A stretch of DNA of 64,000 bases from the IMG/VR virus record IMGVR_UViG_3300032257_000479, positions 105,506 to 169,505 of that record; one strand, written 5' to 3'. Positions within the stretch are counted from its first letter, which is position 1. Each line of letters begins with the position of its first letter. The DNA is from a virus. The notes beneath the pieces were generated by a model, which was not told the origin of the DNA, did no database searches, and saw nothing but the letters and a program-made list of their open reading frames with translations. Both the position numbers and the translations under genes were made by a program. Below, one piece after another: positions 1 through 64,000 of the stretch.

Positions 1-935
1 TCTGCACCCTGCTGTTGCTGCTCATTTGCCCAATTTAGGCCTCTTTGTATAGCATTGCCTTTTTCCCCACCAGTTTCTCTGTTATTTATTTGTCCCGCGA
101 AATTATTAACTGACGTAACTCCATTTGTTAATTGTTCGAAGGTTGATTGAGGTAAATTAGAATCTATTTGATTAGCAAAATCGTTTAAACCAGCCTTCTG
201 AGCCATATTTATTAGATTTGCTTTTTCCTCAAAAGCGGTCCCAATCGCTTGAGTTAGCCTATTTATCGAGTTGTTCATTTCAACTTGACTGCCTGAATCT
301 ATAACTGCAGGATTCCATTTTTGCTTCAAAGCCTTACCTGGCTGAGACATGTCTTGCATCCTTCTTTTCCACCATTGAGCTTCTTTTACTAACTCTTCTC
401 CAACGCTTGCTATTTTAACAGCAGACTGAGGGTCGCTTTCAAACAAAGAAGAGGCTAATGTGAATGTTTGTTCGCTAGCTTCTATTAGCTGATCATAAGG
501 ACGCATGTTCATTTCGTCAATTGCTGCAAATATAGCATGCCCTCTTTCCATTCCGCTATCGATATGTGATTCAATAGTTTTAGCAAAGGCTATATCAAAG
601 TCCGATATTTTATCTTCTTTTGAGCTTGCATACTTATCCCAAGATGCATTTGATTTTCCTTGATTCGTATTGTTTATAGAATCAACATATTCATCATGAC
701 AAGATTCCCAAACTTTTTGAGCTGGCATTTCTGGGTTGTTTGCCCTTTTTTGTCTATAGCAATTTCCCCAGCATCGAGAGTTTCGTATCCAATAGCCCTG
801 AGATCCAACATATTGAGCTGTTTTTATATTAACAAGGTTTTTTGCAACTAAATCTAAAGAATCAGCAGTTCCACTGTTTCCTTTTGAGTCCAGCTTATTT
901 GCTATTTTTGTAATATTTTTAATAATAGAATCCAT
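1..935 (-). CDS. hypothetical phage protein, 3' end outside window (probable virion/head protein)
   Basis: Not in the ORF track. Read by eye from ATG at 935 (MDSIIKNITKIANKLDSKGNSGTADSLD...IKTAQYVG...). GAGG SD upstream; several K-x-A motifs. Confidence 0.8.
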   Translation of the reverse strand, partial: MDSIIKNITKIANKLDSKGNSGTADSLDLVAKNLVNIKTAQYVGSQGYWIRNSRCWGNCYRQKRANNPEMPAQKVWESCHDEYVDSINNTNQGKSNASWDKYASSKEDKISDFDIAFAKTIESHIDSGMERGHAIFAAIDEMNMRPYDQLIEASEQTFTLASSLFESDPQSAVKIASVGEELVKEAQWWKRRMQDMSQPGKALKQKWNPAVIDSGSQVEMNNSINRLTQAIGTAFEEKANLINMAQKAGLNDFANQIDSNLPQSTFEQLTNGVTSVNNFAGQINNRETGGEKGNAIQRGLNWANEQQQQGA

Positions 936-946
936 TTTTTACCTCG

Positions 947-1870
947 TTATATCCTAAATTTAGGTTCAAATTTATCGTCAAGAAGAGCAAACGCCTTTAT
1001 GTTTTTCATAATAAAAGCCCTAATACCTCCCACTGTTCGGTCATAAGTTACAAGAATCTCATTACCCGTGCTATCTGCATGAAAGGTTCCATGAGGCTCA
1101 ACTTCTCTTGCAACCTGCTTTCCATCCTTTGTTGTATACTCAATTCTCATTGGATTTCCCATAAACCCATTATCTATTTTCGGTTTAGCAAAATCTTCTA
1201 TTGCATCAAAAACATTTTCAAATTCAGGGACTCCAATTTGCTCTTCTGCTGGAAATAAGTCTTGCTCCGGAATGATTGGTTCAGGTATATCTGATGGCTG
1301 ATCAACAATCTGTTGAGTCTCTTCTTCGAATTCTTGATCTACTAATGAGTTACCAATATCTTCTGGTCCAATGAGAGGTAGTGCTTCATACTTTGATCTA
1401 GCGTCTTCTTTCTCAAATTCTTGTGGATCAGAAATATAATCAGTATCCATAAGTTGAGATTTCTTTATTTGTTGATTACCTTTTACTACTGCCGATTTTA
1501 TTTCTTTTTGAAAAACTAAACAAGTATCATTGTTGTCATCGGAAAGCTTTACTTTATCTCCGACTTTTATATTGTTTTCTTCAAAAAAACCAGCATTTGC
1601 TTCTACTGCATATAAACAATGACCATTGCTTTTTACTGGTTTTTTATTCAAAGGAGATATCATATCTATGTTTTTAATAAGGCCATCAGAATTAACAAAA
1701 GCTATATCTAGTGGTATTAAGGTATTTTCTCCCCAAAAACTTAATTGACGAGATCTAGAAAAAGTAAAAAGCATACCCTCGTTCTGTGGCATATTTTTTA
1801 CAAACATAAGACCGCGAGCCTGCTTTGCAGGAGTGTCAGCTAATTGCACATATAATCTTGGTTCATTCAT
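947..1870 (-). CDS. DUF192-domain protein with acidic linker and C-terminal WYL-like domain
   Basis: N-terminal LADTP..QARGLM..GMLF.F....FW..NT.IPLDIAF...YAVEANAG is the DUF192 pattern. C-terminal IEY...G....REVEP....ILVTYD....IRAF....I resembles WYL. Confidence 0.75.
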   Translation of the reverse strand: MNEPRLYVQLADTPAKQARGLMFVKNMPQNEGMLFTFSRSRQLSFWGENTLIPLDIAFVNSDGLIKNIDMISPLNKKPVKSNGHCLYAVEANAGFFEENNIKVGDKVKLSDDNNDTCLVFQKEIKSAVVKGNQQIKKSQLMDTDYISDPQEFEKEDARSKYEALPLIGPEDIGNSLVDQEFEEETQQIVDQPSDIPEPIIPEQDLFPAEEQIGVPEFENVFDAIEDFAKPKIDNGFMGNPMRIEYTTKDGKQVAREVEPHGTFHADSTGNEILVTYDRTVGGIRAFIMKNIKAFALLDDKFEPKFRI

Positions 1871-2081
1871 TTTCTATTATCTTTAATTTCTCATAATAAT
1901 TATTGTCTTCTGATAAATGATCCATAGCTATCTCTCTCGCTATTTTCTCATCGTTAGTGTGTTCTAACTCTATCTTTATCCCTGCTTTTAACTTTTCTTT
2001 ATCAAAATCAGATGGACTTAACTCATCAGCAATTCCGCCGTTCATTCTATCTTTATAATTTTGAGATTGTATTATTTTCAT
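1863..2081 (-). CDS. small phage protein (DUF5661-like)
   Basis: GIKIELEHT...AREIAMDHLSED..YY.KL motif, common in large phages. Confidence 0.65.
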   Translation of the reverse strand: MKIIQSQNYKDRMNGGIADELSPSDFDKEKLKAGIKIELEHTNDEKIAREIAMDHLSEDNNYYEKLKIIENE

Positions 2082-2452
2082 TGCTTGTTGTATTTAAAAC
2101 CTTTTCTATCTAAAGCATACTCAAAATAATCTGTATTATGCTTATCTACATTAACCGCTACGCCCCTGTTGCTGCTTTCTTCTAGGTTTATTTGAGCGCC
2201 ATATCTTGATCCATAATTCTTAAGCCACTCTTCTATCTCTTTTGTATTTGACATTAACTCGTATTTTACCGTGTAAATATCTTCAACTTTAGGAACTAAC
2301 TTGTTTTTCCTTATATCAAAAAATGGAACTATTTTTCCACCCTCAAACTCCAGCATTTTATTATTGTCTGAATCATACCATAAAAGCTTATTATTCACCT
2401 TCTCTTTGATAGGTGTTTGCTTTTTTGATATATCAATAATATAGGTTGTCAC
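2078..2452 (-). CDS. hypothetical protein
   Basis: ORF packed with neighbours by start/stop overlaps. Confidence 0.7.
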   Translation of the reverse strand: MTTYIIDISKKQTPIKEKVNNKLLWYDSDNNKMLEFEGGKIVPFFDIRKNKLVPKVEDIYTVKYELMSNTKEIEEWLKNYGSRYGAQINLEESSNRGVAVNVDKHNTDYFEYALDRKGFKYNKQ

Positions 2453-2886
2453 TACGAGTCTCTTTGTCTTGTATACCAGTTTTTGCTTACTTTAATGTTT
2501 TTTTGAGCTGTCTTTATTGAGCTTTTAGAAGATAAGGCAGAGGATGACGCAGACTTTTCAAAAGAAGATTTTTCTGTATTAAGAATTATCTCTTTTATAG
2601 CGTTTGCTCCTTTTGTTGTAACTTTCAAGTATTTCCCTTGAACCTCAACAAAACCTGAAGATTCCATCTTAGAAACTTCAGCTTGACTTAATTTTGGTGG
2701 TCTGCTAAATTTTCTATCTGATATTTTATTCTCCATATCAGACCACATACTATACAGCGTTTGAGCCGTTGGGTTATTTGATGAGCTAGGATTAATCATT
2801 ATCCTCATGTCACCAAGTTCTGGCATTGCGTCCATTAAAAAGTCTAATAACGATGTTTGTGCTTGCTTATTCATTATGAGTTCCAA
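2452..2886 (-). CDS. hypothetical protein (possible winged-helix-like core)
   Basis: Contiguous ORF. ME.SGFVE......VT.KG resembles a wHTH wing; contains KQAQ, KTAQ and KNWY motifs. Confidence 0.65.
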   Translation of the reverse strand: MELIMNKQAQTSLLDFLMDAMPELGDMRIMINPSSSNNPTAQTLYSMWSDMENKISDRKFSRPPKLSQAEVSKMESSGFVEVQGKYLKVTTKGANAIKEIILNTEKSSFEKSASSSALSSKSSIKTAQKNIKVSKNWYTRQRDS

Positions 2887-3605
2887 AGTAAGTCCCTGTG
2901 TGGGTATGGGTTTCCATCTTTATCATCGAATAGATATGGTTCATTTCTTATTTCTCTCCAGTAATAACCTTCATTTGGAGAATTGTCTTTAACATTATCT
3001 AAACCCATTCTATAGCGACTTTGATCCATTTTATCCGATTGTCTACCTGATGTCTCTTCCGCCACATCACCCCATTCAAAAACTCTTTCTTCCATAGGTA
3101 GATCAAGTCTTCCCCATGGACCTCCAAATCCTTTTGCGAACGTTCTTCTTTTTCGCTTGGAATGTTCTATGTATTTTTTCATGGTTGACATTATGTACAT
3201 GTCTTTTCTTATTAAATGAATCAACCACTGCAAACCAAGATTAAAATCAACTATTTTTAACATAAACTTAGAAGAAAATTTTCCGCTATCAGAGTTCACG
3301 ATGTTCTTTATTGCCTTCATTATAGGTAAAGGACATTTTGCATCAAGAGAAATGTCATAAAGACTTAAAACGGCATGCGAGAAAACTCTTTTCACTTGTC
3401 TATCCGAGTCTCCTGCTACAGGATTTTGAAGATCAACCAAAAGGTCTTTGTATATTTTTTTGACCAATTTGTCATTTTTCTTTATTCTGCCATCCAGTAA
3501 ATTGAACACTTCACTAAAAGAAGACCTCTCATTATGATAAATAAGCATTCCGTTTTCAAACGAAACGCCATTCATGGCCAATTCTTTTATAAGAAGATTA
3601 ATCAA
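2874..3605 (-). CDS. hypothetical protein
   Basis: 243-aa ORF, TTG start with GAGGA SD. Confidence 0.7.
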   Translation of the reverse strand: MINLLIKELAMNGVSFENGMLIYHNERSSFSEVFNLLDGRIKKNDKLVKKIYKDLLVDLQNPVAGDSDRQVKRVFSHAVLSLYDISLDAKCPLPIMKAIKNIVNSDSGKFSSKFMLKIVDFNLGLQWLIHLIRKDMYIMSTMKKYIEHSKRKRRTFAKGFGGPWGRLDLPMEERVFEWGDVAEETSGRQSDKMDQSRYRMGLDNVKDNSPNEGYYWREIRNEPYLFDDKDGNPYPHRDLLWNS

Positions 3606-3769
3606 TTCTTCTTCCTCTTCTTTTTATCTTTCTTTGGTTTTTCATTTGGATCATAAACAAGAGCTGCCGCAAAATCTCCGCCCTCAAGAAGGGACCAATA
3701 GTTCGTCATCAAAGATTTATCTTTATCACTTAAACGAGACTCAACAGACTTGGATATTATACATTTCAT
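3602..3769 (-). CDS. small basic hypothetical protein (55 aa)
   Basis: Below the track cut-off. MKCIISKSVESRLSDKDKSLMTNYWSLLEGGDFAAALVYDPNEKPKKDKKKRKKN fills the gap exactly. Confidence 0.6.
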   Translation of the reverse strand: MKCIISKSVESRLSDKDKSLMTNYWSLLEGGDFAAALVYDPNEKPKKDKKKRKKN

Positions 3770-3775
3770 GAATTA

Positions 3776-4657
3776 TCATTCAACCTCTATATTGTTATCA
3801 AAAACATCATTTATAATAATACCATTTTTTGCTGCTCGCTCCTTTGTTTGCTCGTTATCAACAAAACTTAGGTCTTCGCTTTTATCTGTTCCATCAATAA
3901 AAATGCTATCACTAGATTTTACAGCTTTCGGAGCGGAACCCTTTCTTACTGTAGATCCCTCTCCGGTTGGATCGTGGGCATACATGCCATCAGGGACATC
4001 TGTGCTTGTTCCTTTTGGGATACTATGAGTTTTTTGCAAAGACCCCATATCACTTTCTTCTGGAGAAGAACCAACAGAAACGCTAATCTCTTCAGACAAT
4101 GCATCGCCATCTGATCTACCTATTTTCTTTATTTTTTTTGAAGACTTTTTTTTTGATATTCTTTTAGTTGAAGATTTTTTCTTAGCTGTTTTCTTTTTTG
4201 ATACTCTTTTAGTTGAAGGCTTCTTCTTGGAAACTCTCTTTGTTTTCGGTTTCTCTGTTTCGACTATTTCAAAATCTTTTAGCTCCTCTACATCAACCAC
4301 CTCTATTGTAGACTCTTCGTCCTTAACCTCTTCTATATATCCAAGATCTAAAGCATTGTCTATTTCTGCTCCAAACAAATCATCTGAAACAAAAAAGGTT
4401 CCTCCTGAAGGTATGCTTCTTTTTATGCACTTAAATGAAAGAGAGTTTTTGTAATTGTTGATGTATTTTGAGCCAGTCGCCCTTATAGCTTCCGCTCCAT
4501 CAACTGCTTCAAGATATCCTGCCTGAATTGCAGCTTGAGTTGCTGAATCCTCAAACTGCTCCAATGTTAACATTACTTTTGAACCTGATCTTATTGTTTT
4601 GTTTATTGCCCTAATAAACAGTTCACCTTTTGCTTTTTTTGTAACTTGAACTTTCAT
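3776..4657 (-). CDS. hypothetical protein with duplicated N-terminal module and Lys-rich repeat region
   Basis: Two similar modules ending in A...GY(L/I)E.V; repeated TKR(V/I)SKKK. Confidence 0.75.
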   Translation of the reverse strand: MKVQVTKKAKGELFIRAINKTIRSGSKVMLTLEQFEDSATQAAIQAGYLEAVDGAEAIRATGSKYINNYKNSLSFKCIKRSIPSGGTFFVSDDLFGAEIDNALDLGYIEEVKDEESTIEVVDVEELKDFEIVETEKPKTKRVSKKKPSTKRVSKKKTAKKKSSTKRISKKKSSKKIKKIGRSDGDALSEEISVSVGSSPEESDMGSLQKTHSIPKGTSTDVPDGMYAHDPTGEGSTVRKGSAPKAVKSSDSIFIDGTDKSEDLSFVDNEQTKERAAKNGIIINDVFDNNIEVE

Positions 4658-4668
4658 CTATTCCCTTT

Positions 4669-5229
4669 CTATTGATTGTTTCTTATCCTATCGAAAATTC
4701 CTTTTCGAGTAGAATTATTGAACGGCTTATTCCTCTGAGTCATGTCCCCAGTCCCTGTTGGTCTATCCATGTTATTATCGTCCATCATGCGGCCAACCGT
4801 TTCATGAATACCCATAGGACTGTCTCCTCCAGGCTCTTGATCGTCCATTAAAGCTTGTCCAAAGTCTGTATTTAAACCAGTTCCATATTCTGTTTCGCTA
4901 TTATCTTTTCCCTTTTCTCTAAATGGATCATCTGGATCATGACCTGTGGGAGTCTTATTTCTTCTAGTGTTAGCATCTTCATCATTTGTTGCGGATGGAA
5001 TATCCGGAGCCTCTGCTGTCCACGATCTTCCGAATTCAGGTGCTGCTATATCAGGAGCTTGCCCAGGCATGCCTTGGCTACCAGGCGTAACGAGATTATA
5101 TCCCTCTCCATCTCCTGGATGTCTTGTTCTGTCATACGGATCTCCACGCATAACTTGCGGCTGAAAAGCCGTAGGAGCTTCCTCTCCCCTTTTTGCTTCT
5201 TTGTATAGTTTCAAATTAAAAGAACCCAT
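4669..5229 (-). CDS. low-complexity protein, probable head-internal protein
   Basis: G/D/P-rich; N-terminal FNLKLYKEAK. Confidence 0.65.
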   Translation of the reverse strand: MGSFNLKLYKEAKRGEEAPTAFQPQVMRGDPYDRTRHPGDGEGYNLVTPGSQGMPGQAPDIAAPEFGRSWTAEAPDIPSATNDEDANTRRNKTPTGHDPDDPFREKGKDNSETEYGTGLNTDFGQALMDDQEPGGDSPMGIHETVGRMMDDNNMDRPTGTGDMTQRNKPFNNSTRKGIFDRIRNNQ

Positions 5230-5238
5230 AAGTAAACC

Positions 5239-5955
5239 TCACTCAGAAGATAGTAATTCAGTTTTTGCTATCGTTAACTCATCGATTTTTTTGTTTTCTT
5301 CGCTTGTTAATTCTCTATTAGATGAAGATGCTTTATAAAACAATTGGAATATCTGCTCATCTATTTTTTGCAAAGATGAGGCCATAACCATTTTTTCATC
5401 ATTCTTTACAGCAGAATCACTGTGTGATGGATCGATTCCGTCTGCCGTTTCTCTTTCTTTTGTTGACTTAAATCTATCCGGGTGATTCTGCAGTTGACTT
5501 CCATTTGCTGGAACCTGAGAAACAATTGTCGTTTTCTCACCTGAAAGCTGAACACCAATTTCTTTATCCCAAAATTCAGTGCTTTGAGCATCATCTGCGT
5601 CTGCAAATTTTGCATAATATGACTGATCATAAGATTCTGCTAACAGATCATTTGGCTTGATATGAGGTCTAGGCTCATCATTTTGTCTGTGAGGATAATA
5701 TGATTTTCTGTTATCAATTTGATTTTCAGAAACTTTTTCAGGAGAACCTGATCTAGCTTCATCCATTCTATTTTCATGTGTAGTTATATTTTTTTCATCT
5801 TTTCTGTTTTCAGATAGCTTTCCTTGAATGGTCTCAACCTTTGCTGTAGAATCCACAGTATGGCCTCTGTCATCATTTTGAGATGACAGTCTCTTTGGGT
5901 AAGACTTTGATATCTCGTCTTTCTTTGCTTGTTTTCTTAAGTTAAACTTAGCCAT
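5239..5955 (-). CDS. hypothetical protein, probable head-associated protein
   Basis: AAGGAGA SD; N-terminal FNLRKQAK; directly downstream of terminase. Confidence 0.7.
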   Translation of the reverse strand: MAKFNLRKQAKKDEISKSYPKRLSSQNDDRGHTVDSTAKVETIQGKLSENRKDEKNITTHENRMDEARSGSPEKVSENQIDNRKSYYPHRQNDEPRPHIKPNDLLAESYDQSYYAKFADADDAQSTEFWDKEIGVQLSGEKTTIVSQVPANGSQLQNHPDRFKSTKERETADGIDPSHSDSAVKNDEKMVMASSLQKIDEQIFQLFYKASSSNRELTSEENKKIDELTIAKTELLSSE

Positions 5956-5997
5956 TTATGTCTCCTTGTCGAGAGCGTCCTCTCTTGTTTTTTTGTT

Positions 5998-7893
5998 TTA
6001 ATTAGACCTATTTTTCATTTGGTCAGCAACCTTTTGTCCCGAACCATAACCGTATGGCGTTCCTTGCATAGATCTCCAAACCTGATTACCACTATTTGGT
6101 GATACTGGCATATTGACCATTTTTCCTTGAGGGAGTTTGCTTATAGTTCTATCTATTGCATTAAAGCATGCTCCTGCAACTGCATCGCATATATCGTCTG
6201 AATTCACATCCGCATCAACCTTCGGCAATACCTTATACCCATTTTCTGTCCATTTTCTTTGCAAATTCTTCATTTCATGGTATAATAATTTATGTTCCGG
6301 TATTAATATTTTTTGATTTATAACTAATTGATAAAAATTATCATATATCTGTTGCTTATAGCTTCTTGAGAATGGAGTCTCTTTCGCTGGAACCCCATTT
6401 TTTCTCAAATTGTTAACACTAGCCTTACTATTCCATTGATCATATGTAACTAATCCAAAATGGAATCTCTTATGCATCTCTATCATATAGTTATCAATTT
6501 CTTGCACATTGATTGGATTATCACCAGTTGGTGTCCAATAATGAATATGATCCATTATTATTCTAAAATCTCTTTTTCCAGTCCCGCTATTAACAAACAT
6601 CTCTTGATGACATATCGCTAAAGCATAATTGTGACTAGATGTAGCAGGGTCCAAGTGAGCAAAGTATGTAACGCCTGGAAGCCCATGCATCACTTTTTTT
6701 ACTCTCTTTGATCTAAAGCATTTTTCAACATCATCTGCTGAAAAGAACGATTCGCCTGCAGTTCCTGAGAACTCCGCTCCAAACTCCATCGCAAACTTAG
6801 TGTCGCTCATGTTGGAATATTTTTCAAGAAGCATACTTTCAGTAACTCTCGGGTTAACGACCCAAGTTGGAGCTTTCATCATAAAAGCTGTGCTATTATC
6901 AGGAGCTTGGATGTAAAGGTCAAACAATATGCCCTCTTTGCCACGGGGTGTTGAAATACATATAACCTTACCGTCAATTATTCGTTTTATGACTTTTTCT
7001 CCGTCACTATCAAGTTCAGGTTCACCCTGATCATCAAGAACTTCTACTTGTCTAATGTAAGTCATCGTAGCAGGAACAAGGTTGTGATAGAGTTGATCGC
7101 CAGAAGAAGATCCCGCTGACTGCTTATATGTTCCGATTTCATCAAACAAAACAGCAAAACAAGAAAGACCAACAAGTGAGTTCGAGTTTGAGTGACCGGC
7201 AAAAATCTCAACAGAACCATGATTCTGTGTTAAACCTTTTTCTTTTAATATTTCGTTATTCTTTTTGTCTTCTGGTGTTCGCAAAAATATCTTATTATCT
7301 GTTGAATGGCCTATTTTGTCCGAAAAATATGGAGACTTATTTGCTTTATCCTTTATCTCTCTAAACAAAATTTTCGCCTGACCAGAAGAGTTAGCTATAG
7401 TAAGTATAGTTATAGGAGAAGCGGAACCAATTTTATATGTTGCATAAGGGTCTCCTCCTGGAGTTTCAAGAAGCCTCATAGCTTCATATAATGCCATAAT
7501 GGAAACGATAAAGTCTTTACCTGATCTTCGTCCCCAAATAAGAACAAGCTCGCTGAAAATTTCTTTATTCTCATACTTTTTGAGCATTCCGCCATTATCA
7601 TCTTCATCTAGCCCAAAATCTTTTATTAACTGTATCTCTTTTTCGTCTAATTCTAAATCCTCATTTCCTGGACTGCCTCTGTAAAAACATTTCAGCAATA
7701 TCTTCTGCATAGGAAAAAGAGTTATTGGTTGGGGATAGTATTTCATCCCTAACCATTTTTCATCTTCAATAAACTCAATGATACTAGGAAGGTTGTCGCT
7801 AAAACTTTTACTTATATTATCAGCTTTAACTTCATCTTTTAGATTACGAAGTAGTTCAGATAATTCTCCAGATTTTATCTTTTTCTTTGCCAT
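5998..7893 (-). CDS. terL: terminase large subunit
   Basis: Walker A GRRSGKD, Walker B VLFDE, motif III ISTP, RNase H-like nuclease with HLDPA, YDQWN and DDICDA. Confidence 0.92.
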   Translation of the reverse strand: MAKKKIKSGELSELLRNLKDEVKADNISKSFSDNLPSIIEFIEDEKWLGMKYYPQPITLFPMQKILLKCFYRGSPGNEDLELDEKEIQLIKDFGLDEDDNGGMLKKYENKEIFSELVLIWGRRSGKDFIVSIMALYEAMRLLETPGGDPYATYKIGSASPITILTIANSSGQAKILFREIKDKANKSPYFSDKIGHSTDNKIFLRTPEDKKNNEILKEKGLTQNHGSVEIFAGHSNSNSLVGLSCFAVLFDEIGTYKQSAGSSSGDQLYHNLVPATMTYIRQVEVLDDQGEPELDSDGEKVIKRIIDGKVICISTPRGKEGILFDLYIQAPDNSTAFMMKAPTWVVNPRVTESMLLEKYSNMSDTKFAMEFGAEFSGTAGESFFSADDVEKCFRSKRVKKVMHGLPGVTYFAHLDPATSSHNYALAICHQEMFVNSGTGKRDFRIIMDHIHYWTPTGDNPINVQEIDNYMIEMHKRFHFGLVTYDQWNSKASVNNLRKNGVPAKETPFSRSYKQQIYDNFYQLVINQKILIPEHKLLYHEMKNLQRKWTENGYKVLPKVDADVNSDDICDAVAGACFNAIDRTISKLPQGKMVNMPVSPNSGNQVWRSMQGTPYGYGSGQKVADQMKNRSN

Positions 7894-8474
7894 TAAATCG
7901 CACTTAAGTTCTGAGCAACAACTTCCCCAAACCAGTATGGAGATGATCCATCATCTACATAAGTTATTTTAAATATATCTGTTGCATTGAGGGTTTGCGT
8001 AACAGTTGGTCCTGTTCCGCCAGCCCAAAGAGAACCTGTTGGCCACGTTATATCTGCCGTTCCGCCAGCTTCAGTTTGTTTTACTATCAATAAGACTTCC
8101 TTAAAACGACCGTCCGTTGAATCAACTCCCGGTGGCTCATTTTGAATATCTAAAGTTGTTATATTGGTATCTAGGTTTATCTGAAAAGTCTCAGCAAGAG
8201 TTAGATCGATTGAAAGCGTCCCCACTGGACTCTCGATAACGCTTACGCTGCCAAGATTGGAATGAAGACTCCTGGAGTCTCTAAGAAGAGGTCTTCTCAG
8301 TACTCCATCATTCATATCCGCTTGAACCTGAGTTGTTGAAACATATATAGTTGTTCCTGTCCCATCTCCGCCAGTCACTCTTCTCAAAGTAGAATCCAAC
8401 CCAACTCCGGCATTAATTAGGCGGAATAGGTCTTTAAAAGTATCTGCAGGCGTTGTCCCTTGTAAATCTGTCAT
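7893..8474 (-). CDS. virion structural / tail-fibre-like protein
   Basis: T/G-rich beta content; LIVKQ..GG...ITWP...W.GG..P......D.F pattern typical of phage tail domains. Confidence 0.6.
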   Translation of the reverse strand: MTDLQGTTPADTFKDLFRLINAGVGLDSTLRRVTGGDGTGTTIYVSTTQVQADMNDGVLRRPLLRDSRSLHSNLGSVSVIESPVGTLSIDLTLAETFQINLDTNITTLDIQNEPPGVDSTDGRFKEVLLIVKQTEAGGTADITWPTGSLWAGGTGPTVTQTLNATDIFKITYVDDGSSPYWFGEVVAQNLSAI

Positions 8475-8927
8475 TTAAAAATTACTCCATCCAAGCTTAT
8501 CCCAAGCAATGTTTATATCTTCCCAATTATCGTCAATATCCTGCCATTGAGCAGCCTTTGTTCCGGAAAGCGTAACTGTATATCCTAGAAACCTTGATAT
8601 TGAAGCAAACGTTGGGTCCACCTCTAAATATTGGTCAACGAGAAATTCATCTATTGTGTCGTATCCATAATTAGTTAAAACATGCTGATTCAGTGCATTT
8701 ACAGCCTTTATCATTGGCTGATTCAAATTAGCGTGTTTATTTGCAACAAGAGAATATGTTGAAACAATGCTGTTAAAAAACACGTTTCTATATCTTTCTG
8801 ATGACGCAATGTCCATACTTTGCAGGTTTGTTATCATGCAGTTAAAAGGCTCTAGGGCATCTGACCCCAATCTTTGGGACTCTCCTAGTATGTCCGAAAT
8901 AACCTTATAGCTAACTGTTCCTATCAT
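8475..8927 (-). CDS. hypothetical structural protein
   Basis: Contiguous ORF; C-terminal W-x-D-I repeats. Confidence 0.65.
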   Translation of the reverse strand: MIGTVSYKVISDILGESQRLGSDALEPFNCMITNLQSMDIASSERYRNVFFNSIVSTYSLVANKHANLNQPMIKAVNALNQHVLTNYGYDTIDEFLVDQYLEVDPTFASISRFLGYTVTLSGTKAAQWQDIDDNWEDINIAWDKLGWSNF

Positions 8928-10930
8928 CTGTAAATAACCTCTCGAAAAATTCTATACGGGAAATTTGTCAACTGATCCTTCTGTCTTAATCTAAAGTAAT
9001 AATACTTACCTCTACTAAGTTGCTCTCCATCTCTGCTTTCATATTTTATTCTCAATCCCGCGAAATTGGATGTTACCCCATTTGAACTCATTGCTTCAAA
9101 ATTGTTTTTCGATTTCTCAAAAAACCAATTTTGATCATCGTTAAAAGTATCAAAACTGTATATTATTTCATTAAAGTCTTGATCAGCGGATACATCTAAC
9201 TCAAAATGATAAAAAGCAAATGTTCCCTGCTCATGCTCTAAATCAAATGTAAATTCCCATGTTCCTTCTTCATACAAAAACTCTTCAGATATTGTTTCTT
9301 TTACATCCTCATTAATAATAGCGTCTACCGTTATTTCAGGTATTACAGTATTCGTTCTCTCTAAATAGTCATTTATTCTTGGATAGAATGAGCTATAGTT
9401 TGTTTGGTTTCTTATTACAGCTAAGTTGAACATAGCGTTAGCCAAGTTAACATAATCATTTTTCCAATCTGGTTCTTCAAATATTTTTCCGAGACGATTA
9501 AAGACAACAGCCAAATCAAGAGAGACATCAGGATCATCGCCTGAAACGATTAAGTCTCTTGCCTGTTTTAGTATCACGTTTTTTCTGAAAATATTAATGC
9601 AAGATTTCGCAAAACACTCATTTATATTTGACCAAGCCTGGTCTTGAGGAATTAGTTCCCTTCCATCAAAAACTAAAGGGAAAACAAATCTGCTTAATGG
9701 GTCCCCAAAACAAGAAATTGGAGTATTCAATCTAGGCTGAGAGAACATAAAAGCTTCCCCCATCGTTGCCCCTCTGAATAGTGCCTGAAAAAACGGTTCT
9801 GGTCTAATGAAGTTTTCTACGCCAGGGTCTGACATCGATCCTGCTGTTGCAATATAACCTTGTCTTATTGCTAACACAGGCCATGCTCTTGAATCTATAT
9901 CTCGAATACTGCTCGCTCCATCAAAATCAGCATTGTAGAAAAATCCCCTAATGTTTGCTGATGAATCAAAAAAGCTTAATGATCCTCTGTCTGCTCCCCA
10001 TCCCCAAAAGAATGAATCATTCTGAACTTTTGATATCAAAGCATCTTTATACGGATCAACTCGAACTGTTTCTTTTACATTTAAACCGACATCGTTGAGC
10101 AGGCCATTTCTAAATTCAAGCAACTCTGATTCATAATCAATAGCCTGACTTCCTTGGTAAGCGGAATACGCATCAAAGAAAAAGTCCCCGTTTATTAATA
10201 GCTGACTATTTGCTAGTTCAATATTATCAAACCATGTGCTTGTTATTGACGCTAATGGAGAATCTATTCTAGTGACTATGAAAGAAAAATCTGAATCAGC
10301 TCTATCAAACCTTTTGAATACTTTTCTGTCATAAAGAGGATTCTCTAAATATTTTTCGTCTGAATCAAATGTAAAAAACATTCTAGATAATCTTGATGTA
10401 GAAGATATGACATCATCACCATCATCAAAACCGCCAGGAACTTTTGGCATTAAGACAATCGCATAAATTGTTCTATCTAACAATACAGAAGACGATGAGC
10501 TAATGGCTTCAATTATAGGGTTCTCTACTTCAGTCTCAAATTCAGAATAACTATCGAGTATCTCCCTGGCTGAACATGGAATTGGAACTAACTGATCATC
10601 AGATAAACTGTGCATTGACTTATATCTATTTGCAGCATCTTCTGATTCGCTGTCTGCGTCTCTATATACAACTATGACATTCTGCGGCCCAATAGAGCCA
10701 ATGTTAACAGTTGTATCAGATGACTGATACGTTATAGATATAGGGTCTGATGGATCAGATTCGTTTCCTCCAACATCAACACTTGTTATCTGATAGAAAT
10801 AAGTGTTGCCTGGAACGGCGGTAGTATCTTCAAATGCTGTCGTTTCAGATGACGACAAAAAGACATACGTTCCGCCAAATGAATCGGATCGATATACATT
10901 ATAATGAGAAAAATCTGATGGGCCTGCCAT
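8924..10930 (-). CDS. fibronectin type III + TIGR03790-like domain protein
   Basis: N-terminal Fn3 (YNVYRS...FED.T...G.TYFY.ITSVD..GNES). Then NVIVVY.....S...A..Y, VTRID, G...TAG...DP, G.TMGEA and FGDPL, as in the TIGR03790 family. Confidence 0.7.
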   Translation of the reverse strand: MAGPSDFSHYNVYRSDSFGGTYVFLSSSETTAFEDTTAVPGNTYFYQITSVDVGGNESDPSDPISITYQSSDTTVNIGSIGPQNVIVVYRDADSESEDAANRYKSMHSLSDDQLVPIPCSAREILDSYSEFETEVENPIIEAISSSSSVLLDRTIYAIVLMPKVPGGFDDGDDVISSTSRLSRMFFTFDSDEKYLENPLYDRKVFKRFDRADSDFSFIVTRIDSPLASITSTWFDNIELANSQLLINGDFFFDAYSAYQGSQAIDYESELLEFRNGLLNDVGLNVKETVRVDPYKDALISKVQNDSFFWGWGADRGSLSFFDSSANIRGFFYNADFDGASSIRDIDSRAWPVLAIRQGYIATAGSMSDPGVENFIRPEPFFQALFRGATMGEAFMFSQPRLNTPISCFGDPLSRFVFPLVFDGRELIPQDQAWSNINECFAKSCINIFRKNVILKQARDLIVSGDDPDVSLDLAVVFNRLGKIFEEPDWKNDYVNLANAMFNLAVIRNQTNYSSFYPRINDYLERTNTVIPEITVDAIINEDVKETISEEFLYEEGTWEFTFDLEHEQGTFAFYHFELDVSADQDFNEIIYSFDTFNDDQNWFFEKSKNNFEAMSSNGVTSNFAGLRIKYESRDGEQLSRGKYYYFRLRQKDQLTNFPYRIFREVIYR

Positions 10931-11013
10931 TTATACCAACGTTTGTAATTATACTATTAAGATAATAGAATATACATCAGTAATCGGCAAAAATCCTTGA
11001 TTAACTGCAGATA

Positions 11014-11469
11014 TTATGAACCTGTTGAACCAAAGCCTCCGTCGCCTCGTTCTGAGTTAGTCAATTTATCTACTTCAATAAAATTAGCTCTTATCGTTTT
11101 CCGAACAACCAACTGAGCGATTCTATCGCCTTTTGAATATGCCACTGGATGAGCCATAGCCGGAGAAGCTGACTTGAATCTTACTACAACCTCTCCCCTG
11201 TATCCTTCATCTACTAATCCAATACTATTCGCTAAAAACACGTTAGTTTTTGTTACGCTTGATCTTGGAAACAATTCTGTGTGGTATCCTTCGTCAGGCT
11301 GTATTGCTATGCCAGTTCTATATTGAATATATAAAACATTGCCAAACTCATCCTTTTTAACTGTCCCATCATCAATTGCAACCATATCCCATCCTGCATC
11401 CGTTCCGGTTGCTCTAACAGGTATGACTGCATTTTCGTGCAATTTTAAAACTCTTACATTCATGCTCAT
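11014..11469 (-). CDS. dut: trimeric dUTPase
   Basis: Motifs AGWD, PRSS, GLVDEGYRGE, GDRIAQL and RGDGGFGSTG. Confidence 0.96.
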   Translation of the reverse strand: MSMNVRVLKLHENAVIPVRATGTDAGWDMVAIDDGTVKKDEFGNVLYIQYRTGIAIQPDEGYHTELFPRSSVTKTNVFLANSIGLVDEGYRGEVVVRFKSASPAMAHPVAYSKGDRIAQLVVRKTIRANFIEVDKLTNSERGDGGFGSTGS

Positions 11470-11484
11470 TTTACTACTTCTTTC

Positions 11485-13995
11485 TTAGTTACAAAAACTT
11501 GTTCCATCTTCGAGGCATTTTACGCAACCCTCTGAGAATACATAAGTCTTCTCGTCATCGCCAAATCCTGTTGCCTCTGCCCCATCAACAATAAATTTCT
11601 TTAAAACTCTTGCTACAACTTTTCCGAATCCCATCATATCTCCAGGAACGCTTTGCAATGACAATACTGCATACTTAACATCAACGCCATGCCTCAACGA
11701 AAGAGAAAGCAATCGAGTTATAGATGCTTCTTCGTCTGTTATGTGCTCGCCAAGGTTCTCAACTATATCACCATTATCCATATGAGCCCTATAGTGGCCT
11801 CTTTTTACCTTTTCGACAACGCAGTCTTTTGTTGAACCTGCTATAAATCCGTTGTGACCGGCAAAAACTTCATACGGAATATCATCCAGTATTCCAACTA
11901 TAACAAAATAAGGTTGTCCCTTATAGCTTGTGTGGAACACTTTTGCATCCATTTTCTTTTCTCTTTTAGGTGCATCATGAAGTCTTGTCTCTTGCTTCTT
12001 CTCTGTGTCCTTTTTAACAAGAACACCTGTTCTTGACCCATCACGATATACCGTAATGCCTTTACATCCGCTCTTCCATGCTGTAAGATAAATATCCTTA
12101 ACATCATCAATAGTGGCTTCATTTGGTATATTAACAGTGCTTGAAATGGAGTGATCCACATGCTGTTGCGCTGTTGCTTGTATTTTAACTCTCTTTTTCC
12201 AATCCAAATCTGGAGCGCACGAACCCTGCCATGGAGATTTCTCTATATCTGTTTCTCCGGTAATGTCCATCCATGTTTTTAATTTAGGCTTTATTACATC
12301 AAAGTGCATCCAGTGGTCTCCGCTGTCATCAATGGAGTCTGTTCTAAAGTCTTTGTCGCTTGGGTTCCCCTTTACCTTTCTTACATATGGGATAATAGAA
12401 TACTCTGGCTCGATTCCGCCAGACGTTTGAGTCATCATTGATACAGTTCCGGTTGGAGCAGTTGTTAATAACGCAATGTTTCTTCTTCCATATTTTTTCA
12501 TATCTCTATATAGAGATGGATCTTCCTCTTTTATTCTGAGAAGGTATGGATTCTTCTTTTCTAGATCATAATCCCAAATTTCAAAGGCCCCAAGCTCTTT
12601 AGCCATATCAACTGAAGACCTATATGCATTCAACTTAAGGGTTTTATATATATTGTCTGTCATGTTTATGCCTTTTGTTGAATCATACTTGATTCCGCAA
12701 GCAGCAATAGCATCACCAATGCCCGTTATACCTGTCCCTGTCCTTCTTCCTCTTTCGCATGTTCTGTGTATCTTTTTCCAAAGCTCTATTTCAACAGACT
12801 TTGTCTCAGAGTCTTCTGGATCTGATTTGATTTTACTTAAAATGCCATTTATCATCTCAAGCTCAAGGTCAATCATGTCATCCATTAGTCTTTGAGTTAT
12901 TTGAGCATGCTTACCATATAGTTCGTAATCAAAATAGGATTTCTTCTCAAATGGGTTTATAACATATGAATATAGGTTTTGAACCATTAATCGACATGAA
13001 TCATATGCGCTAAGAGGAACTTCTCCACAAGGGTTGCTGGATATTGTTTTATAACCAAGATGGCTATAGCAGTCTGCTGGAGATTCTGATATGATATTGT
13101 CCCAAAAGAAAATACCGGGTTCCGCTACTTTCCATGCATTTTCGCAAATAGCATCCCAAACACTTCTTGCTGAAAGGGTGTCCTTCATTATTGGTTCTTT
13201 TGAATCTACCGGGAATCTTATTTCGTAATCAGCATTATTATCAACAGCAGATAAGAATTCATCTGTAAGCTTGGTTGAAATGTTAGCTCCAGTAAGTTGA
13301 GTTAAATCATTCTTTACTGTAATGAACTCCATAATGTCTGGATGATGAACGCTTGTTGACTCCATCAAAGCTCCACGGCGACCCTCTTGACCAATTTCTC
13401 TTGTGGTTCTTGAAAATCTTTCCGCGAAAGAAATTGATCCTGTTGAGGTTTTTGCTGCATTATGAGTTGGAGTATGCTTTGGTCTAAGAGATTCAATGCT
13501 AACTCCACATCCGCCCCTTCTTTTGAATATCTGAGCAAGCTCCTGATCAGACTTCATTATGCCAGAAATACTATCGCTAGGAGAATCAATAACAAAACAG
13601 TTTGATAAAGTTATATATGTATAAGGGTTTCCAATTCCATACATAGGGCTTCCTTGAGGAACAATGTACTTGAATTGATCAAAGAGATTGAAGATTTTCT
13701 CATATGACATTGGTTCTTTGAACTTCTTCCGTTCGATACGGAAAAACTCAAACGCCATTCTGTGGTGCATTGCTTCTGGGGTACTTTCAGTGTACATACC
13801 GCTTGGCTTGCACAACGCATATTTATCAGCAAAACCCTTCGCAGCGAGATCGTCACCATCGAAGTATTCTAGCGATGCTGCTCGAACTTCATTATATGTA
13901 TACTCTGGTTGTGTATCATAAAAATCTCGGAGTGCTGAAAAATATTTCTCTCCTGTCAACTTTGCCATCTTCATTGGAAACTTTGGTACTAACAA
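11485..13995 (-). CDS. nrdJ: class II (adenosylcobalamin-dependent) ribonucleotide reductase
   Basis: SNCFV, GRRGA, NPCGE, APTGT and KGITVYRDGSR motifs; C-terminal Cys tail; no adjacent nrdB. Confidence 0.9.
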   Translation of the reverse strand: MLVPKFPMKMAKLTGEKYFSALRDFYDTQPEYTYNEVRAASLEYFDGDDLAAKGFADKYALCKPSGMYTESTPEAMHHRMAFEFFRIERKKFKEPMSYEKIFNLFDQFKYIVPQGSPMYGIGNPYTYITLSNCFVIDSPSDSISGIMKSDQELAQIFKRRGGCGVSIESLRPKHTPTHNAAKTSTGSISFAERFSRTTREIGQEGRRGALMESTSVHHPDIMEFITVKNDLTQLTGANISTKLTDEFLSAVDNNADYEIRFPVDSKEPIMKDTLSARSVWDAICENAWKVAEPGIFFWDNIISESPADCYSHLGYKTISSNPCGEVPLSAYDSCRLMVQNLYSYVINPFEKKSYFDYELYGKHAQITQRLMDDMIDLELEMINGILSKIKSDPEDSETKSVEIELWKKIHRTCERGRRTGTGITGIGDAIAACGIKYDSTKGINMTDNIYKTLKLNAYRSSVDMAKELGAFEIWDYDLEKKNPYLLRIKEEDPSLYRDMKKYGRRNIALLTTAPTGTVSMMTQTSGGIEPEYSIIPYVRKVKGNPSDKDFRTDSIDDSGDHWMHFDVIKPKLKTWMDITGETDIEKSPWQGSCAPDLDWKKRVKIQATAQQHVDHSISSTVNIPNEATIDDVKDIYLTAWKSGCKGITVYRDGSRTGVLVKKDTEKKQETRLHDAPKREKKMDAKVFHTSYKGQPYFVIVGILDDIPYEVFAGHNGFIAGSTKDCVVEKVKRGHYRAHMDNGDIVENLGEHITDEEASITRLLSLSLRHGVDVKYAVLSLQSVPGDMMGFGKVVARVLKKFIVDGAEATGFGDDEKTYVFSEGCVKCLEDGTSFCN

Positions 13996-14275
13996 TCTTC
14001 TCTCCTGGTTCTTTCGTAAAAATTACCGCCTCATTAAGACGGTAATGGCATATCGGTTAAAACGATATTTTTCTTGTTTCAAATTTTAAAAAATTACTTG
14101 TCAAACATATCTCGTTAATCTTATTTTTAGCAAATCTCATTCTTCATTCATCCCCAAATAAGTCAACGTAGAAATAAATATTCGACCATCTGCATTTTAA
14201 ACCTTCTCTTGTTCACTGATCATTTTTGACATCTGTTAATTTTTTGAAATCTTCAAGAAATGAGAAGGAGTAAAC

Positions 14276-15664
14276 TTATAGCAAAGCATCATCGTCATCC
14301 GCTATTTTTTGGGCAAAACCAAAAGATTCTCCCTTATCTGACTTTGATTTTGTCTCAATATATGATGACATATTTTTATTTTTTACTTCTTCCCAAGCAT
14401 CTTTAAAATGACTTTCTTTTAAGATCAAGGTTTTCTCGTCCTTTGAAAAGGACTTATCTCTAACTGCATAAATCGCAGATGTTTTACAGAACTCTTTTAC
14501 ATGAGCGCCGGAAAGGTCTTTTAGCGTATTTGTTACTTTCGATAGATTTACCCCAGATATATCCCATTTTTTACAGAAAGATATAATCATGTTCTTTATC
14601 TCTTCTTTTTCTGGGTACCCAATTTCTATGAGTCTATCGAATCTTCCTGGTCTATTGCTTACAGCGTCCTCTAAATCATCTTTTTTGTTTGTTGTGCCAA
14701 TAGTTATAATATCTCCAAATGCTTCAATGCCATCCATCTGGTTCATTAATTCCATGACAAAACCAGCCCTGCCAGCCTCTCTATCCATTGCTATCCAGTC
14801 CATGTCCTCAATTATTAAAATGCATGGAGCCAAATCTTTTGCAATATTAGTGACCGCTCTTACTCCTGCTGTTCCTTTTTGAAAATCTGTAGGCAAAGCA
14901 TATAGAACAGAGCATTCCGCTTCATCAGCTAAAGCTCTGCATATTTGAGTCTTTCCGGTTCCTGGATCTCCGTAAAGAATTATCCCTCTCTGTATTGTTA
15001 TTCCAAACTTTTTCAATGTTTCTGAATTATTGAAAATGTCATTAACTGACTCTTTTATTATCTTCTTTTTATCATCTGATATAATAACATCATCCCACGT
15101 TGTTTTACTAAGATCAAGAATTCTACAGCCAACATCTATTTTTTGGCCTTTATAAAAATTCTTCTCGTCTGCCATTTTTGTCCATTTGGCAAACATTCCA
15201 CTATTTTCTTCCTTGTTGCATTGTATTTCATAATGCATACCGCCTGAATTCCAGTTCTCAGTTATAGTAACAATAACTCTATCTCTTTTTGCGTCTTTGC
15301 AACCTGTTTTTTCAAAGTAGATTACCGCATCTTCGTACCCTTGAAAAGTTTCATCTTTAGCTTTTTGTATTTCTTGTTTTTTTGGAGGTCTGGAGTATAG
15401 TTGTCCATAACTAACCTCTCTTACTAATTTATATTTTTCGCCTTTAAAAAAATCACTCATCACCCATTGAAGTTTGTTGTGCTGGTAATCACTAATAGCT
15501 CCGCAATTATTGCGAAAATAGGTTTCTCTGCTAAAGAACTCTCTCGCCTCATTTTCACTCAAGGAATTCATTTCCACAGTTTTCATTGCATAAGTGAATT
15601 GATCTAAGTTTGATTCCTGAAGAGATATCTTGCTTAGGTCATAGCTATTATTTTCTGAACTCAT
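14276..15664 (-). CDS. AAA+ ATPase (classical AAA clade)
   Basis: GDPGTGKT, IIEDMD, TTN, RPGRFD second region of homology, SGA. Confidence 0.9.
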   Translation of the reverse strand: MSSENNSYDLSKISLQESNLDQFTYAMKTVEMNSLSENEAREFFSRETYFRNNCGAISDYQHNKLQWVMSDFFKGEKYKLVREVSYGQLYSRPPKKQEIQKAKDETFQGYEDAVIYFEKTGCKDAKRDRVIVTITENWNSGGMHYEIQCNKEENSGMFAKWTKMADEKNFYKGQKIDVGCRILDLSKTTWDDVIISDDKKKIIKESVNDIFNNSETLKKFGITIQRGIILYGDPGTGKTQICRALADEAECSVLYALPTDFQKGTAGVRAVTNIAKDLAPCILIIEDMDWIAMDREAGRAGFVMELMNQMDGIEAFGDIITIGTTNKKDDLEDAVSNRPGRFDRLIEIGYPEKEEIKNMIISFCKKWDISGVNLSKVTNTLKDLSGAHVKEFCKTSAIYAVRDKSFSKDEKTLILKESHFKDAWEEVKNKNMSSYIETKSKSDKGESFGFAQKIADDDDALL

Positions 15665-15685
15665 AAATATGTTTCTTTCCGAGAA

Positions 15686-16831
15686 TTATATGTTCTCTTT
15701 TTCTTCTTTTATCTTACTTGTATATGCTTCGAATATATGAGAAGTGTATTCTGAAAGGTGTCCATTATCGCCATGTTGCGATCTTATATGATCTATCGTA
15801 TCACAATGAATAAAGTCTAAAGGAATACACGCCCCTCCTGAACCCTTTCTTCCACCCACACCTTTCTTTCCGAAAACTTTTGTCATAAACTCTTTTGTGT
15901 TAATAGCTAACAATCCACTTCTAAATGAAGCAACAAGTTTTTTCTCTGTCTTCAAACCTTCGTCAACAATAGCCATAACTACTGATGTTTCGATTGATTC
16001 AATTTCCAGTATTTCTTCACATATTTCTGCAACAAGAGATCTTTGTTGAGGTGTAATTATTCCAACATGAGCAACCGCTAAAGTGCTTGTTGTTTGTATT
16101 TGCTTGTAAGCCCTTTTTCTCAAGTCCAACAATGCAGAAGGCTTTGGGTAGTTGAATATTTTCAAATATCTCTCTAGGTCTATTTTTTCTTTAAGCCACC
16201 CGTAAGATGAATGATCATTCTCTGTGGTTCCCTCCGCCTTCAAGTCTGACGTGTCTGTATTTATCCCAAGATAAAGAGCTGTTGCCAATATTCTTCCAAC
16301 CTTAATATCTAACTGGCTTATCATTTCACAAAGAATGGTTGAACACGCTCCATAAGGTCTTCTTAGGTAAGTGCTTGAAGCCTTTACATTTGAATCGTGA
16401 TGATCTATAACCAGGTCTGGCTCTTTATCTTTTTCAACAAAATGCTTTATGCTTGTGCAATTCTCTTTCTTAAAATTAGAAGTATCAACAACAATAATAA
16501 AGCTTTGCTCTATTGCTTCTATTATTGATTCTCTTGACTCTTCTTCATCATCTTTATCTAATTTGTTTAAAGAAATATCAAGAACATTGATCATGATTCT
16601 GTTTTGAGTATGACCAATCTCTCCTCCATAGTATATTGTTGCTGTCTTATCAAAGCTTTCAACAATATATTTAATAGCCATCGCGCTAGCTAAACAATCA
16701 GGGTCTGGCTGGTCGTGGCATATAATTGATACAGAATCTTTTTCCGTATTTTTTATTAAGTCTATATATTTTGAATAATCAAATTCTTTTGATTCTGTTT
16801 TAGTTGACTCTTGAGTCATATCTTTCTCCAA
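15686..16831 (-). CDS. DHH/DHHA1 phosphoesterase (NrnA-like)
   Basis: HDQPDPDC, VDT, IDHH, GI.TDT and a C-terminal GG motif. Confidence 0.88.
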   Translation of the reverse strand: MEKDMTQESTKTESKEFDYSKYIDLIKNTEKDSVSIICHDQPDPDCLASAMAIKYIVESFDKTATIYYGGEIGHTQNRIMINVLDISLNKLDKDDEEESRESIIEAIEQSFIIVVDTSNFKKENCTSIKHFVEKDKEPDLVIDHHDSNVKASSTYLRRPYGACSTILCEMISQLDIKVGRILATALYLGINTDTSDLKAEGTTENDHSSYGWLKEKIDLERYLKIFNYPKPSALLDLRKRAYKQIQTTSTLAVAHVGIITPQQRSLVAEICEEILEIESIETSVVMAIVDEGLKTEKKLVASFRSGLLAINTKEFMTKVFGKKGVGGRKGSGGACIPLDFIHCDTIDHIRSQHGDNGHLSEYTSHIFEAYTSKIKEEKENI

Positions 16832-16905
16832 ACGGCAGCTTCTACTATATATGATTTTCGTCTTTCAAGCACTGGTGCTTAAACCTTGACACTCAATATA
16901 ATTAA

Positions 16906-17589
16906 CTACATTCGTTGTGATTCAGTATCCATCAAACTAGCAACCCGCTGTATCCTAGTTCTTTTACTTATATTTAATTCTTGAACAACGCCCTCTAGAC
17001 CTCTTCTTTCCCATAATTCTGAATCAGAACACGAAATGATATCTATTGGACATTCTTTCTTAATAAACTTATACGCTTTCTTGAAATTTGCTAATGTATG
17101 AGACTTATGTTCTAGATTGTCTCCATAGAAATCTGTTGTTTCTCCATATTGGCCATCCATTCCAAGGAGAACTAAGCACCCAGCGCCCATAGATACGGCC
17201 AGTTGAGCAGCAAGAGCCCCTGTGCAGCCATGACCCCTAAGTCTGTTGGGAGTCACATCGAAGCTATACGCTCCCCTGTCGAGCTTAAATGAATTAAACT
17301 CGCTGTTGTCGTTAACCATATCTCTACACACTTTTATTGATGCCGATTTTCTTATATCTTCGATCCCATCATCCTTATACATTCCCCTATCCTGCCACAT
17401 CAGTATCGTTGGATCAATGAGCTTGAAACATCTATTCATGCCTATAGTAAAACAGCCTTCTATTAATCCTAAATTTTGATCAATCAGTGATGGAGCATTT
17501 CCTATTAAAAAAGCAGGCTCTCCATTGAGAATATTTTTCCACTTCCTTAAATTATACTTTATTTCACTCATGACAACTTGCTTACCCAA
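16906..17589 (-). CDS. DUF115/Maf-like (putative glycosyltransferase-related) protein, paralogue 2
   Basis: AFLIGNAPSL, TIGMNR, LA..MG...LVLLGMD, FYG pattern. Confidence 0.65.
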   Translation of the reverse strand: MGKQVVMSEIKYNLRKWKNILNGEPAFLIGNAPSLIDQNLGLIEGCFTIGMNRCFKLIDPTILMWQDRGMYKDDGIEDIRKSASIKVCRDMVNDNSEFNSFKLDRGAYSFDVTPNRLRGHGCTGALAAQLAVSMGAGCLVLLGMDGQYGETTDFYGDNLEHKSHTLANFKKAYKFIKKECPIDIISCSDSELWERRGLEGVVQELNISKRTRIQRVASLMDTESQRM

Positions 17590-18260
17590 TAAGCCCTATT
17601 GTAACAATGATTAGAACCAAGACTTTCAATTACTTTATTTAAGGGAGCATATTCAAATAAATCATTATCTTTTGAACAATTTATTATCTCTCTATCATCC
17701 ATGTTGTCAAAAGTTTCTTTTATCCATTCTAGTCCACCCCTACAATTATGTAAAGTATGAGCTTTATGGTGTCTGTTTCTTCCATAGAAATCTGTGTTTT
17801 GACCTCTCTTCTTTCCATCCATACCAAGCATTACAATTGGATTGCATCCCAAAATATAAGCCAGTTGAACAGCAAGAGGTCCAGTTGTGCCTGATCCAAA
17901 TAAGTGACCTGGATGCAAAGGTAGATCAAAGGCTCCTGTCTGTAATTTGTAATGAAAGAACCTGTTTTGTGGATCAGCAGTATTCCTGCAGACCTTTAAG
18001 GCGTTTGTCTTCATTATTCGCTTTCTTTCCGTGTACCACAATTCAATGTCTTGCCAAAAAAGAACCGTTGTATCCATTTTATAAAAAGCCCTATTGATCC
18101 CTATCGTAAAATAGGGGTTCAATAGGTCAAGATTTTCGTCTTCAAGCGCGGAAGAGTTCCCCAATATAAAAGCTGGCACACCCTCTAGTTTATTGTGCCA
18201 TGATTTTATGCTTGTTTTATTCTTTACCGCAGAATATCTTATTTTTCTTTTTATAGCCAT
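17568..18260 (-). CDS. DUF115/Maf-like (putative glycosyltransferase-related) protein, paralogue 1
   Basis: AFILGNSSAL, TIGINR, QLAY.LGCNPI.MLGMD; clearly paralogous to the neighbouring gene. Confidence 0.65.
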   Translation of the reverse strand: MAIKRKIRYSAVKNKTSIKSWHNKLEGVPAFILGNSSALEDENLDLLNPYFTIGINRAFYKMDTTVLFWQDIELWYTERKRIMKTNALKVCRNTADPQNRFFHYKLQTGAFDLPLHPGHLFGSGTTGPLAVQLAYILGCNPIVMLGMDGKKRGQNTDFYGRNRHHKAHTLHNCRGGLEWIKETFDNMDDREIINCSKDNDLFEYAPLNKVIESLGSNHCYNRAYWVSKLS

Positions 18261-18270
18261 TTAAAACAAT

Positions 18271-18897
18271 TCAGCCATTGGTCCAGTAATCCTCTGGACT
18301 CCATGCTTCTTTTCCTTTCAGGAATTTGTTCCAAGACTTAGGGTAATCGCTAGTCATAGCTATTCTTGAAAATTTAGAATAGACAGGGCTCCACTTCGGT
18401 TCAACTGGAACAGACAGCAGTTTGACTCCTGATTCAGAAGGAGTTCTGTCTGCTTTTTTTGAATTAACAGCGACTTCGCATATAACAACATTCTCCCAGT
18501 TATGAAGCCCGCCTCTAGACCTAGGAAAAACATGGTCTATAGTAGAGTTTTTTATGGACAACTTTTTTCCTGAATATTGACATCTAAAATTATCTCTAAT
18601 TAAAAGATTTCTTCTATTCAACTTCACCTTCTTGTTCTTGAAATGAAAATGAGATTTCAAAACAAGTATTTCGGGAATGATCATATCGTTTCCATTTGAT
18701 ACATGAATTGACCCCTCTCCCTCTTTGGGGTTCATAGATAACCATGATTCAAAATTATGAAGTCCGTAGTCTTTTGTATTTAAAAAGTAAGCATGTCCAG
18801 AACAAACTTTAACAATAGCCTTTTTGACAGAAAGAGCTGTTGTTGGGTTCCATTGACTATTCAGGACTAATACTGGTTTTGTTAGATTGCTCGTCAT
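18271..18897 (-). CDS. HNH endonuclease (McrA/HNH_5-like)
   Basis: VLVLN, RD...CQY, TIDHVFPRSRGG...WEN.V......N..K..RTP. Confidence 0.9.
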   Translation of the reverse strand: MTSNLTKPVLVLNSQWNPTTALSVKKAIVKVCSGHAYFLNTKDYGLHNFESWLSMNPKEGEGSIHVSNGNDMIIPEILVLKSHFHFKNKKVKLNRRNLLIRDNFRCQYSGKKLSIKNSTIDHVFPRSRGGLHNWENVVICEVAVNSKKADRTPSESGVKLLSVPVEPKWSPVYSKFSRIAMTSDYPKSWNKFLKGKEAWSPEDYWTNG

Positions 18898-19420
18898 TTA
18901 CTTTCTCTCTTTTTGCTTCAAGTGCTTCATGAAAAAGATTAATAAAATGTTCATTAATATCAACTACTGTTATTTTTATTTTAGGGGAATATTCCAACAA
19001 ACATGTTGCCATTCTTTGAGCGACCTGTTTATTGTCCAACTGCCCTATCCCTGTTCCTAGCCCAGGAAATGCTATCGATTCTACGCCTTCGCTGATGGCT
19101 TTATTGCAAGCAGATTTTATGGCTTTAAGTATATCATCTATGGAAGATTGAGTGCCCGGATACTTCATTGTTACAGCATGGTAAACACTTTGTATCCCAA
19201 GATTCTTCATCATTCCTGATTCTGTCGTATATACACTGCCTGCTTCAAATGGACCGCTCAATTGAGCATACATTCTTACTTCCTTTTGAAACTTTTCTCC
19301 GCCTGATCTCGCAATTGCTCCTGCAACACCAGCTCCCATGACACCTATCCCATTAGCTGCGTTAACTATCACTTCAACATCTCTTAGTTTCGTTATATCT
19401 CCAACAAGCGTGCGAATCAT
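18857..19420 (-). CDS. macrodomain (ADP-ribose binding/hydrolase)
   Basis: GDIT, IVNAAN..G.MGAGVAGAI, V.HAV, SIAFPGLGTGIG. Confidence 0.93.
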   Translation of the reverse strand: MIRTLVGDITKLRDVEVIVNAANGIGVMGAGVAGAIARSGGEKFQKEVRMYAQLSGPFEAGSVYTTESGMMKNLGIQSVYHAVTMKYPGTQSSIDDILKAIKSACNKAISEGVESIAFPGLGTGIGQLDNKQVAQRMATCLLEYSPKIKITVVDINEHFINLFHEALEAKREKVNDEQSNKTSISPE

Positions 19421-20244
19421 GATTGTAGCATCCTTTGTAAGTCTTGGGCGTATTCTGGGTTTCTTTCCACTTTTTTCTTCAACCTTCTGATAATATCCGC
19501 ATGCATTTGACTTATTCTTGACTCAGAAAAGCCTGTGTTCTCAGCTATTTCTTTCATGGTTAAATTCTCGTAATAATGAAGGTAAACTATTTTTCTTTCA
19601 GGTTTTGTGAAATTCTTACCCAAAAGCTTTTTATACATCTCTTCTCTAAGCATTGTTGATCCAACTTTTTCAGTATTTGTTTCAGCAATCATGCTTCCTA
19701 TTTCATCATAGTCATCTCCATCGCCTCCTGGCTTTGAATTCATGCTTGTTTGAGATACTGGTGTGGATTTTTCTAATAGCTCAGAAAATTCTTCTATCGA
19801 CATACCCATTTCTTTTGCGACCTCTTGATCGCTAACAATACCATCCAGAGCTTCCATTCTGTTTCTAATTTTTTTCATCTTGTTATTTCTTTGTCTAACA
19901 AGTCTGGGAACCCAATCTGACTTCCTTATATTATCAATAACAGAACCTCTAATTCTAATCGTTGCCCATGTTTTAAATTTAACATCTCTATTAGGGTCAT
20001 ATGAGTCGATTGCATCCATTAACCCATCAACACCGAATGAAGCTATTTCTGATGCTTCTATTTCTTTTAGCTTGTAAGACATTTTAGTGCTTATGTCTAC
20101 AACTATTTGATAGTAAAATACCATCAAATCATTTCTTGCTAAAATATATTTGCTATTCGTATCAGGAAGGTCTCTTATCTTATTAAATTCTTCCCATAGA
20201 ATCTTTTCTCTCTGAGCTTCTTGCTCTTTGTCTAATTGCTGCAT
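19417..20244 (-). CDS. fliA: FliA/WhiG (sigma-28) family RNA polymerase sigma factor
   Basis: GLMDAI..YD....VKF.T.A..RIRG..ID..R..DWVPR..R (regions 2-3) and L.YYE.LTMKEI....G.SESRISQMH (region 4). Confidence 0.92.
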   Translation of the reverse strand: MQQLDKEQEAQREKILWEEFNKIRDLPDTNSKYILARNDLMVFYYQIVVDISTKMSYKLKEIEASEIASFGVDGLMDAIDSYDPNRDVKFKTWATIRIRGSVIDNIRKSDWVPRLVRQRNNKMKKIRNRMEALDGIVSDQEVAKEMGMSIEEFSELLEKSTPVSQTSMNSKPGGDGDDYDEIGSMIAETNTEKVGSTMLREEMYKKLLGKNFTKPERKIVYLHYYENLTMKEIAENTGFSESRISQMHADIIRRLKKKVERNPEYAQDLQRMLQS

Positions 20245-20256
20245 CTTCTACCCTTG

Positions 20257-21333
20257 TTAAAATGACGGTCTCTCTGAGCTTGCGTCATATATGTAATCTT
20301 GATTGTTGGCTCTCACCCCATTTGGTGTATTGGGGAATCGAGCCACTTGTCTTTCCGTTGGAGCTAGATCGAATTTTCTTTTCTTCTCGCCGTTTCGTCT
20401 AACCTGTCTGATCATTTTCTTAGTTGTTCCAGATTGGACCTGATCAGCAATGCCAGGTTCTGCTCCTCTTCCATAGATGTGATCTCTAGCCTCTTGTGTA
20501 AGATAGTCTTTTGCTACCTCGTTTGTTTGTATAAGTTCATCAACTGATTTATTATTTCCTATTATACTGTATCCTAGATACACCAGTATGCCAACAACAG
20601 CAACTGCAGCGATAGCAATTGTTATCCAACCAATCTGTGTCATATATAAAGACACGGCGATGGAAACACCAAGAGTTATAACAAATCCAACAGCAATAAC
20701 TGTAGCGACCATGCTTCTAGTAACAAAAGCTAAAATGATCGATGCTCCAATACCAAACACTGAAACAACGCCTATCCACGCCATCTTTGACTTGAATTCT
20801 CTGGCTGCTTCATCTCTTAATTCTTGATTTTCTTGTTTTAAGTCTTCAACTTCTGAGACGGATGTTTTTGCTGCCGATTCCAATAAGTCAATTTTATCTT
20901 GTTCCTCAGAAAGAAGGTTTCTAGTTTCGTCCAAATCTGACTGAATCGATTTTAATGCTTCGCTTGACACTCTCAAGTCTCTTGTTTCATTATCAATGGC
21001 GTCCAGATTGGGTTTTATAACTGTGGCTATCTCTCCATCTGTGTTAGATCTTATTGTTTCGGTTTCATTGTCGATAGCATCCGCAGACTCCGCTACATCC
21101 TCGGAAACTTCTTCTATGTCTTTTGCTGAATCTTTTATCTTATCTTTTCCTGCAGAAAGGTTTGGGACCTCAACAGCATCCCCTATGGTTCTGCTTTTAT
21201 CTCTCTTTGGCCAAGACCAGGAGCAGCCTGACATCTGTATTAAGTAACCAGTTGAGCCAATCAACATTATCGCAATAAAAACAATTCTGTTTATATTAAT
21301 CTTGTTTATCTTCCAAAATTTCGGAATCTTCAT
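20257..21333 (-). CDS. membrane protein: signal/lipobox-like N-terminus, coiled coil, three TM helices
   Basis: Hydrophobic N-terminus ending MSGC, long acidic heptad region, three hydrophobic segments. Confidence 0.7.
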   Translation of the reverse strand: MKIPKFWKINKININRIVFIAIMLIGSTGYLIQMSGCSWSWPKRDKSRTIGDAVEVPNLSAGKDKIKDSAKDIEEVSEDVAESADAIDNETETIRSNTDGEIATVIKPNLDAIDNETRDLRVSSEALKSIQSDLDETRNLLSEEQDKIDLLESAAKTSVSEVEDLKQENQELRDEAAREFKSKMAWIGVVSVFGIGASIILAFVTRSMVATVIAVGFVITLGVSIAVSLYMTQIGWITIAIAAVAVVGILVYLGYSIIGNNKSVDELIQTNEVAKDYLTQEARDHIYGRGAEPGIADQVQSGTTKKMIRQVRRNGEKKRKFDLAPTERQVARFPNTPNGVRANNQDYIYDASSERPSF

Positions 21334-21649
21334 CCTCTTCTCCCTTGTCTGATTGTTCTATGGTATCTAACAATTGGTAAAACATCCATATTATTCCGGA
21401 TGCAGCAAACCCTGTTAAAGGCCATAGGAAGTAATTCCCAGATGTAGCTATTAATAGAAATATATCTACGACAAGCGCTGACCAAAAGGCTGTGCAGACT
21501 GAGCATTCAAGCATGCTTGGCATTTTTGGGTGAACTGTCTTTAAAATATCTTCAATAATTGGGTTTATTTTAACAATGGGCCAATCTTCGCTTTTTTCAA
21601 CGAGCACAAGAGCAAGACCTATTGCTGACAATATTGATATCCAAAACAT
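21296..21649 (-). CDS. small membrane protein (DUF1360-like)
   Basis: TM segments flanking C-x2-C-x3-W. Confidence 0.6.
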   Translation of the reverse strand: MFWISILSAIGLALVLVEKSEDWPIVKINPIIEDILKTVHPKMPSMLECSVCTAFWSALVVDIFLLIATSGNYFLWPLTGFAASGIIWMFYQLLDTIEQSDKGEEDEDSEILEDKQD

Positions 21650-21715
21650 AAATATTTATCCTATAAAGACACAATGGTATCTATTTTAGTACCATATAAC
21701 AGAGATAAGTCCTTC

Positions 21716-22042
21716 TTACCTATTGGCTCTACCCATAACCTTTTCCCATTTAGATAGCTTTCTTTTCTCTGAATTAGGATGTTCTGCTTCCCACCTAAGA
21801 TGCCTGAATCTAGTCATAGCAATCATTCTTCGGTAAATAATGAGGTTTTCCGGTTTATCTATAGGATAATCCTCCAGCCACCCCCATTCTTCTAGTTCAT
21901 TCCAAATTATCAGAGATTCACCGCTAAGACTTGTGTGAGGATTATGATATGAGTCAATTATTTCCTCCATTGTTCGATTTGCTTCTTCCATAGATTTTAC
22001 TTTTAATTCCGACAATTTTGTTTCTGATATTGGCATGATCAC
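21716..22042 (-). CDS. hypothetical protein
   Basis: AAGGAGA SD, GTG start. Confidence 0.65.
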   Translation of the reverse strand: MIMPISETKLSELKVKSMEEANRTMEEIIDSYHNPHTSLSGESLIIWNELEEWGWLEDYPIDKPENLIIYRRMIAMTRFRHLRWEAEHPNSEKRKLSKWEKVMGRANR

Positions 22043-22132
22043 TCTCCTTTAACTCCTTTATTATCGTCTAATTACAAAAAAAGAATATGGAATCACAAAA
22101 GGACTCTTGAAAAAAATAACCGAAAAAGAAGT

Positions 22133-22906
22133 ATGAACTGGTACCAAACAATTACGGCAGAGCAAAAAATAGCATTCGATTATCGAGGTTCTATAAAAGG
22201 GTTACTTGGCGGGGCCATTCTAGGAACACCGCTAGCTTTAATGATTATAGTTAACTCTCTTAACACAACACCTCAGCAAGCTCAGCAAATAATAGATCAA
22301 GAACCTCAAAGGGCTCAGCAAATAATAGATCAAGCTCCAGATGAGATTGTCGAAAAATCACAACAAGAAATTGGGCCTGAAGAAAATATTAATAATGAAC
22401 CTGCTCAACAACAAGCCGCAGCAATATCAATAGAAGCTCTTGCTCCTTTTGTTGCTCAATGGGAAGGTAAAGAGCCTTATGCTTATGTTGATGGAGATAG
22501 CAAATCAGTCGGTTATGGCTTCTACCTAGGAAACGCAAGCTCAAGGGAAACACTAGAATCAGTTGGAGCAAACTTTGATGCCGTATTCTCCGGACAGCAA
22601 CCACTCAATGATCCGCAAATGAACAGGCTTCTTCAGATAGGATGTCAAAGAGCAATACATGACGCAAAGTCTGCAATCCCTAGTTTTAATTCACAACCTC
22701 TTTTGGTTCAAACTATTATGGCAGACATGGCATATACTCTTGGAAATAAAATTAGCGGATTTTCAAAAATGCTAAAAGCTCTTGAAATTCGAGATTACAA
22801 TAAAGTCGCGGAAGAGATGGAAGATTCCAAATGGTTTAGCGATATTGGAAACAGATCAAAAAGTCATATAAACCAAATAAAATCTTTGGCTTCTCAAAAT
22901 CCTTGA
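22133..22906 (+). CDS. phage lysozyme (GH24) with N-terminal MNWY leader and hydrophobic segment
   Basis: WEG....AY.D....SVGYG catalytic region; DMAYTLG...GF.KML.AL...DY...AEEM.DSKW....NR as in T4-like lysozymes. Confidence 0.85.
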   Translation: MNWYQTITAEQKIAFDYRGSIKGLLGGAILGTPLALMIIVNSLNTTPQQAQQIIDQEPQRAQQIIDQAPDEIVEKSQQEIGPEENINNEPAQQQAAAISIEALAPFVAQWEGKEPYAYVDGDSKSVGYGFYLGNASSRETLESVGANFDAVFSGQQPLNDPQMNRLLQIGCQRAIHDAKSAIPSFNSQPLLVQTIMADMAYTLGNKISGFSKMLKALEIRDYNKVAEEMEDSKWFSDIGNRSKSHINQIKSLASQNP

Positions 22907-23475
22907 AGTAATAACTTGGCTATCTTATGAGAATTGATTGCATCAGATAAAGCTCTGTGTTGCTCGCCTTCCCAATCAAGACCCTCTCTCTCAACAGCTT
23001 CTCTTAATCCGCACTCTACGCCTCTCATCTCTTTATACAAAGTTTTAAGACATATGTGTTCATTAAACGGAACAGGTATTCCGTGTCTGTAGCAATCATT
23101 AATAATACAACCCTTATCCCATTTTCCCCATGATGCCCAGTTTATTTTAGATATGTTTACAGAATGTTCAACCTTTGCCCACTCTTTTAAATTTAAAACT
23201 ACTTCTTCTAAATTTTGCGCCGAATTTACATCTTCTTGATCGATCTTAGTTAGCCTCCTGCAAAAAGGAGACATCTTTATATTAACGCATGGCTTTATAA
23301 ATGATTGAAATTTTCCTATCATTTCGCCCTTTGTATTACACAGGACAACACCGAGTTCTATTATCTCGTTCATATCCTTTACATTACGGCGTTCCCAGCA
23401 AGTTGCCTCAAGATCGACTAGCAAAAATAATTTAGCCCCTTGGAGCCTTTGTCCAAATCTGGTATGTATACTCAT
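22894..23475 (-). CDS. DEDDh 3'-5' exonuclease (ERI-1/KapD-like)
   Basis: VDLEATCW, EIIELG, WG.WD, G.QHRALSDA. Confidence 0.9.
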   Translation of the reverse strand: MSIHTRFGQRLQGAKLFLLVDLEATCWERRNVKDMNEIIELGVVLCNTKGEMIGKFQSFIKPCVNIKMSPFCRRLTKIDQEDVNSAQNLEEVVLNLKEWAKVEHSVNISKINWASWGKWDKGCIINDCYRHGIPVPFNEHICLKTLYKEMRGVECGLREAVEREGLDWEGEQHRALSDAINSHKIAKLLLQGF

Positions 23476-23944
23476 ATTTGTTATAAATATCTGATTTATT
23501 ATGTTTTTCCTCTATTAGATTCCATTCTTCTGGTATCTTAAAGAAAACATCTCCATCTGTTTCTGTATGTATTACTGTTCTTAATATTCTATCTGCTATA
23601 GGTAAGAACAGGTTGTATATTTCTGATCCGCCTATTACATAAAAATCTTTATTATGTCCATAAGCTTCTTCTATTGCTTTTTCAACAGAATTAACAACGG
23701 TTGTATTGTTGATTCCGCAGAAATTTTGCCCCTGACCAATTTCACCACTCCTTGTTAAAACAATTTGATGGCGACGATCTAGATCAAAAGGAATACTATT
23801 ATACGTTTTCCTGCCCATAATGACAGGGTAGTCTATTGTGTTTTTTCTAAAAGACTTCATATCGTCTTTTTGATTAGTCCATGGCAATTCCCCATTGACT
23901 CCAATGACATCGTTATTCGTTGTTGCTACAATTATATTAATCAT
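23432..23944 (-). CDS. folA: dihydrofolate reductase
   Basis: IG..G.LPW, D...F, IMGRKT..SI, VIGG.EIY, GD.FF. Confidence 0.95.
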
Positions 23945-24750
23945 ACTGATATCGGTGCCGAAATTCTTGGGTGAGGATCATATCCCTCTATTGTTATATC
24001 TTCGTACTTGAAATCATAAATACTATCAACATCTTTTCTTAATGTTAATTTTGGAAATGATCTAGGCTCTCTTATTATTTGCTTGTCAACCTGATCGAAA
24101 TGATTTAAGTATACATGACAATCTCCGCCTGTCCAAACAAAGTTTCCAACCTCTAACCCGCACACATGAGCCATCATGTGAGTAAGAAGGGCATATGATG
24201 CAATATTAAAAGGAACCCCCAAGAACATATCACAGCTTCTTTGATAAAGCTGACAAGATAATCTTTCGTTCGCTACATAGAATTGAAACAAACAATGACA
24301 AGGAGGTAGAGCCATTGATGGAATATCTACAGGATTCCACGCCGTAACAATGTGGCGACGAGAGTCAGGATTGTTTTTTATAGACTCAATAACCTCAGTT
24401 ATTTGATCTATGCCAAAATAATCTCTCCACTGTTTTCCGTACACTTTTCCTAAGTCGCCGTTTTCATCTGCCCAAGCATCCCAAATTTTAACACCATTGT
24501 CTTGCAAATACTTGACATTTGTGTCACCCTGAAGAAACCAGAGCAATTCGTGAAAGATTGATCGGGTATGCAATTTCTTTGTTGTCAATAATGGAAACCC
24601 TTTTTGAAGATTGAACCTCATCTGGTGACCAAATATTGCTTTAGTGCCTGTCCCTGTTCGATCAGTCTTGTGGTCGCCGATCTCTTTTATCTGCTGAAGA
24701 AAATCCAAATACTGGCTTTCTTCTCGATTAGAAAATGAATCCGTCGTCAT
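23941..24750 (-). CDS. thyA: thymidylate synthase
   Basis: [45 protein letters not shown]. Confidence 0.98.
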
Positions 24751-25147
24751 TATAGCCTTCTTTCCATTCCTGTCCCTCTCCCCAAGTATCGTCTATATCT
24801 TCTTCATCATTAAACTCTACACTTATTTCGTCTACGCTTCTTAGCTCAAAAATTATGCCCTGAAGTTTTTTGTCAGCAATTTCTTGCATTGGGGCTATTG
24901 AATCGACTATCTTGACTCTCTCTAATTGATCTATCTTTCTGATTTTTTCTTTGAGTATATTCCATCTTCGAATAATGCAATACACATCTCTTTCGTATTC
25001 TGAGATATAATCATCTAACTTCATTGGGTAATAGCTTTTTGCTTTTTTCTTGCATTCAATCTGAGACTCAAGCAGAGTATCTAGTGTTACCTCGTAAGCT
25101 ATTACTGCATCTTCTATCTTTTTCTCTATACCTGTAATGTTATCCAT
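24728..25147 (-). CDS. hypothetical protein
   Basis: Leads the thyA-folA operon. Confidence 0.65.
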
Positions 25148-25228
25148 AAAATTATCAAATCCTTATCTAAAACACTCAGTGTTTGATATATCATTATACC
25201 ATAAAGCAATTACACTTTCAAGCAAGTG

Positions 25229-25255
25229 AAGGCCATTAATCAAAAATGCCGAAAA
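25229..25255 (+). promoter_or_regulatory. sigma-28-like promoter AAGG-N15-GCCGAAAA
   Basis: Upstream of 25282; same geometry at 22099-22126 (+), 49924-49950 (-) and 16855-16881 (-). Confidence 0.6.
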
Positions 25256-25281
25256 CATAAAAGAAGGAAAATCGTGAATGA

Positions 25282-25920
25282 TTGGATTATTTAATTAGTA
25301 TGAGCTGGTACGATAGAATTATGCCCACCATAAAAGAGCTTGAACCAAAAGTTTTGGCAAGCGCTGAATCTATATGCTTAATACCTGGCGTTAAGTCTGT
25401 TCACTCATGGGGAAACTACGCAGATTGTTTCAACAAAAAAGATACACCAATAAGAGAAGTCGATCTTCTTGTCTTAAGTTCATTTAACTCTGGCGACCTC
25501 TTAGCAATAGACAGAGGCCCTATGGGGCCATTCAATATCGCCAAAGACGAACTCGAAGACTTGGGCTTTAACCCTCAAGCTGTAGCTTTCACGAAACACC
25601 TTCTCAAAAAATGTGAATTCAAAACAGAATTCTGGACATTGTCTTCTGATAAAAAACTTTTACATTGGGGACCTGTATCTGATACTATAGAAGAATGGAA
25701 AGAACTAAGGATACAAGCCGAAACAGAAGCAGAAGAAAAAACTGGATTTTGTCGAAAAACATTAAAGAAAGCTGATCAGCAAAAAGCCAAAGAGTGGATA
25801 GAGTCTTACGAAAACTCTCTTCAGTCATTCATTAACAAAGGCCCGCTAGGTTGGTACGAATCGACTTATTCGGAAAGCAATGACCTATATGAATCATCAG
25901 AATGTCTCGCAAAAAACTAA
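25282..25920 (+). CDS. hypothetical protein, possible Pol-beta-type nucleotidyltransferase fold (start possibly ATG 25300, MSWY...)
   Basis: V..WG(N)YA.......(E)VDL resembles the hGS..DxD motif; promoter-like box upstream. Confidence 0.55.
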   Translation: MDYLISMSWYDRIMPTIKELEPKVLASAESICLIPGVKSVHSWGNYADCFNKKDTPIREVDLLVLSSFNSGDLLAIDRGPMGPFNIAKDELEDLGFNPQAVAFTKHLLKKCEFKTEFWTLSSDKKLLHWGPVSDTIEEWKELRIQAETEAEEKTGFCRKTLKKADQQKAKEWIESYENSLQSFINKGPLGWYESTYSESNDLYESSECLAKN

Positions 25921-26575
25921 TTGCCCTATATGTAACTCTGAAACAAAAGATAAAAACGTTCATTTTTACAAATACAGAGACTGCTTATCTTGTGGTCACT
26001 CTTTTTCTTCTATAAATGAAAAAGCATCAACCAAACATTATCATAATGTTCATTTAAGAGAAATGAAAAGCAACGGAGAGCTTATGCAGCAAGCCGTTAC
26101 AATGAATCATATTAAAAGAATGAACAAAATCGCTCAAGAAAAGAGAGAGCTGCTAACAATGTTCTCTCTTCATGGAAAGAGAATACTTGATTTAGAAGCT
26201 GAAACAGGAATGCTTAATGAGGATGATGGCGACATTACATCTTTGACTCAAATACCTCATATAAAAATAAATCTACTATCATCTAAATTCGACACTATAT
26301 ACAATACAACTGGATTGTTTGATGCTATAATATCTTTTAACTATATAGAACATCAAAAAGATGTATTCAAAGATGCTCCGTTTATTTTAAACAAATTAAA
26401 TAAAAACGGAAAATGGATTGTCTCAATACCAATAGATAATGATCCATCAAAAAAATATACAGGAAGAATCCACGAATTTACTAATCATAGTTCCATACTC
26501 TTTGCTAGCGAAATAAATTATGATTTCGAAATATTCAACAAAGGCGATTCAGTCGTCTTCGTCTTCTCCAAATAA
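25880..26575 (+). CDS. Zn-ribbon + class I SAM methyltransferase-like protein (degenerate motif I)
   Basis: CPIC...C.SCG; RILDLEAETG; FDAI..F..IEH; L...G..IVS.P. Confidence 0.65.
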   Translation: MTYMNHQNVSQKTNCPICNSETKDKNVHFYKYRDCLSCGHSFSSINEKASTKHYHNVHLREMKSNGELMQQAVTMNHIKRMNKIAQEKRELLTMFSLHGKRILDLEAETGMLNEDDGDITSLTQIPHIKINLLSSKFDTIYNTTGLFDAIISFNYIEHQKDVFKDAPFILNKLNKNGKWIVSIPIDNDPSKKYTGRIHEFTNHSSILFASEINYDFEIFNKGDSVVFVFSK

Positions 26576-26932
26576 ATAATACTTTCCATCTTCTTCATCG
26601 TAGATAAATAATTCCGGATGCTCTTCTGACACATAGTGTAGTATCTCGTTATTTATAAAATCCATAAACTCAGCAAAAGTAATATTTCCGTCTATTTTTC
26701 TTATAGGTATAATAGGTCTTCTGTAATCAAAATAAGCCAACAGTAAATCTTCTATTAAGGTGTATTTGTCGCCAATCTTATCGCTAGGAAGAACCTCTTT
26801 GTTAAGCATTCTCTCTTCATAGGTATCCCTAAAAAGAACGAAGAAACCGCAACTGATTTCTTCGTGACGATCCTGTGACATATATTCAAAATTTTCCATA
26901 TGATCCATACTGTTTAAAAAATTATTATTCAT
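26549..26932 (-). CDS. hypothetical protein
   Basis: Translationally coupled to guaC. Confidence 0.65.
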   Translation of the reverse strand: MNNNFLNSMDHMENFEYMSQDRHEEISCGFFVLFRDTYEERMLNKEVLPSDKIGDKYTLIEDLLLAYFDYRRPIIPIRKIDGNITFAEFMDFINNEILHYVSEEHPELFIYDEEDGKYYLFGEDEDD

Positions 26933-27945
26933 TATTCATTTATTTCTGAGTTTCTCTCAAAAACACCATTCAATTGACGATTAACTCTAACAAAAGTTGT
27001 TCGCTTTGGTAGTTCTTTCAACCTCTCAGCTCCACAATATGCGCAACAAGAGCGAAGACCTCCCAATATATCATTTATAGTATTTTTGATTTGACCTCTG
27101 TAAGGAAGGAGAACCTCTCTGCCTTCGGATGATCTGTAATCTTTAATCCCACCGTTGTGTCGTTCTTGGGCTAAATGAGAAGACATTCCATAGAACTCTT
27201 TATATTTCTTGCCATTCTTTAGAATTACATCTCCTGGGCTCTCATCATGGCCAGCAAGCATACCTCCAAGCATAACAAAATCAGCTCCTGCTCCGAATGC
27301 TTTGCAAACATCCGCTGGAGACCTACAGCCTCCGTCTGCCATAACAAAGCCTTTCAACCCATGAGCAGCATCAGCGCATTCTATAATGGCTGACAATTGA
27401 GGATAGCCAACACCAGCCTTCATCCTAGTAGTGCATCCGCTTCCTCCGCCAATTCCAACTTTAACAATATCTGCTCCCTCTAGAATCAATCTTTCTGTCG
27501 CCTCTGGGGTGCAAACATTGCCAGCAACAATAATTGTGTCAGGAAATGCTTCTCTTGCTCTTTTTACAAGTTTAAAAAATTTATCCATATAACCGTTTGC
27601 AACATCTAAGCATAACATGTTTGGATGTTTAGATGTATCTTCTGGAAAATCTTTGTAGCCCATTGTCATAAATGAATGATTATGAACACTAGCGTTTTGC
27701 CAATATTTAGCATCTTTAGGCAAAGCCGTCATCATGCTACTTTTTGCCATTATTTCAGAAATATTAATGCTAGAAACAGAAGCCATGTTCGCTGCAACAA
27801 CAGGTATGCAGTCTAATTTCTTGTTGGAATACAAAAAAGAGAATTCTCTCTTTAATCCAACTTCGCTTCTTGAATCCAGCAAACTTTGCTTAGGACACAT
27901 TAGAACATCATCAAAATCTAATTTTATGTCATCTTGTATTCTCAT
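26932..27945 (-). CDS. guaC: GMP reductase
   Basis: MRI..D.KLDF.DVL, CLDVANGY, KVGIG.GS.CTTR...GVGYPQLSA, FYGMSS, YR.SEG. Confidence 0.95.
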   Translation of the reverse strand: MRIQDDIKLDFDDVLMCPKQSLLDSRSEVGLKREFSFLYSNKKLDCIPVVAANMASVSSINISEIMAKSSMMTALPKDAKYWQNASVHNHSFMTMGYKDFPEDTSKHPNMLCLDVANGYMDKFFKLVKRAREAFPDTIIVAGNVCTPEATERLILEGADIVKVGIGGGSGCTTRMKAGVGYPQLSAIIECADAAHGLKGFVMADGGCRSPADVCKAFGAGADFVMLGGMLAGHDESPGDVILKNGKKYKEFYGMSSHLAQERHNGGIKDYRSSEGREVLLPYRGQIKNTINDILGGLRSCCAYCGAERLKELPKRTTFVRVNRQLNGVFERNSEINE

Positions 27946-28014
27946 AACATACTAATCGACAATGATGGAAGACAAGGCTAACTAGGCACGAAAAAAGCCC
28001 CAAAAAATGGAGCC

Positions 28015-28074
28015 ATGATCGATAAGTGAATTATTTATCGCTCAAAATAGAGCAGAATATGATCGATAAGTGAA

Positions 28075-28077
<3 letters not shown>
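28015..28077. repeat. 19-bp direct repeat ATGATCGATAAGTGAATTA x2
   Basis: Identical copies at 28015-28033 and 28059-28077. Confidence 0.85.
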
Positions 28078-30072
<1,995 letters not shown>

Positions 30073-30732
30073 TTACTCAGGAAAGAACCTAAACGATGGT
30101 TTTATTCCCAATTCTCTGTAGAATACAGCTACGCTGTCATAAACAGCCTTCCTTATTTCATCATATCCAACAGGTAAATGTTTTTTAACAAGAACTGTTG
30201 AAGTTTTTATGTATCTCATATCCAGTTTGTATTTTACAAAATCTTCATCATTTACTTTAGATGGATGAACTCCACAAAGAATAACTATCTCGCTGGTATC
30301 AGAAAAGAAGGATAATGCTCCGAGAGCAATCTTTTCAGGCTGGTCAATAACAAGTAAATCTGTTTGTTTGAAGAAGTTTTTAACTCTTCCGTACAATTCA
30401 TTTAGTTCTAAACTTTCTTTTCCAGTAATAACTGAATCGTTGTATACAGGAAATACTTTAGGATAAAACTCAGCTTTAGGATTTAAATGTGATACATTTT
30501 CATCAAAACGAGACTGTTCAAAATCTACAGACATAAATCTATCTACATTGTTGTGCAAGAAAGCTGATGTCTTGGGAGAAGATCCTAAAACAAGGACAGA
30601 GCCTGGCTTGAAAGAGTTTTCTATTCCTTTTACGATACCTAAATTAGATTCTTTCTTAAGACGATCAATAGCATGAGCTATTTTTGTTCCTCTTGAATCG
30701 TTTGCTATAGCCATAGTATTATTTACCTCCAA
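30073..30732 (-). CDS. hypothetical protein (possibly degenerate Rossmann/methyltransferase-like)
   Basis: VLVLGS and DLLVID strands. Start more likely at MAIAND, after a GGAGG SD. Confidence 0.6.
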   Translation of the reverse strand: MEVNNTMAIANDSRGTKIAHAIDRLKKESNLGIVKGIENSFKPGSVLVLGSSPKTSAFLHNNVDRFMSVDFEQSRFDENVSHLNPKAEFYPKVFPVYNDSVITGKESLELNELYGRVKNFFKQTDLLVIDQPEKIALGALSFFSDTSEIVILCGVHPSKVNDEDFVKYKLDMRYIKTSTVLVKKHLPVGYDEIRKAVYDSVAVFYRELGIKPSFRFFPE

Positions 30733-30874
30733 AAATACATTTTGCTGTAATCAAATACTTATTTGAACAGGCAGAGTCCTTTGTTTTGACACTTTTTTGA
30801 TGTACCTTGGCATTGGGGAAAGGCTGTATTTCTATTGCTCTTTATTATATTTCATATATAATGGGCTTTTAATG

Positions 30875-31512
30875 CTGCGGTCTATCGACCTTGCATTCGA
30901 TACAAACCTCTGCGAGGTCCGTATCGTATTATTTTTTATTCTTTTCTTTTTTATCTTATCTGGGCTTAATGTTTATGCACAAGGACACTTTTCAGCCAAA
31001 TGTTGTCTTGTTTGATAAACAGTAGAACATAGGCTGCTCCGCATAGTAGGTACTAATATAGAATTAGAAAATACTATGGCGTTGCTGGGTTTGATTTTTT
31101 AAGGTCGGGTTCACCCAGCTTTCAGCCAGTCACCGCTTCGATTCGCTTAGATACAAGATGAAAAGTGTTCAAAAGCCCTGTAAATAGCTATCTCCTGCTA
31201 AAGGAGAAAGAGAGATGAGTCATGATGCTTCCTTTGACTCATACCATGTATATCCGAAGATATGATGTATTTTGTCGCTTAATACAAACGCTCGACGTAA
31301 AGCAACCGAGAATGCTACCCAATTTATGCTTCGTATACAAAGGTTGCGGCCCACCTATTTCCTTCTCGCATTCATGGAGTAAGCTAAGCAATAGCAAACC
31401 ATGAACTATGTCACTAGGGTACATCGTTCCGTTTCTCTTTATAAATGTACTCTTACACGAAAAAACCGCCTCCAGGTTACACATTAGGAGAGCGGCAAGG
31501 ATTAATTCCTTG
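30875..31512 (-). ncRNA. candidate large structured non-coding RNA
   Basis: More than 10 stems in a gene-free gap that is GC-rich relative to its flanks; cUUCGg tetraloop and G-U pairs on the minus strand. Confidence 0.55.
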
Positions 31513-32062
31513 AAAACAAATGCAAGTTAGTGGGCTTAAAAATAAAGCATTGTTTTCTTATATCTATTATTCGTCATATTGGTCACTGTTAAAAGAAGCG
31601 TACACGAAAAACCCTAAAACCTGCAATCTATTAATTATAATTATAAAGCATAATAAGAATTGGGCATATTGGGAATTTCTAAAAATATACTGCCAAAATA
31701 TAGCATAAATCAATCGAATATTGAGCTATTTGATACTTATTGGGTAAATAGTGCTAGATTTTAGAAAACAACCCCTAGTTAATACTTACTTTAAAATACG
31801 TTATTAGTATATCTAGATTCCAGCTAAAATATAGAGCTTTATGGCCATATCTAGCAGATTTTGTGTCAAATCAGCCTTAATTGAGCGATTTTCTAACTTC
31901 ATTTCTTGTTTTTCTTCTAAAATCCGGCAAAATAAGCTATACTTAAGTCATTTTATTAATTATAATAAATAAACCCCATTTAAATGCTTTAAACAGGGTT
32001 TATCGATTTGAATGCTCAATATATGGCTAATAATGGGTATTTTTTACTGGTTATTAAATACT

Positions 32063-32566
32063 TTAATGATTCTTACTGATAAAATTATGATAAAATATCT
32101 GGAAGGGCTCATCTTCGCTTAAAACATCTATTGGAGAAACAGAATTAATAAACCAACCGAAAAGGCCAGGACTATATAAAGACTCTACAACAACAACCGA
32201 GTTCGAGTCAGCATATTTAGCGTCAATTATGGCTTCATTTACAATGTAGCAGAAATCATTTTCTATGACACCCTTATGCCCCTTGTTCATTTTGCTTGCT
32301 CTATACATTACACATGGGACATTTTTACCAATATTGTTATTGATCCAAATAAAGCCTTCAGCCGCTGCCGCTTCATCTAATATTATAGACTCTAATTGTC
32401 CTAGCTTATTTGGTTTTTCTTTCGATAAAATGAAATGAACATTTATTCCACATATATTGAACACTTTTTCCCGCGGAGAAAAAAGGCTCAAAGACAGCTT
32501 CCATTTATCTAATATTGATAGTTTGTTATTCAATAGAATTCGCCACAACAATGGAAACCTGAACAT
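32063..32566 (-). CDS. hypothetical protein
   Basis: Last gene of a three-ORF run. Confidence 0.55.
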   Translation of the reverse strand: MFRFPLLWRILLNNKLSILDKWKLSLSLFSPREKVFNICGINVHFILSKEKPNKLGQLESIILDEAAAAEGFIWINNNIGKNVPCVMYRASKMNKGHKGVIENDFCYIVNEAIIDAKYADSNSVVVVESLYSPGLFGWFINSVSPIDVLSEDEPFQIFYHNFISKNH

Positions 32567-32948
32567 CTCCGCTACTCTTAAACTCTCTTTCGATTATATG
32601 GACATCTAATCTGGAAAAAGCAAAAGAGTTAACGAAATTATTAATAACTCTTTCAACTAATTTGTCAGAAGATATTTTTCCAATAACTGTTTGTTGAAGA
32701 TTTGTCGTAAAAAAATAATAACACTCTTTATTGTAATCATCTTCATCTGTAGATAACATATTTTTTGTTAATATTTTTGATTCAATAGTATCCATAGATG
32801 TTGTCATGCATACATATCTGGTTTTTTCATCTAATTTTATAAATGAATCTTTTTCATCGTGATAAAAAGTGTTTATAATAGATCCATTGTACTCTCTTAT
32901 TGAGGACATTGATCTTATCCACAGGTTTATTCTTTCATTCTGATTCAT
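32526..32948 (-). CDS. hypothetical protein
   Basis: Overlapping operon ORF. Confidence 0.6.
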   Translation of the reverse strand: MNQNERINLWIRSMSSIREYNGSIINTFYHDEKDSFIKLDEKTRYVCMTTSMDTIESKILTKNMLSTDEDDYNKECYYFFTTNLQQTVIGKISSDKLVERVINNFVNSFAFSRLDVHIIEREFKSSGDVQVSIVVANSIE

Positions 32949-33588
32949 TTACATCAACTGGCGAAACAACACACCCATAATTATTAATAACTGATCCATC
33001 GCTTATTTTTACGGTTTTACCAATGGCTGCAAAAAACAGTGACAATTGATGCTCAAGAACACCTATATTTTTAGAGCTTGAGCTATCGATAGATATTATT
33101 TCAATCTTCTCTCCGAGAGCAGACAAAAATAGCGAACATTCGTTATTTTCTTTTTGTGAATCATACTCTGAAAATATGGAGATCTCTATATTATTAGACA
33201 TAAAATTGTGTAGTGATAATATTTTTTCGGAATCGCTTTCATTAAAAATATAGCTTGAATCGCTTTTCTTTATTTCAAAACCACAAGCCGTAAAGATTAT
33301 AGATATTTGATGCAAAACCTTTTCAACACAATCTTCACTAAAGTCAAATAAAGAAATGATGCTAAGCGGTTTACTTTTAGCGGGATTAGACAATATTACT
33401 GTGAATATTCTTTTACTATACTTTAATTCCTGAACCGATTCAAGAGACAAATATTCCGACATGTAAACATAATCGTTTATTATCTGTATGGCATTTTGAG
33501 CCGTTTGTTCAACGTGCTCCCGTAAAGCGTCCATAGCTTTTTGTGTATCTTCTTTTGAGTCCATAATAGTATTTCGTCTACTATTCAA
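32935..33588 (-). CDS. hypothetical protein with internal duplication
   Basis: Two similar ...VL(H/E)..(I/L)S..F.A.G....K.SD segments. Start probably MDSKE. Confidence 0.65.
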   Translation of the reverse strand: MNSRRNTIMDSKEDTQKAMDALREHVEQTAQNAIQIINDYVYMSEYLSLESVQELKYSKRIFTVILSNPAKSKPLSIISLFDFSEDCVEKVLHQISIIFTACGFEIKKSDSSYIFNESDSEKILSLHNFMSNNIEISIFSEYDSQKENNECSLFLSALGEKIEIISIDSSSSKNIGVLEHQLSLFFAAIGKTVKISDGSVINNYGCVVSPVDVNESE

Positions 33589-33612
33589 AGTTTCATTTAG
33601 TCAACCACACTA

Positions 33613-34509
33613 TCAGTGAGTAAAGTTCTGACCCTTCACCTCAGGAACATTATGGAGACAAGATTCCCCATATTTTTCTTTTACATGATCTATCATGGTT
33701 CCGCTGTGACTTGTCACCAAGAATTGTTTGTCAGGAAATGATTCAATGAGCTTATCTATCATTTTTGCATGTCTTTCAAAATAAACATGCATTTCTATAT
33801 TGTCAACAAGTATAATGTTTGCCTGATTTATTATAGATGGATCACATAACTGTCTAAGAAGGGTCGCTATTTTTCGCTCTCCATCAGACATGCTTTTGAA
33901 GTGAACTTTCGAATCACCCTTATCTATAACAACATCTTGATAAAAATCTACACGTTCCCCAACTCCTTCTCCATCAGAATCCTCTCCCTCAAAAGTTGAA
34001 ACAGAAATACCTAGCTCTACATCGTAACCATAAACAATGCGAGCCATATCAAGAAATAGTTCTGCTCCATCAGCAGGCAATTGAAATTTTTGCCTATTTA
34101 TTTGGTGATCAGCATCAACAAAAACGCATACATTTCTGTCGTTGACTTCGTTTTCAACAACACCATCAGGTTCGTGGTCTGAGTTTATTCTCGCAACCTT
34201 TTCGTTTCCATCGTCGTCAACAAAGATTGCTTCAACCTTCATTGGGTTATCGTTTATCATAAAATGAGGTAAATGCGGGTCATAATCTGGATGAAAAATA
34301 AGCTTCCTGAATAGGAGATCATTCTTTCTATTCTTTAGCCAACCTATATTTCCAATAAGCCTCATCGCATGCAAGTTTGTTGACTTGCCGCATCCATTCG
34401 GTCCAAAAAATATTGATATTGGATTTATGTCTCCATTGTCATTCGTAAAATTGAATGTGGCTTCTTTGTATCCGGTATAATTAGATAAATATAATTGTTT
34501 CAGTTTCAT
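33613..34509 (-). CDS. ABC/SMC-like ATPase (AAA_21 type)
   Basis: MKL..L.L.NY, GPNGCGKST, signature MSDGE, Walker B ILVDNIEMH, H-loop VTSHS. Confidence 0.88.
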   Translation of the reverse strand: MKLKQLYLSNYTGYKEATFNFTNDNGDINPISIFFGPNGCGKSTNLHAMRLIGNIGWLKNRKNDLLFRKLIFHPDYDPHLPHFMINDNPMKVEAIFVDDDGNEKVARINSDHEPDGVVENEVNDRNVCVFVDADHQINRQKFQLPADGAELFLDMARIVYGYDVELGISVSTFEGEDSDGEGVGERVDFYQDVVIDKGDSKVHFKSMSDGERKIATLLRQLCDPSIINQANIILVDNIEMHVYFERHAKMIDKLIESFPDKQFLVTSHSGTMIDHVKEKYGESCLHNVPEVKGQNFTH

Positions 34510-34559
34510 TGATAATCCTTAAAGCATAATGCTATAGGGATTATCGACAAAAAAGCTAA

Positions 34560-34961
34560 TCAAGAAGAGATTGACCAGTTACCGGATTCATCTTGCCCCC
34601 AATATTTCCAGGCAAAAGGAATGTAATGCACGTTAGAAAAACCAGCATCCTCAAGAATACCTTTCATTATCAATCCGCCAACATTGTTTAAAGAATGTAT
34701 AACAATGGTTTTGTCGGAATAACTTTTAATTGTAGAAAGATGGCGAGCAACGGTTCTTCCGTCCTCTTCGTCATCATTTAACTGATTGTTTGTTTCCCAA
34801 TTTAAATCATGATCCAAAAATACAACATCATAATCATCATTATTGTCTAAAAGATCAATAGCTTCTTGAGCGGTAAACGCATTGTCCACATGACAACCTA
34901 TAGCGTTTGGCCTAAATACATTGTGCCTATTTTGATCATCATCTAAAAATAAAACTTTCAT
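34560..34961 (-). CDS. cyclic-phosphate-processing receiver-like domain protein
   Basis: LFLDD..R, LDHDL, DG, IHS.N..G pattern of the stand-alone phage receiver family. Confidence 0.8.
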   Translation of the reverse strand: MKVLFLDDDQNRHNVFRPNAIGCHVDNAFTAQEAIDLLDNNDDYDVVFLDHDLNWETNNQLNDDEEDGRTVARHLSTIKSYSDKTIVIHSLNNVGGLIMKGILEDAGFSNVHYIPFAWKYWGQDESGNWSISS

Positions 34962-35719
34962 AACAGCCTTTCTTTCAAAAAATCAACAACATCATTTGCG
35001 ATTATCTCGTAATACAATTCATCAACCGCCTCTTGATTTAAGTGTTCTTGCAAATTATTATTTTCTATAGCAAATAATAATTCCTTGTCCAGCCTTTCTA
35101 CTTCTTTTTCAACAAGATCAAAAGATATTTTTCCCTCTCTTATATCAACAAGAAGGTCTGCTTCTGGCCTAGGAAAAGTCATAGATCCAGTTTTTGCTAA
35201 TTCGATACCTTGACTCAAGAGTCGAACTGCGTGATATGCATTTTTTACGGAGTATCCATATTTTTTGTAAGAATCTTTTCTTTTGGCTCCAACAACTCTT
35301 TTGCTGTGATAAATATCTCCTGTCTCCTTGTTCTTTGTCTTTAACTGAGCTTTTAACCACTCTGACATAGCAAATCCTGAAAAAGGCATTAGCTGAGACT
35401 TTGTCACAAACAAATTTTTGTTATCTATGATTTTTCTTCCATTTTCTGAGCATGTTAAAACATGAGATTCAGGAGCAAAAAGGATCTCAAAAGTATTGGG
35501 GGTTCCCTTTACCAGTTGATTAAGAAACTTTACAAGTCCCCAGATCACAACATCATTAACCTTATCTTCGTGTTGTTCAAATCTTCTTCTGCCAAGAAAG
35601 CAGTTTGCTGGCTCAACAACAAAACCTCTTAAGTCATCATCAGATGATGGAGTAGAGCACCCATACAGCCTGCTGCCTGTTCGGATAAGTAAGTCTGGTT
35701 TTTCCCAAAAGTTTTCCAT
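34958..35719 (-). CDS. RlaP/YcgL-type nucleotidyltransferase
   Basis: GSRLYG.....SD.D.RG, KF......G.PN..E.L, K...HAVRLL..G.E. Start reassigned to ATG 35719 because the track's start lies inside the tRNA. Confidence 0.85.
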   Translation of the reverse strand: MENFWEKPDLLIRTGSRLYGCSTPSSDDDLRGFVVEPANCFLGRRRFEQHEDKVNDVVIWGLVKFLNQLVKGTPNTFEILFAPESHVLTCSENGRKIIDNKNLFVTKSQLMPFSGFAMSEWLKAQLKTKNKETGDIYHSKRVVGAKRKDSYKKYGYSVKNAYHAVRLLSQGIELAKTGSMTFPRPEADLLVDIREGKISFDLVEKEVERLDKELLFAIENNNLQEHLNQEAVDELYYEIIANDVVDFLKERLL

Positions 35720-35721
35720 AA

Positions 35722-35795
35722 TTCCCCGCAGTGGATTTGAACCACTAGCCTTCGATCCCAAAAAATCAATGCTCTTCCAATTGAGCTAACGGGGA
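35722..35795 (-). tRNA. tRNA, Gln(UUG)-like, with an 8-nt anticodon loop (UUUUUGGG); CCA not encoded
   Basis: TCCCCGT TA GCTC AATTGGAA GAGC A TTGAT TTTTTGGG ATCGA AGGCT AGTGG TTCAAAT CCACT GCGGGGA A folds into a complete cloverleaf. Confidence 0.85.
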
Positions 35796-35932
35796 ACTAG
35801 GTAGCCATAACTGTATAATGCCTTTTCTTCGCGACCTACCAATAGAAGCAAAAAGGCAAATATGTACTACCTAGATTTATTTATTTTCGACCAATTATAG
35901 GCCTCATGAAATGTAAACACACGTGAATTCTT

Positions 35933-36766
35933 CTAAATGTCCTCAAAATTACTCAAGTCCTTATCAGGAAAATCTTCATGACCAGGTGTAATGAATTCTC
36001 CAAATGTTAAGCTAGGGGAATGATAAGGAACAAGAGCCCATCTGCATGATCCTTTTTCTGTGTAGAAAAATCTAACGGTATCATGAAGACTGTCATTAGT
36101 TGATGCAAGAATTATAGTTGGAGTAATAACGTCTCTTATTAAAATAGAGAACAATGATTGAGAATGAGTCCAACCAGTTTCTTCCATTATCTTTATCAGT
36201 ATTACAGATAAAACTCTATCTGAATCTCTTTTTGTTAGCCCATGATTTATTTGAAACAATATTTCACTAATAAAAGAGAAGCTATCTCTCATGCCAAGCA
36301 ATACTACAGTGTTCTGCAAGTCAAGGCTCAATTTTGATTTGCATGCGATTTTAGGATCATTTGATTCATACGAGGTCTCTTCTCCGGTTTTTGAGTTGAC
36401 AACAGTTTTATCTACTATCTTTATTTCTGGCATAATAAAAAGATTTTCTGTTCCAACTTCAACCTTTTCAAAATCCATGTATTCAATTTTTTCGGGAAAA
36501 GAAAAAACCTCTTTATCAAAACGAGGGAAAAGATTGATTATTTCTTCTGGTGAAAAACTTTTAGCTTTATCTTCAAAGTCAAAGTCAATTTCATCTGAAG
36601 AATGCCTTAAAGCCATTCTCTTCATGTCTGTAGGCGATATTTTGTTAACAGGTGCTACGTCTTCTTTTGTTTCAATGATTTCTTCTACTGCATCAGATAC
36701 CCTTTCAAGAATTTTTCTTGCGATATTTTTAGCTCTGTGAAGAAAATTTTTGTTGTAATTATTGAT
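35933..36766 (-). CDS. hypothetical protein (frame open 47 codons upstream of the track's ATG; possible ATC start)
   Basis: GGAGG SD 6 nt before an in-frame ATC at 36766; in-frame TGA just upstream. Confidence 0.6.
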   Translation of the reverse strand: MNNYNKNFLHRAKNIARKILERVSDAVEEIIETKEDVAPVNKISPTDMKRMALRHSSDEIDFDFEDKAKSFSPEEIINLFPRFDKEVFSFPEKIEYMDFEKVEVGTENLFIMPEIKIVDKTVVNSKTGEETSYESNDPKIACKSKLSLDLQNTVVLLGMRDSFSFISEILFQINHGLTKRDSDRVLSVILIKIMEETGWTHSQSLFSILIRDVITPTIILASTNDSLHDTVRFFYTEKGSCRWALVPYHSPSLTFGEFITPGHEDFPDKDLSNFEDI

Positions 36767-36812
36767 ATTAAACCTCCATACTCATTAACAATATCGACAT
36801 TATATCTTTAAT

Positions 36813-36840
36813 TAAATTTCGCTCCACTAATTGCCGATAC
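36813..36840 (+). promoter_or_regulatory. sigma-28-type promoter TAAA-N16-GCCGATAC (best example of a window-wide motif)
   Basis: Near match to the TAAA-N15-GCCGATAA consensus; the phage encodes a FliA-type sigma. Confidence 0.65.
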
Positions 36841-36878
36841 CTTTATGGGATATACAATATTAATCAGGAATACCATCT

Positions 36879-37244
36879 ATGACCGAAGGAACAGACCCAA
36901 GAGATATGCTAAAGAAGTATATGGATTCTCAAAACGAGAATACATATCATCACAAGCCATTAGGAGAGCATATGTTTGGTTGTTTTTTCGAACTAATAGG
37001 TAAATTGTTGTTTTGTCCCAGCGCTTGCGGACAGATTGTTGTTTCTGCTGGATCCCAGGAATTGTTTATTAAAACATGTTTTACTCCTTCTGAAGTATAT
37101 ATATCTATAGGGGAAACTGAAGGAAAACCAGGCTGCGGCCCTATATCAGATTCATTTGATATAAAGTATGTTCCAAAAGGATTTATATTAAAAAGCAAAA
37201 CAAACAGCCCAAGAAGGAAAATAAAATGGAAAGCAATAGGCTGA
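36879..37244 (+). CDS. hypothetical protein
   Basis: Follows a TAAA-N16-GCCGATAC promoter-like site; first gene of a plus-strand operon. Confidence 0.65.
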   Translation: MTEGTDPRDMLKKYMDSQNENTYHHKPLGEHMFGCFFELIGKLLFCPSACGQIVVSAGSQELFIKTCFTPSEVYISIGETEGKPGCGPISDSFDIKYVPKGFILKSKTNSPRRKIKWKAIG

Positions 37245-38224
37245 TAAACGTAATAGGGTGGTATGATAAAAACAACATAGGAGATGAAGCATACAAGATT
37301 TCTTTTAAAAAAATATGGCCAAATGCCAATTTTGTTTTTTCAGATATCCCAATAGAATCAGCAGATGAATATGTTATAGGAGGAGGAGATGTTGTTTCAT
37401 CTTCTCTTTTAAATAGTGTTTCTAAAATAAAAAACAATAAAAATATGATGAGTATATCTTTCCCAGACAGTGTTAGCGATAATCACTTTGATGAATTTCA
37501 GAGAGTTTGGGTTAGGGATCAATATTCCCTTGATAACGCAGTTAAATTTGGGCTTAAGAATGCAGAAATAGTGCCTGACTTTGCTTTCTCGCTAAACGCT
37601 GATCAAAGAAAGGGAGATCAAATACTAAAAGGGATTTTTAAGAAAGAAAAACTTGATCTTTATTCAAACAGAATTGGTATTATAGTAAACGCCCACATGA
37701 TGACTGGACATAATTGTTCAGCAGTTAAGTCTTCTTTGTTTGAAAAATTTACATGGGAACTTTCGTCTTTTTGTGATAATTATTCCGCGAGCTTTATTTT
37801 CATTCCATTCGGAACATCATTTCCATGGGATGACAGAGCAGCAGCATCATCCGTTGCCTCAAAATGTAAATTCTGGAAAAAGAATTGCGTAATTTACGAC
37901 AGAATGACGGTTCAAGATACGCTTGATTTGGTTTCATCTCTCGATGTTTTGATTAGTACAAGATTGCATGGATCAATATTTTCAACGATAGGGACAACCC
38001 CATTTGTTGATATAACACATAATCACAAAAATATAAATTTCCTCAAAACAATAAACGAAGAAAGAAACGCCATCAGTTATTCTTCATTTCAAAAAGAAGA
38101 ACTAAAAAATATGATTGATGAAAGAATTATTTGTAAAAACAAATACTCAGCAGACCTAAAAGAGAAAAGAGATGAACAAAAAAGAATTATCAAAAGATAC
38201 TCAGACACAATATCTTTCCTATGA
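37226..38224 (+). CDS. polysaccharide pyruvyltransferase family protein
   Basis: GWY...NIGDEA, IGGGD, VRD..S, VPD.AF, RLHG.I.S. Confidence 0.85.
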   Translation: MESNRLINVIGWYDKNNIGDEAYKISFKKIWPNANFVFSDIPIESADEYVIGGGDVVSSSLLNSVSKIKNNKNMMSISFPDSVSDNHFDEFQRVWVRDQYSLDNAVKFGLKNAEIVPDFAFSLNADQRKGDQILKGIFKKEKLDLYSNRIGIIVNAHMMTGHNCSAVKSSLFEKFTWELSSFCDNYSASFIFIPFGTSFPWDDRAAASSVASKCKFWKKNCVIYDRMTVQDTLDLVSSLDVLISTRLHGSIFSTIGTTPFVDITHNHKNINFLKTINEERNAISYSSFQKEELKNMIDERIICKNKYSADLKEKRDEQKRIIKRYSDTISFL

Positions 38225-39494
38225 TAAAAATTATATAATTAGATCTGTTTCAACTTCTCCAATAATAGCGGAAGGACAGAGAACAAAGCTAGTAGTAAGT
38301 GATAGTGATCTAAAACATTTTGTTGGAAAAAAGGTTGTTTACGATATGCTTGATTCAAAAGATATTAATAAAAAAGAAATTAATGAATTAAAGGTTGCCA
38401 TAGTTTGTAACTGGAATGACAAATGCGGCATATCAACATATACTGGATACTTAGCAGGAGCAATAGCTCCCAAAATAAAAGAAATGAGAATATTTTCGGA
38501 AACTACAGAAGATAAAACTTTTGAAGACGAAGATTTTGTTGATAGGTGCTGGACAAGGGGAGAAAGCCTTCTTCCTCTCGCTCAAAAAATACTAGATTGG
38601 GAACCTGATTTAATTATTGTTCAACATGAATATGGCATTTTCCCAAATGCGTTTCGATTTATGCAGTTTATGGAAGCTCTAGATGGAACACCATATGTTG
38701 TCGCCATGCACTCTGTTTATGAGCATTTAGATAAACTCGTTTACACAGAAGCTTGCAAAAACATAATAGTCCATTCTGATGAAGCAAAGAACACCCTCAA
38801 AAGACTAGGAAATACAAGAAATATAGACGTTATACATCACGGTTGCGTTTCGGTTCAAGAGACAGAAGAATTATGGAATATCATGCAAAATCCATACACT
38901 GTAATGCAATTTGGATTTGGTTTTAGTTATAAAGGTGTAGATAGGGCAATTAAAGCAATATCTCACTTAAAGAAAACAGACCCTAAATTTGAAAATATAT
39001 TCTATTTTTACCTATGTTCAACAAACTCTCACAACCTAATTGCTCAAAATGAATACTACGAAGAGCTTGTTCAATTAGCTGAAGAAGAAGGGGTTAGAGA
39101 TAATATTGCAATCGTAAGAAAATATCAAAGCGAAATGATGCTTAGCCTCTATCTTAGATTAGCAAAACTTATTGTTTTCCCATATGTTGTAAATGGAGAC
39201 AACAAAGTATATGGAGCGTCAGGGGCCATACGAGTAGCAATGGCTCATGGCAAACCCGTTGTAGCATCCGATTCTCATTTGTTTGATGATCTTGAAGGTA
39301 TTATACCAAGACCAAACAGTTCGCTTGCTTTGGCTGAAGAGATAGACAAAATTTTCAGTAGCGATGAAGAAAGAAATGAAATAATTAACTCTGGCTTAAA
39401 CTATGTCCAAACACACACATGGGATTATGCTGCAGATCAGTATTTGGCTTGTTACGAAAAAGTTTTGAAGCAAAATATAGTTTCAAGTGATTGA
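38172..39494 (+). CDS. GT-B glycosyltransferase (family 4-like)
   Basis: CGISTYT, VQHEYGIF, FGF...YKG, V.PY......SGA...AMA.GKPVVAS, TW...A. Confidence 0.88.
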   Translation: MNKKELSKDTQTQYLSYDKNYIIRSVSTSPIIAEGQRTKLVVSDSDLKHFVGKKVVYDMLDSKDINKKEINELKVAIVCNWNDKCGISTYTGYLAGAIAPKIKEMRIFSETTEDKTFEDEDFVDRCWTRGESLLPLAQKILDWEPDLIIVQHEYGIFPNAFRFMQFMEALDGTPYVVAMHSVYEHLDKLVYTEACKNIIVHSDEAKNTLKRLGNTRNIDVIHHGCVSVQETEELWNIMQNPYTVMQFGFGFSYKGVDRAIKAISHLKKTDPKFENIFYFYLCSTNSHNLIAQNEYYEELVQLAEEEGVRDNIAIVRKYQSEMMLSLYLRLAKLIVFPYVVNGDNKVYGASGAIRVAMAHGKPVVASDSHLFDDLEGIIPRPNSSLALAEEIDKIFSSDEERNEIINSGLNYVQTHTWDYAADQYLACYEKVLKQNIVSSD

Positions 39495-39575
39495 TTGTTT
39501 GTTTATAAAAAACTGTCCGATATATAGGTAGCTGCTTCCGATTGATGCGAATCTCGGAGACAGTCCCTTCCCGCA

Positions 39576-39618
39576 GCCCCGTCAGATTTTACTCCTATTA
39601 GATCTGGCGGGGTATTTT
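39576..39618 (+). terminator. hairpin terminator between convergent genes
   Basis: GCCCCGTCAGAT / ATCTGGCGGGGT stem followed by a T-run. Confidence 0.7.
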
Positions 39619-40295
39619 TACCAACCCACAAACGCTTTATCTTTTATGTCTTTTATGCTACCGGATTCTATCATAGAATATGGTATATCTTGGAACCATT
39701 TGTTGTTTGCATGCACAAATATGTTAAACGAAGCGATTAAAGCGCTCTCCCCATATGCTTCGTATAATCCATCAGATATTTTCTTTAGGTCACCCCTGGA
39801 CAAAGTGTATGTTTCCACATTTTGTCCAGCAAGTCTTTTCCATCCCCAATTTTCTTTTGCATACAAAACAGCGTCCCCGTGACCAGATGCAACATCTGCC
39901 TCTTTTCCGCTCGCTCCGTTTATTTTCAATATGTCAGATAGGACAGTATTATTTACAGCTATTTCAAAAAAAGTTTCGCCATTATTAATGGGTGAGCCAT
40001 TGTTCATATTATGAAGAGCCAATTGTCTTTCTTCTTCAGGTATAAAACCTTCTATCCTTATCATGTGTTCAACTATGCTTGCCCAATCTTGTTGAATATA
40101 GCTTTCTATAAATTCGGAACTTGAAGGATCATCAAATTCATTTAAATCTAAATAGGTTTCAACAATATGTCGAAGAACATAACCTTCGTGATTAATATCT
40201 CCAACATCTCCATCTGCATAATGAGCATTGCCAAATTGGTCAATCCAATATTCACCTTGAATCTGAGCCATTTTTATTAATTGATACCAATTCAC
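39618..40295 (-). CDS. MNWY-leader hypothetical protein
   Basis: Starts MNWYQLIKMAQ. Confidence 0.75.
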   Translation of the reverse strand: MNWYQLIKMAQIQGEYWIDQFGNAHYADGDVGDINHEGYVLRHIVETYLDLNEFDDPSSSEFIESYIQQDWASIVEHMIRIEGFIPEEERQLALHNMNNGSPINNGETFFEIAVNNTVLSDILKINGASGKEADVASGHGDAVLYAKENWGWKRLAGQNVETYTLSRGDLKKISDGLYEAYGESALIASFNIFVHANNKWFQDIPYSMIESGSIKDIKDKAFVGW

Positions 40296-40297
40296 TA

Positions 40298-40636
40298 TTA
40301 ACTTCCCAATAATTCGCAGTTTTCAAGAATTGCTTGTCTAACTGTTATTTCACTATTTTGATGATAAGGATCTCCGTTTATAATATCTTGATCCGAAAAA
40401 GAATATGTAAGAAGCATATCTTGATCTTCTGTTAATCCAGAATAGTAATCAGTGCAGAATTTTTTAGATGTTCCAAGATAAACTCCATTACCTCCCATTT
40501 CAGCAGAAGCACCTATTGTGGTGTTTATTACTTGATTAGCGTCATACAAAGATCTGGCTGATTGACCATCCCAGGCTACAATTTTGTAGCCGAACAGTTT
40601 TTGCTGAGATGTTTTTAGTAAACCAAACCAATTCAT
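40298..40636 (-). CDS. MNWF-leader protein, possible ADP-ribosyltransferase-like fold
   Basis: Starts MNWFGLLKTSQ; G.GVYL.TS...C..Y and a late E resemble ART-fold motifs (weak). Confidence 0.6.
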   Translation of the reverse strand: MNWFGLLKTSQQKLFGYKIVAWDGQSARSLYDANQVINTTIGASAEMGGNGVYLGTSKKFCTDYYSGLTEDQDMLLTYSFSDQDIINGDPYHQNSEITVRQAILENCELLGS

Positions 40637-40638
40637 TA

Positions 40639-40860
40639 TTAAGCTAACCTTTGTTGCATTAGATTTATAACAGATTGCTCATCATATCCTTTTGAAATAT
40701 AATCAACAGCTTCATCTATAAGATGTTGTTGTTGACTCGCATCCAGATTGCGACTTCTCGATAAGCCTTTTATCATTTGAACAATTCTGCTTTTAGATTT
40801 TTGATCATCTTGATAACCAATAAAACTGTCTGCTTTTTTAATTTGAGAATACCAGTTCAA
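40639..40860 (-). CDS. MNWY-leader small protein
   Basis: AAGGAG SD, TTG start, MNWYSQIKKAD. Confidence 0.7.
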   Translation of the reverse strand: MNWYSQIKKADSFIGYQDDQKSKSRIVQMIKGLSRSRNLDASQQQHLIDEAVDYISKGYDEQSVINLMQQRLA

Positions 40861-40886
40861 TTAATAGCTCCTTATCTGTAAAAAAA

Positions 40887-40918
40887 TGCCAAGATAGATA
40901 ATATTTATCGTCTTGGCA
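40887..40918 (-). terminator. intrinsic terminator overlapping a sigma-28-like -10 box
   Basis: TGCCAAGA...TCTTGGCA stem followed by T7 on the minus strand; contains GACGATAA. Confidence 0.65.
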
Positions 40919-40939
40919 TCAAAATCCTTCTTATTCTTA

Positions 40940-41620
40940 TTAGCTGCTGAATTCGTTCCTAAAACTTTCGTCATATTCATTGCTAAATTTCAGTAGTTTT
41001 AGCATTGCCAATTTGGGGTCTCCATCATTATTTATTCCAACAAAAGCATCTATCTTCTTTTTGTTTTTATAAAACCATTTCTTTTCGCTATCCCACAAAG
41101 AAAGACCATCCTCATCTTGATTTATATACAATTTTAAAAAAGAAGATTTTATTCCAGCGACTATTGCGTTATCTGTTTCTCTTTCTTCTAATAATGCGTT
41201 TGCAGTTTTTATTGTCCACGGCGAAGTGTTTGGGCAATGCTTATCCAAATATTCTAAGTCTGCTGCAATAGTCTTTTTCGCCTGTCTTCTTCCTGCCCCT
41301 TTGCTTTTTGGGTTTTCGACAAGGCCCATTGCTGATTCTTTATCATACCATAGCTGAAGTCTATCAACAAGGAGCTGCAATTCATTTTCTCTCATGGAAG
41401 AGGATTCTAAAGATACAACTTTTTGCCACATATCATAGCACTCTTGGCCAGCTTTAGATTTCTTTTCCCAGTAAGCTGTCTCTACCCTTTTGTCTTGAGT
41501 GTCCGCCATTCTAGCCAAATTTGTGAACATATCCCATGTATAATGGACTGCTCCCATCTTTTTCGCAAACAAAGGCATTAATTCCGTGTCAAATATTTCT
41601 TCTGCTTTTTTTGTACTCAT
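40940..41620 (-). CDS. hypothetical protein
   Basis: 226-aa ORF with a GTCGATAA box upstream. Confidence 0.7.
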   Translation of the reverse strand: MSTKKAEEIFDTELMPLFAKKMGAVHYTWDMFTNLARMADTQDKRVETAYWEKKSKAGQECYDMWQKVVSLESSSMRENELQLLVDRLQLWYDKESAMGLVENPKSKGAGRRQAKKTIAADLEYLDKHCPNTSPWTIKTANALLEERETDNAIVAGIKSSFLKLYINQDEDGLSLWDSEKKWFYKNKKKIDAFVGINNDGDPKLAMLKLLKFSNEYDESFRNEFSS

Positions 41621-41664
41621 AATAATTTATCGACTCATAACAATAAATTGTTACAAACAAACAC

Positions 41665-41874
41665 TTATATGGGATAATCTGTAGGGTCAGGCTCTGCTGG
41701 AACATCATCAGCATCCATGAAAAATGATCTTATTTTTGCAAGCCTATTCATTTTCACCCAAGCTCTATGGTGAATGTTAAAATCGGCCCAATCGCCAGTT
41801 GGGGGAACTATCTTGCCTGCAATAATAGAGGCCATAATTTCTTCTTCAACATATGCTGGATCTGGTTCAGGCAT
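41665..41874 (-). CDS. small hypothetical protein
   Basis: GGGAGA SD. Confidence 0.6.
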   Translation of the reverse strand: MPEPDPAYVEEEIMASIIAGKIVPPTGDWADFNIHHRAWVKMNRLAKIRSFFMDADDVPAEPDPTDYPI

Positions 41875-41892
41875 TTTATTCTCCCATTATAC

Positions 41893-42399
41893 TTAATAGC
41901 CGCTTCTTTGCTTCTCCAGAAAAGCGTCAGTTTCTGGTCTTTCTTTTGAATCATAAAAAGATGGCTCAGTTTGAATAGATGAAAAATCAAGAACAATCAA
42001 AGCAGGAAAAGATTTGAATCCCATTTGAATTAAAGAATCAAACCTATGAGCACCCTCAAGCAAATAAGGATAAGGCTCTTCATCATAAACAATTATCAAA
42101 GGCTCTATCGATTGATTCTGCTGAATCTCCTGACCCAAAGAATGTAAATAATCTTTTTCCGACTGATTATTCGCGGAAGAAGAAAGATTCTCAAAAACAG
42201 AAAATGGAACCTCTCTAACGCCAGGCAAAGATTCCCATTTAGTAAAACTAGCATCAAGAGAAGACATGGAATTACCAATAGGTCTAATAGCCATGCTGCC
42301 AAAAGAACTTATAGAAGGAAAACTATTCGCAACCTGATAATTAGGATGCGATTGAATTCCGACCTCTTGAGCAATTTTTATTTGCCTATACCAATTCAT
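41893..42399 (-). CDS. MNWY-leader ParB/Srx-like domain protein
   Basis: MNWYRQIKIAQ; L...I.....I.PLII......LLEG.HR..L...G....PAL. Confidence 0.75.
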   Translation of the reverse strand: MNWYRQIKIAQEVGIQSHPNYQVANSFPSISSFGSMAIRPIGNSMSSLDASFTKWESLPGVREVPFSVFENLSSSANNQSEKDYLHSLGQEIQQNQSIEPLIIVYDEEPYPYLLEGAHRFDSLIQMGFKSFPALIVLDFSSIQTEPSFYDSKERPETDAFLEKQRSGY

Positions 42400-44003
42400 A
42401 CAACTCGAATCCTTATTTTTGTTATTCTGCTTTTTATATTTGGATTCAACTTATTGTAAACCCTTGCCTTAATAACAGTATTATCAGAACCAGTTAAGTT
42501 TCTATTTAAGACAAGTGGACCAGAATACAATTTACTCTTACTTGTTGGATTCTTACCATTTGTAGTATATCGAACCTCATGGTTCGAGTCAGTTTCTTCC
42601 AAAACAATAGTTGCAGGCCTTGATACAGGAAGCTCCAATGGCATCTCTTCAATATCATGACCAGATCTCCTTGTTGAATAAGAATTGTTCTTTATGCTAA
42701 AGGATGGAGAAGCTATAGCTGAAGGAGGAGTTGTTGTTCCTATAACTCTTGTTGTCGCAGGATCTAGCACCCAGTTCTCCTCCTGAAAATGCCATTCAAT
42801 ATCTTTCGCAAACGCTATCGCATCTTTCGCCGCATTTGGGTGAACGCCTACATCTAATTCAATACCATCTGTAACAACTGTTCCGTCAAGTTGAGTAGCT
42901 CTTCCATCTGGAGTTAATCCGTCGTAAGAATCCCACATACTTATATAGCCGTAAGTATTTTCGGTGCAAATATCAAGAAGATCGCTAGCTTTTGATGCGG
43001 TCATTGCATGAGAGACATCAGCATTCCAAGGGGCAATACATAAAACATCAGGTGACGAATATCCATTATCTGTATGAGCATCTTTCCATGTATCTATGAG
43101 GGACTCCATGTTCGCTTTATAAGCACCAGAGTCTTCAGCATTATGTCCAGTCATGAATATAATCAAATCATAACCCTCTGCAACATCAATTAATGACTTT
43201 CTTGCTGCAACGCTTTGCCTGTTTACCAAATCATAAGCAGACCAAGAAGACCTTGCTGTATTTGTTAGAACAAGTCCTGTGCTAGGGAATGTTTCTCCGG
43301 ATGGGGAGTTGTAGATGAGAGAGCCTAGAATCTGAAGCTCCCTATTCGTATCATTGTTATTAGAATCTTTTACTACGATACCGACCGGAGAAGAACCAGA
43401 ACCGGGGAATGTCGCCTCATTTCGAATGGGCCAGTTCAATATTCTTAACGCATCCGATGCATCAAATACAACAGGGTCTCCGCCTATACCGAAATCTTCC
43501 GAAGCTCCATTTGATGTTCCTCGTCTTTCTGCGATCCTCATTCTTGCAAAAGTTCCAGCGGCATCCCTAAGAATGGTTCTACTGTTTTTGCGAGCATCCA
43601 AGTCAATAGCATTTGTGTGTCCTCCAACAGCCCACTGATAAGTTCCTAAGTTAGAAAAGTTAGGACTTATAGTGCCTGCAACATCCCATGAACGGCTATG
43701 CTGAATGTGATCGCTTGTATTTCCATCTCCCCAGTTAGTTTGTTGGATAAGCGAAGTTCTGGTAATCGTTGCTCCAAAATCGCTTGAATCAGGATTTGCC
43801 GAATGAGATTGCCCAACAGCGGCATTTCCTACTCCATGAATAAAAGCTCCAACATGCTGTATTGCCCATTTCTGAGTTTGACCAACCCATCTCTCCTCTG
43901 TTCTAAGAGATTGGGAATCTCCAACAATGAGAACCTTCGTTAATGAAGAAGAAGCTCTTGTTGGTAAAACTATTTTATCTAAATTTTTATTTAATTGAGC
44001 CAT
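42396..44003 (-). CDS. SGNH/GDSL-like hydrolase with C-terminal Fn3-associated (chitobiase-C-like) module; probable virion appendage
   Basis: VGDSQS, NTARSSW, GHN, D.GVHPN; C-terminal EVRYTTNGKNPTSKS.LY.GP. Confidence 0.7.
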   Translation of the reverse strand: MAQLNKNLDKIVLPTRASSSLTKVLIVGDSQSLRTEERWVGQTQKWAIQHVGAFIHGVGNAAVGQSHSANPDSSDFGATITRTSLIQQTNWGDGNTSDHIQHSRSWDVAGTISPNFSNLGTYQWAVGGHTNAIDLDARKNSRTILRDAAGTFARMRIAERRGTSNGASEDFGIGGDPVVFDASDALRILNWPIRNEATFPGSGSSPVGIVVKDSNNNDTNRELQILGSLIYNSPSGETFPSTGLVLTNTARSSWSAYDLVNRQSVAARKSLIDVAEGYDLIIFMTGHNAEDSGAYKANMESLIDTWKDAHTDNGYSSPDVLCIAPWNADVSHAMTASKASDLLDICTENTYGYISMWDSYDGLTPDGRATQLDGTVVTDGIELDVGVHPNAAKDAIAFAKDIEWHFQEENWVLDPATTRVIGTTTPPSAIASPSFSIKNNSYSTRRSGHDIEEMPLELPVSRPATIVLEETDSNHEVRYTTNGKNPTSKSKLYSGPLVLNRNLTGSDNTVIKARVYNKLNPNIKSRITKIRIRVV

Positions 44004-44011
44004 AATATTCC

Positions 44012-44494
44012 TTAAATATAATTATCACCCGATTCGTGATCATCGTAACCATCGTTGTAAAGTTCTTCCTGAGGTTCCTGATGTTTTATTATTGAATCTC
44101 TAACAAAATTCATCATAGTTGCAGGTACTGCGTTTTGAGATTGAAAGATTTGACTGCCCACAATCTGAGAATCAGTCAGAACAGAAACATTTGCTCTCAA
44201 TAAATTCTGAGAAGGCTGATTGTTTACGCCCTTCAAAGTTCCAGTCCCCATTTCCCCAAAAGTTGAACCCTGAACCATTTCTGAAAATTGTAATTGAATA
44301 CGACAAGCGTAATTTACATTATTAAATATTGAATTGAAACGAAAACTGACATTTCTTCCGTCGTTTATGGAACTTGCCCTTGGATCAAAAATTACGCCAG
44401 CGTCCTTCAAAATAAAATCCGCGGTATTGGAAAGATGATCGTAAAAACGAACCCACCAATCTGTCTCAAGTTGAGCTATTTTATACCAATTCAT
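44012..44494 (-). CDS. MNWY-leader hypothetical protein
   Basis: Starts MNWYKIAQ. Confidence 0.7.
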   Translation of the reverse strand: MNWYKIAQLETDWWVRFYDHLSNTADFILKDAGVIFDPRASSINDGRNVSFRFNSIFNNVNYACRIQLQFSEMVQGSTFGEMGTGTLKGVNNQPSQNLLRANVSVLTDSQIVGSQIFQSQNAVPATMMNFVRDSIIKHQEPQEELYNDGYDDHESGDNYI

Positions 44495-46815
44495 ACAATC
44501 CTTAATCTTATCTTAACTATTCTACTCTTAATGTTAGAGTTTAATCTATGATATATCCTTGCCTTAATAATAGTATTGTCAGAACCAGTTAAATTCCTTG
44601 TTATGGTTAATGGCTCTACATATAAGTTACTCTTACTTGTTGGATTCTTACCATTTACAGTGTAACGAACTTCATAATCAGGATGAACTGTCTCTAAAGT
44701 AACCGTTGAACTACCGCTAACATCAACCTGTTCAACCATTGACTCTATGTTTGCATCAACAAATCTTGTATCATATGAAGATCCGTCTACGCTAAAGGTA
44801 GGAGATGGAGTTGAACTTGGAGCAAGAAGAGTGCTTAATGATCTGCCAAAAGAGCCAGCAGACAACAAATTTGCCATAAAATTAGCTGTATACAATCTAT
44901 CGCCAGAACCATCTACCCCTAAGATAAAGTGGACATCATCATTAGACCCTAGATAATAATCAGTTATTGTATCATCAAATTCAGACCAAAATAATAAGTC
45001 TGGCCTATTTTTACTAAGTAACATAGCTTTTACATTTGTGTTCAAGTAATCATAAGCATCATGGACATATGATTGCCAGTTTTGCCCTGATTCGCCTAGG
45101 GGCGGCTTGATCGCCTTACCTATCCATAAGGTTATATTATTTTCAATACAAGAATCAACTAATGTTTCCATTTTTGCAAATATCTCATCTCTAGTAGTTA
45201 TAACGCTTCCTTCAATAGTCCTTACAGGAGATAAATCATTTATAATCCACTCAAGGACAACAAGCGAATGACCAGCGAACAATGGTAATGCCGCTGAGTT
45301 TTCATCTACAAAATCTGTTATTTCGTTTCCTGAACGACCAATTGTTGTAAATGCATAACCTGAAGATAAATCATATTCTCTTGCCAAGTAACCTGGGAAA
45401 AGGTTGCTCGACCAAGCTCTAGGAAAAGCAGCCCAAGTTCTATTAAACATGTGTTGAGTTGGAGCTGCCAAGCCGCTTACGTCTGCGCCAACAAAGGATG
45501 ATACCAATCCGGAGAATTCCTTAACCATTCCAGTAATCCCGTCAATTTCGCAGTCGTTAGCTATAAAATCAATGTTTTCATAATGAGATGAAGCTAATCC
45601 GCCAGAATTTGTTATATCGATATCTGCATATTGAATAGTTTCAGAGGTTTCGAAATTATTACTTAGATCTTCTAGGCCAACTCTTAATTTTCCATCATAA
45701 CGATTTAGCCTCAAACAATATCTTGAAGAATCGCTATAGGTCATAATGTTTTGAGCAGCATAAACTCCATGCTTAATTTTTACGTTCCCGTCTTCAAATA
45801 TAATTCTACCAAGCTCAGAACCTGTTGTAAACACAATAGATAATGATCCTCCGCTATTTATAAGAAGGCCGTTTATCAAGACCATATTCATCCTGGTGGA
45901 ATTTATTGTTTCAAATGGTTGCCTCAAAGAACCTGTTGATCCTGTAGAAGTTACAACAAATCTCCTTCTCGCTGGGTTCGTTCCGCCTGTAGCATATTTT
46001 ACAGAAGTCACTTCTGCTGCATCTGACCATATCCAGAATCCTCGATCATTTTCAGTTTCCGATATGCCAACATCCGCAAATCTAAATATACAATCAGAAT
46101 TTGCTTCTTCGCTATATTTTGGCAAGAACTCAAAGTCATCAGTTATTACTCGAATCATGCCATCGCGATCGCCATATATCCTGTAAGTAACCCTATCATC
46201 TGGAACATCCGGTATTTTCCATTGAGCAATTCGATCAGCATTAATGCCTGACATTCCGTTTGCTCCAGAATCAACATTCGTATATTCAACTCCATCTACA
46301 AACATCCTAACCCATCCTGGATCATCGAACTCACAATCAATGGCAAACTCATACAAAGTAGAAAATTTCAAACCTTCTGATGCATTAATCCCATCTTCAG
46401 TGGACGTTCCGCCAAACTCGGCTCCCTCAAACCTAAACCCTTCTCCGCTATAAAAATTTGTTCCATGACGCAAAGAGAAAATAGATCTTTCTCCGGAAAC
46501 AGTATCAAAGAATCTTTCTCCCCCTCCAAGATCTGTGTAATCTATAGTCGAATTCTTAATTAACATAATGCCAGCCTGAATTCGAACTCTATCGCCAACC
46601 GAGCCAAATATGCTACCAGAATCGATAATATCTATTAAATCATCAGAACCTCCAGTATTGGCGTGCTCTATGTAATTTCCGTTAGAATCAGACCCGTGAG
46701 TCCAGTTTGCATCTAAACCGCCAATACCTGTAGCTGCTCCGCCTCTCGTCGAAAGCTCTGTAGCTGCTCCTGATGTTGCCCAAAGGCTTGTGTCTATCTC
46801 TAATAGTGGTGCCAT
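44491..46815 (-). CDS. beta-sandwich + SGNH-like protein with the shared C-terminal module
   Basis: GRSG, INDL and DDVHF blocks; same C-terminal ~90 aa as 42396 and 46831. Confidence 0.7.
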   Translation of the reverse strand: MAPLLEIDTSLWATSGAATELSTRGGAATGIGGLDANWTHGSDSNGNYIEHANTGGSDDLIDIIDSGSIFGSVGDRVRIQAGIMLIKNSTIDYTDLGGGERFFDTVSGERSIFSLRHGTNFYSGEGFRFEGAEFGGTSTEDGINASEGLKFSTLYEFAIDCEFDDPGWVRMFVDGVEYTNVDSGANGMSGINADRIAQWKIPDVPDDRVTYRIYGDRDGMIRVITDDFEFLPKYSEEANSDCIFRFADVGISETENDRGFWIWSDAAEVTSVKYATGGTNPARRRFVVTSTGSTGSLRQPFETINSTRMNMVLINGLLINSGGSLSIVFTTGSELGRIIFEDGNVKIKHGVYAAQNIMTYSDSSRYCLRLNRYDGKLRVGLEDLSNNFETSETIQYADIDITNSGGLASSHYENIDFIANDCEIDGITGMVKEFSGLVSSFVGADVSGLAAPTQHMFNRTWAAFPRAWSSNLFPGYLAREYDLSSGYAFTTIGRSGNEITDFVDENSAALPLFAGHSLVVLEWIINDLSPVRTIEGSVITTRDEIFAKMETLVDSCIENNITLWIGKAIKPPLGESGQNWQSYVHDAYDYLNTNVKAMLLSKNRPDLLFWSEFDDTITDYYLGSNDDVHFILGVDGSGDRLYTANFMANLLSAGSFGRSLSTLLAPSSTPSPTFSVDGSSYDTRFVDANIESMVEQVDVSGSSTVTLETVHPDYEVRYTVNGKNPTSKSNLYVEPLTITRNLTGSDNTIIKARIYHRLNSNIKSRIVKIRLRIV

Positions 46816-46830
46816 TGTTTTTCCTTGTTA

Positions 46831-48774
46831 TTATATAGCGTTTATGTCCATTTTGGTTATTCTGCTATGAATGTTTGGATTTAATTTATGATATATTCTT
46901 GCCTTAATAATAGTATTATCAGAGCCAGTAAGGTTCCTGTTTAAAACAATTGAACCAGAATATAATTTACTTTTACTTGTTGGGTTTTTACCATTCGTTG
47001 TGTATCGTATTTCATAGTCAGACCCAACATCTTCAAAAACAACAGAAACAGGCTTTGAGGCATTTCTTTTCTCAATTGTTGATTCAATATTTGGATCAGT
47101 TAACCTTGTACCACAAGAACATGAATTTATGGTAAATGAAGGAGCAGGCGTATCTTTCGGAGCAACACTCGCATTAAGATTTCTTGCGCTGGAAACAAAA
47201 GCTGTTCGCTTGCTCAATTCGGCCATCATCCACAAATGAGGTCTAACTGCCTCTGAATGTCCTATCATATTTGGGTGAGGCGTATTGCCTCTATAACCCA
47301 TTTCCCAAGAAGCCCAGTGGTCGCCTGCAAATTGAGACTCTAAAGCAAAACCTCCAGCAGTTGCCGTTTGAGCTAAAACAACATTGTCATAAAGTGTTTG
47401 TCCGCTTGAATATTTTTCATGTTGAGCATCGCCTGCATAATAGCCTTCAGTAGAAGTTGACTCAGCAAGAGTTGCGGTCATAAACGTTTCCATGTCCGCT
47501 GCTACAGATCCCTGATTTGCTAAATGAGCAATAAGAACTTTCATGTTAAGAATATTGCATAATTCTCCAAACCAAGAATTTCTAGGCCATGCCTCTAATT
47601 GATTTCCATATCCGTTTCCAGACCATCCAGCACCGCCAATAGCAAACCCGGTTATGTTTGTTCGTATAACGCTCATTCCTAGCATAAAATTCAAACCAGT
47701 TGTATTTGTTATTCTTACACCTCTATACTCAGAGGCAGTTGTTGGCATTGTATAGGTTTCTTTTCCAATAGAATATGGCCCAAAATGAAGAACATCTCCA
47801 GTGGTCGGAGCTGTTTCAAAATCCCATTTTACAACAAAGCTATCTGCGGTTTTTGATACAATAACTCCAATGCAAACAAAGCTTAATCCATCATCAACCA
47901 TTACTGCATGGTCAACTTGAACATCAGCAAATCCAACAGGAGCAGAGTCAAAAGCAAATGTTTTTGTTCCAGAAGTATAAGAATCAGAAGCTGTCATTGT
48001 GTGGTCTAAAACAGACCCGCTGTCAGCGTCTATTTCTATATTAACAGGATCTTCAGGAGCAAAGTTCCCCTGTTCGCTTGAAGCATCTGCCGTAACATGT
48101 TCCCATCTCCAAGTACCAAAACCAGGTCCTTTCATATAAACAAGATTGCATTCAGCTTCTTCTGAATTAATAAGAAGAGAATCTCCCTCAAGAGGGTATC
48201 TCCCTTCGTGAAGACCGCCAGTGCCAAAAAGAGAATCAACTCCTGATGGCAAACTAGCTTCAACCATATTTCTTTGATATTGAGTGAAAGCATTTGCTCC
48301 TGTATCTAGAGCTACACCGCCTCCAGGTCCTCTTAGATTTGAATATCCCTGAAAACCAAAATGAGCTAAGTCATAATACCTTGAATCAGTTCTTGCATTT
48401 CCCACGTTAGCACCAAAAGTCCAAGGAGTTGCTGGAACATCAATGCCAAACCCTCTACGAGATAATATTTCAAAACCGCTAAATGAAACTCCGTTCAATC
48501 TAGGGTAAAGCCATCTTGCATATCCATTAGAAAGAGATCTTGACCAGAGTCTGTCATTGGAATCATTTGTTGCGCCTTCTCTAGAGTTTGCTGTTACTAT
48601 AATGCTTATAACAGAATTTGGAGCAGTTTGGTCCACATAATATTTTCCAATTTTCCACAAGTGCCTAGATGGAACATCAACATAGGTGTCTGCAGTTTGA
48701 CCCACACCAGGAACAGGAACAGAATTAAAAAACGTAGATGACGGAAATACTTCAGGGGTTATTGTTTCACTCAT
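46831..48774 (-). CDS. SGNH-like protein with the shared C-terminal module
   Basis: ANS, GWSG and HPN..GH blocks; shared C-terminus. Confidence 0.7.
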   Translation of the reverse strand: MSETITPEVFPSSTFFNSVPVPGVGQTADTYVDVPSRHLWKIGKYYVDQTAPNSVISIIVTANSREGATNDSNDRLWSRSLSNGYARWLYPRLNGVSFSGFEILSRRGFGIDVPATPWTFGANVGNARTDSRYYDLAHFGFQGYSNLRGPGGGVALDTGANAFTQYQRNMVEASLPSGVDSLFGTGGLHEGRYPLEGDSLLINSEEAECNLVYMKGPGFGTWRWEHVTADASSEQGNFAPEDPVNIEIDADSGSVLDHTMTASDSYTSGTKTFAFDSAPVGFADVQVDHAVMVDDGLSFVCIGVIVSKTADSFVVKWDFETAPTTGDVLHFGPYSIGKETYTMPTTASEYRGVRITNTTGLNFMLGMSVIRTNITGFAIGGAGWSGNGYGNQLEAWPRNSWFGELCNILNMKVLIAHLANQGSVAADMETFMTATLAESTSTEGYYAGDAQHEKYSSGQTLYDNVVLAQTATAGGFALESQFAGDHWASWEMGYRGNTPHPNMIGHSEAVRPHLWMMAELSKRTAFVSSARNLNASVAPKDTPAPSFTINSCSCGTRLTDPNIESTIEKRNASKPVSVVFEDVGSDYEIRYTTNGKNPTSKSKLYSGSIVLNRNLTGSDNTIIKARIYHKLNPNIHSRITKMDINAI

Positions 48775-49646
48775 GATGGGTTCTCTCTGTATGGGTCAAA
48801 AAATCCTACCGGAGTAGTTGTATGTATGGTTGTGTCCGCCTCCCAAACATGTATAGTGTCGGTTTTTGCGACTCCAGTTTCGTATCTATATGTTAAAATG
48901 TCTTGAGGGTTTGTTAAAACATCTGTTATAATTGGCCCTTCAACATTTGAAGAGCTTCCTCTTTCTCCAACATTTGATCCCGGAAAATGAGGAAGAGCAA
49001 AAATTCCGTCATGAGATGGACCAGGCAAATTTCCAGAAGCCGCTTGAGTCCAAGGGTGAATATTTTTTGCATCCCATATTGTTGTTATGTCATCTTCATC
49101 TATTATAATATCATCCCAAAAACACAATGAACCCATTGCCCCATGCCAAACCTGAGCGCCTAAGCTTGCAAAAGTAGTGAATACCCTAAGCTCTCCATTA
49201 AGATTAACATCAGCGGAAGGAACAACGCTTGTTGGCCAAGCACTTGCATTTATTGCTGTTGGGTCATCATCTGTTTCATATATTGCCCATACCTTTGTAT
49301 CAAGATTCAGTCCAGTAAGATCTATGTAACCTGCCCAAAGAGACCATTCTCCTGTGTTTACATTAAGATTAGAAGTTCCAGTTCCGCCTTGACGATAGCT
49401 ATAAGTTGTGCCGTCAGCTCTTAGTGTTGGAGCGCCAGCAGTTCCTGATACTCTTACTCCAAAATAATTGCTTGCATCTGTGTTTAATGTAAATATATTG
49501 CGAAAAGTTCCTACGGCATCAGCTTTTCTATATACCCAAACCATAAAGCTGAATCTACTTGCATTATCTGTCATCCAGCTAGGTAAGTCTGAATTGTCGA
49601 TTATGTACCCACCATCGCCTGTTGTATCTGAAAATTGTTTTAACAT
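48771..49646 (-). CDS. LamG/concanavalin-like beta-sandwich protein
   Basis: FSFMVWV, TGEW..WA, W.G.M..L.FWD......DI..IW pattern. Confidence 0.6.
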   Translation of the reverse strand: MLKQFSDTTGDGGYIIDNSDLPSWMTDNASRFSFMVWVYRKADAVGTFRNIFTLNTDASNYFGVRVSGTAGAPTLRADGTTYSYRQGGTGTSNLNVNTGEWSLWAGYIDLTGLNLDTKVWAIYETDDDPTAINASAWPTSVVPSADVNLNGELRVFTTFASLGAQVWHGAMGSLCFWDDIIIDEDDITTIWDAKNIHPWTQAASGNLPGPSHDGIFALPHFPGSNVGERGSSSNVEGPIITDVLTNPQDILTYRYETGVAKTDTIHVWEADTTIHTTTPVGFFDPYRENPS

Positions 49647-49659
49647 AATTGCTCCTAAT

Positions 49660-49899
49660 TTATATTTTCTCTGGAGGATTAATCATTGGAACCTCATCGC
49701 CCACTGATCCGTGAACTCTTTGGTATAACTCGCTAGCGGCTCTTTCTGCCGCTTCTTGTTCTGCTTGCGGATTCTCTGGTTGGGATTCGACTCTGACCTC
49801 ATAGATCATGACTCCCCTATATCTCGCCTGCTTTTCAGCGAATTGAGCAATCTTCTTTTTTGCATATGACCATGCTGGTATTTTGTTTGTGAAATTCAT
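49660..49899 (-). CDS. small hypothetical protein
   Basis: AAGGGG SD; W..AKKKIAQ; AAGG-N15-GTCGAAAT upstream. Confidence 0.65.
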   Translation of the reverse strand: MNFTNKIPAWSYAKKKIAQFAEKQARYRGVMIYEVRVESQPENPQAEQEAAERAASELYQRVHGSVGDEVPMINPPEKI

Positions 49900-50470
49900 A
49901 ATGACCCCTTTGTCTCTAACTGTATTTCGACCAATTAGAAGGAATTCCTTGTCTAAATCTTGATTTCAGTTTTTCGAAGATTTGATTCGCAAAATTTTTT
50001 TTTTTAAGACTCAGTACCAGTGCAAACACGAAAAACGACAGTAAAGCAATCATTACCAGAACATCACGCTAAAAAACGAACCTTTCCTAGCTATAACAAC
50101 TAAGAAACGAACGCTTCATAATAAACTTCTAAAAATAAAAACAGCCATCACCAAACGGTAATAGCTTTTATTAATCAATATATGCTATATTTTAGCAAAA
50201 ACAAGACTGCCAAACAGACAGCTAACTTTTCGGTGAACGAATTAATTTTCGCGGAACAAGAATAGAAGCTCTACTCTTTTCCATTATTTCCAATATGCTC
50301 TCAACAGTTTGCTTATCCTTTTCTCTTTAATTCAATTAACCCTTTTTCCGTCCACCCATCATCGTCTACCCAAAAGCCTTCGTCTCTCATTCGTTGCCAA
50401 AATGGTTTACAATTAGGACACTCTAAGCTCGCTTTAGAACCAGGATGGTTTATGCATTTCATGCTGCACT

Positions 50471-50713
50471 TCATTTGCTTATCCTTTTCTCTAATTCGAC
50501 TTTCATTGCCTCAGCTTCCTTACCTGAACCATGACCGTTCCGCTCCAAGTAAGACAAAGTATTGTTTATATGGAGAAGGTCCATCTCATCCACCCATAAC
50601 TTCGTGCCCGACGAATACCAATAAGGACGCTTTGAGAACTCACGCTCCTCAGCATCAGACAAAGCCATATCTACCAATTGATGCTCACGATAATAATCTG
50701 CTATGTCGCCCAT
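50471..50713 (-). CDS. small phage protein
   Basis: MGDIADY and W......L...EM...HI.N.L..L patterns; GGAGG SD. Confidence 0.7.
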   Translation of the reverse strand: MGDIADYYREHQLVDMALSDAEEREFSKRPYWYSSGTKLWVDEMDLLHINNTLSYLERNGHGSGKEAEAMKVELEKRISK

Positions 50714-51084
50714 TACTTAACCTCCTTAATGGGACGGTAGAACCAGCGTCTACCATAGCCATCAGGGTGCCTTTCATACACGCCAAGCTCAACAAGCTCA
50801 TCGCCATATCGGACAGCATCAGACTTAGCCATTGTATCAAACCACCCGAACCTGTCGCTTGACTCATCCGAAATCTCATCAGCTAATTCCAAAAATAGGT
50901 CCTCAATAAGATCAGAACACCTATCCTTTAAAATAGAATTTTTATCAATAAGCTCTTGCCTTTCCTTAAAAGAAACACAAATAACAGCATTAGCATAATC
51001 ATGCCAATCAGCGCTGCTGATTGCCTGCGTCTCAGTTGCGAAACGAGCCAATTGCTCCATATTCATTCCCTTAAACTTACTCAT
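50713..51084 (-). CDS. hypothetical protein
   Basis: Contiguous ORF. Confidence 0.6.
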   Translation of the reverse strand: MSKFKGMNMEQLARFATETQAISSADWHDYANAVICVSFKERQELIDKNSILKDRCSDLIEDLFLELADEISDESSDRFGWFDTMAKSDAVRYGDELVELGVYERHPDGYGRRWFYRPIKEVK

Positions 51085-51087
51085 AAC

Positions 51088-51420
51088 TTAACCCCCTAAA
51101 CACATACAATCAACAGAATGGGTCATGCCGCTGCTATCAGAACTGTGGAAGTATATATAAAGATGACCCTTATGGTAAATCGTATCAATACGCAAATGGC
51201 CGTCAGAACTCCATATCTTGACAGTATCAATCAATACCGCTACATTATCTATAGCCGGAATAGCATTGACCTCTGTGACCTGTATATTTCCGCGGGGAAG
51301 AGAATGAGGATTGCTTCCTGCCTTTGCTTCATTTCCGCCATTAGGAGCCATAGCAATCAGAATCGCAATGCCCACAAAACAAAAAATCATAAGCCAACTT
51401 AGATATTTCGTATCCTTCAT
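51088..51420 (-). CDS. membrane-anchored protein with H-x-G-H...H-x3-C-x-C tail
   Basis: Start reassigned to MKDTK (GGAGG SD); one TM helix. Confidence 0.65.
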   Translation of the reverse strand: MKDTKYLSWLMIFCFVGIAILIAMAPNGGNEAKAGSNPHSLPRGNIQVTEVNAIPAIDNVAVLIDTVKIWSSDGHLRIDTIYHKGHLYIYFHSSDSSGMTHSVDCMCLGG

Positions 51421-51421
51421 A

Positions 51422-51685
51422 TCAATTCGCCTCCAAGCATGCACAACCAGGATGATGTATCATAGTTGGCCTATAGTCGTCGTTGAGAACAATAATCAAA
51501 TGACCATCATGATTCATCGTTATTAACTCAATGCCGCCAGCTTCTGTAGATGATACCCATTGAGATTTTTGAGTAGCTTTATTCTCTTCGTCGATGCTGG
51601 TTATAATTCTAGCTATACCCAATAAACCTGCTCCTAACATAAGCATGCCTATAATGATTGTAACTATTGTAGCTTTTCCGCTCAT
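51422..51685 (-). CDS. membrane-anchored protein with H-x-G-H...H-x3-C-x-C tail
   Basis: Paralogue of the previous gene. Confidence 0.65.
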   Translation of the reverse strand: MSGKATIVTIIIGMLMLGAGLLGIARIITSIDEENKATQKSQWVSSTEAGGIELITMNHDGHLIIVLNDDYRPTMIHHPGCACLEAN

Positions 51686-51963
51686 TTCTTCAATCCTTTA
51701 TGCAAATCGTTTTTGTGAATTATTGGCAAAATGTCCTTCAGGTTCTTGTTGCCCTGAAAATAGAACCAACAAGACCTAATGCTGCCAGATTCAACATCTT
51801 TCTCAAATCTAGCCTTTTCTATTAACTGACGCTCGTTAAGCTTCGGTAAACGATTGAGTATGTATAAACGCTCCACAGTCGTTAAATACCCGCCATACTC
51901 ATTGTTGAGCGTGGGATACCTTGTGAGCTTTGCTCTTAAGATATTCTTTTCCTTATCCCTCAT
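51682..51963 (-). CDS. hypothetical protein
   Basis: AGGAG SD; ATGA overlap with the next gene. Confidence 0.6.
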   Translation of the reverse strand: MRDKEKNILRAKLTRYPTLNNEYGGYLTTVERLYILNRLPKLNERQLIEKARFEKDVESGSIRSCWFYFQGNKNLKDILPIIHKNDLHKGLKK

Positions 51964-51965
51964 GA

Positions 51966-52427
51966 CTACTCCTGATTAGGAATAGAAAGACTTGGACCGG
52001 CGACCATGCTACCCGAATCATCGTTGCCGTTGTAAAAAGACAAAGAATCATATTCATCTTTACCCGCGAGAATCTTTAGCACCTTATCTAGGACCATTAC
52101 CTTCTCTTCCATGCTATCGCCGTCATGCTGCCCATTCCGCATAATCTCATGAATAGCATGCTCTATTCGCTCTTTGCGTATCTCAGAAGCCACTCCTGCT
52201 GCCCCTAGCTGCTCGAAGCTCTTCCAAGATGACCAATGAGGTCTATTGAGGTCAAAGCCCTTAGAGCAAGGATCAGGGTCGCTGGTGACCCTATACGAGA
52301 TAGTTCCCTCGATCTTATCTATGTGTTTTGCTCGAATGATACCATATTTAACTCTTTCGTAGGGATCACCCATAAGGTCTTCAGTATCGATAGGACCCAA
52401 AATCATTGTCATGTCGCCGATTTCCAT
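51966..52427 (-). CDS. hypothetical protein
   Basis: AAGGA SD. Confidence 0.65.
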   Translation of the reverse strand: MEIGDMTMILGPIDTEDLMGDPYERVKYGIIRAKHIDKIEGTISYRVTSDPDPCSKGFDLNRPHWSSWKSFEQLGAAGVASEIRKERIEHAIHEIMRNGQHDGDSMEEKVMVLDKVLKILAGKDEYDSLSFYNGNDDSGSMVAGPSLSIPNQE

Positions 52428-52637
52428 AGTATTTTCCTTTCACTCAAGTATACCATTGGACTGATGCACCTGAAGCAGAGAAGCAAGATTTTTTCATTCT
52501 CCGCGAATTTTTGTTTCCAAGGTATACCATTCTTCGTATACATTTGTGTAAAAAAACATGAGCCAAACACTCCGGGTGAATGCTTCAGAGTGTATAATAG
52601 GGCTTTTCCCATTAACCGTCTTAAAGGAGACAAAACC

Positions 52638-53585
52638 GTGACAACTCTCAATCGATTACCCAAAATAAACGTCCAAGCCATGCCAGTATCCCATTCAGCT
52701 CCATTAATCAATGGAATGATCCGAATGTTTGATGAAAATGGCATTTGGTATGATGCCCCACAAACAACCGAAATCGTTATTCGATCATTTTCGCCAGAAC
52801 TTGCTCAAAAAATGGTTGATACCTACTCAAGACCAAATAGAACGGTTCGAACGCCAAGAGTAAAGAAATATCAAACCGCAATGGAAAGCGATCTATGGCA
52901 ACTCGCAAATACCATCCACTTCGATGTTGAAGGATTCCTCTGCGATGGACAACATCGAATGAGAGCAGTTGTTAAATCAGGTAAGACAGTCCCATTCCTC
53001 GTACAGTTCGGAACAACACAAGCTCAACTCAATACGCTCGACGAGGGAGCCTCCCGATCAAGCAAAGACGTTGCAGCAGTTCGAGGAGTAGACCTGCGAG
53101 GATCTGTTATCTCGGCTCTCTCATACATCCTAGAGTTCTCTGAGATCAAGCGAATCACTCCAAGAGAACATATCAGCATCTTTGAGGATAGACACCTTGA
53201 TGCAGCAAATTGGGTATGCGATAGACTCAAGAAAAGTCCATACAACAGCAATGTCGTTGCGGCTCTTTGTATTCGAGGATACTACAGTTGCAAAGACGAT
53301 TGGAATGCATTAGAACGACTTGAAAGCTTCATCAATATCTTCCAAGGGACAGCCTTTGCTTCAGATGAGGACGATTCAGCCGCAAACGTATTCAAAGAGC
53401 ATTTCCTTAACATGAAGAGACAGCGAAGCAGCGGACAGAATCGTAAAAAGATTCAGAGAAGCGGAGCTTACTGTCTCGATAAGTTCCTTAAGTATCAACC
53501 AGCGAAGAATGTTCGAAAAGGCGATCCGGTTAAGTTGTTCCCGTTGCCCGAAGAAAAAGCAAACGATGGACGAATAGTTATCTGA
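52638..53585 (+). CDS. ParB-like (DGQHR) domain protein
   Basis: NR.......Y...M....W.....I.FD..G.L.DGQHR..A. Start reassigned to GTG 52638 (AAGGAGA SD; TATAAT at 52593). Confidence 0.8.
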   Translation: MTTLNRLPKINVQAMPVSHSAPLINGMIRMFDENGIWYDAPQTTEIVIRSFSPELAQKMVDTYSRPNRTVRTPRVKKYQTAMESDLWQLANTIHFDVEGFLCDGQHRMRAVVKSGKTVPFLVQFGTTQAQLNTLDEGASRSSKDVAAVRGVDLRGSVISALSYILEFSEIKRITPREHISIFEDRHLDAANWVCDRLKKSPYNSNVVAALCIRGYYSCKDDWNALERLESFINIFQGTAFASDEDDSAANVFKEHFLNMKRQRSSGQNRKKIQRSGAYCLDKFLKYQPAKNVRKGDPVKLFPLPEEKANDGRIVI

Positions 53586-53615
53586 TCCATCTTCCCGCGA
53601 AATTTAATTCCTCAT

Positions 53616-53637
53616 AAGCCCTTTGATGGGCTTTTTT
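53616..53637 (+). terminator. intrinsic terminator
   Basis: AAGCCC-TTTGAT-GGGCTT followed by a T-run, after the ParB-like gene. Confidence 0.75.
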
Positions 53638-53921
53638 CATATCAATAGCATATCGTTGATATTGGCACTATCTAGTCTATAGCGTTGATTCCAATGAATA
53701 ATCAAAAAATAACGTTTCCTAAAATCCCAAAAAATAGCTGTGTCCATAAAAGCGAAATTTGGGTTTCCAGAACCATAGGAGTCCCTAAAAGCTATAATTG
53801 GGGGTATGGGGAGGGTATGCTTTTTTAATAAGATGGGTGACCCCCATGCCCCTAGTATATAACAAAGCCCCAACTTATTATAAGTCAGGGCAATGTAATG
53901 TTATATGTTTGACTTGTTATA

Positions 53922-54245
53922 TTACTCGAACGCTACCAGCATACTGACCGCATCATCGTCCTGGCCTGTTGGCTCAATGTAATCGAGGACCAGCATTTGA
54001 GCAGCCTCATCAGTCATTGATCTCCGCTCTCTGTTTTCTTGATCGGTCTCAATCTCTGCATTGATTACCTTGAATGATCGAGCTGTAAGCTGTTCGATGC
54101 TCTCCGCTCTTACTTGGAACTCTCCTGATCCATTGCTTGTTGATGTATCAAAGCGTTCTGTTGGATCGCCTTCGGGGAAGTCATCTTCCATAACTCTGGC
54201 TGGACATGATACGGATACGATGAGGGTTGGAACTAAAATTCGCAT
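53922..54245 (-). CDS. small array gene, hypothetical
   Basis: AAGGAGA SD after a repeat unit. Confidence 0.7.
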   Translation of the reverse strand: MRILVPTLIVSVSCPARVMEDDFPEGDPTERFDTSTSNGSGEFQVRAESIEQLTARSFKVINAEIETDQENRERRSMTDEAAQMLVLDYIEPTGQDDDAVSMLVAFE

Positions 54246-54343
54246 GGTTTATCTCCTTTGTTATCTCTCATTGGGTATTGCTGTTCATCGGTGATTACTG
54301 AGCACCCATCTTATTGTTGTGTTTCCCCTTTCGGGGTTGAGGT

Positions 54344-54649
54344 TTAGTCCTGTCCTACCCAATATACCGTGTTTCCCTTTTGGAGTTCTTCGAGGGTTGA
54401 TTGGACTTGGTATGCTGAATCCCAATAAACTTTGCCGATTTTTGTGTAGTTTCCATCGTCGTCTTGCTCTCCCTCTTGAGTGATGATTGATCCATCTGTG
54501 AGGGCTCCGACGACTTCTGGTGGTATCCATTCCCATTCATTACAAGTATAATCTTCAAATACTTGTCCGAGGTCTGTGCATTCCTTGAGTTCTTCTAAGT
54601 CATCAGGAACGATTTGCAAGCCTTTGTCTGTCTCTGTGATTGTGATCAT
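54344..54649 (-). CDS. small array gene, hypothetical
   Basis: AAGGAGA SD after a repeat unit. Confidence 0.7.
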   Translation of the reverse strand: MITITETDKGLQIVPDDLEELKECTDLGQVFEDYTCNEWEWIPPEVVGALTDGSIITQEGEQDDDGNYTKIGKVYWDSAYQVQSTLEELQKGNTVYWVGQD

Positions 54650-54689
54650 GATTTGATCTCCTTTGTTGTCTTACAATGGAGTTTTCATT

Positions 54690-55091
54690 TCATCGGTGAA
54701 TTTTTTCTCTCAGTTTTTCTGTATGTTTCTTTAACCGCTTTGGGACTTCAATAAGATTATATCCAATGGATTCTAATTCTTTTCGGATTGGTTCTATTTC
54801 TTTTTCTGTTGGTTTTGTTGTTGAATATTTTAGGTCGCCGCTTTGTGAGTATTTCCATTGTTGTGAATAACTAGCGCAATACAATATATTGTTAGTTGTT
54901 GGTATTTCGGGGAATACTGCAATAACTTTCCCTCCAGCTTTAAACTTTCGATAATAGACAATGAGATCATCTTTTTGATCTAGAACATTTTGCATATGTT
55001 CATTTGCTTTTCCTTGATGCTCAGAGATGTCTATATTATCCCAATCCCAATCTTTCGGGTCTCCGATTTCTTTTCCTTGAACATTCTTCAT
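54690..55091 (-). CDS. small array gene, hypothetical
   Basis: Start reassigned to MKNVQG; stop lies inside the CACCGATGA box. Confidence 0.6.
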   Translation of the reverse strand: MKNVQGKEIGDPKDWDWDNIDISEHQGKANEHMQNVLDQKDDLIVYYRKFKAGGKVIAVFPEIPTTNNILYCASYSQQWKYSQSGDLKYSTTKPTEKEIEPIRKELESIGYNLIEVPKRLKKHTEKLREKIHR

Positions 55092-55092
55092 A

Positions 55093-55338
55093 TTAAGACT
55101 TTTTGTTTCTGTGTTCTTGGTTTCCCATTTCAGCCTTGATGAATCGCCGGTGGTTGGAGGGCTTTTCATCCTTATTAAACCATTTGATGAGGTCTTTACC
55201 GTATTGGTTGATATCTCCATTGAAGTGTGGTTGTTGTCCGTGTCCTCTGATTGTTTTGCCTGGTCCTTCTTCTCTTTCGATGTGTTCCCAGTCGATCTCT
55301 CCGTTTGAGTATTCTACTTGTATGCTGAATGATGTCAT
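55093..55338 (-). CDS. small array gene, hypothetical
   Basis: AAGGAGA SD. Confidence 0.65.
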   Translation of the reverse strand: MTSFSIQVEYSNGEIDWEHIEREEGPGKTIRGHGQQPHFNGDINQYGKDLIKWFNKDEKPSNHRRFIKAEMGNQEHRNKKS

Positions 55339-55364
55339 TGTTTTGTCTCCTTGTTATTATCTAT

Positions 55365-55655
55365 TCATTCCGCGAGAATATCGGTGAAATCAATATCATT
55401 GATAATGATCCATGCAACGGTTTGTCTGATTGTTGTTTTGATGAGTCGTCCTTTTCCATCTTCTCTTAGATATTCAGCTTGTCCTAAGTATCCAAATGTC
55501 CAGCCTAGATGGTTGATTCCCTCATTGATAAGAGCAGTCTGCTCTCTGGCAGTCATATCCTCATAATTCCCGAGAACCTTGCTCATTTGGTCGTCTGTTG
55601 CTGGCTCTAAGTTATCGAACTTGTATGATTTGCAGATGATGTTAGCTGAGGGCAT
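55365..55655 (-). CDS. small array gene, hypothetical
   Basis: AAGGAGA SD. Confidence 0.7.
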   Translation of the reverse strand: MPSANIICKSYKFDNLEPATDDQMSKVLGNYEDMTAREQTALINEGINHLGWTFGYLGQAEYLREDGKGRLIKTTIRQTVAWIIINDIDFTDILAE

Positions 55656-55764
55656 CGTTGTTCTCCTTGCCTCTTATCTATTTGTTTTATTTATCGGTGA
55701 GCTGGCTATCCACCCATCTTAGTATGGTTAAACCCCTTATGGGGTAAACCTGTCAACTCCCTTC

Positions 55765-56031
55765 CTATTTATCTACTGGTGCTTTTTTGAGCATTGAGAT
55801 TACGGTATCAATGTTCTCGATTTCTTCATCTGGTCCCTCATAATCATCTGGGGACTCTTCTACTCGTTCTTTGCATCCTTCGAGCCATTGGATGCTATTG
55901 GTTCGATGCTCTTCGGTTTGGACTTTGAGCGGGCCTTCTCCGCTGAATCCATACATACATGCTCCTGGGTCTCCTCCTGTCATATATGATCCCCAAGTTG
56001 CCATGAATTGAACCGCTTCTTGATCGTTCAT
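55765..56031 (-). CDS. small array gene, hypothetical
   Basis: AGGGAGA SD; WGSYM..GDPGACMYGF. Confidence 0.7.
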   Translation of the reverse strand: MNDQEAVQFMATWGSYMTGGDPGACMYGFSGEGPLKVQTEEHRTNSIQWLEGCKERVEESPDDYEGPDEEIENIDTVISMLKKAPVDK

Positions 56032-56071
56032 TGTATTTCTCCCTTTGTTATCTTACAATGGGTGCCCGTGT

Positions 56072-56251
56072 TTATCGGTGATTATTCCGCTTGATGAGTT
56101 CGCTTGTATCTTTGCTTCTCTTATCGAGTTGGCATTTAGTATGGGTTGTGAAGAGTTTGGTGTAGTCTGAGGGTTTGCCGCCGTGTTTCTTAGCTCGTTC
56201 TTTGGCGGAAGGGATGAGTTTGATTGGTTTGTTGCAAATTGAGCAGTTCAT
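56072..56251 (-). CDS. small array gene (59 aa, CxxC...H..C, possible Zn binding)
   Basis: Below the track cut-off. MNCSICNKPIKLIPSAKERAKKHGG...HTKC...NNHR; AAGGAGA SD. Confidence 0.7.
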   Translation of the reverse strand: MNCSICNKPIKLIPSAKERAKKHGGKPSDYTKLFTTHTKCQLDKRSKDTSELIKRNNHR

Positions 56252-56377
56252 GATTATCTCCTTGTTATTATATATTCTTTCCGCGGGAATATCGGTGATG
56301 GCTATTCACTCATCTTATTATGGTTCCCCTTCAACCCGTATAATCACGGGAGGGCTCATATAGAGCAGGGGATGGAA

Positions 56378-56641
56378 TTATTCAAACGATAGCATACCTT
56401 CTATCAACGCTTGTTCATATCCGAATACTGATTCTTCTTCGCAAGATTCGCATTCATATTCTCTTGCATCCGGTTCGCAACCGTATTGGGTTTCTCCGCA
56501 ACATAGGCAGATTCCCATACAATCATCTTGCCCTTCCATGAAATCCTCTTGGGTCATGGATTGTGCTTTACGCCTTGCTTTGGGCTTTACTGGTTTCCAT
56601 TCTGAAACTGGTCCGCCTTCTCTTACTTGATTCTCGTTCAT
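56378..56641 (-). CDS. Zn-ribbon small protein
   Basis: GICLCCG....CEPDA..YECESC....VFG. Confidence 0.75.
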   Translation of the reverse strand: MNENQVREGGPVSEWKPVKPKARRKAQSMTQEDFMEGQDDCMGICLCCGETQYGCEPDAREYECESCEEESVFGYEQALIEGMLSFE

Positions 56642-56739
56642 GGTATTGTCTCCTTGTTACTACTCATTGGAGCATTGATATCATCGGTGAATAGATTTCA
56701 CTCATCTTATTATGAGGGTTCCCCTTATGGGGAGGGCAT

Positions 56740-57147
56740 TTAGTTCATATTATGTTCATCCATCTCTGTGATTTCTCCGTGAAAGTCTTCAAGAACAAGA
56801 TAGGCTGATACGATCCGATCTTGAGCGAGTTCAGCATCTCTTCCCATTTTTCCTGGTCTTGGATCTGCTGCATTGATAATTTCTGATCCCTCATCTATGG
56901 CATCGTTGTATTCTCTGATGGCTTCTTTGCGTTCTTCTCTTGCTGCTTGAATCCTTGGGAATCGTTCTAGTAGTTCTTCTGTCTCTCTGTCGTAGGCCTC
57001 TAGTGCCTTCTTTGCTAGTTCGAGGCTATGAGCCAATACTTCTCGATACTCTTTGCGTTCTTCTCTGACTTGCCTTTTGACCTTGATTCTTTCTCTTGCT
57101 GCTTCTTGGCGCTCTCTTGCTTCTTCGTTTGGGTCAATGATTCTCAT
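56740..57147 (-). CDS. coiled-coil small array protein
   Basis: AAGGAGA SD; E/R-rich helices. Confidence 0.7.
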   Translation of the reverse strand: MRIIDPNEEARERQEAARERIKVKRQVREERKEYREVLAHSLELAKKALEAYDRETEELLERFPRIQAAREERKEAIREYNDAIDEGSEIINAADPRPGKMGRDAELAQDRIVSAYLVLEDFHGEITEMDEHNMN

Positions 57148-57293
57148 AGTATTCTCCTTGTTATTATTTATTGTAGTTTATTCGTCATCGGTGAGGATAT
57201 TTTCACTCATCTTATTATTCCGCGAGAATATAAAGAAACCCCATTGCTGGGGCTGTTGAGGGTTTATGCTTACTCATTTCATTCGCAAGAATG

Positions 57294-57434
57294 TTATGCT
57301 GCGTCGATGAATGAGCCGGATGGAATATCTGCGAGGGTTTCGCAAGTTTCTTTGGCGGTATTGTATGCTTCGTCGATGCTCATTCCGGTTGAGATGAGTT
57401 GGAGAGTAAGAGAGAGGAATTCGTAACCGTTCAT
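57294..57434 (-). CDS. small array gene, hypothetical
   Basis: Start reassigned to MNGYEF (AACAAGGA SD). Confidence 0.55.
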   Translation of the reverse strand: MNGYEFLSLTLQLISTGMSIDEAYNTAKETCETLADIPSGSFIDAA

Positions 57435-57563
57435 GATTGTATCCTTGTTTGTTTTGTAAGAGGTCATTCCCTTACCCTCTATATTTGATACCCGAATCCA
57501 TCGGTGAATCTTATAACAAGCCTCCACCCATCTTAGTATAGGGTTTGCCCTTTCGGGCGTTTG

Positions 57564-57749
57564 TCAATCTGTTGTTATTTCTCTCTGCATAACATAGACT
57601 GTTCGGAGATTGAATCCTCTTGGTAAGACTTGAACAAGCATCCAACCCTCTTCTCCCATCTTCTCTACATTATCTGGAAGATAACTAGAATCGTATGGAT
57701 TCGCTTTATCATTGTCTGCTGTTACATTCTCAAATTCGTATTTTTTCAT
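57564..57749 (-). CDS. DUF4177-like small protein
   Basis: YEF...MGEEGW.LVQV.........M.RE. Confidence 0.65.
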   Translation of the reverse strand: MKKYEFENVTADNDKANPYDSSYLPDNVEKMGEEGWMLVQVLPRGFNLRTVYVMQREITTD

Positions 57750-58078
57750 GCTTCTACCCGTTCTTTCTGATCTTTAATGGTTTCTGCCGCTCTAACCATA
57801 CCAACAATCTCTGCGCCAGGGAAACAAAGATCTGGCAAATGAATCATCAGCATAGTTTGCAACAGTTTCTTTGATTCCATGTCTCCGTTCTTAACCTTTT
57901 CTCCAAGTTCTCGTATTTCGGCTGCAACTTTGGGAGCGCTTGTATTTCGGATAATACAAGTTCCATACAATCCATCGTCAATGGCTGCTACTAGGGGATC
58001 TTCTCCCTTTTTAACTGCAATTGCTATTCGTTCTTTGGTTGTCAATGGTTCAAATGGTATTGGCTGATAATAACTCAT
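57746..58078 (-). CDS. small array gene, hypothetical
   Basis: Start reassigned to MSYYQP (ATGA overlap). Confidence 0.6.
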   Translation of the reverse strand: MSYYQPIPFEPLTTKERIAIAVKKGEDPLVAAIDDGLYGTCIIRNTSAPKVAAEIRELGEKVKNGDMESKKLLQTMLMIHLPDLCFPGAEIVGMVRAAETIKDQKERVEA

Positions 58079-58326
58079 GCTTCTACCCATTCTCCCTGAT
58101 CCTTCAGGGCCTGCTCTGACATATGACCCCATCCAAAGTCTTCTCCATAAGTATCAATCATGAATTGCATACCGATATTGTATACGGCTGTCTTTGGATG
58201 ATGATCGAATGGGACAAGCGGACTTCCCTTTACGGTTGACCATACGCAAATCGTATCGCCTGTTTCTGTTTCAAACAGAACTGTATGAGGGCCGCAGTTG
58301 ACTTTACAATATTTGAAATCTGACAT
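58075..58326 (-). CDS. small array gene, hypothetical
   Basis: AAGGAGA SD. Confidence 0.7.
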   Translation of the reverse strand: MSDFKYCKVNCGPHTVLFETETGDTICVWSTVKGSPLVPFDHHPKTAVYNIGMQFMIDTYGEDFGWGHMSEQALKDQGEWVEA

Positions 58327-58465
58327 AGTAGTCTCCTTGTTGCTTTATATTCTCCCGCGGAAATTATCGGTGAATCTATCTATTCACCCATCTTACTTGT
58401 ATGTCTAAAAAAATTTGGTATAAAAAAATCCCCCATAATCGGGGGACTCTCTGAGAATCATTCTC

Positions 58466-59380
58466 CTATGCGAATGCCAATTCTCCGGACTTCGCTACGG
58501 CTTTATCAGCGAGGGAAAGAACGATACGATCCATTGATGATGGACTCTTTTTGCGGGGAGCATCATGCTGGACATATCCTTGGATAGCGTTGTGTGCTTC
58601 CCAAGCCGTTGCTTCTCGGGGGTTCGTTGATTCGATCCCAAGTTGGCGGCGTTCTCTGTAGAGTCGGGACATAATCGCTTCAATCCTACGCTCTGCGCGT
58701 CCGATGGTATTCTTGGTAGCGTCATCGCTTACCGGATAAACTTCTCGGATGAAAGCCGCCATATCAACTTTTTTGCGTTGAGCATTATCAATGGCAGCGT
58801 ATACATTTTCCCCATGACTGAGGACATTTCGGAAATCCTCAATAAGATTTGGCATTTTATCCCGCAACGCTGCTGTGTGGCGAATCTTTCGACTAATGCA
58901 ACGCCCCTGGACTGGGACCGCCATGAGATTCCGACAAATCATCCGAAAGATTCCGAACTCTGCTGAGAACGCTTTGCCATCGTATGATGCTTTGATGATC
59001 ATGCGAGGAACATATACATCCTTCAAACTTCCATTTTTTGCATGATGATCCCATACAGATCGTTGATGATCGGCGGATGGGGCAACGGTAATAAAGTGTC
59101 CATTATACCAACTTGCTTTGACTTCGCTGGTTCCCCCAAACGCTTCGGAGCTTGCTTCTACCAAAGCGGATACATCATCGAGGGTATGTGGCTCATATCC
59201 GGATTTTACCGCTGAGCCGATACATGCCATTGAGTCGGATCGGAACAATCCAAAATGATCCGTAGGCAAATTATCTGGGCCGCTTAGACGATACTTGTCA
59301 ACCGAGAATGGGAAAGTCTCTCGGAGCTGTGCAGCGATGTCAGAATTGTTGAGGAGGACGCTTTTTGTTTGAGTCTGCAT
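58466..59380 (-). CDS. DUF932-family protein
   Basis: RSD.....G..V..GY.P, S.DG, R.IC.N, IRHT, TAW.A.NA...Y..H. Start probably MQTQT. Confidence 0.8.
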   Translation of the reverse strand: MQTQTKSVLLNNSDIAAQLRETFPFSVDKYRLSGPDNLPTDHFGLFRSDSMACIGSAVKSGYEPHTLDDVSALVEASSEAFGGTSEVKASWYNGHFITVAPSADHQRSVWDHHAKNGSLKDVYVPRMIIKASYDGKAFSAEFGIFRMICRNLMAVPVQGRCISRKIRHTAALRDKMPNLIEDFRNVLSHGENVYAAIDNAQRKKVDMAAFIREVYPVSDDATKNTIGRAERRIEAIMSRLYRERRQLGIESTNPREATAWEAHNAIQGYVQHDAPRKKSPSSMDRIVLSLADKAVAKSGELAFA

Positions 59381-59566
59381 TTTGAATCCTTTGTTCGAGG
59401 TCATTCTCGATACATCTTATTCATATGCTTTAGATTTCGGTGATTCCCATGAGAATTATTGCGGTTGGATTTTGTTTGGTTTTGGAGCCGATTGCCCACC
59501 CATCTTACTGTGGGCCGTCCCTCGACCCCGACAAGCGGGGGAGAGACAACAAGGGATCGTGATTTG

Positions 59567-59890
59567 TTAGAGTATTGATACTATGCTGTTGGCTGATCCG
59601 ATTTTGTCGCCTGAGTTTGGGATGGCTTCCATACATTGATCTACGATCTCTTGCGGGACATCAATCTCTTTTCCTCCCATGAATGGAGTGACTGATGCGA
59701 ACATTGGGTGACCTTTTCCGTTGCTAATCATTCCCTTGTTTGTTTTCAGGTCAATTTTAAGTGCCCGTTTATCGCTTTGAACGAATAGGAATTGTTCTCC
59801 TGATTCTTGGTTGTATGATCGTGGATATACTGACCAGTTTACTGCCTTACGCATCGGGCCGACTTTGAAGTTTACTCTTTTGGTTTGCAT
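59567..59890 (-). CDS. small array gene, hypothetical
   Basis: AAGGAGA SD. Confidence 0.7.
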   Translation of the reverse strand: MQTKRVNFKVGPMRKAVNWSVYPRSYNQESGEQFLFVQSDKRALKIDLKTNKGMISNGKGHPMFASVTPFMGGKEIDVPQEIVDQCMEAIPNSGDKIGSANSIVSIL

Positions 59891-59907
59891 GATTGTCTCC
59901 TTTGTTA

Positions 59908-60201
59908 CTACTCATTGGCTTTCTGAGCAATTCGGTGGATAATATTCTCTGCTGTAACTTGACAGGTAAATGCGTCCTTGATGGCATCATATGCCTGGTA
60001 TTCATCTGCGAAGTGTCCCAAGTCTTTGGATCCGCTTGGTTCATTCTTATCTTTGAGCAATGCGTGATGTTTGAGGGATTTATCCTCTTGTTCTCCTGTC
60101 CCTGGATAGTTAATGGTTCCTACCCTTACATCTCCGCAGTTTACAAAATGTGTGGTGGCGCATGATTTGATGAGTTCAAAATCTGGTACTAATCGTATCA
60201 T
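59908..60201 (-). CDS. small array gene, hypothetical
   Basis: Start reassigned to MIRLVP (AAGGAGA SD). Confidence 0.65.
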   Translation of the reverse strand: MIRLVPDFELIKSCATTHFVNCGDVRVGTINYPGTGEQEDKSLKHHALLKDKNEPSGSKDLGHFADEYQAYDAIKDAFTCQVTAENIIHRIAQKANE

Positions 60202-60366
60202 TGTTTTCTCCTTGTTGTTTATTATTTGTCCGCGAGAAATATCGGTGTTTCCCATTCAGTGGAGGCGGTTCAGTGACACCCATCTTACTATAGAAAAACC
60301 CTTTTCAGGGCGTTGACAGGTAGAAAAATTTGGATATTGTGAGTTTTCTTTTCTGTCAAACTTAGT

Positions 60367-60660
60367 TTATGATTCAGAGACATTTTCAACAATAGGAATA
60401 CCATTTGTGTCAAGGTAGATTGACTCGGATTCCCCATTTTCTGGGTCTCCGACAATCTCTACCGCCGAAAATGAAGAACGACCAGGCATTGTAGAAATTA
60501 AATAGTGCCTTCCATCTAACACATATTCTTCTTCATGTCCCTCATTATTTTCTCCAATAGGCCATCCCCCATCTCCTACCCCTTGAGATAATACCGTATC
60601 AAGATCGTGATGATCCATAGTCAAAAGTTTGTTTTTTGCTTTCTCATATTGCGTTTCCAT
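60367..60660 (-). CDS. small array gene, hypothetical
   Basis: AAGGAGA SD. Confidence 0.7.
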   Translation of the reverse strand: METQYEKAKNKLLTMDHHDLDTVLSQGVGDGGWPIGENNEGHEEEYVLDGRHYLISTMPGRSSFSAVEIVGDPENGESESIYLDTNGIPIVENVSES

Positions 60661-60708
60661 TATTGTCTCCTTTGTTATTCAATATAGAATATTAAAAAAT
60701 ATCGGTGA

Positions 60709-61050
60709 TTATTGTATAATACGATATGCAAATCGTTCTGGCAGTGGGTTCTTGAATTTTTCAATCCAAAGTTTTTCAATTTCCGCATGGCTTAGGGGGC
60801 CGATGCTTAGAGCATCCTTGCGAGTTGGGAATCCGAGTTCGATAACAGCGCAACAATCTTCAATACTGGAAGAATATGGGCTAATGTCGATTGACTTGGA
60901 ATCTTTATAGTTTGGGTTTCCCAAGTCTTGACGGCCTACATCCCAAGTGCCTGGCGGATACGCATAATGATATATCTTAGAGCAATCATCTTCCCGCTCT
61001 ACTTCCATGCGGATCAACCAACCGTTGAAACTGATATTTGATTCGTCCAT
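60709..61050 (-). CDS. small array gene, hypothetical
   Basis: AAGGAGA SD; stop abuts the next box. Confidence 0.7.
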   Translation of the reverse strand: MDESNISFNGWLIRMEVEREDDCSKIYHYAYPPGTWDVGRQDLGNPNYKDSKSIDISPYSSSIEDCCAVIELGFPTRKDALSIGPLSHAEIEKLWIEKFKNPLPERFAYRIIQ

Positions 61051-61137
61051 TGTATTCTCCTTGTTGCTTTACATTGTCGAATCGGTTTTATCGGTGATGA
61101 TTTCCACCCATCCTATTATGGCCAGCCCTTTCGGGTC

Positions 61138-61359
61138 TTAGGACAAGTCCTCGACGACGACGATTGATTTACCCTTCGCCTCCGCTTCCTGGAACGCCTC
61201 CGCCATGCTGAAACTGCATCGAGGCTTGCCATAATAATGAGCGTCGTGCTTCGCAACATACGCCTTGACGATTCGGCATTCTTCGTCGTAGTCCATAGAG
61301 AGAAGATCATCGCCGAGAATTTCGCATACGCTTACAGATTTGATTTCATTTTTTGACAT
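61138..61359 (-). CDS. small array gene, hypothetical
   Basis: Start reassigned to MSKNEI (AAGGAGA SD). Confidence 0.65.
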   Translation of the reverse strand: MSKNEIKSVSVCEILGDDLLSMDYDEECRIVKAYVAKHDAHYYGKPRCSFSMAEAFQEAEAKGKSIVVVEDLS

Positions 61360-61470
61360 TGTTTGTCTCCTTGATACTCCACAGCGGGGACCTGAGAAAT
61401 TCGGTGAGTATGACAGTGAACCGCAGTTCCCACCCATCCTAGTATATGGGTTCCCCTTATGGGGATACTC

Positions 61471-64000: not shown

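What the first reader, a model, noticed from the sequence alone, without database searches (positions are those of the whole stretch)
30875..31512. About 640 nt of back-to-back hairpins in a gene-free gap: candidate novel large ncRNA
Seen (plus-strand coordinates): stems at 30879-30890; 30898-30926 (13 bp, two G-U pairs on minus); about 30971-31020; 31042-48/31072-78; 31084-90/31113-19; 31191-31207; 31215-22/31235-42; 31250-63 (AUAUC-UUCG-GAUAU on minus); 31371-77/31399-405; 31419-24/31445-50; 31466-31495 (followed by U6 on minus); 31496-31512. The region is more GC-rich than its flanks and has no credible ORF. The cUUCGg loop and G-U pairs point to a minus-strand transcript. I see no RNase P, tmRNA or group II intron signature. 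Known: phages carry large structured RNAs such as GOLLD and ROOL. Inference: a member of such a class, or a new one.
Basis: partly seen in the sequence, partly recalled or inferred. Interest (0 to 1): 0.75.

Follow-up and report, generated by a model that had tools for sequence, protein, structure and literature searches.

The report
New large structured RNA of huge phages
The gene-free gap holds a real, roughly 665-nt pseudoknotted RNA gene on the minus strand. It belongs to a previously undescribed family found once per genome in uncultured phages of about 470-500 kb, usually just upstream of their DNA ligase gene, and its function is unknown.

Summary
The stretch lies in the largest non-coding gap of a 169.5-kb virus contig, is more G+C-rich than its flanks, and opens no frame under four genetic codes. 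It folds better than shuffles (z -4.4; -5.2 for the refined 30790-31458).

It is a conserved RNA. I found relatives in six clades of huge-phage contigs (467-499 kb where complete), one copy per genome.
- Between the window and its nearest relative the RNA is 90-92% identical, against 74% for ligA DNA and 75% for the spacer.
- A covariance model built from two clades only finds the other four. On 11 distinct sequences 95.6% of cells pair, and 17 of 23 pairs show changes on both sides. Slid controls give 31-46% paired.
- A pseudoknot co-varies in all six clades.
- G-U pairs and UUCG/GNRA loops put the RNA on the minus strand, the same strand as its neighbours.
- No Rfam 15 family matches in any clade.

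In five clades the RNA lies upstream of NAD-dependent ligA. In the sixth it stands alone between two terminators, 170 kb from ligA, which argues for a stand-alone RNA rather than a mere leader.

The function is unknown. I read it as a new class of large ornate phage RNA. The scan had noted only this same stretch before, on no other DNA.

The parts
30795..31458 (-). The RNA as I delimit it, about 665 nt. It runs from the conserved 5' motif GUGWAAR to the conserved 3' motif (CAAUGSS followed by a purine-rich block).
   Evidence: Conserved in six clades. In clade F the homologous unit is bounded by terminators and is about 670 nt long. Fold z -5.22.
31460..31495 (-). Hairpin (31466-31495) plus U6 (31460-31465): terminator-like module directly 5' of the RNA.
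   Evidence: Variants in L002 and L003 keep the stem through U-G pairs. A hairpin plus U-tract sits at the same place in clades B, E and F.
31496..31512 (-). Small hairpin upstream of the terminator-like module, conserved in clade A only.
31451..31458 (-). GUGWAAR motif at the 5' edge, present in all six clades. It is either the first transcribed or processed bases, or a promoter element.
   Evidence: The same U-run plus motif occurs once more in this genome, at about 31609.
31419..31450 (-). Helix H1.
31371..31411 (-). Conserved ACAUAG (31406-31411) and helix H2 (31371-77 with 31399-405).
   Evidence: A hairpin lies at the same place after ACAUAG in clades A-D, with unrelated stem sequences.
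31250..31356 (-). Helices Ha (31341-56), Hb (31327-39), H5 (31291-310), H6 (31266-86) and H7 (31250-63, UUCG loop).
   Evidence: changes on both sides in Ha, H5 and H6 (two of those in H6 within clade A). H7 is capped by UUCG, GUAA or GCGA in clades A, B and C. Coordinates.
31215..31242 (-). Helix H8 (7 bp).
   Evidence: 2 pairs changed on both sides. Within clade C, L007 and L011 differ by two further compensated pairs.
31084..31207 (-). Most conserved core: H9 (31191-207), H10 (31186-90 with 31123-27), H11 (31152-82), invariant junction (31128-48), and Hi (31084-119) with its conserved A-rich loop.
   Evidence: Model R1, and counts on A8 and A11.
30985..31080 (-). H12 (31041-80, inner hairpin 31053-67), the H14 domain (30993-31036), and the 3' strand of pseudoknot PK1 (30985-92), which pairs with 31161-68 in the loop of H11.
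   Evidence: H14a and PK1 change on both sides between clades.
30927..30961 (-). A-rich, apparently unpaired linker. It is present in every clade, with variable length.
30872..30926 (-). 3' hairpins H16 (30898-926) and H17 (30872-96: outer stem, purine-rich internal loop, inner stem 30879-90).
   Evidence: Both are kept with different sequences in clade B. An H17-like hairpin with a GAA loop occurs in clades C and E.
30844..30872 (-). Sigma-70-like promoter match inside an A+T-rich insert that only part of clade A carries.
   Evidence: 10 of 12 matches. The insert is absent from L004 and from clades C and D. Its function is not shown.
30073..30714 (-). Downstream 213-aa gene with a methyltransferase-like fold and no family hit.
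28075..29985 (-). NAD-dependent DNA ligase, the neighbour conserved in five of six clades.

Best explanation
SHOWN: window 30795-31458, minus strand, encodes a member of a conserved, single-copy family of RNAs about 650-700 nt long. The fold has many helices and at least one long-range pseudoknot. The family occurs in uncultured huge phages.

INFERRED: it is a stable RNA that acts as a folded particle, either a scaffold or partner of a protein or an RNA with chemistry of its own. It is not merely an mRNA leader. It starts directly behind a terminator-like hairpin. In most lineages transcription then continues into the replication and nucleotide-metabolism genes headed by ligA, so the RNA would be released by processing, perhaps at the A-rich linker. 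In one lineage it is a free-standing gene with its own terminator. I do not know what it binds or does. The ligase is the only conserved neighbour and so the first candidate partner.
For: Family and selection:
- Relatives come in six clades, with one copy per genome, including two complete genomes of 488 and 499 kb with terminal repeats.
- The RNA is the best conserved DNA of the locus: 90-92% identity, against 84% for the 213-aa gene, 74% for ligA and 75% for the spacer.

Structure:
- On a sequence-only MAFFT alignment of clades A and B, 80 hand-drawn pairs are 94.9% paired. Of these, 17 change on both sides, against 4.9 +/- 1.8 in shuffles and 0-5 when the partner is slid.
- Model R1 was built from A and B only. 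It finds C, D and E at 77-97 bits and F at 34 bits. The sequence-only model scores C and D 30-39 bits lower and aligns them only in part.
- On 11 distinct sequences 95.6% of cells pair and 17 of 23 pairs change on both sides, against 31-46% paired when slid.
- Pseudoknot PK1 and helix H14a are kept by different sequences in all six clades.

Strand:
- 21 G-U cells; pairing drops to 87% if the opposite strand is read. Loops are UUCG and GNRA.

Stand-alone nature:
- In clade F the unit lies between a terminator and a bidirectional terminator, faces a convergent gene, and ligA is 170 kb away.
Against: - There are no expression data. No promoter was identified, and there is no room for one between the upstream U-tract and the first helix.
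- In clades A-E there is no terminator between the RNA and the next ORF, and conservation runs almost to the ribosome-binding site. That fits a leader equally well.
- Clade F rests on one locus and a 34-bit match, although PK1, H14a and the loop motifs are also present there.
- The phages are related (LigA 52-67% identical), so shared gene order and part of the shuffle statistics reflect common descent.
- The 5' and 3' domains were compared between clades by eye only.
Confidence: 0.55

Rival explanations
1. It is a giant cis-acting leader of the ligA operon. The folded RNA would sense a metabolite, protein or RNA and set transcription, stability or translation of the downstream genes.
For: - Same strand and directly upstream of ligA in five clades, although the intervening gene differs: a 213-aa gene in A and B, a 71-78-aa ORF in C-E.
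- No terminator between the RNA and that ORF.
- The conserved motif block at 30774-30818 lies close to the ribosome-binding site.
Against: - In clade F the RNA has its own terminator, no co-directional gene behind it, and ligA far away.
- About 650 nt with more than 15 helices and a pseudoknot is far beyond known riboswitch or attenuator leaders.
- I found no alternative terminator/antiterminator pairing and no pairing that sequesters the SD.
- In clade E about 2 kb and several ORFs separate the RNA from ligA.
Confidence: 0.25
2. It is a replication-origin transcript. A structured RNA would form a persistent hybrid and prime DNA synthesis, as ColE1 RNA II does, which would explain its place next to replication genes.
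For: It lies at the head of a ligase and nucleotide-metabolism module, is single-copy, and is flanked by A+T-rich DNA.
Against: - Cumulative GC skew falls monotonically through the locus with no switch.
- There are no iterons or repeats.
- The constraint is on RNA pairing, including tetraloops and a pseudoknot, more than on any DNA feature.
- Clade F sits far from ligA.
Confidence: 0.07
3. It is a mobile or selfish RNA element, or its remnant: an ORF-less intron, a guide RNA of a transposon nuclease, or a satellite.
For: The genomic position differs in clade F. In L008 a TnpB gene lies just upstream.
Against: - No match to group I or group II intron models or to HEARO and other guide-RNA models.
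- There are no split exons.
- It is single-copy in every genome.
- TnpB is present at only one of the loci.
- None of the genome contigs matches to the 18-nt core motif carried the flanking core, so they are chance hits.
Confidence: 0.03

Closest known systems
ROOL RNA (Rfam RF03087) and GOLLD RNA (RF01998)
   Same: These are large RNAs (about 580 and 800 nt) with many junctions and pseudoknots, often carried by phages or prophages, with unknown biochemical function (PMC5737381, read). Cryo-EM shows RNA-only multimers (PMC12286853; abstract only, seen).
   Different: - Neither covariance model matches in any clade.
- The hosts are uncultured phages of 470-500 kb rather than Lactobacillales, rumen or lake bacteria and their prophages.
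- The context is ligA, not tRNA clusters; the nearest tRNA is 4.2 kb away.
- Nothing is known here about multimerisation.
OLE RNA with OapA (and, more loosely, HEARO/omega RNAs with IscB or TnpB)
   Same: Each is a large conserved RNA kept next to one particular protein gene on the same strand, apparently co-transcribed, and the two form a ribonucleoprotein. This is the precedent for reading the ligA linkage as partnership.
   Different: - There is no sequence or model match.
- The neighbour is a DNA ligase, for which no RNA partner is known.
- The linkage is broken in clade F.
Large structured mRNA leaders (T-box, cobalamin riboswitch, ribosomal-protein leaders)
   Same: Same position and orientation relative to a conserved downstream operon, with no terminator in between.
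   Different: It is three to six times longer, no expression platform was recognised, and one lineage has it as a terminated stand-alone unit.

Membership tests
GOLLD (RF01998) / ROOL (RF03087) | Match to the family's covariance model (sequence plus structure) | tested here: not met
   cmscan with permissive filters: nothing up to E = 10 in window 30600-32200. Nothing up to E = 5 or 1 in loci of clades A-F.
GOLLD / ROOL | Frequent position beside tRNA genes, in phages or prophages | tested here: inconclusive
   The host is a phage. The only tRNA in the window is 4.2 kb away. The RNA's direct neighbours are protein genes.
Group I / group II introns, RNase P RNA, tmRNA, OLE, HEARO | Match to the Rfam model; for tmRNA and tRNA also ARAGORN | tested here: not met
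   There are no flanking exon halves.
Structured non-coding RNA (generic) | Base pairs maintained by compensatory change in homologues | tested here: met
Structured non-coding RNA (generic) | Is transcribed and accumulates | not testable with these tools
   No transcript data are available for these uncultured phages.
cis-regulatory leader of ligA | Always upstream of, and co-directional with, the regulated gene | tested here: not met
   Met in clades A-E. Not met in clade F.
cis-regulatory leader of ligA | Expression platform (alternative terminator or SD-masking helix) | tested here: inconclusive
   No terminator lies between the RNA and the ORF. I did not search exhaustively for SD-masking pairings.

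The most novel reading that the evidence does not exclude
The RNA is the RNA subunit of a ligase-linked ribonucleoprotein, or a ribozyme in its own right. That would make it a new functional class of large catalytic or scaffold RNA encoded by huge phages and tied to DNA joining, replication or nucleic-acid repair.
Probability: 0.2. Interest if true: 0.95.

Novelty: new variant of a known kind. Interest (0 to 1): 0.8.

Why it matters
Large, intricately folded RNAs are rare in bacteria and phages. [quoted passage not shown] Each new class has pointed to unexpected biology, and several still lack a function.

This one has features of an RNA doing something sophisticated:
- invariant junction nucleotides;
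- a co-varying pseudoknot;
- stronger conservation than the neighbouring proteins;
- one copy per half-megabase genome.

Its link to a DNA ligase is unlike the context of any known large RNA. It gives experimenters a defined 665-nt transcript for folding, cryo-EM, ligand and protein-binding tests. It also gives annotators a marker for a lineage of uncultured huge phages.

Tried and rejected
- Recoded stop codons hiding a gene: rejected.
- DNA relatives among 50,697 deposited phages: none. The closest cultured LigA is only about 30% identical.
- Protein-pattern scans of viral contigs with the 213-aa gene and with LigA alone: nothing.
- Scans with the gene-proximal motif and a clade-A core motif: nothing.
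- The 18-nt core motif (window 31122-31139) in one genome per prokaryote species: 11 hits, all lacking the flanking core, so chance.
- RNAalifold on the all-clade MAFFT alignment recovered only part of the fold, because hairpins with unrelated sequences are misaligned. It also proposed a long-range helix between the H5/H6 linker and the 3' CAAUGSS motif. That helix fits poorly in clade B and falls in a different element in clade C, so I do not claim it.
- A covariance model of the whole core (396 columns) was not attempted, because the tool description puts calibration at 4-8 minutes already for 190 positions and refuses forecasts over 6 minutes. Only a 131-nt model was built.
- My first automatic pseudoknot script picked the wrong loop; it was redone.
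- GC skew shows no origin-like switch.
- LigA relatives at 42-46% identity: no RNA within 2.5 kb upstream. Three of those whole records, including a complete 263-kb one, have none at all.
- PHROGs and Pfam give nothing for the small neighbouring ORFs.
The A6 helix coordinates (Ha to H14) were then taken from the alignment and structure file. The remaining coordinates (terminator module, H1, H2, PK1, linker, H16, H17, 3' motif) were counted by hand from the sequence.

Full report
WHAT IS THERE

The window is the right-hand 64 kb of a 169.5-kb IMG/VR virus contig that CheckV rates 25% complete. The contig is 94.5% coding by a simple ORF cover. The gap 30715-32062 is its largest non-coding stretch. 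The gap lies between a 167-aa gene (32063-32566) and a 213-aa gene (30073-30714) that is followed by an NAD-dependent DNA ligase and an IMPDH/GMP-reductase-like gene. All of these are on the minus strand.

The stretch is G+C-richer than its flanks. No ORF longer than 81 aa exists, and reading TAG, TGA or TAA as sense changes nothing. My refined interval, 30790-31458 minus, folds at z = -5.2. Rfam 15 has nothing here even at E = 10.

RELATIVES

The 213-aa neighbour has seven relatives in the protein collection. Their contigs carry the same long gene-free stretch upstream: L002 (a 467-kb scaffold), L003, L004, L005 and L006.

Against L002, DNA identity by region is:
- RNA: 90-92%
- 213-aa gene: 84%
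- A+T-rich spacer: 75%
- ligA: 74%
- upstream gene: 72.5%

The non-coding stretch is therefore the most constrained DNA of the locus. L005, whose neighbour protein is only 53% identical, still aligns over the core and shows stems rebuilt with other letters.

An 18-nt invariant core word (window 31122-31139) was scanned through the viral and metagenome collections. Two half-overlapping variants of it were scanned through viral contigs only. This gave clade C (L007 in a 488-kb genome, L008, L009, L011, L012, L020) and clade D (L042). The other hits lack the flanking core and are chance. The same word in one genome per prokaryote species gave chance hits only.

A scan for LigA relatives, followed by the covariance model, added two clades:
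- Clade E (L055/L070), a complete 498.6-kb genome with terminal repeats.
- Clade F (L071), from a whole-record search of a 494-kb record.

Every genome searched whole has exactly one convincing copy. LigA relatives at 42-46% identity have no copy within 2.5 kb upstream. Three such whole records, one of them complete, have none.

STRUCTURE AND COVARIATION

The spacing of conserved words is almost constant between clades A-C: ACAUAG, the Ha region, UAGCY, the invariant junction, the 3' strand of Hi, the second GGCUG, and CAAUGSS.

1. I drew 80 pairs in 14 helices by hand on a sequence-only MAFFT alignment of clades A and B. They are 94.9% paired. Of them, 17 changed on both sides, against 4.9 +/- 1.8 in shuffles and 0-5 when the 3' partner is slid by 1-3 columns. 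Slid versions pair only 33-43%.

2. I then built a 131-nt covariance model (H9, H10, H11, Hi) from clades A and B only, and a sequence-only twin.
- The structured model finds clades C and D at 89-97 bits over its full length.
- The twin reaches 54-61 bits and aligns C only from position 35 or 36.
- The gain is the same as for the seed sequences, so the pairs are as well kept in clades the model never saw.

3. On the final alignment of 12 sequences (11 distinct, six clades), 95.6% of cells pair and 17 of 23 pairs show changes on both sides. The covariation score is 0.67, against 0.29 shuffled and 0.06-0.14 slid. This alignment is fitted to the model and the phages are related. Both inflate the shuffle test, which makes the slid controls the fairer comparison.

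4. Outside the model:
- H2, H7, H8, H12 and H14a sit at fixed places between conserved words, with unrelated stem sequences between clades.
- H7 is capped by UUCG in A, GUAA in B and GCGA in C.
- H8 differs by two compensated pairs even within clade C.

5. A pseudoknot joins the loop of H11 (31161-31168) to the bases just 3' of H14a (30985-30992). It is 6-11 bp long in every clade, with different sequences. It is stronger than all 500 shuffles in C, D and E, and stronger than all but 1-13% of them in A, B and F.

6. H10 never changes on both sides except once, so it is only weakly supported.

STRAND

The helices hold 21 G-U cells in the core alignment and 18 in the A/B alignment. Read on the other strand, pairing falls from 95.6% to 87.3%. 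With the tetraloops, this fixes the minus strand, the same strand as the neighbouring genes. That is wrong.

ENDS

5' end. In clades A, B, E and F a strong hairpin with a U-tract stands immediately before a conserved GUGWAAR word. Clades C and D have the word but a divergent small gene instead of the hairpin. No room is left for a promoter, so the start is unresolved. The possibilities are read-through, processing or an unrecognised phage promoter.

3' end. An A-rich unpaired linker follows the core, then peripheral hairpins that differ between clades, then the CAAUGSS block.

In clade F the unit runs from the upstream terminator (L071 1260-1283) to a bidirectional terminator (1928-1954) that faces a convergent gene, about 670 nt in all. 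In clades A-E no terminator separates the RNA from the next ORF. In part of clade A an A+T-rich insert with a promoter-like match (30844-30872) precedes the last conserved block.

CONTEXT AND FUNCTION

Downstream, on the same strand, the clades carry:
- A and B: a 213-aa gene, followed in clade A by NAD-dependent ligA. The L005 contig (clade B) ends right after the 215-aa gene, so nothing is known further downstream there.
- C and D: a 71-78-aa ORF, then ligA.
- E: an ORF that by eye resembles the C/D small ORF, then about 1.5 kb more, then ligA.
- F: nothing co-directional, with ligA 170 kb away.

Upstream genes differ between clades. The ligase is thus the one recurrent neighbour. The phages are related (LigA 52-67% identical), so part of this is inheritance. 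There is no GC-skew switch at the locus.

I conclude that the fold, not the position, is what is conserved, and that the RNA most likely works as a folded particle. Whether it also affects ligA expression in cis remains open.

My odds are:
- stand-alone functional RNA: 0.55
- pure leader: 0.25
- origin transcript: 0.07
- mobile-element remnant: 0.03
- remainder unassigned

COMPARISON AND NOVELTY

By size and ornateness it belongs with ROOL, GOLLD and OLE (PMC5737381; PMC12286853). It matches none of their models, and none of the intron, RNase P or tmRNA models, in any clade. Three full-text searches found no description of a large RNA linked to ligA or to huge phages. I cannot exclude an unpublished or non-indexed description.

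LIMITS

- There are only 11 distinct sequences.
- Only a 131-nt model was built.
- Cross-clade comparison of the 5' and 3' domains was by eye.
- Clade F rests on a single locus.
- There are no expression data.

Noticed in passing
window 30073-30714 (-): The 213-aa gene between the RNA and ligA has no Pfam or PHROGs hit. Its AlphaFold model (pLDDT 80) resembles class I SAM-dependent methyltransferases of the catechol-O-methyltransferase / tRNA methyltransferase TrmR type (Foldseek E about 4e-4, TM 0.45-0.50). Its true start is the ATG at 30714, behind a GGAGG at 30726-30730.
   Followed up: partly
window 35721-35796 (-): ARAGORN calls a tRNA of undetermined identity with a four-base anticodon (tttg), which implies an 8-nt anticodon loop. 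It abuts a nucleotidyltransferase / cREC / ATPase gene set that is also syntenic in L002.
   Followed up: no
window 31513-32062 (-): This is a 550-nt A+T-rich (27-30% G+C) spacer upstream of the RNA. Blocks of it are conserved in L002 and L003, with no ORF. It holds a strong terminator at 31968-32004 and a second copy of the U-run plus CGUGUA word at about 31609, which has only two occurrences in the genome. It could hold promoters or a small RNA ending at the 31466-95 hairpin.
   Followed up: partly
window 29985-30021 (-): The longest ligA ORF starts at 30021. Alignment with relatives begins at the Met encoded at 29985, which is probably the real start.
   Followed up: partly
L008 7443-8606 (+): In one clade C phage a TnpB (IS605 OrfB, Cas12f-like) gene sits just upstream of the RNA's 5' flank. 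It is absent from the other loci.
   Followed up: no
L070 996-1163 (+); L071 1035-1255 (+): In clades E and F the gene directly upstream of the RNA is a small, extremely acidic (Asp/Glu-rich) ORF of about 55-73 aa. It ends at the terminator-like hairpin that precedes the RNA.
   Followed up: no
L007 1347-1583; L042 5615-5830; L070 about 1934-2157 (+): A conserved 71-78-aa ORF of unknown family lies between the RNA and ligA in clades C and D (46% identical between C and D). A similar-looking ORF sits at the same place in clade E (by eye only). Clades A and B have the methyltransferase-like gene there instead.
   Followed up: partly
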